Notes under the pieces: generated by a model | Told to the model about the DNA's origin: nothing | Seen by the model: the letters and a program-made list of their open reading frames with translations, nothing else | The model's database searches: none | Position numbers and translations under genes: made by a program | Part shown: positions 1 through 64,000 of the stretch, one piece after another | How positions within the stretch are numbered: the stretch's first letter is position 1 | Layout of the letters: every line of letters starts with the position of its first letter | Assembly (NCBI GenBank): GCA_951406725.2 | Contig: OX597815.1 | Span: forward strand, 89,094,001-89,158,000 | DNA from: Octopus vulgaris | Lineage: Eukaryota | Length of the DNA: 64,000 bases | Reading direction: 5' to 3'

Positions 1-178
1 GAGATTACGTTCTTACTTCGTTCTCAACTAATTGTCTTCCATTCAAAACATACGATGATGTTCATGTAAATAGAAATACTTATCACTTCAATTTTCAATG
101 TTTAAAAATATTTTTTCTGGGTGACAACAACAAAATCCACTAAGATAGAAAGTGTCCTACTTATTATATATAACTTAC

Positions 179-292
179 TAAGGAAGTGAGCTTGCAGACT
201 TGTCAGTACGTCGAATAAAATGCTTATCGTTGTGTCGATAAAATAAGTGCCAGTTCAGCACTGCGCGTAATGGCATTAAAAACAGAGTGGTA
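179..292 (-). CDS. Candidate exon (phase 2-2) of cryptic minus-strand multi-exon gene
   Basis: Acceptor ttgtttcAG, donor GTAAGT, 114 nt, single open frame TTLFLMPLRAVLNWHLFYRHNDKHFIRRTDKSASSLP. Confidence 0.4.
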
Positions 293-372
293 CTGAAACA
301 ATTTTATCTGGTCATTAAAGACCTGCAAACTCTTTCTTTGTCTCCTTTTTGGGATTATATATTTATATATGT

Positions 373-373
373 A

Positions 374-445
<72 letters not shown>
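373..445. repeat. (CA)n microsatellite
   Basis: Direct inspection. Confidence 0.95.
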
Positions 446-448
<3 letters not shown>

Positions 449-857
449 GCATACATATATACATAACTTTATGCGTTGTTCATCTATAATTAAAGTGTGG
501 GTTTTTAAGTGTTTGTACGTTTATATCAATGCAGCGTAGTCAGACCCAGCAGGTGTGGCTACTGACTGTCCCTGTTCGAAGAATCTATTTATCTAGTTTC
601 AGTGGAATACATCCACTTGTTTTCAATAATAGAAATATTAAAATTACTAAGTCTCTCTAAAGGAGATTACGGCAGCGTTACTGGAAATTAATAGTTATCG
701 CCATACTTATATGGCAGTCTTATAAATATAAGACTAAAGCTGTCGCTGATTAGCTCTAAGAGGCCATCGCCTCAAGCTAGCTATTTGACGCACAACCTGC
801 GTCCATTATAAACCTTCGAACAGGGGAGGTCAGTCGCTTCATCCTGCCAGTCAGACA

Positions 858-900
858 GCTGCAGACATGTTTCAGGGTATTTGCCGTTTATCAATGCAGC
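858..900 (-). ncRNA. Minimal type-I hammerhead ribozyme motif, U3-A8 core variant
   Basis: gctgca-TTGATAA-acgg caaata ccct-GAAA-C at G-TC-tgcagc; 6-bp stem I, one stem II mismatch, palindromic ACATGT stem III. Confidence 0.65.
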
Positions 901-1148
901 GTATACATGAACATATATAAACAGAAGATACAAATATTACGGGCATCCCCCCACATATACACACTAAATAAACATAAGTATGGCGATAACTATTAATTTC
1001 CAGTAATGCTGCCGTAATCTCCTTTAGAGAGACTTAGTAATTTTAATATTTCTATTATTGAAAACAAGTGGATGTATTCCACTGAAACTAGGTAAATAGA
1101 TTCTTCGAACAGGGACAGTCAGTAGCGACACCTGCTGGGACTGAATAC

Positions 1149-1191
1149 GTTGCATTGATAAAGGGCAAATACCCTGAAACATGTCTGCAGC
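1149..1191 (+). ncRNA. Minimal type-I hammerhead ribozyme motif, U3-A8 core variant
   Basis: gttgca-TTGATAA-aggg caaata ccct-GAAA-C at G-TC-tgcagc; predicted cleavage after C1185. Confidence 0.72.
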
Positions 1192-1415
1192 TGTCTGACT
1201 GGCAGGATGAAGCGACTGACCTCCCCTGTTCGAAGGTTTATAATGGACACAAGATGTGTGTCAAATAGCTAGCTTGAGGGGATGGCCTCTTAGAGCTAAT
1301 CAGCGACAGCTTTACTCTTATATTTATAAGACTGCCATATAAGTATGGCGATAACTATTAATTTCCAGTAACGCTGCCGTAATCCCCTTTAGAGAGACTT
1401 AGTAATTTTAATATT

Positions 1416-1448
<33 letters not shown>

Positions 1449-1843
1449 GTTATTTATTTCTATTAGTTTATTTATCTGTGTATTTATTATGTTTTCAGGA
1501 TCCTCTATCGTCATATGTGTGTTTTTTTCGATTCGATTTATTATTATTATTACTAGTATTGTTGTTATACATACATACAAGCATATGTAATGATAATAAT
1601 AAGTGGATGTAAACACATGAACAAAATAAGAATAAACAAAAACAACAAAAACAAAATACAAATTACATGAACATATATAAACAGAAGATTACAGGCATTA
1701 CAGGCATCCCCCCACATACATACACTAAATAAACATAGACGCACATAGAGATATAAGCATGCGCAAATGAAGACACAATAGAAATACAAAATGACTGACG
1801 GTTAGTAAGGAGAGACACAAATAAGAAAGAAGAAAACAAAGGA

Positions 1844-1883
1844 CCACTGATGCGGTCACAGGAGTGTGACGAAAGAACTCTGG
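1844..1883 (+). ncRNA. Degenerate hammerhead-like motif in a PLE-like fragment (~1450-2000)
   Basis: cca-CTGATGC-g-gtcaca ggag tgtgac-GAAA-G aa C-TC-tgg; perfect 6-bp stem II, A9 replaced by C. Confidence 0.55.
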
Positions 1884-1999
1884 CCGAAATAAGATTAAGA
1901 TTAATGTAAAAAATAAATAGCACTGAAGCAAAATAACACCAAATATATAGTGCGTGTGTTTTTATTGGCTAAACTGGCAATATGACCATTCCGAAATAT

Positions 2000-2030
<31 letters not shown>

Positions 2031-2034
<4 letters not shown>

Positions 2035-2307
2035 CGTGATCACCGTGACTGACCAGGCTATCAGATGTTGCTACACATCGCTGGCCACAATGCACTTCGC
2101 ATTGTTTTAGCCTTCAAATGACGCCACCCGGCGGGCTAAGCGAGCAGGCCAACAGAAGAAAGAGTAAGAGAAAGTTGCAGCGAAAGAGTACAGCAGGGAT
2201 CGCCACCACCCCTTTGCCGGAGCGTCGTGGAGCTATAGGTGTTTTCGCTCAATAAACACTCACAACGCCCGGTCAGGGAATCGAAACCGCGATCCTACAA
2301 CAGCGAG
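2031..2307 (-). mobile_element. tRNA-derived SINE (5' truncated)
   Basis: B-box-like ggtttcgattccc on minus strand; body shared with 47125-47419; tail shared with 32170-32272. Confidence 0.75.
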
Positions 2308-2342
2308 CTAAAATATAAATACTTACTGAAGAAACGACTTAC

Positions 2343-2424
2343 ATTTTTGAAATCACATTTATTTTAAAATATTTCCAAATGCTTAAAATGTTGTGTTTAA
2401 CAAAAGCGAAGATAGAAACATTTA
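2343..2424 (-). CDS. Candidate exon (phase 1-2), PKD-domain C-terminal-like
   Basis: tttgtgttttaaAG...GTAAGT; NVSIFAFVKHNILSIWKYFKINVISK resembles the PKD pattern YxVxVxAxNxLS...VxV. Confidence 0.4.
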
Positions 2425-3073
2425 CTTTAAAACACAAACCATATTTTTTCGTTGTCTAACCGAAAGGTAAGAGCGTCTTACCTTTCAGGGTGAAGTTATT
2501 TTCGGAAAATTTTCCCGTTATGCACCGATTTGGGGCATTTATATCCCGAACACCCCTAATATCTCCACAACCACTTGTTCGATTTACGCGAAATTTGTTT
2601 TATATATAAATTCACACATAGGCCATGCTGCGCTAATAAAAATTCGGCCTACAAACTTAGCTCTCGTAGTTTTCGTATGCTGTCAATTCCAAAATGGTAC
2701 TATTCTCAGAAACTGATTTTTAATGAGTTGATAAGAAACACTGTGGCTCTTTAAGCATAACCAAGATATCTTTATTCACAGTATTTTTCACAGTGAAAAA
2801 AAATATTTGTCTGCTAAGAAGTTGCATTTCTAAGTTTTCACTACATTTCTAATTATTCTGTAGTTACACTAGTGCAGCTAGAAGTTAACACACTTAGGGA
2901 AAACTTTAACCATCAAAGTAAATTTGGAAAATTTGGTTCAGTCAGATTATATACTAGGAACTGCTTTAATCTAATATTATATCTCTGCTTAGGGAGCGAG
3001 TAAGCGATCACTATTGAGACTAAAATGCATGCTTTCTGAAAAAAAAAATGAAAAATACTCGGTAAGTTTTGGG

Positions 3074-3074
<1 letters not shown>

Positions 3075-3137
<63 letters not shown>
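3075..3137. repeat. (TATC)n microsatellite
   Basis: Direct inspection. Confidence 0.95.
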
Positions 3138-3269
3138 AGTGTGTTTGTCTGTCTGTCTCTCTTTGTCAACCTGCCTGTCGGTTTATCTGTCAAACACTAT
3201 ACAAATGTACTTTTCCTTTGATTTTTTTTCTTTGTGTTGACTCATATATATTTATGTGTGTCTTTATGT

Positions 3270-3640
3270 CAACATATAGATATTTTTGCTTGTTGCAGTC
3301 ATTAGACTAAACCTAACTTGAATAGTTTAGTCGAATAAACTTTGCTACTTTTTTTAAATGTGGTACTCATACTGCCAATCTGTTGCAGAATAAATAAATG
3401 GCAGAAACGTAGCCCCCCTTCCCCTAAAAAAAACACGGGCTGTCTGGCGAGGTGAGGTGGGGAGAACAAATATACAAACATAGATACGATGGGCTTCGAC
3501 GCAGTTTATGTCTACCAAATTCACTCCCAACGTATCGATTCACCCTGATAGGTACGTAGAAGGTACTTGTCCAAGATACCGTGCAGTGTGACTGAACCCC
3601 AAACCAAATAGATGCAAAGCGAATTTTAATCCCGCAGCCA
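3270..3640 (-). mobile_element. Diverged tRNA-SINE (family of 38400-38765)
   Basis: gtctaccaaattcactc and cagtgtgactgaaccc match the reverse complement of the 38400 and 53485 copies. Confidence 0.65.
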
Positions 3641-5304
3641 TATATGTAACTTTTCCAAACATGGAAAGAGACTTACATCAGATTGTGTCATCTCCCATAG
3701 CCACATGTTGACGCATAAACATCGAGTAGAATTGCATATAGAAGCCCGTAGAGCTGACTATGGGAATAATTCATAGTACAGACTTGTCATACAATGTAAC
3801 GGCGATTCTGTCTTAGAAGAACATTAAAGGTACTCGTGTGTATGACGTGCTCAGCCACTTTTACTTGATCGAACACATAAAATCGCCACGTCGAAATCGA
3901 CGGAGATCCATACACCCCCACCCGCTACACACAAATACACACGCAAATAATAGAGCGATGAAGATGTTTAGCTCAATGTAAAGAAAGTAAGAATTTGAGA
4001 AAGAAAATAAGAAAATGTACGTCACTGAATCATCTGTCAAAGAAAGAGAATGTAAAGTGTGATTTGAGCCACTGCGATTTAAGTCAACCAAGAGAAGCCA
4101 AATTTAAATAATGTTATCTTTTCTTTTAGAAATTTCTTTTAAATGTCTCAGCCTAGTAAATAATACACCCGGCGCATCAATCAACTCTTTGATAAAACCA
4201 TGAAATATCCATGTAGATCTAAAAATATAATGAACGAAAATTTTAAAGCAGAGAACAAAAAGTAAAACAAAATAACAGCAACAAAGAAACAATTACAGGC
4301 AAAGAAAAATCGAAAACAACGAAAAATAAAATAATAGCAGCAACAATAAATAATAAAAAAAAACATATTCAAAATCGTCAAAGAGAAATCCGGAATTACA
4401 TTAATTATACTGCTTACATGAAACTTAACTAGAAATCAAGAAAGGTTTCATTGAAATTGTTTCTTTGAAAATCAATGATGATACATTGAAAGGATAGTGA
4501 AGCCTACGCATTTAATGTTTGTATCGGTTTCGCCTCAGTAAATAAACTTGAATACATCACTTAACGCTAGTAATTTGATTTTCTGGAATTTTCAGAACTG
4601 TTATTATGCAACATGCAATAATGACAATTTATACAATTTATGTCAGATCTCTCTCTCACTCCCTTCCTTCCTCTAAATCTCTCTCTCTTTTTATCAATGC
4701 ACTTATATTAGCCTCCGTGTAACGCATTTATGAATGTATATAAGATTTTTACTGGATATTGATTCCTGGTGTGGGTTCCACTATCATTGAAGTTGATGGA
4801 ACGAGATTTTATTACATTGTTGCATAGCCCTAAGGCATTATTAGTCTTATCTATTTTACCTTACCTACAATATATTAGCAATATAACCTAAATAATTACC
4901 AACTAGATACCTGAGCAACAAAATCTCTTATTTTTGTAAACATTACTTAATTAATATTAATTAAACTATAACGAATAATGCACAAGTTAGTGCAGTGATG
5001 TCAAATTTTCGAAGCTTTTATCTATCTATCCGTCTGTCTGTCTGTCTGTCTATTAATCTATCTTTGCACACACAGACACACGCACAAATACATATACATA
5101 CGCGCGTAAGTGTGTGTGTGCGAGTGTGTGTGGAGCTGTGTGGAGCAGTTTCTTTTAAAAAATTTCAATCTTTCATTCTTTCAAATGTAATGTTTTGCAT
5201 TGTTTGTTTACGTTCTTTTGCTTTCTGTTAGATCTCATGCTTCAGTTTAATTTAATATGACACGGTAATGCAGGCTTATATCATTCGAAATGGGTGTGGC
5301 TGAC

Positions 5305-5372
5305 CGAATTCTTGGAATGATTCTATGCCAGCTACAGAAATATCTTTTCCAGGTAACGACCCGAAAATATCT
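5305..5372 (-). CDS. Candidate exon (phase 2-1)
   Basis: ttgtttacAG...GTCAGC; DIFGSLPGKDISVAGIESFQEF. Confidence 0.35.
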
Positions 5373-5639
5373 CTGTAAACAATCTATCAGGTTATTCAAG
5401 CATCGTCAGATATATTTGTGTTTTATTGAAATATTAAAACTCCTTCAAACGTAACTTCGTTTGTCAGATGATGGTTTTTGAAGATTTTCGTATTTCAGGA
5501 AAATATTGCCATTATCTTTCAAGAGCTTATGTTTACACCGATGGGATCTGTGCTCAGAATGCACAGAGATTTCAGAAAATGGTAGAAAGAATGTACACTG
5601 GCACTATGTAGTTTATTTATCCCCATCAACTTATCAGGA

Positions 5640-5761
5640 TAATGGACATGATAATGATAATGGCAATGATGATGGTGATAATGATGGTGATGATGATGAT
5701 GACGACGACGACGACGAGGGCGACGACGACGATGATGATGATGATGATGATGACAGTGATG
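5640..5761. repeat. (GAT/GAC)n trinucleotide repeat
   Basis: Direct inspection. Confidence 0.9.
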
Positions 5762-5878
5762 AGCAGGATGTATATTCATTTTGACAGCTATTGACTGATT
5801 TCCGTCCAACCATTTTCTCTTGAAGAATTTACCTTAAAATACGCCAGCTATTTTAAGAATTTTAGAAAATTTGGTTAC

Positions 5879-5977
5879 GTATTGCATATATATTTTTTTG
5901 TCGTTGCTGTTCTTAGCGTAAGATCCCATCTTTTACATTCATTAGTAGTACTCTTCAATTTTATTTTATTCAAGAAT
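5879..5977 (-). CDS. Candidate exon (phase 2-2)
   Basis: ttctatttttccAG...GTAACC; 99 nt; FLNKIKLKSTTNECKRWDLTLRTATTKKYICN. Confidence 0.4.
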
Positions 5978-6620
5978 CTGGAAAAATAGAATTGCATAGA
6001 TAAATCACATGGAGAAGTTTCAACATGGAATTTACTCATGCTTGGCGTAAAATACAATAGTATTACGACGATTACTGTACGTAGTCTATTAACTACATTT
6101 AGTTTTTAAGAAGCATACCACTGAAGAATTTGTTTTTATGTAGTGCATCTGGGTAAATCAACATGAGTAGAACATCACATTTCAACTTGAACCCCAAAGA
6201 AAAAATACGACTGAGCAGTGACAATACGAAATTTAACTTTTTAAATTTCGATTTGTTTGTTACTTATTGCAGTGTGTTGTAAGGTAACTAAATTGATTAC
6301 CTTGTGAAATATCTGGGATCTACGAGACTCTGTACTATGTCGGTGTCAGGGTATGAACCGACGCTCATGCATTAAGCTGAGTTGCATCTTTTAAAAAGTA
6401 TATTTATAGCTTAGGTATAGGAAGAAGGAGCGTAACACTCTTCAGGATCTCCAAGATCAGAATGGAGATAAAAGGAAATTAATCACCAATTGAATATTTA
6501 ATCGAATGTTTACAATAGAATGAATCCGCTAAGTGTACCAATGGACCTTGTGTGACTGTTAAACTAAACAATAAATTATATCAACCGCGAATTACAATGA
6601 TTAGTAAATATCATACCAAC

Positions 6621-6735
6621 CTTTTTTGATTCAGTAAAAATATTCTATATTTCAGTAGGAGAGCGGTATGAAACGTTGAAAAAGCATTTAATTTTCTCAG
6701 ATATATTAATGGCATATGTGAAGTATTTGGTTCAG
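6621..6735 (-). CDS. Candidate exon (phase 1-2)
   Basis: tatttcaattccaAG...AG|GTTGGT; EPNTSHMPLIYLRKLNAFSTFHTALLLKYRIFLLNQK. Confidence 0.4.
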
Positions 6736-7179
6736 CTTGGAATTGAAATAGCGTTACGTATAAACACTGAATGTAACATCGTCCATCACACACATCAGCG
6801 TTATACTAAGCTTATTAAACTTAGATTTTGAGGAATTAAAGATTACTATATCATCAATAAATTATAAATATTGATTTGAAAAGACAGAATTCTCATTCAA
6901 AGTATCTATAGATTAGAATCTTTAATAGCATGCCGTTCATATGTTTTATACACATTATCCTTTAATAAATACATAAAGTGTAATGTTTGGAGAACTATAA
7001 AGGGAAATGCAGATTCTTATTCAACGGAATAGAGATTGGATAAAGGATACAGCAGGAAATAAACCTAAAAGTAGTTTCTATTTCAAAACATTAAATGCAT
7101 ATATAAATTTTATAGAAAAAAAACCTAATAATCAGACAAGAAAATTTAGAAGGTAATGCATACCCTTAAATACATATAG

Positions 7180-7258
<79 letters not shown>

Positions 7259-7999
7259 TACATGGGTATGTGTCTGATTGTGTGTAATTTATGTGTATGC
7301 GCCTGTATATATATGTATATATATATATGTACATACATGTACATATACACGTGTGTGTAACTCTCTCTCCCCGCTCTCTCTCTCTCTATATATATATATA
7401 TTTATATATTTGTATGTAGATATGTATGAGTGCGTGTGTGTATAATAATATAAACATGCATTCATGTATTATACGCACACAGATATATCCATACCTACTC
7501 GGATAGGTATAGACACACGTGCACACACATACACGCACAAATATATGCGTACATAGATGCGTAAATACTTATGCATGTGAATGTGAGTGTGGTTTGTACA
7601 CACACACATACACGCGCAGATACACACACATGTACACACGGAAGTCAACGAAAGTTTTGTGTAGGATGAAGTACCAGCCACTGGTTTGTATTCAAATCGT
7701 TTCCGTTTAGATGAGTATTAGTTGTTTGATGATGAAGATATTTATCTATTTATTGAAAGTGCTCGTTCCTAGAAGAGTGAGATGTTCATTCTCACTCGCC
7801 AAACTGTTACTGAAGTCTATGTTTTATTTGTATTTGTTCACTGTGAATATTAAATATTTGATAATAAAACCGATCGTCAGGTATTGATTGGTATTGCATT
7901 TTTGTTTTTACTTATATATATTTTATCTTCATCACTATTATTACTTTTTATTTTAATCTGGGGTTGTTTATATTTTCTTTTCTTTGAGCTCTTCTAAAA

Positions 8000-8008
8000 T
8001 TATTATTA

Positions 8009-8070
<62 letters not shown>

Positions 8071-8160
8071 GTTATTATTATTATTATTACCATCAGCATC
8101 ATCATCATCATCATCAGCATCATCATCATTACCATCATCATCATCATTATTGTTGTTGTC
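8000..8160. repeat. (ATT)n/(ATC)n compound microsatellite
   Basis: Direct inspection. Confidence 0.95.
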
Positions 8161-8718
8161 GCTATGATAAAATTACTGCTGTTGTTGCTGCGTTGTTGGT
8201 GTTTATATTTTTATATATTATTTTGTACTACGATCAAAAGATTGTTTTTCTTCACGCTCACTCTCTAACCAATAAAGTAAACATAAAAATACATACAGGA
8301 CTAAAATAAAGAAATAAAACATAAGAAAATATGAACAAATATAAAACATGGACAGCAGAGTGAAGGAAGAAAATAATGTGTATATGGCCACAGAATCTTT
8401 CCAGCTGATTTCGTCACCTGCAATGAAATATTTTAGTGAAAGGTGAATCACACGGAACATAAATTATGAAATAGAAATAAGAAAAATTAAAAAAAAATGT
8501 ATATATTGCAACAATTAGCGCAAAAGAATAATCGGTTTCGACTGAAAGTGAAATTCGCCCTCTTTTTGGACAAATTTCTGCTGAGGGCAACAAAATTTAC
8601 TGAAGTTTAATATAGTTTACAATTTAAGATTTAATAGAACATACAGTTGTACACAGACGCGCCTTCATTCCTCCTCACAGAAATGCAAATATGTTTCTTC
8701 AAACGCACAACTTCTCTC

Positions 8719-8759
<41 letters not shown>

Positions 8760-8764
<5 letters not shown>

Positions 8765-11700
8765 CATATTTAGGTGAGAGAGTTGGTATGTGAAAGCACG
8801 TGGTTGCAGGTATAAAAGACAAAATAGAGTGAAAATACTACAGAAGACTTGTGTTATATGGTTAAACAATATATTTAAATCGTTATGTTAGAAAAAATAT
8901 TATAAAATTTTTCCGTATAGTAGCATTGGTTTTTGAGAAATAACCGGTTTCGTATTTTCTTTCCAAATTTCTCAAATTTCTTAACCCATATTGTGTTATG
9001 TGTTTGCAATGTTGTGAAATATGGAGTTCCAGACAGGGGAAGGTAATCAGGGATTTTTCCGGTATAAAGGAAATAATAAAAAATGTTGAGAATTACTAGG
9101 TTTTATTAATTTAACATGATTTGGTTTAGAAGGAATATAATTTTACGAGTGGTTAGGTTTTGCTTTATATTTTTTTTCAATGAGTTGAGTTTTCTTATTC
9201 AAAAATATTAGAAATGGTTAGGTTTTGGCTTATATTTTTCAATGAAGAAGGTTTCCTTATTTAATCTATCTAACTTGTGTTGGTGTTCCAATGGCACAAT
9301 GATAGAATGGAAAGATTACAAATTGTGGTAGCAGTTGCTTTGCGCATTTCTCAATATGTTCACTAAAGGGTAACATTCTGTATTCTGGAAATGCAATCTG
9401 CTGTCGGTATAGCGTGCACCTGCGTCTGAGCGATATTCCCATGGGCCCTATGTAGTTTTGGATGGCAGCCCGAGCATCTTATAACATAAATCAGGTTTTC
9501 TGAAGCACAAGTAAAGTCAAATTTAATTTTGAATTTTTGCCACTCTTTGAAAAGGAATTCTGCTCCTTCTAGAAGGTTTCGGTATGTTGCGCAATTTAGT
9601 CGACCACATTTTTTCACTTTTGCGTCCGTTATTTTAGAAAATATTTTTGCGTTTGTGAGGATCTTTTTAGTGATTTTGATTGTTTGTGGCTTTTAATGAT
9701 CTTATGTATGTTTCCTTTAATTTTGAGTCCTTGTGCAGCATTGGTAAATTTGGGGTAATGATGGTGAAGGCCTCTTTGTTTCTGGGGTTTATGTGGATAT
9801 GTACAGCAGTATTTTCGGGGAAGGTGTGTTGCTATGTTGAACTTTTTTTAAGGTTTCTATGTCGATTTGTGTTGCACGTCTAATTCCATTCTCTATGAGT
9901 TGAACTGGGTAGTGTTTGTCAATTAGGGTATTTTTGAGTTCTTGCAGTCTAAAACCTCTTGTATTTTTCTGACACTATTGTGCATATCCTTCTTGCAAGG
10001 TTGAAGGGGATGTTTGTTTTGGTGAGTCTTGGGTGGCATGAATTAAATAGTAGATATTGTTTGGCGTCAGTGGATTTGTAAAATATGTCCGTTTCTATTT
10101 TTAAGCTTATTTCTTAAATTAGTATATCCACGAATGGGAGCTCCGTTTCGTTGTGCTCTATTGTGAACTGTATGAGTGGATTGACGCTGTTCAATAGTCT
10201 TTGAATTTCAGGAGTTTGTCTGTGTTTTCATTCCAGAGTATGAAACAGTCGTCTACGAATCTTTTCCAGTTTTCGTTTATGTCTTGAGAAATGGGGTTTC
10301 CAAAGGTAAATAAAGATTCCTGGTATATTATTATATCCAGATTACCTGTTGTTAGGTTTGCAATGACTGTGGCTGCCCAAGTGCCCATAGCAATTCGAAA
10401 TTTTTGTAGATAAATCGTATTGTCAAACATGAAGTGGTTGTTTCGTAGAATTAATTCAACCGATTAAATTATGAATTCTTTGCTGATCCTTTCTGATATT
10501 TCTTCTGGAAATTGCTCCAGCGAGAACTGGATTGCCTCTAGCCCATAATCATGAGGTATGCTGGTATATAAATTAATTACATCAAATGAAACCATGATTG
10601 TTTCTTCCTTGACGTTTGGGGAGGGGGGGTGATTTAACATATCTCTGATATGGCTATTGATGTGTTTAAGGATGGGTTCCAGGAGGATATCCATAAATAT
10701 ACTTAGTCTTTTTGTTTCACAGGCTGGACCAGCTATAATGGGTCGTAGTTTTAGGTCCCCTGTGTTTGGTATATGTATGTACATCTTTGGTGAGTTTTAA
10801 TGGTTTCATTTATAATCTGGCTTTTTATGGATTTTTGGTAGTCCAAAGAAAAAGTTAGGTTTGTATTTAAAGTTTTTTTAGAAAGTCAATTTGTTTGGTT
10901 GTCAGTTCTTTTCCATGGGTTTTAATTAATAAGGACAAAGTTTGTATTATTTTTTGCGGGGTGTGGCTTGTGATTTTTCGTAATGATGACTGTCATTAAG
11001 CATGGAGACTACTAGATTTCTATAGTATAATGTGTCCATTATTACCACTACACTTCCTTTATCTGCTTCCTTAATCGTTATATCTTCATTATTTTGAAGT
11101 TCTGTTACTTCCTTCATTGTGTAGTGCTAAAGTTTGAGTTAACTGTCTATTTATGCATGGTGTGGTAGGGAAATTTCTCAATGTGGTTGTAGAATTTATC
11201 AAGCTTTATATGTCTTCCTTTGAGGGAGATGCGTTCACTTTTGCTTTTGACTAGTGAGTCATTTTCCTTATTGTAATTGGTTAATGCTTCTGTGAGTCTT
11301 ACTTTTCTACAGAATTCTATTATACTGTCCTTCGCTTCATTTTGGTTGACTTAGCGTGGAGTTGGAGTGAATTTTAATACTTTTGAGAGGATGTCTATTT
11401 TTGTGCTTGAAAGTGATTTAGTTTATCTTCGGTTTTCCTTATTACCAGGTGTCCCTGATCAGGGGCTAAAATATGTTGGTTGCAATTTTCTTTGCATGAG
11501 CTGTCTGTGAGGTTGTACGGGATTGGTCCGGGGGAATGGTGGTATTGTTGCCTCAGATATTTATGTGTGTGGGGGTGACTATGTGTGTTTTGGTTAGTGA
11601 TGTGTGTAACATTTTTGTATGAGGTATATTTTTGTTTGGAGGTTCTTGTATGCGGGATGTTTCTTGATCTAGTGTTATTTTGTGCTGTTCTTGTGTTCGG

Positions 11701-12045
11701 TAGGAACCAGTAATTTTGGGTCATGGGGTAGTAGTGCCTGGTACGTGGTGTATTTCTTATCCTAGTGTTGATTTGTGTTGTTATGGGGTGGTTACGCTTG
11801 GTATTGGGACGTTGTTTGTGTGTTCTGTTCCTTGTGTATGGATGATCTTTAGATTTAGTGTGATCTATTTCATAAATGGGTTGGCTATCAGCTTGTTCCC
11901 TGTTTAGTTTTGGGTTATTCAAAAATGGTGGTTGTAGTTGATTTCTATTTATGGTGTATGGAGGATAATGAAAAATTTGAAAAGAAAATACGAAACCGGT
12001 TATTTCTCCAAAAACAATGTTACTATACGCAAAATTTTATAACAT
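8760..12045 (-). mobile_element. Penelope-like retroelement (RT + GIY-YIG), frameshifted, with inverted partial pLTR at the 5' end
   Basis: RT motifs LRPII, SFDVINLYTSIP, IAMGT, WKRFVDD (10191-10784); GIY-YIG NLIYVIRCSGC (~9400-9510); 11970-12045 is the reverse complement of ~8895-8975. Confidence 0.9.
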
Positions 12046-12186
12046 ATATATATATACATATATACATATATATACATACACGTATACATAGACGCATACA
12101 CACATGTATATATATATATATATATATTTATATAGACACACTCACACATGTGTGTATATGTATATATTTATATTTACACATTCACA

Positions 12187-12368
12187 TGAGGGGGTGCAGG
12201 AAGGTTCCTGGCTTTGGGTAAAAGAAAATACAGGAAGGTCATTTAATTATGATTTTATTCAGGGAATTCCCCTCTCAGATACACGAATTATTGCAGCAGT
12301 CCTTCAGTTTTTCTACGCCCTATATCTTTCGCGATATCTTTATAGGTAGGACATTTTCAGCGCCCTCG
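12187..12368. mobile_element. Mariner-derived MITE
   Basis: Imperfect TIRs tgagggggtgcaggaaggttcct / aggacattttcagcgccctcg. Confidence 0.65.
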
Positions 12369-12396
12369 TGTGTGTGTGTATACATATACATTTATG

Positions 12397-12442
<46 letters not shown>

Positions 12443-12865
12443 CCACATTGGTGGATAGAATTTCTTTATTTGTGTATTAAGGCTACCATTGGCTTCATGT
12501 TAAAACATCTTAATATCTTTACAATTTTTCGATTACATGGAGGTATGGTGTTTGTTTCTATATTGAGGGAAAACGCAAAAATGGAACTTAGTGCAAGTAG
12601 CAAGAAAACACCCGACTGTTTTTATAACAATAATCTATATCTAGTATATATATATATGTGTGTGTGTGTGTATGTGTGTGTGTGTGCGTGAGCGTGCATA
12701 CTGTAGTCCTATGTCAACGGTACTTCTAGTTCTGATTATTCAAATTTTCTTTCCTCCTTTCCACATCGACTACCGTGTTTACTGTTTCCATATTTTTAAT
12801 GATGTAGGATATAGTTTGTAGGTAATTTCGTTTTTATTTCTGTCTGGGCTTAGTGTAAAACCTAC

Positions 12866-12955
12866 CCTCATTGGCTACAATCAGTGTCTGGAGCTGAATG
12901 TAGCACGTTGTAATTGTGGAGACCGTCATTTTTGTGTCATTTAATGAGTGTCTCT
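12866..12955 (-). CDS. Candidate exon (phase 1-1)
   Basis: gacattttgtAG...G|GTAGGT; 90 nt; RHSLNDTKMTVSTITTCYIQLQTLIVANE. Confidence 0.35.
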
Positions 12956-14050
12956 CTACAAAATGTCACATAAAATGCGTAGATATAATTTGTTTTACAA
13001 TCACTAATTAAGTATCTTTATCTTATGTCGAATCCACTTTGAAGTGATGAAACAGTGTTCGAGAACTTCACTCATAAAAGAAAGGGAACTTAGCACAAGC
13101 AGTAGGAAAACACCTGTTCATTCCTATAGCAATAAGCTATATCTAGTAATATATTTGTTTATAGATATTACAAAATCGGCGACGTTGGCAGTTTGCTACA
13201 CCACAATATTGATTCTTGGATACAAGCTACCGGAAAAGTTTCGTTTTACTTGCTTAAACAGTGTTACTGGCACGTTAAGAAGAGTATGCAAGCAAACATC
13301 GTCGCATATGGATTATATTTATGATACGGATAAAACTATTGTATTTTGAACTATAAATCTGCACCATTAAGTTAGAAAGTTTAATAGGTTCTATAAAGCT
13401 ATCTACATCTAATTATTTCGCTTCGTCAAGACACTGATAAATTCTTATACACAGACTGCGACTTACTTTCAATTTTCAAATTAGAATTATTATCTTAGAG
13501 AATCTAGTCGAATAAATTAGATGGAAACGTTTCAGAATTCCTTCCTCATATAGAAAGTTTGCAAATGATGTTAGTAATAGGACATTAAATATGCATTTAT
13601 TACATGCCAACAAACATTGCATCACTCTTTCCTGCAATCCTTGGTACGTGGCAAGAGTGGCGTAGTATTTATGGACCAAAATTAAAGCACATTCAAACGC
13701 AAACTAACTGTAATACCCAAGTGGATATCAGGATTAAGAGTTTTTGCATTGTAAGATGCGAATTTTCCTTTGGTTTCTTGATTTCTATTATATTACAATT
13801 TAATTTGGTTGACGTATTAGAAAGTTGTTCAGAAATATGGAAGACTGCAGCTAAGCAAGCTTCAAGCGCTGGAAGAATCTATTCAATATTGTTCATCTAA
13901 CAAAGATAAGGAGACAAAGTCTTAGATACATAAGAAGAGGTAAATGGATAGATAGAGAAAGTGTGAGAGAGAAGGGGAGAAGAAAAGAAAGATTAAGATC
14001 ACCGATTTAACTCTATTTTGGTTTGTTTCCGAGAAACTTGATTTGTCAAC

Positions 14051-14149
14051 CGAAACATCCTCTAAGTAGTTCGGAACTTGAGTAATGGAAAGATGGTAAT
14101 AGATTCTCAACGAACCAATAGGTTTCATTTGAATTCTGGATATCCTGTC
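14051..14149 (-). CDS. Candidate exon (phase 1-1), FnIII-like motif
   Basis: ttttaatttacAG acceptor, weak donor GTTGAC; QDIQNSNETYWFVENLLPSFHY; a second frame is also open. Confidence 0.3.
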
Positions 14150-14521
14150 CTGTAAATTAAAATCTACGTCTAGAACATTATAGAAGTTGTTAGTAATAAT
14201 ATATGCAGAGAACTTTCGTATCAGAGAAAATTTCTCTACCCACCACTTACATGATTTGCCGAATATTAAAAATGTTGACGAGCGCTGTACAATGTATTCT
14301 AAATTTTCAGAAATCTATGTTTGTAGCCGACGTTTGCTTCCATTAATAGTTTGTTCGCTTCGCTTATTTCATTAATACTTTTAAGAAAGTCAGAAGGTTG
14401 TAGTAGCCTGTATTTCAGCTTTTTCGAGATATCTACAGGGTACTAACGCAAAAGATCAGAGCTTGGCTGTACGATGAACGTCATACCTAAAAAATATGGA
14501 TTGCTCATAATATACGCCATA

Positions 14522-15810
14522 CGAAGGGCGTTCAATAAGTAATGCCCCTGACCCACTTCCCATAGCAGTAGAGCAACGAAACTTGGCACAGTTATTAGTC
14601 TTTTTCTCCATGGGAATCACCCAGAGTTACACATTTCTCCCATTGTTTGATGCAGCTCTGAAGACCGTTTTTGTAGAAGACCCAAGCTTGGTCCTCCAAC
14701 CACGACGTGACTTCAGAAATCAAGGCTGCATCATCTGGGAAACGCTTTCCTTTCAAAAACAACTTCATGGCTGGGAAGAGGTGAAAATCAGAGGGTGCAG
14801 GTCAGGAGAGTAGGGAGAATGGGGGATGAGTTTATAGCCGCACGCCTGTGCTTCTAATCTGGCGACACGCGAGTTGTGGATCGGAGCGTTGTCCTGCAGG
14901 AGGAGGATGCCTTTGCTGATCTTGCCCCGCCTCTTGATTTTGATAGCTTCTCTTAATTTCCTCAAAAGTGAAGCATAATAGACTCCTGTAATTGTGACAC
15001 CCTTTGCCAAGAAATCTGTCATCACTACTCCGTCCTGGTCCCAGAAGACTGTGAGCATGACCTTGCCAGCGGAGGGCTGTACCCTTGCCTTCTTTGGAGG
15101 AGGTGAGTCACGGTGCTTCCACTGCATTGACTGGGCTTTGGTCTCTGGATCATAGTGATGGACCCAGGTTTCATCCTGCGTAATCAGTCTTTTGAAAAAT
15201 TTTGACTCATCTTCTTGGCACATCTTCAAATTCATCCTCGCAATCGACGCGTTCTTGCTTCTGGAAAGGTGTGAGCAGCCTGGGAATCCATCTGGCAGAC
15301 ACCTTTTGCATATGCAAATGGTTATGAATGATAGTTTCCACAGACCCGGTACTAATCTTGACCTCATGGGTTATTTAGCGAATAGTTATGCGTCGATCTT
15401 CCAAAATGGCAGCCTCAACTTGACGGACAGATGCCTCATCAATGGCAGAAGGGGGCGACCAGATCTGGGAGCTGTTTCCACAAAGTTCCGACTATGTTTG
15501 AATTAACGATGCCAGCGTTTTACAAGGTCATATGATGGGGCATCATCACCATAAGTTACTTTTATTTCATCAAAAGACTCCCGTGATGTGCGTCCTTTCA
15601 AATACAAAAACCGCATCACTGCTCGACACTCAACAGGCTCTGTTTCACACTTGACTCAGTTCAAATACCTGTAAATCAGAAACCACAATTAGTTCAGACC
15701 TGTAAGTTGCCACATAATCTATAGAGATATGAATAATTGCACATGCAAAATTTCAGCTAGATCAAACAACTGTAAGTGGGTCAGAGGCATTACTTATTGA
15801 ACGCCCCTCG
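14522..15810 (-). mobile_element. Full-length mariner transposon with disrupted transposase
   Basis: ~37-bp TIRs cgaagggcgttcaataagtaatgcccctgacccactt, TA TSD, 1289 bp; ORF 14765-15367 has TQDETWVHHYDP, LQDNAPIH, HSPYSPDL; frameshifts. Confidence 0.97.
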
Positions 15811-15812
15811 TA

Positions 15813-16112
15813 AATACTAGTCTTAAAATCCGATCTTGCACTCTGCAATTTTTTTCTGTTCCCCTGAATGAAAGCAAATTCTTAAAGGAAAACGTTGTGC
15901 AGATGTGGAAAAGGTGAAGTAGAAAACGACGGAGACGTTAAAAGGCATTACTTCGCAAGAGTTCCAGGACTGCTTCGAACAGTGAGCAACGCATCTGTCC
16001 CGATGCATTGCTTCAAATGGAGAATACTTTGAAAGCGATAAAAGTGTAAACATGTAAAACTAAGTGAATGAAATAATATTGCAAAATTCTAGTTCTTTTG
16101 GGTACCCCCTCG
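15813..16112 (+). mobile_element. 3' remnant of an older mariner
   Basis: PDLALCNFFLFP..LKGKRCADVE-like coding remnant; ends ttttgggtaccccctcg-TA. Confidence 0.8.
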
Positions 16113-16914
16113 TATCATATATATGTGAATAGTTGTGTGTTTATGCATACGTGCAGACATAGTTTTTGCTAAATCATAAGGGTTCCTTGAAATCCAAGGA
16201 AATCCATTATTTTGGAATCCCCGCCACCGTCACCATCACTCCAGTGATCACTATTACAGTTCTCCCTCCACTTTTTTAAACAGAAAATTAAACATAATTT
16301 TTTTTTCCAACTCCTACAGCAAAAAACAAAATTTAGAAACAATACTGAAACCATATTCACCCTGTATTTTTTCAGCAACACAAACTGTTACATATAACCT
16401 TGGTATATATAACATGCAATACTTTCGCAAACTTTATCTTCTATCATTTTTTCTTTCAGTCTTTCAAGACCTTTTCTCTCTGACTTTCAGACTTTAATTT
16501 CTCTCCGAGTCTTTGCAAATGAATAATATCAGTAACAATAATAATGTTATAATATTTATTAGTCAGTGAGGTTGTGGATTTGATAGATACGAACATTTAT
16601 GGTTTTACGAAGTAAAACATACAAGTTATTTTTCTCATTCGGTGTGTGTGCTTGGTGGCACATCGTTTTTAGGAGCGAAGTACAAAACGGAAACTTGGAG
16701 AAGTCCATTCTCGGAGACCCGCATCATCTTGAAGTGTGTGGTGAAAAAAAGAATGCAAAATCCCCATGATAACGGAGAAAATTTAACTTACGCGAGCGAA
16801 CTATTCCAGAAGTCCGCCAATTTTCCCCCCAAAAGTTCCCCCCCCCCCCCATCATTTTGAAATGCATGGTTAAAAAAGAATTGGAAAATGCCCTGTCAAA
16901 ACGAAAAAAATCCA

Positions 16915-17950
16915 AATCATGTGGGCTAGCTTTCCCAGACCTCCATCCATCCCTTTGCCTCGCTATTATGATAGTGGAGAAATCATCATTACAATATCGT
17001 CGGTATTACAACACGGCGTTGGACGGTGTAGCTTTGTACAAATGTTCCTTGACCCTAAAGTGACGGCGTCTACTGATCGATCCTACTTATGCTTCCCTGC
17101 AGGAACACTTCCTCAGGCACACCACGTAAGATTTAAAACATAACCAAGTGTTGTCCGTTGGTTGGGTTTTATGTATTGGACATTGATTTAGGCTATTGTT
17201 TCTCAACCATTTTTTATCTACTTGACTCATATTTTATTCGATGTGTAAAAAGTCCTATTATATTTTTATAATTATTTTTTTTTAAGAAATTGTATTTAAA
17301 AAATTGTTAAAATATTTTGTGCATTGCAGAAGTATAACGAATTTATTGCGGATGAATTTTAACAAAATCTGATACGAACCTTCAAGTGCCGTATGGATCT
17401 CGGTTGAGTACCACTGACTTAAGCAGCATGCATCTGTTGCGTTGGTGTGTGCGAAATGGTGCTTGTTCGTGTGACGAACTCAGATCTCTTGATGTTGTTT
17501 CTTAACTGGTTCTCCACCGTCTCCCAGTAGTAGGGTAGGTCAACGTAGAACCAGTGTTCATTCTTCCTTCTGTCGGTTTGCTCTCTGTTCTTTTTATTAA
17601 TGTTGCCGTTCCTTCCGCCGTTTACTTTTGCGGTGACAGGCCAGTTAATGTCATTGCTGTCGCTGTTAGCATTGTTTTCGCTGTTTTAGTTGTGGCCGTG
17701 GTTGCTGTTGTTGTAGTTGTGGTTGTTATTGTAGTCGTTGCTGTTGTCGCTGTGGTTGTTGTTACTGTCGTGGTACTTTATGTTGTTGTTGCTGTTGCTG
17801 TCGTTGTTGTTATCGTTGTCCTCACCAACTAATCGGGCGTTGTCGCCAGGGTTGTTGTTGTTATTGTTGCTGTGGTGGTTGTTATCTGTGTTGGTTTTAC
17901 TAGTATCTGTTCTTACAATACGAGGACTTGATAATCTTGTAGTCGGCATT
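16915..17950 (-). mobile_element. Degraded Penelope-like fragment (Asn-rich linker + GIY-YIG)
   Basis: Manual translation: WFYVDLPYYWETVENQLRNNIKR and KCSCREA*VGSISRRRHFRVKEH..SNAVL. Confidence 0.7.
17194..17416. mobile_element. hAT-type MITE nested in the PLE fragment
   Basis: TIRs tattgtttctcaacc / ggttgagtaccactg; diverged 8-bp TSD atttaggc / acttaagc. Confidence 0.7.
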
Positions 17951-18025
17951 GATTTCTCTTACTTGTTTATTATCAAGTAGCACACACACACTTTTATATA
18001 TATATATATATACACATATATACAC

Positions 18026-18079
<54 letters not shown>

Positions 18080-18274
18080 TGGAGACAGACAGAGGCAGAG
18101 AGTGAAACAGAGAGGTGGAGTATAGCCATTGTTAAACACAGACGTACCCACATATATGCGTACGTAATTCTAATATTTTAGAATTTTACTATTTACTTTC
18201 CCTCTTTTCATAACTAAATTATATAATCCATTTATGTCAAGCTTGCAGTATAACCCAATTCATATTATCTCTAC

Positions 18275-18439
18275 TTAAATATGAAAATTTGTTGTATGGT
18301 CAGAATTATCAGAGGTATGGGAACTATAATGAAATACAACGGTGTAGGAAGAGCCAAAGTCGTATGAATCGAGAAATATTACCAAATATCTTTTCATGTA
18401 CAAATGATTAGCTGTTGTATTTAATGGTGTATACACTTC
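18275..18439 (-). pseudogene. REJ-module-like exon remnant
   Basis: EVYTPLNTTANHLYMKRYLVIFLDSYDFGSSYTVVFH resembles LVIxxxxLxxGxxYxF of REJ domains; ends in TAA. Confidence 0.3.
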
Positions 18440-20143
18440 CTATATAGTACTACTTACAAAGAATCCAAGTATGAGATATCGATAATAATTTACACAATAA
18501 TTAAATTAGTAGCTTTTAGATTCATCTTCATAATTACCAATCTTTCATCGACAGCATCAGTGGAATGCAAATAATGCTTCTGATAAGCTATGTAATAAAT
18601 TTATGAAAATTTAATTATCACGACAAAGCAGCGTCGACATATTCGCTACATGCTGTGAAATACGCCCCATTGTGTCGCTTCTGATACTACAGTAAAAGGC
18701 AACGGTTTTGATATCAATATGTGAATGTATAATAAGTAATTAACTATCTTTTGTGAATTTTATTACAAATATTATATACCTTCACATATATATACTCATT
18801 CACACATACATACATAGGTATTAAATTTAATATATGATGATGTAGCAAGAGTTACACAATAGCCTAGATTTTTATGCCATGGCACTTGTTAGCCTTAGCA
18901 TGGAGATCTATTCTCTACAATAACTACAGCGACATTTTTATTCCTTTATCTATACTCTATTCTATGTATTGAGTTTTTTTCCGTTTCTAAAACAAAATGT
19001 TATATATATATATATATATATAAAACTTTTATCTTTTACTTCTTTCAGTCATTAGAACTGCTGATATTCTGGGGCGCATGTATATAGATATATGCATGTA
19101 TGTCTGTGTGTGCACATGTGTAAGGGTACTTATATTTGTATACACAGACATACATGCATATACTTACCTACTAGCCTACCAACTTACTTACATACGTATA
19201 TATATATATATATTGATAATATATTATTATTAATATTAGGAAATCAATATCAAAACTCCTCATGAAGATATACACATGTGAAAAGTAATTTTTGTATTAA
19301 AAATATATAAATAAATAAATATAAACATGTATAAAATATATATGTAAGTATGTATAAGTATAAATATATAATGTCTATGACAGTTTAAAAGCTTTGAATT
19401 AATTATTGAAAAGGCAATTGTAGAAGATTTAATGCAATATACAAATGCAGTTACATTAATTAATAATTCACAAAGTAACGTATATATAGGTAGTTCCGTT
19501 AATTTTAAGCAAATATTTTTAGCGCATATACACGCCTTCAAGCCAAATACAGTCACTAATACGACGTCATTAGATACATATATACATAAACTACAGAAAA
19601 ACAAAATTAACTATAAATTGGAATGGTATATAATAGATTCAGTCATACCATACACGCATAAATCTAATAGTTGCCGTCCTGGTATGAAAGAATCACTGTA
19701 TATATTATTATATAAACATAAGAACTTAATAAATTGTCAATCAGGAGCATTTTCAACATGTAGTCATAGGTTTTATGAAACTTTTAAATATTATAGGAAA
19801 TCTAATAAACATTTGGATTAATAAATATATATAGATTCTTCGATTTTTGTGATATTAAAATATAGGGTGATACTTACAAATAGATAGATAGATAAACTGA
19901 TTAGAATTATTGAACTATAAGTAAATTTACAAGACATAAATTATAAATTATACATTAAATAAAGATTGAATAGATATTCTTGGAATTAGAACCCGGGTAC
20001 ATCTAATCAATAACAAATGGACAGTTATAATTGCATTAAATTTAAAAATCTAAAATTTTAATTGGCATCTTCCAATTACAGAAATAAAAATATAAAAGAA
20101 ATAAAAGAAATATTTTGACCAGTTAATAATTTTACAACTACAC

Positions 20144-22188
20144 TTAGGCCTGAGGAGGTGATTGAGGCTATGTCAGACTGCGCCGCGGGTAGGGCGCCGG
20201 GACTGGACGGTCTACCCTATGAGTTGTATAAGAATATGCCAGACTTGTTCGGGCACCTGCTGGCGAATGTCTACGCGAACTGGCAGCAGAACGTGTTTAT
20301 TCCCAGATCTGTGCACCGGGGAGTGGTAACGCTTGTCAGAAAGGACCCGGACAAAGGGGAGTCTGTTGATAATTTTCTGCCCATCACTCTGCTAAACGCA
20401 GAGTTAAAGATTTTGGCCAAAGTGTTATCGAAAAGATTGGCGCATGTCGTGGATGGTCTGATCGGGGAGGCACAGGCATGTGCCGTTCGCGGCAGGACCA
20501 TCCAGGATAATCTCCATCTTATGCGGTACATTTAGATGGGTTTAATAGTGATTCTGGCAAGGGTGGGGCACTGGTCCATTTAGACCAATCTAAGGCATTT
20601 GATAGGGTTGACCATCGCGACCTGGTGTCCGTTCTGGCACAGTTCGACCTGGGTTTTGGCTTCCTCAGGTGGACCATTCAGATTTATGACAACGTCGACT
20701 CGATAGTTCGGGTGAACAGCTTCTTATCAAGGGCGTTCAACATCAAACGCTCGGTTCGTCAAGAGTGTCCGCTCTCCCCGCTTTTGTACGTGATGGCTCC
20801 TGAGCCATTACTGCGAAAATTGAGGGGCATCCCGAGACAGCCAGGTTGTGGAAAGTCGGTTTCAGCTTACGCGGATGACATCGACATGGATCACCTACAG
20901 AGGGTAGGCAAAGCCATTAAGTTTTACGAGACGGTAGCAGGAGCAAAGGTTAATCGTGAAAAGTCAGTCGGCTTGCAGCTCGGCACCCGAAGAGGCAAGT
21001 CGATGCCTTCTGACAGCGTCGTAGGACATTGGACGGAGGGTCCGATTAAGTTGCTTGGAGTTTGGTTTGGACCAGACCTCCAAATAGAGAAGAACTGGGC
21101 CGAGGTATCGAGCAGGGTGAACCACAGTCAAGGCGTGGTCTTGGCGGTGGCTATCCCTGAAAGGGAGGGCGGAGGTAGCCAATGTGTTCATCGCATCAGT
21201 CATCACTTACCGCCTAACTATCGTTCCTTGCCTTGATTCGTGGTTGAACAAACTGGAAATACATCTATTCCACGTTTTGCAGAAGAGCTCGAAACCTCTT
21301 GTGAAACGCTCTACTTGCTGCCAACAATCGTTAAAGGGTGTGGGCTAGGGATGCCTTGGCTGTTGATGCGCAGACGTGCTCTGAGGTTGAGGCATCTGTG
21401 GCTTTACCTGGATGTGGTCTCCGCTGGCGAAACGGATGTTTCCCAGGTTCACTAGTTTAAGTGGACGGGAATCCTGGTTCTATCGAAGATCGAAGCTGGG
21501 TACATGGCTTACAAAGAGTATCAAGGCTCTCCTGCTATTCCGTCGCTCGGGCAATGCCTGCGGTGGGGGTTCCACCGCATTCTTTTATAGAGGGCTCTTA
21601 GAGGCGGAATGTGACGATACTTTAGGATAAATCCTAGATCTCGACGATAATCAGCTGGCCAGTCTGTTCAAACGTACATTCGGGCCGAAGACCCTGGACA
21701 TCTTTCAGAAGTCTCTGGCATGGTACTGTTACAGAGGAGCCTTCCCTGTTCGGGACAAGCTCACAAGGCATGGTGGCTGTGGCTCTTCGACCTGTCCAAG
21801 ATGCAAACAGGATAGGGAAACTGCCTCGCATGCTATTGTTCAATGTTCGGAGGTGTCAGATGTGTGGGTTTATGCTGAAAAAATGTTGTCAAGTGCAGGA
21901 AGTGTACAGCTATCGACTGAGTCTATAGTAAAAATTGACCCTCCTGATTTCCTTTCGATGTAACTCGGCTATCAGTGGCGATGCGGGGCTCGTGGGTCCG
22001 AATTAAACACGCCCCCACTCCATCCATAATGTCTTCCGGTCTGTCCTACAATTCTATTTTATTTTATTTTATTATTTTTTGTAAACTTTTTAATGTAATT
22101 TTTTTTTGTATAATCATTCGCTCATCTGACCCCCAAATCAGATTGTATTGTCCCCTCTTCGTTGGCCCCTTGTGGGTTATAAAAAATC
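20144..22188 (+). mobile_element. L1/Tx1-clade LINE, 5'-truncated ORF2 (RT) plus 3' UTR, pseudogenised
   Basis: APGLDGLPYELYK, PITLLNAELKILAK, LDQSKAFDRVDH, VRQECPLSPLLY, AYADD, C-terminal CPRC..H..C; stops and frameshifts. Confidence 0.92.
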
Positions 22189-22204
22189 AATTTTGCATCT
22201 ACAC

Positions 22205-23886
22205 GTTGAAATTGGTTGTACTATTTGGTGAATTGGGAAAAAGTTGTTGATAAAACGCTTCGCGCGTGCTGCTTGCTGCTGCTTTGCTGTTCTTTTTTCC
22301 CATTTTTAGTGAAAGAGAGAGACGTAGTCTCTCCGTAATAGAGAGCTATGCGAAGGTCGCTGCGGCGAGAGGTGTCGCGTCACTGGTAACAAGGAATGTC
22401 CTGATTGATAAGGAAGAAGTTAAGAGACGTGAACAGTACGTGGGGAGGGAGGGAGAAAGCATTAAGCTGATCTCTCCGACAGAGGCAACAGAGGAAAAGA
22501 ACCTCAAAACGGTTGTGTATAGAAAGAAGGTGGAAAAAGAAAATTGGATGAATAACAGAGGAAAAAATTGAAGAGTGCCTTGGAGAAGTGATGGAAAAGA
22601 CAACCTACGTTGGCAAGGGGTAGCAATTCGGTACGGTTTGCCACAAAGGAAGAGGCGGCCTCGCACTCCACCACCATCCTAAGAACGGAAAGGATTGCAT
22701 TATTGCCCACCTACAGAGGAAGACGAAGCGTCAGGGTCAAAATTTCCACAGTGCCGCTGGAAATAAAAACGGAATGGCTGGTTGCAGCGAAACTGGCGTC
22801 TACAGTAGACGATCCCGAACTAGGTCCAGTAGGTGAAACAAATACGTTGAACTGGCGAGGATTCGGAGTCGAAATGTGGCTTGTCGCCACAGCTGAAGAC
22901 ATCGAGAGAATCCCCTTCCAGATCGAGATTGAGAATGAAATGACGTTAAACGTTGTAGTCGAGGGAAGGAGACCTAATTGCTATCTATGCGGAGTACGAG
23001 AACACATAAGGACAGAGTGTCCCTTATATAAATTTACACAAAGCAAAGAGACAACGGAAAAGGAACAAAAGAAAGTGGAAAAGAAAGAACAGATGCAGGA
23101 GAAAGTACAAACAGAAGCAGAACAATTAGTCAAGAAAGAGAAAGACAGCAAGAAAGACAACAAGAAGAGTGAAATGAAATAATCAAAAGAGGAGAGCAAA
23201 GGAGTTATTAGCCCCCAAAGTAGAGAGAGATGAGGATGAGGGAACACTCAAAAGAAAACAAAGGTAAGAGGATTTTTGAAGAAACAGAAGATGATCCGTA
23301 TAAATATTATGGATCATTTATAACATACAAAAGTTCTTATGAATTAGAGAAAAAAGATCGAAAATGAAGGGAATGAAAAGAGTAAAGCTGGGAGACAAAT
23401 ATGACGTAGATGATGTCGGTGTTTTAGTACATACGGAGAGTTACGTCAAATTCAAGGAGGTCTTCAAAAAGTACATAAAACTGGACAGTTGGTGTCGGTT
23501 ACTGGAATACAGACCTCCCATAATAGGATATGAGAATCTGAAAGGAAAAATGCATTATGTTGGAAATTCATTTATGAAAAAGGGGCAAAAACTGTCGAAA
23601 ATTCTTTTGTAATATTCATTTATGAAAAAAGAAAAAATTGTTTAAAAAATTCTATTGTAATTCATTTATGAAAATAGGAAAAAAAAACTGTCGAAATGTA
23701 ACCACTCGACTTCGGGGGTCGAGTGGGCATTGCGCTTCATTATTATATCTTTCATATTTCATTCGATTTTTAAAAATTTCTTCGTCTTAATTCATCCTCT
23801 TTTTGTATTTTAAGTTCCCCGAGTTTATGTTTGTATTGTTCGTATTGTCCAATCTATGTATAATCCCTTGTGGATAATAAAAAATC
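22205..23886 (+). mobile_element. ORF1-only (HAL1-like) non-autonomous retroelement
   Basis: SYAKVAA N-terminus; VEGRRPNCYLCGVREHIRTEC CCHC knuckle (22610-23182); no EN or RT; own 3' UTR with tail related to the upstream LINE. Confidence 0.75.
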
Positions 23887-24345
23887 AATTTTACAACTAC
23901 ACATATAATTTAAAATATAATTTGATTTTGTATTATGAACTATATTTGGATTACCGGATAATATAATGAATTTTATACAAAAGTATTATGGATTGCTATA
24001 GAGGAATTACCAAGACAAAATTATTATGGGTTGCTACGGAGGAATTACCAAGAAGACATACGAATTTTAAGAGTCTCATACTAAAGTATATACAAATTTC
24101 ATATTTCTAAACTAACTATATAAACTACATTTGGAATACAAGATAATATAACGGATTTTACATATGAATATTACGGATTATTGAAGAAGAATAACCAAGG
24201 AAGTATATATGGATTTAAAGATTTTCATCAAAAGTAGTAATTTTTAATTTTTAATTTATCTTTCAAACAAACACCATTTTATAGTTTTACTTCAATTTTT
24301 TTTAAAAAGCTACTATTCGACATATTATACAAAATTCAAATTTTA

Positions 24346-24437
24346 TATCTCTGAAGAGCAGAAGCGTTGTCTATAAATGCTTATCAATATAGGATTTCAT
24401 TATAGGGACAATTCTTCTGTGAAACGATCGTAAGATG
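24346..24437 (+). ncRNA. Type-I hammerhead ribozyme with extended stem II
   Basis: tatct-CTGAAGA-gcagaag...cttctgt-GAAA-C gatc G-TA-agatg; canonical core. Confidence 0.8.
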
Positions 24438-25075
24438 CTTTAAATAATTAATTCAAAACTTTTAAACTGTCATATACAATATATATTTATACTTATAATA
24501 CTTACATATATTTTTATACATATTTATATTTATTCATTTATATATTTTTAATACAACAATTGTTTTTCAAATGTGTATATCTTTCTGAGGAATTTTGATA
24601 TTGATTTCCTAATATTAGTAATATTATTAGTAATATTATTAAAAAAAACATATATGTATATATCGTTCGTATATAAATAATTTACGTATATAAATAATTT
24701 AATAGTATTAATAATTTGATACATTTGAGCACTCAATATAAATTCAGTATATAATATTATCCTTGAATATATTTAACTAAAGATTTATATATATATATAA
24801 ATATATATGCGTGTGTGCTTGTGTATGTTCACGTGTGTGTGTGTATAGGTACGTATTTACAAATTCACACAACCATCATCCATTTATTCTTCCATCAGTC
24901 CATAGAATCATACATATATACAAGGAAAATAAAACATAGCACCAATCTTTTCAAAATGTGAACGAAAAGGGTAAACACTTTCAAATTTAGGGGAGGTAAC
25001 TGGTTAAAAGATTAATCTCATGTTTATATTCGTTATTAGCGGCGGAAGTAGTGTCATTTCTAAATAGTATTCTGT

Positions 25076-25745
25076 GTATCATACTTAACATGGATACACT
25101 GTAGAAGGCAAGGTATTCTTCTTCAAAAAGCATCTCATATAGACGGATTGTGCTAAAAGAGAACAGAAGAATATCAGTAGCAGGCAAAAATGGTGCAGCA
25201 GCCGCTGTATCATTGTTAAATCCAGTTCCTGCATATTTGCGCATCATTAGTTGTAAGCATACAGACTTAGGTATTCCTCCGCCGCTGCTGGAAGATTCGT
25301 CTGATACGGATATTCTTCTATACTTTTTAGCACTATACGTCTACACATGATGTTTCCTCATGACAAATGTCGTAGCTATGAGGCTTTCTATATCCATGCT
25401 AAGATATACTGAATGCAATTTTGAATTGATAATGTCGCTAATCACGAAATGTTATTCAAGATGCTGGTTATTTGCGACAATAAATAGTTAATCCCCTTTG
25501 CGCTATATCAGTAGAAACTAAATATTTGCAAGCATGTAGATGTTAGAGGATGCTTGCTGCTTATGACGCGCATTTACGCAGAAACCCGGATTTAACAATT
25601 ACAATGCTGCTACTGGACGAATGTTTTCTCCTGCAGATATTTTTCAGTGCTTTTAGTAGAATAAATCTTTACAGGATGCTTCCTGGATACGAATGCTGTA
25701 GCTTCGTAGCTTTCTACACAATATCCACGTTAAGTAATATATACA
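25076..25745. repeat. Three diverged copies of a ~170-bp unit (one inverted)
   Basis: Reverse complement of 25076-25250 aligns by eye with ~25260-25410 and 25562-25745. Confidence 0.65.
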
Positions 25746-28039
25746 AAATGATATTGTGCTGTGTATATAGATATATATACACATGTGCGCGTGTGTACAT
25801 ATATGTGTGCGTGAGTGTGTGAGTTTGTGTGCATTATGTATACATATGTATATATACATAATGAATGAATTGTTAAGTTAATGGTTTAGCCATTATTACC
25901 TGGCATCTTGGGCAGATGATTGACTCATACCTTGTAAATGAAGTTGGTTGGATAAAATCAGTATATAGACCCATCGATTGGTATGTACATGTAATTTAAA
26001 AGAAACAGACTTGTCATATATTAATATACATAGTTAATGGATCAATTTGATGGGATTCAGCTAAGTTTTCAGTATTACACTAATACGCTTATATCTCTTT
26101 TAAAATTATTTTGCATTTATGAATGCCATATTCTATTTAGTTAATTCAAGAGTAAGCATCTGAAATCTTAATTTAGTCTCGCCAAATTCTCCTATCTTTA
26201 TCTGTTTATTTCTTTGACGAAAATGATACTAGTGCTTTTCGTTAACTTTGAATCTGAACATTGCAGTGGCGTACTTTTCCATATAGAATTTCATACAAAT
26301 ATCCATACTTACACGGAACTCTATATGGAATATGACAGACATCCGCATTAACTCCAAATAGATATTTAATTAAATGTAATAATACCAGACAGCAGGGAAG
26401 AAAGAGTGAATATGTTCAGTCGGGTATTCGTAACGTTTTTAAAATCCACTCTTTTTGCTTAACTGTTACGGCTATTTTCGATTTAGTTATGACATCTACG
26501 ATATCGCTACCAAAATAATTGTAATAAAAGAAATTATTGCGTCATACACTAGCCTAACATTGGTCTGATTCCTTTTTCTGTTATAGTTTTCGGGGCTCTG
26601 GTAATCCACAACTTCTACTTACATTCATACCAGCCTTCAACTGTTGATACCTTCTAAAATAGGCATTTATCCTTTACTGTAAAATTATTTTTATTACTAC
26701 TTTGTATATTTTAAATATTGGGATTGGCCTGAAGTTTAAGAGAATTTTATGTCAATTTAGTTTTGGAAGTCAAGACATTTTTGTTTTTCTTTTGTGAGAA
26801 AGTGAGCTGTTTCGCACGACTCTTTTATTTGTAAATATCTTAGCGTGCACCAGCAATATATTTTATTGAGATAGCTAGCACTTTGGTATTTTAGATTTCC
26901 AATTAAATAAATTGTTCTGTAATACTTGGAATACTTTTAGGACTTTTACTACTGATTGCCATTGTCTATTCAAATGATGTGATCCTTCCTATACCGTTTC
27001 ACAATCCTCCTCCACCACAAACTTTGTACATTGCTTGGTGTTGGCACTGCTTTCTCTTCTTTTATTATCTAGTTCCATTTAGAATTGCCATTTGTTCTGT
27101 TCAAAGAAATGCTTTTAATTTTCATGTCGATGGAATGTTCTGTAATTTAGTAACAATTGTTTAAGTAACAGAAACTTTCATGAGACTCCAGTCACATGAT
27201 TTCTCTTAATCTAATTTCCGCTTATAGATTCTACGATAATATTATGTTAAATTCGTAACCGTTATCTCACTTCAGTACAGGATACACTCGTTACATTATA
27301 GGAATTGTACATTACTTATGTATCGAGAATGAATGGAAATCCATATTGATCTCGGTAGTATTTTAACTCAGCCGGACAAAAATAATTACCACAAGAATTC
27401 TGACGGCTCTGCCAATTTTGGCAACAAATTAGTGGTACTATATCATATCACACTTAATTCTTAGCTGTTAAATGAATTGTTTTCATGAAGTTACTTTTCT
27501 TGAAATCAAAGTGGCACACGCAGATGCACATTCATAAGGTAGCCTATCCTGTTAGTACTTAGCGACAAACGAATTATATTTTAGACAATACTGTACAATT
27601 AAATAGTAAAAATATTTTATAATACCTAATTTAACGTCATAAAAACAATCCATAAATTATTCGAGTCCACTTGGTCGTAATGTTTTCTTTTCGAAATTGG
27701 TTCTTAAAAATCGTAGCTGGTAATTAATTTTATCACATCAATTTTACTTGTGATTCGTTACTGTAATGATTTTTCGGCGTACAATTCGGTAAATAATGCT
27801 AACACTAGTCACAGAAATCTTGTACTAAGTGAAAGAGCAATATAGTTTTAACATGTTAGTAACTAACATGTGTAAGTCTCCGTTAACACAAGCTTTCCTT
27901 CGTTATTTCTCCTTACTATTTCATAGATTATAATGAACATCAATAGAAGTGATTGTCAGTATCTTTATCGATATTCAAACCAAAGCTACTCTGTTGCTTT
28001 TGCTGTTGTTGCAGTAATAGTAATGTTACTATTTTATTG

Positions 28040-28079
28040 TAATTATTACTATTAGTAGTAGTAATAATAATAATACTAC

Positions 28080-28111
<32 letters not shown>

Positions 28112-28129
28112 ATGATAATAATAATAATA

Positions 28130-28161
<32 letters not shown>

Positions 28162-28225
28162 AATAATGATGATGATGATAATGATGATAATAATGATGAT
28201 GATGATAATGATGATAATAATAATA
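28040..28225. repeat. (TAG)n/(TAA)n/(TGA)n compound microsatellite
   Basis: Direct inspection. Confidence 0.95.
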
Positions 28226-28744
28226 AACTTCAGACAAATATCATGCCTCCTCAAAAAATCATGCCTCCTCAAAAAATCATGCCTCCTCATTGATATGACT
28301 GTCTCAATCGATATAAACGTATTTGTCACGACCTACCAAAAACTGAGCAAATATAAAGATCTTGAAATAGAAATGAGCAAAATGTGGAACCTGAAGACTA
28401 AAACAATACCTGTTGTCATAGGTGCCCTGGGAATGATAGCAAAAGGGGCTGATTGCTACCTAGCTCAGATGCCAGGAAACCCCAAAATAGCAGAAATTCA
28501 AAAGATAGTGCTCATGGGAACTGCTTATATCCTAAGCAAAATACTTTCTATGTAATCTCAAGTTTTAAAACAAACATAATTTTCTTGTGGCTTCTTAAAC
28601 ATTCTCTTCTTAAACATGTACAAAACCAAATATATGGCACCCTAAGCATAACACCAACATGAACTTCCAACTTGTTGTCTCATGAGGTCTCTGGGTGAGA
28701 CTTGGAGCCAACTTGTACAAATGTAAAGCAAAAGTCAAACATAA

Positions 28745-28819
<75 letters not shown>

Positions 28820-28820
28820 T
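28226..28820 (+). mobile_element. R4/Dong-like non-LTR 3' fragment (RLE domain) with (AAT)n tail
   Basis: CLLIDMTV...KLSKYKDLEIEMSKMW...IPVVIGALG...IQKIVLMGTAYIL. Confidence 0.85.
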
Positions 28821-29280
28821 ATACACCAGGTGTAAGGTTTTAGCACATGTAGAGTATAAATCAAGACATGACAGAATTCGGCAATATCTATACTAGATAT
28901 GTCAGCATCATAAAATCAAAACTGCTGACAAATTGTATAAGCGCCACCCTGAAACTGAGGGAGAAAATGTATCCATTCTTTGGGACTCTCCAGAACATAC
29001 GGACTGAACCATCAAAGCTAATAAACCAGATATTTTAGTGAAAGACCAAAACAATAAAGTGTGTTTATAGATTGACATGAGCGTACTTTGTGATCTCGGC
29101 AAAAAAATTTGATAAGCTGAGAAAATATTACTGATTGAAATCAAAAAAAATATGGCTTCTCTAGATGGTTACAATACCATAGATTGTAGGCGCACTTGGA
29201 ATGATTAAAAAAAGGGACTGAAAATTATTTGAGGATGATCCTTGGCTTACTATCCATGTAGGAAATGCAATAGATTGTCT
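28821..29280 (+). mobile_element. Second R4/Dong-like RLE fragment
   Basis: YKSRHDRI, VSILWD, TIKANKPDILVKD..CL*ID, IVGALGMI remnants. Confidence 0.8.
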
Positions 29281-29560
29281 TCAATGGTAATTGAGAAAGA
29301 AAGCAAACTATGCTGGATCATAGATATAGAGTACCTAGCTGATATAGAATACCTAGCTGACATCAAAGTATGCGATAAGATAGAAGGAAAAGTCGATAGA
29401 TATGACAAGTTAGCTTGGGAAGTTAAGCAGTTGCAGTGGATGAAAAAGGTGGTAGTTGTACCAATAATTGTTGGAGCCATGGGAACAATGAGTAAAAATC
29501 TCGAGAAGTATTGGTAGTGAACAGCTGACACCGTAGTATTAGAAGCTGTACAAATGCACT
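29281..29560 (+). mobile_element. Third R4/Dong-like RLE fragment
   Basis: CWIIDI...KVDRYDKLAWEVKQLQW..VVVVPIIVGAMG. Confidence 0.8.
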
Positions 29561-29562
29561 AT

Positions 29563-29599
<37 letters not shown>

Positions 29600-29618
29600 G
29601 GTGATGATGATGATGATG

Positions 29619-29650
<32 letters not shown>

Positions 29651-29858
29651 CCTTTCTACTGTAGACATAAGGTTAGAAGTTTTGGGGTAAGTTATGTTGA
29701 TTACATCGACACCAGTGCATAACTGTTACTTATTTAATAGACCCGGAAGGATTAGAGGCAAAGTCAACCTCGGCGGAATTTGATCTCAGAACGTAGTATC
29801 TGACAAAATACCGCTGAGTATTTCGTCCGGGGTGGTAACGATTCTGTCAGAGTGCCGC
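29651..29858 (-). mobile_element. tRNA-SINE (family of 63175) with (ATT)n-type tail
   Basis: aggcaaagtcaacctcggcggaatttgatctcagaacg core. Confidence 0.85.
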
Positions 29859-30344
29859 GTAATAATATTAATAATAATGATCGTTAACGAATAAATATTT
29901 TAAATATGTACACACACATATGTATAAGTAGCCATGTCTCTGCCTTATCTTTCTGTTCTTGTATATACACACACGCACAGACATACGGACATAGACACAC
30001 AGGCACACAAGCACACAAACACACGTGTATGTGTGTGTTTCTGTATAAACTTATTTCATTGTCAACCGTTTCTCTATGGTTCCTACAAACAATTGTATAT
30101 CATTTTAGTCTGTTTATAAGTGCGATATACGAAATAGAAGAGAAGCGTATTAAAGAAAGGAAACGCTAATCTCAGGTCACAGAACGCCAAGAATGCTAAC
30201 TTTATTAGGTCGCTCTTTCATCCGAATCGTATCCAAATTCATATGCACAGCCAACTTGTAGACTAATTTTCTTCAAGATGAGATGTTGTAGATGTAATGC
30301 CTTTGGACAAGATTCTGTCCGTTAAGTGTTGACTTGGAGATGAA

Positions 30345-30510
30345 TCCTCCTTTCCATTTCAGGCACAAAGCCTGAAAGTTCGGTGGAGGGCTAATCGATT
30401 ACATCGCCTCCAAGGACGAAATGCAAAGTCGACTTCTGCGGAATCTGTACTCAAAACATCAAAACAGACGAAATGACAGTAGGCATTTTGCCCGGCTGCT
30501 AACCGCCTTA
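30345..30510 (-). mobile_element. Degraded SINE, same family
   Basis: atcgattacatcg, caaagtcgac, cattttgcccggc matches. Confidence 0.7.
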
Positions 30511-31547
30511 ACTAAGGTATGAAGGATAAAATCAATGACAACATTGAATATAGATTGGTATTGCTGTATAATAATGAGCCCAGCTACCTGTATAATGAAA
30601 GTTTGCATATGTTAAAATCTTGGCATACATCAATCCGTTTTTAATTCGCCCAACTCTGCGGTATGGGAAAAGGATGCAAATAGAATAATCCCTCCGCCAA
30701 AAGATACATCACTCAAATACAGGCAGACACACACGAACATGTACACAGACCTTCACTCATTGTCTGTCTCCTGCTCGCACATACGCAGACATATGTTTCG
30801 TGATCATGTATATATATAATATACATGTGTATATATATGTATATGTAGATTGATATTTTTAAGCTTAGCTATAATAAAAAGAAAAGCAATTTTTAAATGA
30901 ATCTGAAAGGTTATTCCGTACTTTTGTGGATTACACATTTATTATTCTTTGAGCAGAATGATATTGACTGTGAATTCGAAGTTCCGGCCAGCAAAACCTG
31001 TATGTGTACACACACACACAAACAAACACACACACACACACAGATACACACATAGATACATACCTATACAGATACAGACATATATATATATACATACATG
31101 TATATAAAGTTTGAGAGGACAGATATTAGAATATTTGTATCATTTATTATTAGTATGTACATTATGCAACTGCTTAATTCTCTTTCGAAAAACGTAAATT
31201 CTATACCATAACATTTGGAGACTGCAATCTGTTTTCCATTGAATGAATTTAGCAGCATTATTTCTCAAAAGATGGAAAGACATTGAGATTAATCTTCTTA
31301 ACCCTCCAACTACCAGCAACTACAACATCAGTAACAACAATATTGTATTAATATCATAGAGATAGAATGTAGAACTGTATCAATGACCAGACATTGAAAG
31401 ACTATAATACTTAATAATATATTATATTATTACAAAATAACAATAAGTGGAAATGGAATATTTCAGTGTATCTTTCTTTTAATATATGCAAGAATTATAG
31501 TAATACTCCTACGCAATGTAGAATGTAAAACAGGAATATTAAATATG

Positions 31548-31550
<3 letters not shown>

Positions 31551-31624
<74 letters not shown>

Positions 31625-31629
31625 GTATA

Positions 31630-31723
<94 letters not shown>
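31551..31723. repeat. Long (TA)n tract
   Basis: Direct inspection. Confidence 0.95.
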
Positions 31724-31725
<2 letters not shown>

Positions 31726-31989
31726 TGCTAATATTAAATGCAGTCGACAGGAGTTAAGTCAGTCTATTTAAGACTATATCAAATAAACATTAACGTAATA
31801 TGTATGTTTCAATAAGTGAACCAACACTTGTGTACACCGAACAAAGGATGTTGTATATGTTTAGTCTAATAAATGCACATATACATCTTAGACAAATAGC
31901 GACTGCCCCAGGTGAAATCGAGATGAACTATGATCAAAGAATTCCTACTTGACTAGCCCATCTGTTTAGTTTTTCAATGCATACATTAT

Positions 31990-32272
31990 GAAGTGTCTAA
32001 TGGATAGAGTGTTGCTCGTACGATCGTAAGAGCGTTGTTTTGATTCCCATACCGGTGGTTGTTTCTGTTCTGGTGCAAAACAAGTCATTTCGTGTTGCTT
32101 CTGTCCACTAAGCTGTAAACGGGTGACATTTTGACGGACTGGTGTTCCGTTAAGAGGAAATGTTGGCTTGCCCACCTTGCCAGCGGTGTGACATCATTCA
32201 AAAGCTGCAACAACGCGAAGAGGTATACTGTGACCAGCTGTGTGTAACAACATCCGATAGTCTGGTCGATAT
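31990..32272 (+). mobile_element. Old tRNA-headed SINE with CORE-like middle
   Basis: Degenerate A/B boxes; gtccactaagctgtaaacggg middle; tail homologous to 2031-2150. Confidence 0.6.
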
Positions 32273-33207
32273 ACTTATACAATGAAGAGTCTTATCCGTT
32301 TTTCAGATGATAGGAGGTGATTTGAGAGAGATATGGTTGCTAATTCTAGCAAAGCGTGCGACCACGAACAAACTTTCTCAGTGGCGCATATTTAATTATG
32401 AACAGTTTTCAAATACAAATATTCCACTGATTATGTCTCTTAGCTGAATTGTAATTCTACTAAATTTTACTAAGATATACTTCAGGTGGATGCTTATTTA
32501 AAGAGCAATTCTTTTCTATTTCGTTCTACTAATTAGTCTTCACAGAGACAAAATTACAACCATACACAATTCTATTTCATTTAATTCCGATTATTTCCCA
32601 CTTTGGGTCAAATATATACGCCGTTTGAATAAACAACTAAAATTTTAAAGGAAATGTGCCAGAAATACTTTAAGTTCTGATGTAATCAAATATAATCTTA
32701 GAGCTTATCGATTGTCAAAAATAATTAGACCAAAAATTTCTGTTTGAAATTCGGCAATTGATCCGGGAATTTGTCTGCGATCAGCAATGGAGTCAATGAA
32801 GCAGAGACTAAGCAAGCTAAAGAGAGCTGCGTTGGTGCATTAGGCATCGGATGTAATACTAAGTGATGTCAAGCTGAAACTTAACTGAATTTCCTGATAT
32901 TCTTGTTGGCGAAAGCAACATACATTTCGAGGAATTGTGTGGTAAGTCACACATTCACTTTGTTGATGTGGGTATGTTTTGTAAAGTTGCTTGTATAGAA
33001 CTAATAGCATAGTTATAACAGAAATGTACTGTTTATCCAATCTATTAGTCTCCCCACACATTGACAAACACGTGCACTCACACATATGTATGTGTGCGAC
33101 AAACTACATTATACGTATGTGTTTTTCTTATTCAACAATCCTATATATAGACAGATCTTTAGAAAAATGTATATGCATATGTATGTATATATATATATGT
33201 GTGTGTA

Positions 33208-33245
<38 letters not shown>

Positions 33246-33908
33246 TGTCAACACATAACTGTAAATATGTATGTGCGTAAGTGTACGCAGAGAGGGAAAG
33301 AGACCAAGATATATATATTCACAGCCCTGCACACTCACATACACACGCGCATATTTATGCTATATACATATATAACATAGACACAAGGAAATAAACAAAG
33401 AGCGAATGAGGAGATGAGAGGAAGAGAAAACGAATATGTAGACGGGTTGTTATAGAAATGTAAATATCATGGAAAGAAAGAGGACCAATTGTCATAGCTA
33501 TGAGTGCATATATAAAAATTAAATATAATATATACAGCTACGTATGTCATGTAAGTATATTTGTATGCATATATATGTACACACATAAACACACACATAT
33601 GCACACGCATACACACACACAAACATACAGAAAAAGAAGCACACGCATATATATATATCATACATCCATATGCACATATGTACACACACATACACACATA
33701 TATAGATTTTATATACCTTACCAGACATAAATAAACACATATTTGCTCATATCATAATATCTGCGAATATATTTCGAAACATAAGGGTACAGATAAAAGT
33801 GTTGATAAATTTATAGAAAATAGATGTATGTCATAAGAAAATATTCACATATATACATACAACACACACACATATATATACATACATAATTGCAAGTACG
33901 CGCATAAT

Positions 33909-33975
<67 letters not shown>

Positions 33976-36046
33976 CACTTACACATACATACAAACACGC
34001 ACACATATACATTCGATAGCACATCCAGCTGATATAATCAAATTTATAGCTATATATAAATATAATATTGCACTATATCGTAAAATTTCAATCGAGATAT
34101 TTTGGTCTGTTTATATGATTAACTTTGGTCTGTTTTATAACAAAATCCATTAAACATAGATGGTGGTATTTATCGACGTTAGATGTCGTTTTATAGAATT
34201 AATTTTCATAACTTCAAATCAACGAGGCTTTCACGTAGAGAGAGTAGGAGTAAGAAAGAGGGGAAGAGAGAGAGAGAGAGAGAAAAGCAAGGAAAAGAGA
34301 GAGAGAAAACATAGATATATTCAGTATATTCCCGAGTGTTTCTTGCTATCATTGAAATATAATTAGCTTATTCCTCGCTGTTTTTGTTCTATTTTCTTTT
34401 GTCGTTTCTCTAACAATGATTCTGCCACTTGATGCCGCAATATATTGACAGGATTTTTTGAGGGATGTGGTGGGGACATATAACATAATGGTCTTTATAA
34501 AAGAAATTTTTGGACTTCAAATAAAATCTGTTATTGGTTTTATAACCTTCGTACGATATTTTGTGTTGAATGCTGTTTGCATTAATTCAAACATTTTTCG
34601 AGATTCCCCAGAGCTGTAAGGTCTAATTTCAACTGTTTATTTTATTATCGGTCGCTTTAAATTTTTAATTTTGTATCAATATTTCCTCATGTACGTTTAT
34701 ATTCTTTCTGTTTTTATTTTTAGTTTTAGTCTTCTTAATAAAATCCAGCATCAAAGCATGGCAGTATGAATATAATGTAATACTTGCAGTGTAAAGAATT
34801 ATTTATTCATTGATGCGTTCATCTGATATTCTGTAGATATTTCTCGATCTGAAATAATTTTCATATCTTCTCGATGGGGAAAATGAATGCCGAATAAGAT
34901 CAAATCTGCTTCATTCACATTGAAAACTCTGATCAGTAACAGAAACATCATCAATTTACTGTCCTCTTCTTTATTAATTTATGCATTATAAATAGGTACT
35001 CCAAGTAGAAAAACCTGTTAAAATAATTATTTTATTGTCAGTTCATTTTTATTATTGTAAAATCTGTAAAAAGACACAAAAAGAATTTTCAAAAATAATT
35101 TTGTATGATATATTATATATTTATGATTAGCGATAAATATTCTGTATCTCGATAGAGATAATCGTCAAATTAGTAATGCGACAATTGAAGATGTAAGGTT
35201 GGATGAAACTATTTCAATTTGTGTTATAATTCAATATCATGACAGTTATATCCATTATGGTAACCTGCATTGAGTGGAATAATTGATTAATTTTATTTTA
35301 TGAACCATCAAATTTGTGATGCATCGGTTTTATACTAAGATTTGATACATCATATCTTTGACTTGTAAAAAGACGATTGAAATGTAATACTGTTTGTTGT
35401 TGATGTTGTTGTGCAGCTTATGCTAACTCTGATCAGGCAGAACTAAGACACGCTGATAGCAGTCAAATGAACAAATTTAAAATTGCGTTTGCTCAGTTGG
35501 ACTTCACTGTTCACTCTGATATGTAGGGTGATATCAAGTGCCGTGTGGAATCTAACCACGTTGCTTTAAACTTCACAATACTATTTGTTCTTAAGCATGT
35601 AAAGCCCTGTAATATTATAGTGAGGAAATTAGAGTGAAAGTTATACAACGGCGTGCAGTATCCATAAAAGTCTACATTCTTTGTTGCAATAGTCCTTTGA
35701 ATTACACTAATAATATAATTTAGAAATGGATAACTATTGTTAAAATCTCACTTCCTCCATCACGTAAAGTATAATTATTTATATATGGGAGTTATTTATA
35801 CCATATGGCTGATATAATTGCAGAGAAAACGTTAACCCCTCCACCCCGCAAATCAAAGACTGCTGTCGTAATTTATTTTCGGGAAAAGTTCATTCAATGT
35901 TCCTACACATTTGGTACATTAACGAAAAATATATCAGGTTAAATAAACGATAGTATACATATTTTCTTCACAACAAATCGCATATCATGGGATTTAAACT
36001 AACTGGCTTCCATTTTGATCTCACTGTACGGTCGTTAGCTATTGCC

Positions 36047-36144
<98 letters not shown>

Positions 36145-36179
36145 TACATATACATATGCATACATACATATATACATAC

Positions 36180-36226
<47 letters not shown>

Positions 36227-36374
36227 GTGAATTTTCAATTATCCGCACCAACGCACGGTTGCAACACCATATGGTTGTACCTCCAACCGTGCTGTTTTCT
36301 GCTGTGATTTTTGCTACCAAGGTATCGGTTAAACTTTTGATTAATCTGCTACAAGATTATTCATCTTTCTATTT

Positions 36375-36419
<45 letters not shown>

Positions 36420-37874
36420 ACATATGTACATACAGACATACATACATACACATTGTAACTGAAAGGCTTCAATTTCCACTAATCAGAATTACTTGTTTCC
36501 GATCATCTGGTAAACCGAGGCTTGTTTTCTTTTTAAATACTGTCTGAATATTTTTTCAAAGATGAAATGAAAGTTTAAAGAAAATGCTTATCCTTATGTT
36601 CTTTTGTATAAGAAACTTTTGTGAACGGTACGTGCAAAAACGGCTGCTCCAAGCTCCCATTGATATCGAAATGTTTAAATAATATGAAAATTCAGCTCTT
36701 CCCAAATTTCCGCTATGCAAAAACATAAATGATTTTGTTTTCAGCATTACAATCTATACTCCATCAGTTACGTGTTTCATACGCCATTCTTCTACCATAC
36801 AAACACTTGTTTAGCTTATATAGAGCTTGGTTGTGTGTACATGTTAAGCAAATAAAGTGACGTTATTTAGCTCCATGTCAGACATGGTTGAGTTGCGTTT
36901 CTTTTGTTAATAAGGCAACCTGTGATTTGGAGGTCAAAAAGATCTCATTAAAATTCCCTGGTTAGATCCCGGAAATTAATTTGTGCAAGCAGAGGGATCT
37001 GTTTAAAAGCCAGCTGTCTTGGGTACCATTAATGTTTGAAACCTCTATCTCTGATATACCCTCAGATAACAGAAAAGCCACTCTCACAGTTACTTTGATG
37101 AAAGCCAAATCTCAAAGCAATCAAGAGTTCTTACGATATGAAAGTACTTCAATGCCAGATGCAAGCAAACTGAGAACAACTCTTGCAAATTAATCCTGGA
37201 TGTTTTAAGAACCTCGCTATCAATTTTCTAACAAATTTCAGCCTGGATGCACAAATCACGAAATATTGTAATCCGTGACTTAGAATCTGCGCAAAACTCG
37301 GAATTATTGAATGCAAATAAATAAATTTAAATGATTATTACAGGAAATAATCCAGCAGCTATATGACTGGAGACAATCCAACGGTTATACACAAGGAATA
37401 TTTTTCTCTATAGCTTGGCTAAATAACTGGAAGATGTTAAAAGGCTTAAGACTAATCTCAGATGCCCCCCACCCCGCGCCCAGAAAGAAAAACAGGAGGA
37501 AAGTTCATTTGAAGATAAGACAGCAAACAAAATTCCTGTATTTCTCGAACAACCGTGGCTAATAGCAATTCTAAAACTATTCATTATATTACTTTAGCGC
37601 CATCATAGATAAATTGCTACGCGTGTTTCTTTATGGCTGCATGCAGAAGCTAGAATCATGGACCCATAACTAAGTGTTTCACACAGTTTACCACATATAT
37701 GTAGGAGAGGTATAGGTTTATATAAATATATATTTATCTCATTAACTACCAAGCTACATAGCAACGTACAGATAAACATATGAAGTCAGTGAGAAATATT
37801 GGCTGTATGTATATTTGTATGTATATTTGTATGCAAATATATGTATATGAACATATATATATATATATATATAA

Positions 37875-38078
37875 AATATTATTAGAGACAAAACCACTAT
37901 TTTGCAAAACAAACAAGGAAAGACTTAATCAATACATAAAATTTTAATAAATAGTCAAAAAAACCGCCACTACAATCGTTTCTTGTCTTGATCGACAATC
38001 TTCAGGTGGACTTCAATAAGTCAGTTTCAAATTATTCAAAGAATTCCCTGTAAATTTGGATTTATTCCCTAATATTTA

Positions 38079-38085
<7 letters not shown>
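37875..38085 (-). mobile_element. Short PLE-derived element in (TA)n
   Basis: ~210 bp between TA tracts, centred on a hammerhead motif. Confidence 0.6.
37967..38009 (-). ncRNA. Minimal type-I hammerhead ribozyme
   Basis: ccac-CTGAAGA-ttgtc gatcaa gacaa-GAAA-C gatt G-TA-gtgg; canonical core, all stems pair. Confidence 0.82.
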
Positions 38086-38117
<32 letters not shown>

Positions 38118-38399
38118 ATATATGCTGCGAAATCTATGAAAAATTCTTAGAGCATATGATGAGAACTCGGTACGTGATAAACTGGTCCTTATACCACCTA
38201 TAAAATATATTTTCTTGAGACGACTTAATCAGAGTTAACTTTGGAAAAGACATGTTGTGGCTGGGTTGGGATTGTTTTAACCCAGTGCGCATTGCTGGGG
38301 AGGCATTTACTTGCTCAGAACAAAAGCAACAGCACCACTTTATCTCAAGAACAAGTACACGACAAAGCAAGAATAAGCATCTGCGATTTATACTTCTAA

Positions 38400-38765
38400 T
38401 GCGTAGGCGTGACTTTGTGGTAAGAAGTTTGCTTTTCCAGCCTGAAGTTTCCCGGTTCAATCCCACTGCATGGCACCTTGGGCAAGTATTTTCTACCATA
38501 TCATCGGGCCGGTCAAAGACTTGCGAGTGGACTTGGTAGATGGAAACTGATATATGTATACACACACATATATTTATGTGTGTGTGTATCTTTGTCCCTG
38601 TTCACCACCGTCGCTTTAGAACCGGTATCGGCTTGTTTACGTCTCCGTAACTTAACGTTCCAGCAAACAAGACCTATAGAATACGTACCAGTCTATTCAC
38701 CCGATTACGACTTCTTCGCTGTTGTGCCCCAGTATAGTCTGCTTGTAATGTTTGAAACAGATAAG
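38400..38765 (+). mobile_element. tRNA-SINE with internal microsatellite
   Basis: gtggtaagaag...ggttcaatccc boxes; ccttgggcaagt core; several copies in the window. Confidence 0.85.
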
Positions 38766-39237
38766 GTGTGTGCTTGTGTTTGTCCGCGTGTGTGTGTGTG
38801 TTTGGTGTAGTTGTTGTTTGATTTTGTATCTACGTCGGATGAAATATTCTTTTCTTACTTTGAAACAATATGTTTTTGTGAAAAACTGTAGTGACTTTAT
38901 TGTTCTTTGGAAATCCTTAGAGTTTGATTAAATGTCGGCATATGCATACAAATGCGTAGGCACATTATATGTATAAAGTTTTCTGGAAGTGCTGCTACAG
39001 TAGTGGGCGTATGTCTTGTATACTATGCACGGGTTTAAGGTCTATTATGTATATGGTGTGTGCTCGTGCAACCTTTCTCAAAAGTGTCAGGTTTTTCAAA
39101 ACTTACACACACACGTGAACATACACATATTGACAAACCCACAGACACAAAAATACCTAAACGCTAACGCATCAACAAGTTCTAAACAGAAACCATTGCA
39201 TCAATAAACACGCGAAGCCGAGCAATGAACAAACACA

Positions 39238-39298
<61 letters not shown>

Positions 39299-39373
39299 AA
39301 CAATAGGGTGTTGTAACAGCTATCGATTGAATTTTGGAGTGATGTAAAACTTGACTAGTACAAAATCTCAGTT

Positions 39374-39374
<1 letters not shown>

Positions 39375-39438
<64 letters not shown>

Positions 39439-39460
39439 TTACCTACCTACCTATCTACTT

Positions 39461-39537
<77 letters not shown>

Positions 39538-39545
39538 AATCTATC
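39375..39545. repeat. (TATC)n microsatellite
   Basis: Direct inspection. Confidence 0.95.
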
Positions 39546-40515
39546 TGTGTTTGTGTGTGTGTATGAGTATGTTTGTGTGTGTGTATGTGTGTGTGTGTGT
39601 TTGTGTAGTTTCAGAATCTTAGAATATATGCAAAATATTCAAAACATTGGCAGAGATATGTAAGTATTTTAAGCGTTCTGCAATATTGCACAAGTTACAT
39701 AATAGATTGTGGAAAAAGATATTTTAGTATTTTCACCGAGTGAATTAATCTGCTTCATTCAATAAAACTGTACAACAGGGCCAAATATTCTTGGCATGTA
39801 ACTAGGAAATTTCGAAAAATATGTGAACAGATTACAGTGAATTTTTGAGTGACAGATGCAATTACTACAATAGCAACAACACAGTTGTGCAATACTCACG
39901 CACATACACACATACACAGACTAGTACGTACGGATACAAATAAACCTTTACATGTTTATACACATATAGGACTACATATATAAGTGTGTGCAACTGTGTG
40001 CATGCGAATGCGTGTATATGTATGTCTATATGTACTTACCAACCTAGATATACTCAGTATAAACACAAATAGATGCAAATATCCAAATAACGAAGTAGAC
40101 ATATATTTTTAACGCTGTCTTACGTACTTGAACGTGAATGGCATTCACTACAGATTTGAGTCGGAAAAAAATTTTTTTCTTAGATTACGTGTATAAAGTA
40201 GACAACATCGAACCTTGAACTTCACTGTTTCATGACATTGCACTGAACGAATATCAGTTAGGCAAAACCGTAATACAGACTTACAATTACATTGTGTGCT
40301 TGTTTTATATATAGACTGAAAGTCAGTTCATGACATGCAACGAAAAGCAATGCAATATCTACCTTTGAAAGGCATAACAACGGCGAAACAGAGCTTGGTA
40401 GTCCGAGGATGTCGAAGCTAACTACGTAGCTGCTTAAATATATGTATATGTATTCATGTCTTACTCAGTATCAGGTTACGTTATTCATATATAAAATATA
40501 CAAATAAATATGAGG

Positions 40516-40547
<32 letters not shown>

Positions 40548-40658
40548 GCATGTATGTATATATATATATGTATGTATATGTGTATGTATGTATGTGTATA
40601 TGTATATATGTATGTATGTCTGTGTGTATGTACGTATGTATGTATGTATGTATGTATG

Positions 40659-40716
<58 letters not shown>

Positions 40717-40717
<1 letters not shown>

Positions 40718-40851
40718 GTGTCCCTTTCTGTAGAAGAGCGTAGGCTCGAAACGTAAAATACTTTTTTCTATTCCTGAGCGTTATACTAATACATCTGTTT
40801 GTTTTGTACATCACCTGTCTTCGTCTTTTGTTTCTTTCGTAAACTCTCCCT
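40717..40851 (+). mobile_element. Short (TA)n-associated repeat with hammerhead-like motif (40724-40759)
   Basis: Near-identical reverse copy at 58187-58340; ttt-CTGTAGA-a-gagc gtag gctc-GAAA-CG-TA-aaa. Confidence 0.75.
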
Positions 40852-40856
40852 ATATA

Positions 40857-41030
40857 TCTCTATATTATAAATCTGAAATGCGAGAAGTTTGTTTGTTTGT
40901 TTGTCTGGTTTTGGCATTGAGAACGGGTTAAAGGCCACTAGATCTCGTCGGATTGACTCCAAAATTTACAGGGATATGTAAAATGAGGTGAGGATGTTAG
41001 TGGGCTAGGTTAGAAATCCCCATCTTAAAT
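40857..41030 (+). mobile_element. Helitron-like non-autonomous element, 5' end
   Basis: TC-tatattataaa start followed by (GTTT)n; homologous to 54764-54920. Confidence 0.6.
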
Positions 41031-41046
41031 TTTCTACATCAGTTTG

Positions 41047-41897
41047 CTATAATGATAATAGTAATAACAAGGAAATTATTGTATATAGTGCCCAGGTGCA
41101 CTGCAACTTGTCAAAAGTGCGTATAAAGCATATGCAGTAATGTACAAATGTCTGGAAAGTGAACAGTGTATGTTTACTTTCCAGAGTCAGATACATGCTT
41201 GTGTGTGTATGGAGGGAGGAAAACAGGTGTAGTGTTGGCGAATCTCAGGAAGCATGGAAGTTTTGAAGGATGCAGTGCTCCGACAACTAACAGCTGATGC
41301 CGGCAGTTTGTTCCATACTTCAGCAATTCTTAGCGTGAAAAAATGTTTCCGAAAGTCATGGGAGCGGTCCTGTTTTCTGACTTTGTTTCATGTCTACGGG
41401 TGTTAGACAGGTGGAGTTTGAAAAGGTGCTCAGGGTTATTTCTAGTAAGGTGGTTAATAATTTTGTGGGTGTCAGACATCGGAGTTTCAATGTATCCATG
41501 CCCAGAGAAGTAAGGCGTTCAGAATATGGCAAATGCCTGATGGAGGGTATTCTCTTGGTTGCACGTCGCTGAACGGTTTCCAGACGATAAATATCCTGTG
41601 CAAGATAGGGTTTCCAGATCGGTGATGCAAATTCCAGGTGAGGCCGCACCATAGCTATATAAAGCTTCAGAGAGATAGCCGGAGAGTAGCTCACAAAGGA
41701 CTTGGTAACTGATGCCAAGGCATCCTCAGCCTTCTTGGCAATTTAAGCAATGCGTTTTGTGCAATGCAATTCACTGTCGACAATAATGCCCAGGTCACGT
41801 TCACAAGAAGACTTTTTGAGATTAGTGTTGTGAAGGAAGTAAATAGACTCTGGGTTTTCCTCCCAAAATGCATGGTGGTACATTTGTCCCCAGCAAG
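41047..41897 (-). mobile_element. CR1-clade LINE 3' fragment
   Basis: LYIAMVRPHLEFASPIW...LETVQRRATK; MHFGRK; (ATT)n-like tail. Confidence 0.9.
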
Positions 41898-42085
41898 CTA
41901 CCTATCATCGTAATTGACAGACCCACTTTTCATTTCTTATATTGTTGGTAATTCTCATTAGAAATTTCACTTGTTGATGATGGGTATACTGAATACCTGT
42001 TTGAATCATGTTTACATCACAATAAAGACTTGTAACGAAATGGGACAATTATAACTGTACATATGATATCTCATTCGTTAGTTTC

Positions 42086-42165
<80 letters not shown>

Positions 42166-42959
42166 TGCACACATGTATATATGTATATATAAATATATAT
42201 GTATATACACAACTATTTATAATTATATGCATAGGCACCGTAAATCTTTCTTTGTGTTGGCGTACATGAAACCTATATAATGTAGAGATTGTATTCCGTG
42301 TCATATGTATATCATCACTTATTATTTCCGATTTAAAGTAATTAACTAAAAATAATTGATGCTAATTACTGTTACACGTGGCACGTGTTAATAACGTATT
42401 TCCAACAGTGTTTGTTTCCATTACAGTTAGCATGTGCAATTATATGTGATTTACATGGAAAAATTACTTCTTTAAAACCGCATTATTACTTTGTCAGTTT
42501 CAAACCCGTTTAACGTAACTTCAAGAAATTAACTTTACATTTGTATATAGGTTTCTCGTGAAATTTTATAGCTTCATGTATGCAATGCAATATTCTTCAA
42601 TAAAGTTAAGTAACGACGTGTGTATAAACTGTTCCCTCCCAGCAAAGACAAAGTAGTCTCTGAGCCTAAGTTTTTGATATGTAGTAGATATGAAATATCA
42701 TTTAAGATTGCAGGGCTTACACTTGTTAATTCCGTGAAAGTTTCATTTGGGTGGTGTCGGAAAAAAATAAGAAATAAATGAAGTTTGCGAGAGATTAACT
42801 TTATAACGTTACAAAAAGCTTAGTTTACTTTAGCGAAAAATGCATACAAATATATGTTCAGATGTGAATTAAAAGATCACACAAACCACTGTTTCAAAAA
42901 TGGAAATCATTTAATGTTATTAGTTAGAGAGAGTAGAATCGTAATGAACACCAAAGAAG

Positions 42960-43095
42960 AGGCTAAGCACTCATTGTCCTAACTATTTACGTTCAGAGTT
43001 CAAATACGGCAGAAGTCAAGTTTGTTTTCATACTTCCCGGATTGATAAAATAAAGAACCAGTTGAGCACCGAGGTCGATATAATCTACACCTTCC
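42960..43095 (+). mobile_element. Degraded SINE (63175 family)
   Basis: acgttcagagttcaaat core. Confidence 0.65.
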
Positions 43096-43414
43096 TCCTA
43101 TGTTTTTAAAAAACGATCTTGTCTATAAAAAAGGAGCAAATGCATATACTCTTTTAGGCCATCGGAAATATTCGTGTCGATACAAATGAGAATGAGCTCA
43201 AATGTTTCTATACTGAGCACCAATACGAAGGAAAAAGTACGGGAGAGAGGCGATCTAGAAGATTACGAATGTAATGTTAACGACTGTGAGCATGTAATGA
43301 GTTGAGTAGTTGTAGTATACTGAAGTTAGTAGAGAATGTGAGGGAGAAGAGATAACATACTTGACAATACTGATAAATCACTTGAACCACGAAATCTTTG
43401 TAGGAAGAGTTAAA

Positions 43415-43625
43415 AATCCTTTCTATTCAAGACACAAAGCCTGACATTTTGGAGGAGGGATTTAATTGATTATGTCGTCCCTAGTGCTAAACTCGTACTT
43501 ATTTCATCAGTCGCAAAAGAATGAAATCAATCTCAGTGGAACTTTATCTCAAAACTTGAAGAGCCAGAAGAAATGTCTCTAACCACATTGAACAATGCAA
43601 TAATGATTCTGCTTGCTTGCTGCGT
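43415..43625 (-). mobile_element. Degraded SINE (63175 family, 29651-type tail)
   Basis: atcctttcta...cacaaagcctga tail and core matches. Confidence 0.65.
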
Positions 43626-44843
43626 TAGGAACAGGTTATAAGAATGTGGAAATGACGCCGCATAAACTGTCAGATTGGCAAAACATTCTACATTCCTGAA
43701 TATAGCCAAATACCCCTTGAAGGGTGCTTTTTGACTCCTGAATTGAATATCTTAAAGCTAATGTAAATGATGTTTTGTACTGACTGTTTCCTATGTAATT
43801 TACTGCAAAAACATTCTATTTTTCCATCCTTTCATTGTATACTTACTCAATTATTTGCTTGACTTACAGAAAAAAATTTCATTAGAATTAAACTTGAAAT
43901 TGTGTGTCGTTTGTTCCGAAATAATCAAGATAGTATTCATGAATGACGAATATTTTGTCTTCAAGATATTATTATTCCTAGTGCCATATTGATGGTACCT
44001 GCAGTATTTTAAGGCTCTTCCTCTCTTCATTGTGTTAGGTCTGTGTGAACGAGTAACAATTAAATGATATTTCTTAATTATTAATTGGTCACCACTGAAA
44101 TCTAGTCTTTATATAACTTGTTGAGCAAGTGTTAACTTGACTTCGTTTAATGCTCTCCAAGTTTCTGTCTATCACCGAAAACAACAGGTTATATCTCGCT
44201 TCCCTTCCTTTCTACATCTGAGGATATTATGATTGTTGTGAAGGAATATATTATTTTGTTGTGCGGGAAATGACAGTTATATTTGAATAATTATCGCGAA
44301 GAATTCATGAATTCTGCTATACCGCTTCGTATTACGTTCTGCTAAATATTAAAAAACTTTTAGCTCTCTTTTAAAACATGTTTGTTCCTTAAAAGCAAAT
44401 ACTTTAAATAATTGCTTTCATTAGGTTTCTAAGCATGTAATCGTCAAATTAGATCTTTAAATCATGGAGTTCAAACATACATATAAAAGTTTAATATTTT
44501 AATAAATTAAGAAATAAAAGTTCAGTATTAGTGTCCTAAAAGAGATCTGGTTTACTGTATGTCAATAACGAAAACGATGTAGAAATTTTATGGAGTAAAT
44601 GATTTGCATATTTCTTCAATAACTTCGACAATTACTGACCAAAATATTTAGAAATTAATTTTGGAATCTATTCCAGTATATGCTCTGAAAATATTTAAAT
44701 AATTTTCATATGACAAATAATAAAACAATATTTTTCTAATCTGTTAAAATAGAGCTATTATCTAGAAAGTATTAAAATAGAACTAATAAAGATATCAGTT
44801 TTATTTACTTACTTCTCTTCATTCATTAGAGTTCTTTCGAAAA

Positions 44844-45649
44844 TCTCTCTATATATAAACGGCAGTTTGTCTGTCTGTGTGTCTGTGTGTCTGTCAGGTT
44901 GTACCCTCACTCTGACCACGGCTTTCAACCGATTCTGATGAAACTTGACACACACATAGCCCAATGTCATAATTCAAAACTAACGCAGCGAAAATTTTGA
45001 AAAGTTCCCCCAGTTCTGAAAAAAAAATCGATAAATTCGACATGGGTCGAGAATCTAAGCTTTTTATATGCAACACATTTTCTACAGACTGTCTAGGGGG
45101 CGCAACTCGACCTTTTTAACTCTCCGAACACGTGGGATAAGTATCCCAAAATGTATAAAAATGTACAAAAACGGCAAAAAGCGGGCAGCAATGTGAGTGA
45201 CAACAACGAAAAAGTCAAAAGTGACCAAACTGAACAAACGAATGGAAAAGGTTTTTTGATGCACACGACAAAAGCGGTTTATAATAAACCAAGAGTTTGC
45301 AAGTAGCGTCTGAGGACCCTTAGGGTACGTCAAAAATTTAAGGTAAAAAGTTTGGGGTGGTAGTTATAAAGAAAGTGTAAACAAAAAAGTATTCGAATAA
45401 CTTGCGGCTGCAGCAGCTATTAGCAGAAGTGGCGGTGTTGGGGGTAAAGTCTCGAATGTAATTTCTTCCTGGTAGGAATTGGTTGGGTTGAATTATCGAT
45501 AGCTGTTTGATAGTGATTTGGGAGTGAAGAGAAGACATTGCAACCTACACATGCGCCTTCGTTCCCTAGAGGGAAAGGACTAGATTGGGATTAGTCATTG
45601 CCTACTAGGGGCTCTTACATACCCAGGCAACGCCGGGCTATGCTGCTAG
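44844..45649 (+). mobile_element. Non-autonomous Helitron
   Basis: 5' TC, 3' CTAG, inserted in A|T, subterminal hairpin cccaggcaacgccggg, (GTCT)n-like tract near the 5' end. Confidence 0.85.
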
Positions 45650-45823
45650 TATTGAATATAACTGAGTTAAACAGTAGTTCCTGTCAAAAATCTATATTCT
45701 CTGAACTTCATTTTGAAGAACTTTATGGATACTGAAAACTTTGTTCAACTTGATTGTGTAGTTCAAATTCTATTCTACGCTGTAGTTTATTTCACTTCAT
45801 ATACCTTGTTACACAACACTTAC

Positions 45824-45978
45824 GCAACCTCATCCTCTGTACTAATTGCATTGAACTTTTTTGTTATTAAATTAAAAGTTGATGCTACAACACAGTATAT
45901 TGAAAGGATTTGTTCCGGACTCCTCGTTCGCAAGCAACGTACAATCAAATTCAAATTCTTCCACGTCTGACTACAAGT
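45824..45978 (-). CDS. Candidate exon
   Basis: tacttAG...GC|GTAAGT; open frame of 51 codons; an alternative frame gives PKD-like ESGTN. Confidence 0.3.
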
Positions 45979-46792
45979 CTAAGTATATTCAGTTCGCATA
46001 TATATTTGATTGACTCAAAAGAGGTTGACCTGTACTGTAATTTATTCAATACATGTAAGCTACATCCTAATATAGTGCTTGCATGTAGAACTATTGCAAT
46101 ATCAAACAATATAACATCATAATTGTATTCTTTTTCTTTCATTTTACGTTCTAAGCAAATAAGATGCACACTTAGATTAACTGTGTGCACACTGCAGAAA
46201 TATTTAGTAAACACGTGGATATAATGCTAGGAGGGACAAATATCTTCATTGAAGTATCTAGCGCCAGTAAAACCAAGTCCAATATTGGTACATTAATATT
46301 AATAACAATTTTCTCCATACAAAATGCACTTTAAGTTAACGTAATCTATAGAAAGAACTTTTTCATTTATCTTTGAGTATCTATGCATATTTAATGTGCA
46401 ATTTCTCTGTAACCGACTTTAGCATACAAATACAGAAGTTTGGTATAAATAATACTAAATACAACTTGTTAAAAGTTCTACGTTAAACAAAAGTACGCTG
46501 AGGATCATTTTGTTAAACGAAATCAGTAGGCTGAGGATCATAAATGTCAGCTTAAATTCTGATGAGCTGAATTTCATGCTCTTTCCTTAATTTAATTGTT
46601 AAATAGATTTCTAAAAGAAACTGCAACAACCTTTGCACTAGACTAGAATTATTAACGATGTTATATATACATATACATATATACACACACATATGCATAT
46701 CTATATATATATATATGCATACACACACCCACACACATACATACATACATACATACATACATACATACATACATACATACATACATACATGC

Positions 46793-46863
<71 letters not shown>

Positions 46864-47124
46864 ACAAATATCCGTCGAATGTAAATAATGTAAGTAATGT
46901 TAATGTAAATAATTCTTCATCACTGAAATATAGAACTGGACAAATAAATTCTGCAAAGCCCGAAACTCAAGTAATAAGTTGTCCACTTATCCGGCGTTCT
47001 TCCTACAAGTAAGACGAACATTTACCATGTTCGCCGCCCGCATACATCTTTGCCTGTATACATTCAGTGAAGCTTTACATAGCGTTGTACGGTTATCGAC
47101 TATTATTTCCAACAAACACTGTTT

Positions 47125-47419
47125 GTTCCTTCTCGAACCATGCCTGGCTCATAAGGGCCGGTTTCCCGGTTTCCTTGGCATATAGGTTCCCCACCTGGAC
47201 GGGACGCCGGTCCATCGCAGGTGAGCTGCAAGATGCAGGAGGAAAGAGTGAGAGAAAGTTGTAGCGAAGGAGTCAGCAGGAGTTCGCCATTACCCTCTGC
47301 CGGAGCCGCGTGGAGCTTAGGTGTTTCGCTCATAAACACACACATCACCCGGTCTGAGATTCGAACCCGAGATCCCTCGACCGCGAGTCCGCTTCTCTAA
47401 CCACTAGGCCATGTGCCTC
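47125..47419 (-). mobile_element. Full-length tRNA-derived SINE
   Basis: Head gaggcacatggcctagtggttag...gggttcgaatctc (A and B boxes). Confidence 0.88.
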
Positions 47420-47529
47420 AACAAACGCTGGTGTCTTGTTCCACTATTTCCAATCTATAATTGTACCTTTAGGGTGCCTTATTTAGTTGAAAAATAATAC
47501 TGTTGTATTGCAATAATATATATGATTTT

Positions 47530-47567
<38 letters not shown>

Positions 47568-47568
<1 letters not shown>

Positions 47569-48758
47569 TTGCTCATCCTATAAATAATTCGGCTTTTTAT
47601 AATTTTTTTATTTTTTCAAAATTAAGATACCTACAGACTCTCTTTTATTTTCTAAAATATACTCTCCTTCATTTTCTACAATGCTCTGTTGTCCGTGACG
47701 AAAAATACTCCTCCAGTACTGTTCTGACTTCGTCTAGGGATTTCCTATTTTGTCCGTCCAAATGATTTTGAAGACTGCAGAATAAATGATAATCAGCTGG
47801 GGTGATGTCCAGCGAATATGTTGGGCGGGGCATCGTTTCCCATTCAAACTACTCCAGCCTTTGTTTGTCATCCTTGCTGTATGTGGCCGAGCATTATCCC
47901 GGTGAAAGAAAGCCTTTATTCGTAAAACCAAACGGTTTTCTTCTTAAGCCACTCAAGCTGCTCGCAGCAGATTTTTATTATCGTTTGGCTTGTGTTTAAA
48001 AGTTGAAAATGGACTGAACTGTTCATATCTCTCCAAACAGATAACAACACCTTACGTGAGTGAAGATCTTCTTTAGCATGGGGTGCTGGTGTTTCCACTT
48101 TCCCTTCGGCGCTTGACATATTTATAGAGAATCCATTTCTCGTCACCAGTCACTATTCGGTCCACAAAATGTTCATTCTTGAGATTTGACAGCAAAGAAG
48201 AGCATATATTCACTCTCTGCGCACGATTAGACTTTGAAAGTTTGTGAGGAACCCATTAAGCCAATTTGATGCCTTTTCCAATGACACACAGGTATCTATG
48301 GATAGTTGAATGACTAAATCCAAGCTTCTCAACAGTTAGGATGGGATTTTATTCTACCAGGGTTTGCAGGAAGGCCTCGACGAGCTCTTCAGATCTTCCA
48401 GGACAAGACTCGTCTTCTAAGCTGTAATTTGCGGCTCGGAAGTTTTGGATCTACCATTGACACTGGCTTACGCTTATTGTCCGATCCCCATATATTCCTC
48501 GTACTTTCCATTGCGTTGTTGCCTTTATTGAACGCATAAAGCAAAATATGCCGAAAATGCTCCTGTATTACTTCCATTATAGCTTTGGAAAAATAACTGT
48601 TAAAGTCGACCTGCACTCTTCAAAACTTGCACTAAGAATAAGTGCAATGTAAAATTACTACCTGCGTTTATAGTAAGTTTATGCTGGTAGTTTACCCCGA
48701 CCCCTCCGACTCTTAGCTCATGCAATTAAAAAAGTGCATTATTTATGGGATGATCCAA
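47568..48758 (-). mobile_element. Mariner transposon, decayed
   Basis: TIRs tttgctcatcctataaataat / attatttatgggatgatccaa, TA TSD; EHFRHILLY, IVTGDEKW, HRDNARPH remnants. Confidence 0.93.
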
Positions 48759-50421
48759 TACATTTATGCACAACGATAAACATATGCACATATTGCCATG
48801 ACGTTTTGTTGCAAAATTCGTGGAAAATATACCAGAAGCTTTGTAAAGTCTGAGATATATACTGGAATAAGTCACATTTTAAATGGATTGCAACAAATAA
48901 TTATTTCCTGTGAATAGTAAAGCAGACAGGTTACGTGAAAAATATTTCATTTCTTTGACCTCTGGCGAGAACCATAAAGTTCAGACATCAAATAATTCAA
49001 ATTAGCGAACAACATCCTAACGTTTATACCTATCAACGTGTAACTATTTACTCTCTCGAGAAACACTTCTGCTACTGTTGCTGTTGCATTTATCTATGCA
49101 TTCAAAGTTCTCAACTTTAGCGTCTCAATAATACTTCAAATGCAGATGTTTCCTCTTTCAATGGTTACACGTATTGACTCGTTGGCACCCTGGGATTTAA
49201 GATGAGGTCATTGAATATTGTGTGATTAGTATATTATGTCTTCTTTAGAAATTTGTCTTTTAACAGTCACCTTTCTGTGACCTACGGGGGAAATAAGAGA
49301 GGAAGTATAAAAAACATATATTTAAATGCTAACGCTACGTTATGTGAAAGCCATTTCTAGACGTTAATATGAATAAAGTATTATCTATGAAAATGAATAG
49401 AAATCATGAAGTGGACGATGTGTCTACATTTCCTGTGGCAGAAAGTAGATCGAACTAATTTGGATTGAGAAGGCGGGATTTGGTATTTGAAGTAATAAAC
49501 AAGACACAGCAGTGCATTATAATTATACAATAAACAATATACTGTAACTTGGGTGTATGTGTGTAATTCATTGTATTGTTTATCGTATCAAAATCGATTA
49601 TTGACTGTTCTAGCTAGAAAGCCTGCAAGGTCTGTTATATTATAAATTTCTTTTGCTTTTCATTTATTTTTTCTAATGTTAAGGAAAGCTCTGTGGCCAA
49701 ACATATAAGCTACACACACACACACAAGCTTCATCTGATGAAGTACAGTTAAAAAGCTATTCATCACAACCACGAACATCTATGTTCTTTGTATATCAGG
49801 CCACCATTTTCAATATTATCTTGCATGTTTTATAATGTCACTAGCGCATCGAACAACCACATAAGGGTTCTCACCCATGCTGCAACAATATCTCCTATGC
49901 ACAACGTACTTAAAATATATAGAATGAAATATAGATGTACTGTGTTACTCGCCAAATGGCGTTAACTTTGGTAGTATTTTTTATGATAGCAGGTGTAATA
50001 TCATTAAATGTTGCATACATAAGATAATTATAATTTAACTTTCATCAAATTTCTTAGCGCTTAAATGAAATGACGAACATTAATTTTCCAACCAAAAAAA
50101 AAAAAAAGAACAAATTGAAATTAAATAGAACATATTTTTTCTCATTTGCAAATTTGCAATAAATATGCTATTAATTTCTCAATTTTGTCAGTACAATCGT
50201 AATCTAATCTATTAAAACCCATCTCGGCAAAATTTCATTACAAAGTGTGTATTTGTTCGAAAGTAGTAGACACTGATCCTACACGTCTTATGTTAAATCT
50301 TTGTATATCACGCTTTTATCCTCTCCCTCTCGGGTCCTCTCTCGATACAATGTAAAATGTGACTGGGGACTCAATCAACCGACCAGCCAATATTTATATT
50401 GCCAATTATTATATAGTTTAT

Positions 50422-50603
50422 AAGGCAGTGAGTTGGCAGAATCGTTAGCAAGCCGGGCAATGCATAGCGGAATTTCGTCCGTTTCTACGGTCTGAGTTCA
50501 AATTCCGTCGAATTCTGCCTTTCATCCTTGCGGGGTCGATAAATTAAGTATTAGTCGTGTACTGAAATTTCTGACATTGTGCCAAAATTTGAAACCAATA
50601 TTA
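50422..50603 (+). mobile_element. tRNA-SINE (63175 family)
   Basis: gagttggcagaatcgttagc...tctgagttcaaattccg. Confidence 0.85.
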
Positions 50604-51220
50604 TCTTTGCGCAGGATGAAATCGATTTGCAAATGAATATGAATAATACATATATAAATTAGTAAAAAGGAAAATACTTTAGTTGATAACGTTTGATGGG
50701 TAAGAGATTTGGCTGTTATTTGTAGCAAAACAGAAAAGAAAATATGATGAGTTTCTCTTGTTGCTTTGTTTTCGCTTATTTGAGATCATACGAAATGCAT
50801 GAATATCATAATTATCTCTGGGGTAGATAACTATTTCCTTATGTAGTTGAATATACGAGGTATTTGGAAGTTTCCTCCAGTCAATATTTACTGTAGAAGT
50901 GCATGTGACTGCGGAGATATTACATTCTCTTACGCAAATTCTTGAAATATGATGGATGTATGATTTAGTGAAGCTAATGTAATTACATTCAGTTTGAATT
51001 CCAAGAATGAAATAAGTGAATTGGAAATGTTGGCAGACAAATATAGTTCATTCAGGGTTAGGGTGGTGCAGTAGTTCAAATACGTCATTTCTCTCACCCA
51101 AATCATTAGTACTGATCGCGATTTAGATCATCCACAACGTAGAACCACATAACCTCGTCCGTGCACTTGTGTGTATGCCTACGTATATATGTGTGTATAT
51201 ACATGTACATGTGTTCACAC

Positions 51221-51270
<50 letters not shown>

Positions 51271-51622
51271 ATACAATGAATCTGTGCGCATTTGGTTCGA
51301 TGGACATTAGCATCTATATTTGTGTGTGTATGTGTGTGTGTGAATGTATTGTCTGAATTATTGAAATGCACATAAATGTAATATAATTACCAAGGCAGTT
51401 TAAACTGTATGTTTTTCTCTTTTTACAAATGAATCTTGTACTGGTAAAAATGAATACATTTTTCCCTTCATTTCCCTCTTGCACGAGTATCTTTCTACGT
51501 ATTTGCAATGATTTAATAATCTTTCACTGACACTATAAAATCCATTTAAAATACCTATGGTACTATATTCTGTAACAATTTTTAGATATTTTGATGTTAT
51601 TGATGTTCTGCATTAGGCTTAC

Positions 51623-51750
51623 TCTGATGATTTCCATCCATGACCAACCAGTTTGATATGTAGTCATATATGACAGCATTGTCTAAAGTGTACTTCCTTT
51701 TTTGGTATTTTAGAAAATAATGGTTACCGTTATTTGGATTTACATCAGTA
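51623..51750 (-). CDS. Candidate exon (phase 2-1)
   Basis: tttccccaaacAG...GTAAGC; TDVNPNNGNHYFLKYQKRKYTLDNAVIYDYISNWLVMDGNHQ. Confidence 0.35.
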
Positions 51751-52884
51751 CTGTTTGGGGAAACCCATGAACAAAAGTATTGTATTTGCAAGAATCCAGT
51801 TATTTATTCAGGCATGGTGTATATAGGGATCCATTATCTATACTTTTCAATGTATTCTTTCTCTTTTTATGTCGGTAAGATCTGCCTTAGGGAAGACTTA
51901 GCTACTATTACTGACCTCCACGGTTAATATGGGTGCTACTCAATCCATTATAAAACCAGACTTATATAAAGTTATTTAAGATCAATTATTAAATATATTT
52001 TTCACATCTTTAAAGAGATTAGTCATGAAATATTGGAAATAATCTTTTACATTATTTAAATTCACATATTCAGTTGCTTGGAGATCAAGTACATTTTGTG
52101 TTTCTACTTGATAAAACATAACAGAGTTTTCTCAAACAGAAACGACTTGCACTAAAAGAAGATAATATTTTATATTGAAATTCAATGCATCGATATAAAC
52201 ACTAAGATTCTCATAGAGCCTAATATATCTGATAATGTATTTATAAAAGTTACCTAATGTATGAAGCAATAGAACACCAAACTTATTGTATTAAAATATT
52301 CAGATTCGCTTCGTTCGGAATTTAAGTCAATTTCTAACATTTGTATGTTGCGTGAGATCATTGATCTGTGTCTGAAAAGTTTATATTCAGAGTGCAGACC
52401 TGGGTAAATGATTATTATGGGAGGCAAGTATTCGACTTTACTATATGTTTTCTCTCTCTCTCATTCACTCTGTTGACCAAAGGAAACCAAGATCCGATAT
52501 GGTTTGGCAGCAGTTGCGTGGCAGGAGTCTGCGGGACTTAAATAGCTGCAACGAATAGCAGAAGGTATTTTCTTTAAAGATGACAATGCCGGCAATTCTC
52601 ATCACTGGCCTGGCAGTTCTTAGTTTTATCTATTCCTTAGAATGAACGACGATGTTGATCTAGCTGAGATTTGAACTTAAGACATGCAATACTGGGACAA
52701 ATACCGCAAGGCGTTGTGTCTGACCCTGTCAACTCAATTTCAATGATATACAGGTGTGACTTAACTCGATTATTCCTTACCAATCATCGGATTGGAGGCC
52801 ACTACTGACACTGGAAATAAATAACTTGTAGCATTTCGTAAAAGTAGAACACTTTAAGGATTTGAATATAATATTGATGTTTAA

Positions 52885-53083
52885 TTATGGTACCAGTTTC
52901 GGAGAGGGAGTAAAGTGATTACATCGACATCCCGAGTGTTCAACTGGTACTCATTTTATCGAATCGGAATGGATGAAAGGCAAAGTCGTCCTGAACAAAA
53001 ATTAAGCTCAGAACATAAAAACGGACGAAATGCCGTTAAACATTTTGCCCGGCGTGCTAACGATTCTGCCAGCTCACCGCTTT
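52885..53083 (-). mobile_element. tRNA-SINE (63175 family)
   Basis: cattttgcccggcgtgctaacgattctgccagctc head. Confidence 0.85.
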
Positions 53084-53484
53084 AAAGATTTGCCTATATT
53101 ATTGTGTATTATGTGAGTGCTTTTTATTTCTTCAGAGATTTTTACAGAAACAAATTTTGTCCACCAACGGCACTAATATGCAACTAGATTGATTGAACTT
53201 GAAGAAATTACATAGTTTAACTTTCGACGCTGATGTATACCCCTTCATCTGACACGAAACACGAGTTTTGTGAATAAGATTCGAAACAGAATAAACGATC
53301 TAATAGCCCCAATAGGTTCATACTTTATACATTCAACTAACCTGGTCCAAACTGAGAAATTTAGGTTTTGCCAATATTCCAGGAATGGAAAAGACGATAA
53401 AATGACTGTAATATATTGACTTGAAAACTATTAAGAGTGAAAAGTAACAAAATAAAATACATAATATAGATATATACTTGAATG

Positions 53485-53632
53485 TCTGTGGCACATTGGG
53501 TAAGAGTCTTCTGCTATAGCATCAGGTCGACTGAAGCCTTCTGAGTGAATTTGGTAAACAGAAACTGAAAGAAGCCCGTCGTATATATATATATATATAT
53601 ATACACACACATATATATATGCATGTGTGTGT

Positions 53633-53668
<36 letters not shown>

Positions 53669-53900
53669 TGTGTGTATGTGTCTATGTGTATTTATCTTCG
53701 GATCTGTATTTGTCTCCCATCACCGCTGGCAACCGGTGTTGGTGCATTTATCTCCCACGTAATTTAGCAGTTTGGCAAAAGGAACCGATAGAATAAGTAC
53801 TAAGCTTGCAGAATTAAGTCATGGGATCGATTTCCCCGACTAAAGCCCTTCGAGGTGGTGTTCCAGCATGGCCGCAGTGAAATGCCTGAAACAAAAGAAT
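53485..53900 (+). mobile_element. SINE (38400 family), headless
   Basis: gaaactgaaagaagcccgtcgtata and 3' ccagcatggccgcagt. Confidence 0.8.
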
Positions 53901-54763
53901 TTAATCAGGTGCAATAGTTTCCAGATTTCGCCTATTACATGGTAACTTAAACCGTATTCGAAATATCGGTCTTTCCCTAATATATAATTTATTTTTACTT
54001 ATGACGCGCCATATATAACTACACACGGCGCAGAACTACTTTAACTTATGCCCAAAGCTTGAAAAGATGTTCCTCATTTTGTTATGCTAACTCTGTATGT
54101 ACATGATTTCTGCTTGGCAATGCTATCTTTAGCTGTTAAATATTTCCTATAATAAAATCAATATTTTTCATTAAACTATGTACAAGTCGCGACGTACGTT
54201 CAATTATAATATAAGCATCTCTTGTGACACATGTCCATTGAATATCTGAGACTACTATGATTTTTTTTATTATATAAGGAACTCCAAACTTAATATTAAT
54301 TTCGTTTTTGATTCCCAACAAAAGCTCTACGCTTCACGAAAGTAAAATAGGATGTACGATGTACATGTAAAGATATTAGTATCACAATAAATGATTTATT
54401 AAAATGGGTACATTTCTAGGGAGTGAAAAATATAGATGTCATGTCGACATATGTAATTTTGGTATTTGGAAACTAAATAAAACAGACATAACATCATTGT
54501 TCACAGTTTATTATTCCCAAATCGTTGAATCGTTGCATTTGCATCAATTAATAGCATTATTTTATATATTACTATTATTATTATAGTGATTATTATTATT
54601 ATTATGACAATTTGTAATCAAAAGCATCATTGGTTTAGAAGTTTCCACCAGGCAGTTTCCCTGGATTTCTGACGGTAAGTCTGAATAAAAAGTGTCCGTA
54701 ACTCAGTATATAAATATATCTGACGGTATGTCGTTATTAAAAGGCTGTGTGTTTTCATCAATA

Positions 54764-54960
54764 TCTATAAATCTGAAATGCGAAAAGTTTGTTTGTCTGA
54801 TTTTGGCATTGGAACGGGTTAAAGGCCACTAGATCCCGTCAGATTGACTCCAAAATTTACAGGTACATGTACAATGAGGTGAGGATGTCAGTGGGCTAGC
54901 GTAGAAATCCATATCTTAAAAGGTGTGGTTAATAGGGCAAAAAATGCACATTTTGACAAG
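54764..54960 (+). mobile_element. Helitron-like non-autonomous 5' end
   Basis: Homologous to 40857-41030. Confidence 0.6.
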
Positions 54961-55469
54961 TCTTCTCTCATTCTTTTATGTGTCTGCCTTCCTCCGTCTC
55001 CCTCTCTTTCCTCTCTTCCTTTCAATTTCTCTCTATAACGCCGTTTGACAGTGTCTACTATCTTTCCCCCGCCGCCTTCACTCTTTCTTCCACACCCTCT
55101 CTCTCTCTCTCTACGTCTGTTAGCATTCATAGAGAGAATTATTATCGCCACCAGCACCACACAATCATGAGAACAAATATTATGAATCAGATATTTATTG
55201 GGTTAATTTATATATATATATGTGTGTGTGTGTTCTATATATAAATATGTATATATAATGTATATATACAAAGTGTATATATCTGTATTTATATATATAT
55301 ATATATAATTTGTATACATTTGTATATATAATGCGTATATATGTACATATATATATATATTTAATGCGTATATATATATATACATATAATGTGTGCATTA
55401 TGTGGTCAGTTGAGCTGAAAATATGCACACCTATGTTAAAAGGGCTGGTGAGTTTGCATGGCAACTATT

Positions 55470-55635
55470 TTTTCCCTCAAATGAAGGTTACGAAGGAATG
55501 TTATAGAAGAGTTCGTGCAGTCCTGAAGTCTGAGCTGAATGCATATAATATCGTGTTAGCTATAAATGACTAGCAGTACCAGTTATTCTTTATAGCTCCA
55601 ATGTGCTTACCTGGAATACCAGTGAAATAATGAAA
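55470..55635 (+). mobile_element. R4/Dong-like RT C-terminal fragment
   Basis: KECYRRVRAVLKSELNAYNIVLAIN/AVPVILYS..LTW..SEI. Confidence 0.75.
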
Positions 55636-56756
55636 ATTTCCCCAAAAAACTTTTCAAAAATTTCAAAATATTTTCTAAATTTTCCTCAAAAATTTTTGAA
55701 AATTTTCCCCAAAAATTTTTGATAATTTTTTTGAAAATTTTCCCCAAAATTTTTGAAAAACTTTTTGAAAATTTTCCCCAAAAATGTTTGAAAAATTTTT
55801 TAAAACTTTTCTCCAAAAATTTTTGAAAAATTTTTTGAAAATATTCCCCAAAAATTTTTGAAAATTTTTTGAAAATATTCCCCAAAAATTTTTGAAAATT
55901 TTTTCGGAAATTTTCCCCGAAAATTTTTGAAAAATCCTTTGAAAGTTTTCCCGAAAAATTTTAGGAAAATTTTTCCCAAAAATTTTGGAGAAACTTTTTT
56001 GAAAATTTTCCCTAAAAATTGTTGAAAAATTTTGAAAAATTTTTTTGAAATTTTTCCCCAAAAATTTTCGAAAAATTTTTTGAAATTTTTCCCCGAAAAT
56101 TTTTGAAAAATTTTTCTGAACAGTTGTTCTTTATAGCTCCAGTGTGCTTACCTGGAATACCAGTGAAATAATGAAAATGATTGAAAATTTTCCCCAAAAA
56201 CTTTTCAAAAATTTCTTGAAACATTTCTCCAAAAATTTTATGAAAATTTTTTGAAAATTTTCCCCAAAAATTTTTTTAAAATATTTTCTAAATTTTCCTC
56301 AAAAAGTTTTGAAAATTTTCCCCAAAACTTTTTCGAACATTTTCCCCAAAATTTTTGAAAATTTTCTCCAAAAATGTTTGAAAAATTTTTTGAAAATTTT
56401 CCCCAAAAATTTTTGAAAAATTGTTTGAAAATGTTCCCCCCAAATTTTTTGAAAATATTTTCTAAATTTTCCTCAAAAAGTTTTGAAAATTTTCCCCAAA
56501 ACTTTTTCGAACATTTTCCCCAAAATTTTTGAAAATTTTCTCCAAAAATGTTTTAAAAATTTTTTGAAAATTTTCCCCAAAAATTTTTGAAAAATTGTTT
56601 GAAAATGTTCCCCCCAAATTTTTTTTAAAATTTTTGAAAATTTTCCCCAAAAATTTAAAAAGAAATTTTTAAAAATTTTTCAAAAATTTTTTGAAAATTT
56701 TCCCCAAATATCTTTAAAAAATTTCTTGAAACTTTTCCCCTAAAATTTTTGAAAAA
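55631..56756. repeat. Homopolymer-block minisatellite (GAAAATTTTCCCCAAAAATTTTT-like)
   Basis: Direct inspection; two blocks each headed by the same ~57-bp LINE piece (55580, 56120). Confidence 0.9.
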
Positions 56757-57775
56757 TAATGCATTTCTGTTGAATGTATGTATATATGCATGCAGGTATG
56801 TATGTATGTATTTTCGATGCTTGAAATTGTAGGCTACAATTTTAGACCTTGGTGCATCAAATATGCGTAAGGACAAATCACTTTAAAGAAATGGCCTCAG
56901 GCTTTGTAACTGTTTCTGATCCTTTTATATAATATAAACCCCAGCGATACTAGGTGCTACTGCTACGAGTTTCTCTGTGTGTGTGTGTGTCATATACATA
57001 CATGCATACAAAGAAAGAAACAGTCATCAGGAATGTACATATGTACATATTTGATGATTGCAACTTAATTTTGATCAATGCCATTGCTTAAGCATAAACA
57101 GAATGGTTATGGCTTTCCATTACCGCTCGAGATCTTCATATCTGCATAGATGTGGCAATGATGGATGCCACTTGATGCAGCTGTTCAGAGAACATATCAC
57201 CCATTGACGCATGCTTTCATTCCATCATGGAATTTTTCGTTGAGTATTTTTTTCTTTTTCGGTTATAGCCAGTCATATGATGCAACTCATAATGGAGACG
57301 TTAATCAAGCGATTCGTGTACCTGAAACATTTTGTAATAAGGAAAGGCCTCGTACAAGGTCGATCTAGCTCTCTAAATAACGTATGCAATTACCAAAAAC
57401 TAAAGAGTTGTCTAAATCATTGGATGCAGACAAAATTGCACATATTACATCGGAGTTTTCTTTCTGGAGAGACTGACTAAACGATCTGGATGAAGAAATT
57501 CCGTCATTTTCCTTCTACTAACAAAGGCTCTCAGGGCAGTTCTATGGATGATGTCCCTGAGATAGTCTCATCTCTGCTGAACATTGTCCCCCTGATGGGT
57601 CTGCAAAATGGGCATCTCCCAGTGTCTTGAAGAATACATCTGTCTTAGTTGGGTGTTGATTTGAGGTAGCATTGATGCGCTGCTATATACATACATACAT
57701 ACATACATACATACATACATACATACATACATACATACATACATACATACATACTTACATGCATACATACATACA

Positions 57776-57831
<56 letters not shown>

Positions 57832-57849
57832 TATACATATATATATATA

Positions 57850-58030
57850 GACCGTTGAAATTAACAGAAAAGCAAAAGACGAAGACAGGTGTATAAACAA
57901 CAAGCAGGTGTATTAGTTTAACGCTCGAGAACGTGAGAAAGTCTTTTACGTTTTGAGCCTATGCTCTTCAACAGAAAGGAACAGGAGGACATAAACAGAA
58001 AATTGAAAAAAAATTGTGGATTTAGCAGTC
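57850..58030 (-). mobile_element. Diverged relative of the 40717 repeat
   Basis: cttt-CTGTTGA-a-gagc atag gctc-AAAA-CG-TA-aaag at 57943-57978. Confidence 0.7.
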
Positions 58031-58186
58031 AAACATGCAGTTTCTCATGCCTTGTTTATATATGTACCATATCTATATGTATATAACTATATATATATAT
58101 GTGACGTATATTTGCCATTTGAATATGGCTAACCCGTAAGGGTGGATGCTACTGTAGTTTGTAGCCCCAAATTAAATATATATATA

Positions 58187-58336
58187 TAGGGAGAGTTTAC
58201 GAAAAAAACAAAAGACGAAGACAGGTGGTGTACAAAACAAACAGGTGTATTAGGATAACGCTCAGGAATATAAAAAGTCTTTTACGTTTCGAGCCTACGC
58301 TCTTCTACAGAAAGGGACACAGAAAAAACAAGGAGG

Positions 58337-58340
<4 letters not shown>
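58187..58340 (-). mobile_element. Copy of the 40717 repeat with hammerhead-like motif (58279-58314)
   Basis: cttt-CTGTAGA-a-gagc gtag gctc-GAAA-CG-TA-aaag. Confidence 0.75.
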
Positions 58341-58373
<33 letters not shown>

Positions 58374-58376
<3 letters not shown>

Positions 58377-58761
58377 ACTTTTGTGACCTCTATTAATTTT
58401 GCCTTTATGCCTTAATTGCTAATAAGCCCCACTTTTTAATTTATTGTTTACACTTTTACCGTTTTGAAAATCAGCACGTTTTCAACGGTTTTTCTTGTAA
58501 GACTGATAGAGGCAGTCGTGTTTAACTCTAGGCTTTAAGAGTCGCTGATGAAGATTAAGATGGCCTGCATCAAAATCCAAAATTGCGATCCGGCTATGCA
58601 AGCTGGGGACTTACCTCTCTTTATCAGTCATTAAGTTCAGTGCTCTTGTGGTTTTGAGTTATTCTAACAAAAACTGTGCTAGTCAGTACCATCTGTCACT
58701 TTTTTGACCTCTATAAAATCGCCTTTATTTAATTGCTAATAAGCTACTCTTTTTTTAATTT
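58374..58761 (+). mobile_element. 321-bp-period pLTR/retrozyme-like 1.2-mer with decayed hammerhead
   Basis: gtcactttt..gacctctat..ttaattgctaataagc at 58374 and 58695; agtcg-CTGATGA...aatc-caaaa-t tgcg a-tc-cggct at 58540-58595. Confidence 0.6.
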
Positions 58762-59252
58762 GTGAGTGAATATATATATTTATATGTATGGTGTGAGTGG
58801 GTGTGCGTGTGTGTGGTAAGTAGATATGTATACATGTGTGTAAGTGTGTGTATGCACACGCGAGCATCTGTGTATGTTTATGCGAGCGAGTGTATGTGTG
58901 CTTATATATATGTACGTGAGTGCGCGTACATATCCGTATATGTGAGCGTGTGTATATAGCCGTATGTATATGTGTGTGTAGATTTTATATATGTGTATGT
59001 GAATGTATATATATACGTGTGTGTGTGTGCACGCGCGCGCATATATGCGTGTATGTGTCCGAGTGTTGAATCTTAAAGGCCAGCTAAGGAGAATCATATG
59101 TGTAACCAGCCATGAAGAACAAATCAACAATACGAAGAAATAAAATACCAGTCTCTTTAAAACGGCAACCACTTTAAGAGTACGAGAATTACCATCCCAC
59201 TACATTTACGCATTCAAAGCAGTTTGCCAACGGCCCTTCACCAACAACATAC

Positions 59253-59357
59253 CCTGATAAGCTTTGTGATTACTACTAAATTAAAGCCACGACAGAGAGA
59301 TAGGATGTTCTTGAAGCCGAATATTTTAAATTTACAGAGACAATATTTACATATCAC
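59253..59357 (-). CDS. Candidate exon (phase 0-0), PKD-like
   Basis: gtgtttcctcAG...G|GTATGT; 105 nt; KFKIFGFKNILSLCRGFNLVVITKLI resembles the 2343-2424 peptide. Confidence 0.4.
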
Positions 59358-59671
59358 CTGAGGAAACACAACTAGATCTCATAATGCAGGGAAATAGTTT
59401 CTTAATCAAGTACCTGCACATCTGGAGAACTACGTTGCGTGCAAACAATTTTAGTGATTAAAACATAAATGTCCAACCGTACCCTTCTTTTTGACTCCAA
59501 TTTTTTCAATTATCTACTCACACACGACAGATGCCCAAACGCAAACCTGGAAATACATATAATATTACAACTGGAAAGCACAGTTTAAATGTGAAAGTGG
59601 ACGAGCGAGCTTTATACTGTATTCTACTATGTTCTTAACAGAATATACTATAATTATATATATACATATAT

Positions 59672-59803
59672 AAGACGGGCTTCTTACGGTTTACGTCAAC
59701 CATATCTACTCACAAGTCTTTGGTCGGCCCGAGTCTATAGCAGAAAACACTTGCCCAAGGTATCACGCAATAGTACTGAACCCAGAACCATGTGGTTGGG
59801 AAA
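59672..59803 (-). mobile_element. SINE head (38400 family)
   Basis: acttgcccaagg...ctgaacccagaaccatgtggttggg. Confidence 0.8.
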
Positions 59804-61622
59804 ACATATATATTTAAATATATCTGTATATATATACGGCAAGATGTGTGTGTGTGTGTGTACGTGATTGTAGGTTATGCACATCCACAATTTAGCACGC
59901 ATGTCGCTCAAATTTTAGAAGGACACCGGCCGGTGTACATTTTTACTTAAATATTGTAACCTTTTTTCAAACATATCACTTTTTAGCCTCGTGTAAAAAA
60001 TATATATATATATGTATATATATTTCGTTTTTCAATATTAATATGTATATGTAGAACTCTCTATGTTTTTTTTCTACTAGTCAACCTGTTACGTTATATT
60101 CTACAATGCACACGTGGCCCTGTTTATTATACTTTGCCTCGACGTGTTACCATTTTTTAAACATATCCGTTCAATTTTTATTCTTATTTTTATGTTATAT
60201 TTTATCGCGCATTTAGACGTGAATACACAGTGATATGTCTGTCATCTTTGCTCTTTCGTCTCGCCTGCTATTATTATTGTTTTTCCCTTTTGTAACTTGC
60301 TTGCTAGTATCCGATTTTTTCCTTATTAACCCATTTGTATTCTCCCTTATTGTATCTTATTTTACTTTATTTTATTAAACATTTTTTGATGTCCTTACAA
60401 AAGTTCCTCACTCTGATGAAAATGACAATGCATAAGCTTAATTATAATTACTATTATAATTTTTTTCTTACATATTTGTATTTTCCTTTGAAACGCGCAT
60501 ATGTATTGAATCCTATTTTGTATTAAATTTAATTTTGATTCAACATATTTTTCTCCTCCATTTTTCTATCATTGTTTATGGTATATTTATACCTAGAACG
60601 ACATTTTTCAAATATATATATATATACATCGTTAAGTATATTGTCTATTATACCTCGCTCAGAAATTTATTATATATATATACACACATATATATATATG
60701 TGTGTGTGTGTTTATGTGTGTTTTGTGTGTGTGTAAATATATATTTCAAAAATATTGACTACCGTCTTCAAGTCTGATAATACAGATGAGCATAATAATA
60801 TACTCTAGAAAATCCCTTATAGTCTAGAATTCAATTACAGCTTCGTATCTAGAAAATACCAAATTTACAAATCTATAAATTTTGGCTTCCTATCTGATAC
60901 TTAGATGTGTATAACTAAAAGCTGCCTGCGGGTTATGTAATATCTAATGAGAATCTTTCCGATTTACGTCACGCTAATTAATGGCTACATATTGACATAT
61001 AGTTACAAATTGTCTTATATAGAGAGACAACATTCAAAACCAATCGCTCTCGATTAAATTTCTAAAGGCTATGCTTATCTAATTATGTTTATCTGTAGCA
61101 TCTCCAGACAAACTATATTCCAGCAATAACGACTGTAAAGCGCCGATTCTGCGGCTGTAGGTGTAGCTGTAGCTTGTTGGAATACAGGATAAAGTGTCAT
61201 TGTTTCGTACATATCACCTACACTGAAATGAGTCTAGCATAGTCAATTAAATTTTTGAAAACCTGTTTACCTAAATATAAATAGTTACCACGACGTATTA
61301 TTTAAATTAGAGGCGTGAAAAAGTTGCTTCACATGTGAGGTGTAACTAAATTGAACACCTCATTATGCTGTGGAAATGACTTTCTCCCCGAATTTAATTC
61401 TTTCAGTTAAAGCAATGAAAGAATTCAATAGCATTTTATCGGCTTGTCATCTCCTGAGACGAAGTCCTTCCATGAACTACTAAAGAGGAGGTGAATGCTG
61501 GAAACAATAAACTTTATTACACGTTACTGAATAACTTCAAACGAAAGTAGTTCGAGTATTGTCGTTTTCTACTTACTTGTGATCTAAAATAAAAATTTAA
61601 AGGAAACAGTTACATTGTTGCT

Positions 61623-61760
61623 GAGGTAGCAAATTGGCAGAGTCATTAGTGCGCCTGAGTTCCTGCGTCTGAGTTCCTGTGCTCTGAGTTCAAATCTTAC
61701 TGAAGTCAAATTTGTCCCCATTCTTTTGCGGTTCAAAAATATGCATCATTCTAGTTCAGT
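61623..61760 (+). mobile_element. Degraded SINE (63175 family)
   Basis: ttggcagagtcattag...ctgagttcaaat with local ctgagttcctg duplications. Confidence 0.55.
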
Positions 61761-62337
61761 GGATTGGTGAATGTAAAACCGTCGGAGTGAATTCATCGAA
61801 AATTTATTCCACTGAATTGAATAGAGTTCAAATTACGTCAGCATTTAGTTCAGAAACAGTCTTAATACTTGCGTCCTGTTCAATACCACTATCTGATATA
61901 TGGAGTCTCATTAAAATAGATACTGTTGCAAGTATTCGGGTCAGATCTTCCATTTATAGATATATTCCTCTCTCCGTAACCCTAGTCCCAGAGGTGCTGT
62001 TATAGGTCAGGGGCATAACACTTGTTCCTGACTAAAAGACAAAAAATACAAACGAATTGGTGCTGGCAGCAAGATAGAAGTAAGGAGACGCAGGGATAGA
62101 TAAAAAGGTGTACATACACATAAGGAACTTATATTATTTTGGTTCTTAATATCAACGAGATTTGAGTTTAAGTTCATATAACGTGGTAAGAAGCATAGAC
62201 GCTTCTTCTGGGAATATTCATTTCAGGAGATTGATCGCAGGCGGACCAGATCTTCTAACTACACGAAAATTCAAAACTTAATTTAGAATTTTTTTGACTT
62301 CTTAATATATCATCTACAACTGCTTTGTATGTTTATA

Positions 62338-62394
<57 letters not shown>

Positions 62395-62622
62395 ACTCTG
62401 ATCATTACCGACATCCAGTCATTTTCTATTTTTAATAGTAAATGTTTCTCTTAAAATATTTCTTTAGTCTCAGAAGAATTCGATCCAAAATTATTCTCTG
62501 CAAAACAAGCTTATTCAAAGTCACCAATGTTATTGTATAGTTTTTACCGACGTAGATCATCACCAATTTTCTCGAAGTCGGTTTTAATTTTCTTCTGCTA
62601 TATGACTTTGACCTGTCGACAT

Positions 62623-62844
62623 CTACAAAACTTTGACATACAGCCTGTTTACAACATATAATTTATAAGTCACCGAATGATATATACATATTTTACCACA
62701 GCGATTCACACCTTCACGTTGTGTCCAACTAAGTCGATATCTGTAGATTGGATATAATATTAGAATATTAGCAGATTCCGATATTTTTGTTGACATCAGC
62801 AGATTATGCCTAAAATACTTTACTGATTGAATCAAATAATTCAA
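62623..62844 (-). pseudogene. PKD-domain-like ORF remnant
   Basis: YRLSWT...YHSVTYKLYVVNRL pattern; splice sites not defined. Confidence 0.25.
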
Positions 62845-63174
62845 TATTTATATATGATATCCCAACCAAGTCAAAATTGTGTAGTTATCTTCTTTTCGAT
62901 GTCGACAGATCTTATCTACGCAATCAATATCGGCATACGTGTATGTCCATTTTCTGCCTGCAGACTCGGTTTTGGAAATGTGCAGCATATGCATAATGCG
63001 ATAAATCCATTATATACAGGGAAAAAAAACATGCATACATATAATTACATAACATACAGAGATGCATATATATTTGTGAGTGTGTATTTGTACACGGATG
63101 CATATGTAAGGGAGAGAGGTGGGGAAGAATTAGAGAATTGAATAGATTTGTAGAAAAACTGTGGAACAAAATTA

Positions 63175-63408
63175 TACCTTTTTCTTTATTGCCCACAAGG
63201 GGCTAAACATAGAGGGGACAAACGAGGACAGACAAACGGAGTAAATCGATTACATCGACCCCAATGCGTAACTGGTGCTTAATTTATCGACCCCGAAAGG
63301 ATGAAAGGCAAAGTCGACCTCGGCGGAATTTGAACTCAGAACGCAGCGACAGACGAAATACCGCTAAGCATTTTGCCCGGCGTGCTAACGTTTCTACTAG
63401 GTCGCTGT
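63175..63408 (-). mobile_element. Young tRNA-SINE with Tx1-like LINE tail
   Basis: gttctgagttcaaattccgccgaggtcgac core; tail ttgtcccctctatgtttagccccttgtgggcaataaa. Confidence 0.9.
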
Positions 63409-63652
63409 TTTCAATTTTGTTCTCTGCAGAATTAAATTATACCTATTTATATGTCAGCGTGAATGGTATACATGCATATACATATATACACACACGCATG
63501 CAGACACAGATACACAGACACACGCACGCATACACACACAGATACGGACAGACACACACACACACATATAAATATTGGATGAGAAAGTCGAACAAAGAAC
63601 TCAATCCAAGGAAGATTACTAAATAACTACATACATAAATGTCTATACATGC

Positions 63653-63755
<103 letters not shown>

Positions 63756-64000
63756 CACATATGCATATATGTATAATTATACATCAATCAAGATCATACA
63801 TATGTATATGTGTGAGACCACATTTTTATGTATGTGTGTGCGTATATATGTGTGCGTGTGTGTGAGTATATCTTTGTTCGTGTTCGTATAAATAAATATA
63901 TATATATATATATATATAGATAAATCAGTGTACTCATGTATGTCTGTGTGATCGTGTGCGTGTAAATACGCACACGCTCACACGCGTTCGTGCCTGCGTA

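Follow-up and report, generated by a model that had tools for sequence, protein, structure and literature searches.

Why should two unlike retrotransposon units stand one behind the other at a single position, each bounded by the same 16 nucleotides? The question is raised by a locus of Octopus vulgaris that lies within the window analysed here, a stretch of 64,000 nucleotides of contig OX597815.1. The arrangement likely arose by double insertion, with a 5'-truncated LINE and a related ORF1-only unit, probably full length, both placed within the remnant of a Penelope-like element (Table 1); the major difficulty is to explain how one cut came to be used twice.

Table 1. Features of the locus, with positions in the window.
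Feature	Position	Strand	Evidence or remark
Inverted copy of host 3' end (Penelope-type inverted terminal arrangement)	19221-19411	-	91% to 24439-24627 over 191 nt
Left host part: 5'-truncated GIY-YIG remnant and AT-rich downstream DNA	19412-20127	+	weak Pfam match
Candidate promoter: TATAAAA 20091-20097, initiator-like CCAGTT 20119-20124	20091-20124	+	sequence, chance tests
Target-site duplication, copy 1	20128-20143	+	motif match
5'-truncated, decayed L1-group (Tx1-like) LINE	20144-22188	+	domain matches; 48-71% to relative P0004
3' tail common to LINE and ORF1 unit	22145-22188	+	counterpart 23842-23886; resembles SINE tail 63182-63221
Target-site duplication, copy 2	22189-22204	+	14/16 here; 15/16 X1, X2; 16/16 X3, X7
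ORF1-only unit	22205-23886	+	homology, paralogs, motif and fold comparison
Target-site duplication, copy 3	23887-23902	+	motif match
Right host part	23903-24627	+	minimal type I hammerhead motif at 24347-24436

Three Copies of One Target Site

The sequence AATTTTACAACTACAC occurs exactly at both outer ends of the pair and with 14 of 16 letters at its junction, as a sequence-only reading had reported and motif comparison confirms. The probability that any one site matches exactly is 1.2e-9, and nine matches with at most three mismatches were counted against 2.37 expected. Contigs of the same locus were taken from four public runs (X1, X2, X3, and X7); in X3 and X7 the middle motif is complete, and in X1 and X2 it differs at one position. 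The middle copy was formerly identical to the outer two, and for this reason we regard it as a true local target-site duplication. Its two mismatches in the window are later changes, and the idea that they are the trace of a foreign source locus was rejected. Neither is the middle motif the normal 5' end of the ORF1 unit: a paralog aligns only from 22205 onward, preceded by 144 unlike letters.

Both insertions duplicated exactly 16 nt, and the bases flanking the three copies differ on each side. The junction was recovered in all four runs, each time at single-locus depth, and either unit alone in none of them. With the local target repeated at the junction between two unlike units, the locus has the build of a double-insertion dimer. 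An Rfam search of 18500-25500 (E<=1) returned only microsatellite-driven miRNA matches, which places the 16-mer outside any known RNA gene.

A Penelope-Like Host

The proposal that both units lie inside a Penelope element agrees with what surrounds them. An inverted repeat of ~190 nt encloses the whole double insertion, an arrangement of terminal repeats as in the Penelope elements of PMC3846280 (available text). The frame of the GIY-YIG remnant is open from 19381 to 19821; its Pfam match is weak (E 0.05, below the cut-off), and a homology search gave no longer homolog. This left part of the host is repeated in four runs. On the right, the hammerhead motif, a candidate ribozyme, had no Rfam match at E<=1; its pattern and its link to Penelope elements are ones that we presume. 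The inverted terminal arrangement and the hammerhead motif together mark the host as Penelope-like.

A Truncated LINE and Its ORF1-Only Relative

The upstream unit contains ORF2 from just before the reverse transcriptase (RT) domain, the RT, a C-terminal zinc finger, a shortened C-terminus, and a 3' UTR of ~180 nt; it has neither endonuclease nor ORF1. The matches to RVT_1 (E 8e-12) and zf-RVT (E 7e-10) in Pfam reveal an RT with a C-terminal CCHC-type zinc domain, a feature of the L1 group and the Tx1 clade. Decay amounts to at least two frameshifts and five stops. The APE endonuclease (PF03372) is present in relatives at 45-51% identity and was lost here through truncation. One relative, P0028, matches L1 ORF2p over residues 3-856 (E 9e-63) as against 1e-27 for R2, and no named Tx1 reference stood among the RT homology matches. 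The label Tx1-like is in part assumed, and in part it follows from domain make-up (PMC5203782, available text). Scans for related loci with P0004 gave no match in viral or prokaryotic contigs.

The downstream unit has a leader of 133 nt and a decayed ORF1 (22338 to ~23612), with one CCHC knuckle and a K/E-rich tail, followed by a 3' UTR of ~270 nt with a GC hairpin near 23702-23726. The ORF1 is 57% identical to an Octopus bimaculoides CCHC protein, gives a zf-CCHC match, and shows at least two frameshifts and two stops in its aligned part. A homolog (P0001) is predicted to carry two RRMs, its model having tandem-RRM proteins as best matches (E ~1e-4, low TM scores); RRM plus CCHC knuckle is the Type I ORF1 of the L1 group and Tx1 clade. 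Paralogs start at 22205-22212 and have the 5' end and body in common with the unit, in contigs too short for the absence of ORF2 to be read, and the unit is probably full length.

Seven ORF2 queries found no match in this second unit. The domain matches bear out the order that had been proposed, namely ORF2, 3' UTR, and then an ORF1-only unit with its own 3' UTR. The comparison with HAL1 likewise holds in kind: the unit encodes ORF1 without ORF2, shares its tail with an RT-bearing LINE, and has its own duplication. HAL1 proper, which stems from mammalian L1, was rejected; the named homologs are Octopus proteins, and there was no Transposase_22 match. A single predicted protein, P0273, points to ordinary two-ORF parents, since one frame leads from the same ORF1 family (37%) into the same ORF2 family (46%).

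The 3' ends of the two units are 80% alike over their last 61 nt, motif included. The two tails have no common predicted fold (z -2.1 and +0.4), and in a tail-pattern scan of metagenome contigs all seven loci were unrelated chance matches. A further joint of tail to truncated LINE, with other letters between, was seen in two of the four runs; its spacer is absent from the window, and the length of that spacer stays unfixed, since a part of it looks like LINE sequence.

Is the 16-mer a Family Target?

Repeated site-specific insertion into a Penelope-like element had been offered as one explanation. Two insertions into one site did take place, but the flanks of relatives, compared on the downstream side of the tail, speak against a family-wide specificity for the 16-mer. 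Flank agreement among relatives is 0.45-0.58 (12 rows). Unlike DNA follows the tail in 15 of the 20 listed tail pieces of close relatives, and none of the 20 passes through the motif; the listing covers 24 of 185 loose-end rows and 32 of 871 pieces. These relatives are ~87-95% alike over the last 55-90 nt, with unlike flanks of up to 1,481 letters (one contig). Summed contig depth in X1, which is not copy number, is 3,783 at 22185-94 but only 123 at 22195-204, of which 52 come from the studied locus alone. Among the listed pieces, then, copies do not gather on one target sequence or host repeat in the manner of Tx1L or Tx1-Mar. Random flanks across the genome had been named beforehand as one half of a refuting result; heterogeneous flanks were indeed found, while the middle motif is still a true duplication. 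One further contig (X1, X2, X7) carries the tail and the first 9-10 motif positions, and may represent either the 3' end of the locus itself or another insertion of this kind.

Why Was One Site Used Twice?

Chance re-use of the site would have a probability of ~1e-5 (5-bit preference, 1000 copies), so some factor must couple the two insertions. The explanation that we tentatively place first, at a little under an even chance, is that of sequential insertions at the same cut, with an upstream signal, and not the 16 bases, directing the second of them to the site. From known LINE biology, an ORF2 protein of the family that recognises the common tail would copy both RNAs, and each duplication would result from target-primed reverse transcription at two cuts spaced by 16 nt. 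The ORF1-only unit would insert first. The upstream junction would retain the signal, the TATA box and initiator-like motif of the Penelope-like host, and the LINE would then insert between this signal and the ORF1 unit and become truncated.

The candidate promoter is suggestive only. Its TATA box lies 37 and its initiator-like motif 7 bases upstream of the site, with the initiator A 30 nt past the first T. Such a pair preceded the site in 7 and 11 of 20,000 shuffles and precedes 0.18% of window positions, figures that belong to a post hoc reading in which the initiator pattern was loosened (first base C or T) after the sequence had been inspected. Within ~1.1 kb on the upstream side there are two more pairs, whose initiator A is at 19047 and at 19641. 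A TATA box by itself stands ahead of 5% of positions in the window, a share that rises to 14% in the left part of the host. The Penelope pLTR of Adineta carries TATA and initiator-like motifs (PMC3846280, available text). R1 places new copies in the 5' duplication (PMC2718515, available text), and in autonomous/non-autonomous pairs of trypanosomes the duplication is the sole separator (PMC3820030, available text). The further joint of tail to truncated LINE also speaks for the sequential reading, as does a second ORF1-type 5' end that stands behind a tail-like stretch. We speculate, with rather more doubt, that an endonuclease-bearing LINE family, along with the ORF1-only unit it carries, inserts by position, a few bases past RNA polymerase II start signals, including Penelope promoters. 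Under such a positional rule the upstream signal would outlive each insertion, copies would stack at one base, and downstream flanks would look random.

Both units could instead have arrived in one event from two RNAs, which we think unlikely. Having copied the ORF1 RNA, the enzyme would switch to the 16-nt top-strand overhang as its template, and the original 3' end, regenerated in this way, would prime the LINE RNA. This second priming would precede ligation and give three identical copies with no site preference needed. Such a route would explain, with no extra signal, both the heterogeneous flanks and why the two cuts are in exact register; decay of the two units is roughly similar, although similar decay does not mean the same date, and both are present in all four runs. 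End-to-end template jumping has been described for R2 (cited in PMC2718515, available text), but no description of such re-priming was found in the literature searched, and LINE dimers in the literature have been interpreted as the product of independent insertions (10.1101/158386 and PMC3820030, available text).

No better in our judgement, and again improbable, is that the two insertions followed each other because the endonuclease loosely prefers a TTT run, here two bases past the cut, at a site unusually favourable or accessible, or because the 5' end of a resident full-length ORF1 unit attracted the newcomer. Among the listed rows, flank consensus rows often begin with (G/T)CTT and several tail pieces reach AATTTT, and relative site specificity yields such tandems in trypanosomes (PMC3820030, available text); nevertheless, with a preference of 5-10 bits the odds of re-use for each resident copy amount to no more than 1e-5 to 4e-4. 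For attraction to the 5' end, a tail-like stretch precedes one of two other ORF1-type 5' ends (X3 record 23; 24 of 32 letters alike, chance 2e-8; different spacer), yet a 609-nt paralog has no tail upstream.

Considerably less probable is a small subfamily with sequence specificity for a site in Penelope elements, as that of Tx1L for Tx1D. Tx1 families that target other transposons do exist (PMC4494074, available text), and the contig of X1, X2, and X7 would fit; against it stand the unlike flanks in which close relatives end, the listed pieces that never pass the motif, and a depth past 22195 of only ~2x the locus. Arrival of the pair in a single read-through transcript of some source dimer, the split ORF1/ORF2 system that the sequence-only reading had also considered, is very improbable: a single outer duplication surrounds both units and the pair supplies ORF2 and ORF1 of related families, but the spacer formerly agreed with the local target at every position, which a distant source could supply only with strict specificity, the junction contigs have single-locus depth in 4/4 runs, and P0273 points to two-ORF parents.

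Relation to Known Systems

A plain double insertion is a known process, and dimers split by a duplication have been published for other LINEs. What the octopus locus contributes is a dated case whose alleles establish the spacer as a duplication of the local site, together with an ORF1-only passenger from a lineage of Tx1-like type. No description of such a passenger was found in the literature searched, and supplementary family lists or repeat libraries may contain it; the available text of a 2018 paper names only Jockey, L1, and CR1 origins for ORF1-only elements (PMC5786205). If true, either the upstream promoter or one-event re-priming would account for the stacking of a LINE at single-base precision despite unrelated flanks, and public octopus assemblies allow a test of either reading.

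The parallels that follow come from the available parts of the papers cited. The trypanosome pairs ingi/RIME, L1Tc/NARTc, and Tvingi/TvSIDER1 are alike in being tandems that pair an autonomous with a non-autonomous element, with a duplicated target between and loose specificity; they differ in belonging to the ingi clade, in a 12-nt duplication, and in non-coding partners with a common 5' signature (PMC3820030), whereas the octopus partner encodes ORF1 and has its 3' tail in common with the LINE. Dimers of jockey and other Drosophila LINEs carry a target copy in the junction, as here (10.1101/158386), and so do tandem R1 arrays, with additions in the 5' duplication (PMC2718515). In contrast to the octopus units, these dimers and arrays join members of the same family, and R1 is strictly 28S-specific. 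HAL1, HeT-A, and Ag-Sponge resemble the octopus unit in having ORF1 only and a LINE-like 3' end (PMC5786205, PMC5753468), but their clades of origin are L1, Jockey, and CR1, and the octopus ORF1 is of the Tx1-like type with two RRMs and CCHC. Tx1L in Tx1D, and the crocodilian Tx1-Mar with SINEU in Mariner-N4, likewise place an L1-group LINE in a transposon with partners adjacent; they prefer their host transposon (PMC4494074), whereas the close relatives of the octopus LINE have unrelated flanks.

Three copies of one target site

A LINE fragment, Tx1-like by its domain make-up, and an ORF1-only unit lie between three copies of the 16-mer AATTTTACAACTACAC, the outer two exact and the middle one with two mismatches in the window sequence; the probability of a perfect match at any one position is 1.2e-9. 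The locus was compared with contigs of four public sequencing runs (X1, X2, X3 and X7) that carry three organism labels, and for the middle motif contig rows were matched to contigs via depth and distance from the end. In all four runs, a contig with the depth of a single locus spans the junction of the two units. Between the X3 contig and the window there are only two differences in 150 nt, and because both are the motif mismatches, the middle copy is 16/16 in this run. The same holds for X7, where the junction contig has 9 differences in 447 nt and a second contig of the locus 12 in 595 nt; in X1 and X2 the middle copy is 15/16. Judged by these contigs, the window's two mismatches are later point changes and the middle motif is a true target-site duplication. 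The three-copy arrangement noted in the sequence-only reading is confirmed.

Three features of the surrounding host fit a truncated Penelope-like element: a weak match to GIY-YIG, a 190-nt inverted repeat that encloses the locus, and a minimal hammerhead motif, which Rfam did not detect.

Features of the locus and other elements of the window
Feature	Position	Strand	Remark
Penelope-like remnant (host)	19221-24627		encloses both units
TATAAAA	20091
CCAGTT	20119
Motif copy 1	20128-20143		exact
LINE fragment	20144-22188
Motif copy 2	22189-22204		two mismatches
ORF1 unit	22205-23886
Three copies of a 46-48-nt repeat	23565-23685		3' region of ORF1 unit
Predicted strong GC hairpin	23702-23726		3' region of ORF1 unit; z -4.1
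Motif copy 3	23887-23902		exact
Minimal type I hammerhead motif, long stem II insert	24347-24436	+	sequence pattern, in host
Presumed Mariner-type transposase remnant	14765-15370	-	by sequence motifs
Presumed endonuclease end, first	28043-28555	+
Presumed endonuclease end, second	29239-29517	-
SINE, ~254 nt	63180-63433	-	between 11-nt direct repeats

The LINE fragment and the ORF1 unit

The LINE starts within ORF2, immediately 5' of the RT domain (residue 216 of the related predicted protein P0004 falls at 20152), and retains the RT and a C-terminal zinc domain, with at least two frameshifts and at least five stops. In the ORF1 unit, a leader of 133 nt precedes the decayed ORF1, which is followed by a 3' UTR belonging to the unit; seven ORF2 queries found no match in the unit. 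Over 61 nt the 3' ends of the two units are 80% alike, and named homologs are Octopus and Argonauta proteins. The model of one ORF1 homolog, P0001 of O. bimaculoides, has a mean pLDDT of 76.8, and its best matches, though weak, are tandem-RRM proteins; taken together with the CCHC knuckle, they make this a type I ORF1, the type that combines RRM and CCHC knuckle (PMC5203782).

A 609-nt ORF1 paralog, found in three of the four runs, aligns only from 22205 onwards and is preceded there by 144 unlike letters, which rules out that the middle motif is simply the unit's normal 5' end. Since a third ORF1-type start lies only a few bases away from this position, the unit is probably full length.

Contig depth over 23616-23983 is far above that of the preceding ORF1 end, pointing to a UTR common to other families. 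Pieces of this ORF1 family also occur in two predicted host proteins, P0244 and P0252 (WD40, LDL-receptor class A), where they are probably gene-calling artefacts or exonised copies.

How one site probably came to be used twice

Very probably, two RNAs entered the locus by local insertion at one site, a reading now better supported than from the window sequence alone. Both RNAs, which share a tail, would have gone in at the same cut, and each would have left 16 duplicated nucleotides. With ~1000 LINE copies, roughly estimated from depth, and an assumed 2.7-Gb genome, a loose site preference gives re-use odds for a given site of 1e-5 to 4e-4, so that a coupling cause is needed.

We tentatively favour an upstream signal as what steered the re-use, the candidate being a promoter-like pair of TATA and initiator-like motifs: the A of the initiator-like CCAGTT lies 30 nt past the first T of TATAAAA, and from this A it is 7 nt to the cut. 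Pairs of this kind stand before 0.18% of the positions in the window and arise in 7 and 11 of 20,000 shuffles, for a pattern picked after the sequence had been seen; two additional pairs lie within ~1.1 kb upstream. TATA and initiator-like motifs are described from the pLTR of an Adineta Penelope (PMC3846280, in part). A signal of this kind would outlast the first insertion and leave no trace in 3' flanks, and it predicts that the ORF1 unit arrived first and the LINE second, resembling R1 arrays, which grow into the 5' duplication (PMC2718515, in part).

Re-priming within a single event is unlikely. Similarly doubtful is a loose site preference, or attraction to a resident 5' end.

Strict specificity for the Penelope 16-mer, as the sequence-only reading had suggested, is improbable and finds no support in the flanks of relatives. 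Summed contig depth in X1, a rough guide only, falls from 87,730 (22155-64) to 3,783 (22185-94) and 123 (22195-204), the locus itself standing at 52; part of the top value probably comes from other families and from SINEs whose tails are alike. Among 32 listed pieces of 871, 20 span the LINE 3' end (starting no later than 22131 and ending no earlier than 22186), some being the same locus in several runs (6 distinct contigs within X2). None of the 20 extends past 22195, and 15 continue into 24 to 1,481 unlike letters. Agreement is 0.45-0.58 among the 12 listed 3' loose-end rows (24 of 185 rows shown; 3-17 contigs each). In favour of specificity, one further contig (X1, X2, X7) joins a tail to the first 9-10 motif positions and may be either the 3' end of the present locus or a second insertion at a like site. 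On these flanks, AATTTTACAACTACAC does not appear to be a family-wide target.

Nor are tandems confined to this 16-mer. One X3 contig (record 23) runs from a tail-like stretch through a different spacer into another ORF1-type 5' end (chance 2e-8), so that such a stretch precedes one of the two other ORF1-type 5' ends seen; this end is divergent, its leader showing a 121-nt skip. X2 and X7 contain a joint from 22188 to 21633, in which the tail is followed by 27 other letters and a truncated LINE. The joint stands at several times single-locus depth, possibly because several LINE 3' ends lie in a short tandem array.

That the pair was co-mobilised from a source dimer, the other proposal of that reading, is very unlikely, because the spacer is the same as the local target and contigs across the junction show the depth of one locus. 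One predicted protein, P0273 from a contig of 1,288 nt, joins the first half of this ORF1 family to the zinc-finger region of this ORF2 family; it is likely an internal-deletion derivative and suggests that the parents of the elements were ordinary two-ORF LINEs.

Comparison with known systems

The arrangement at the locus is real and very probably a double insertion; on present evidence it reflects neither a Penelope-specific family nor a co-mobilised pair. LINE dimers whose junction contains the target are described from Drosophila (10.1101/158386), autonomous/non-autonomous tandems with only the duplication between them from trypanosomes (PMC3820030), ORF1-only derivatives from the Jockey, L1 and CR1 clades (PMC5786205, PMC5753468), and some Tx1 families that target other transposons (PMC4494074). 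A 2026 O. vulgaris repeat annotation reports 13 recently active L1-Tx1 families (PMC13282606); in a word search, its main text lacked 'ORF1', 'target' and 'nested'. Searches of a literature with subscription journals mostly outside it turned up neither a cephalopod ORF1-only element of Tx1-like type nor re-priming at a cut that has been regenerated, and no Tx1-like LINE aimed at polymerase II starts.

Other elements in the window

The last 40 nt of the SINE are 82.5% like the LINE tail, and by this likeness the LINE lineage may mobilise it; we take its core to resemble a Deu/Nin domain. The two fragments that we presume to be restriction-like endonuclease ends of R2/R4-type LINEs adjoin triplet microsatellites.
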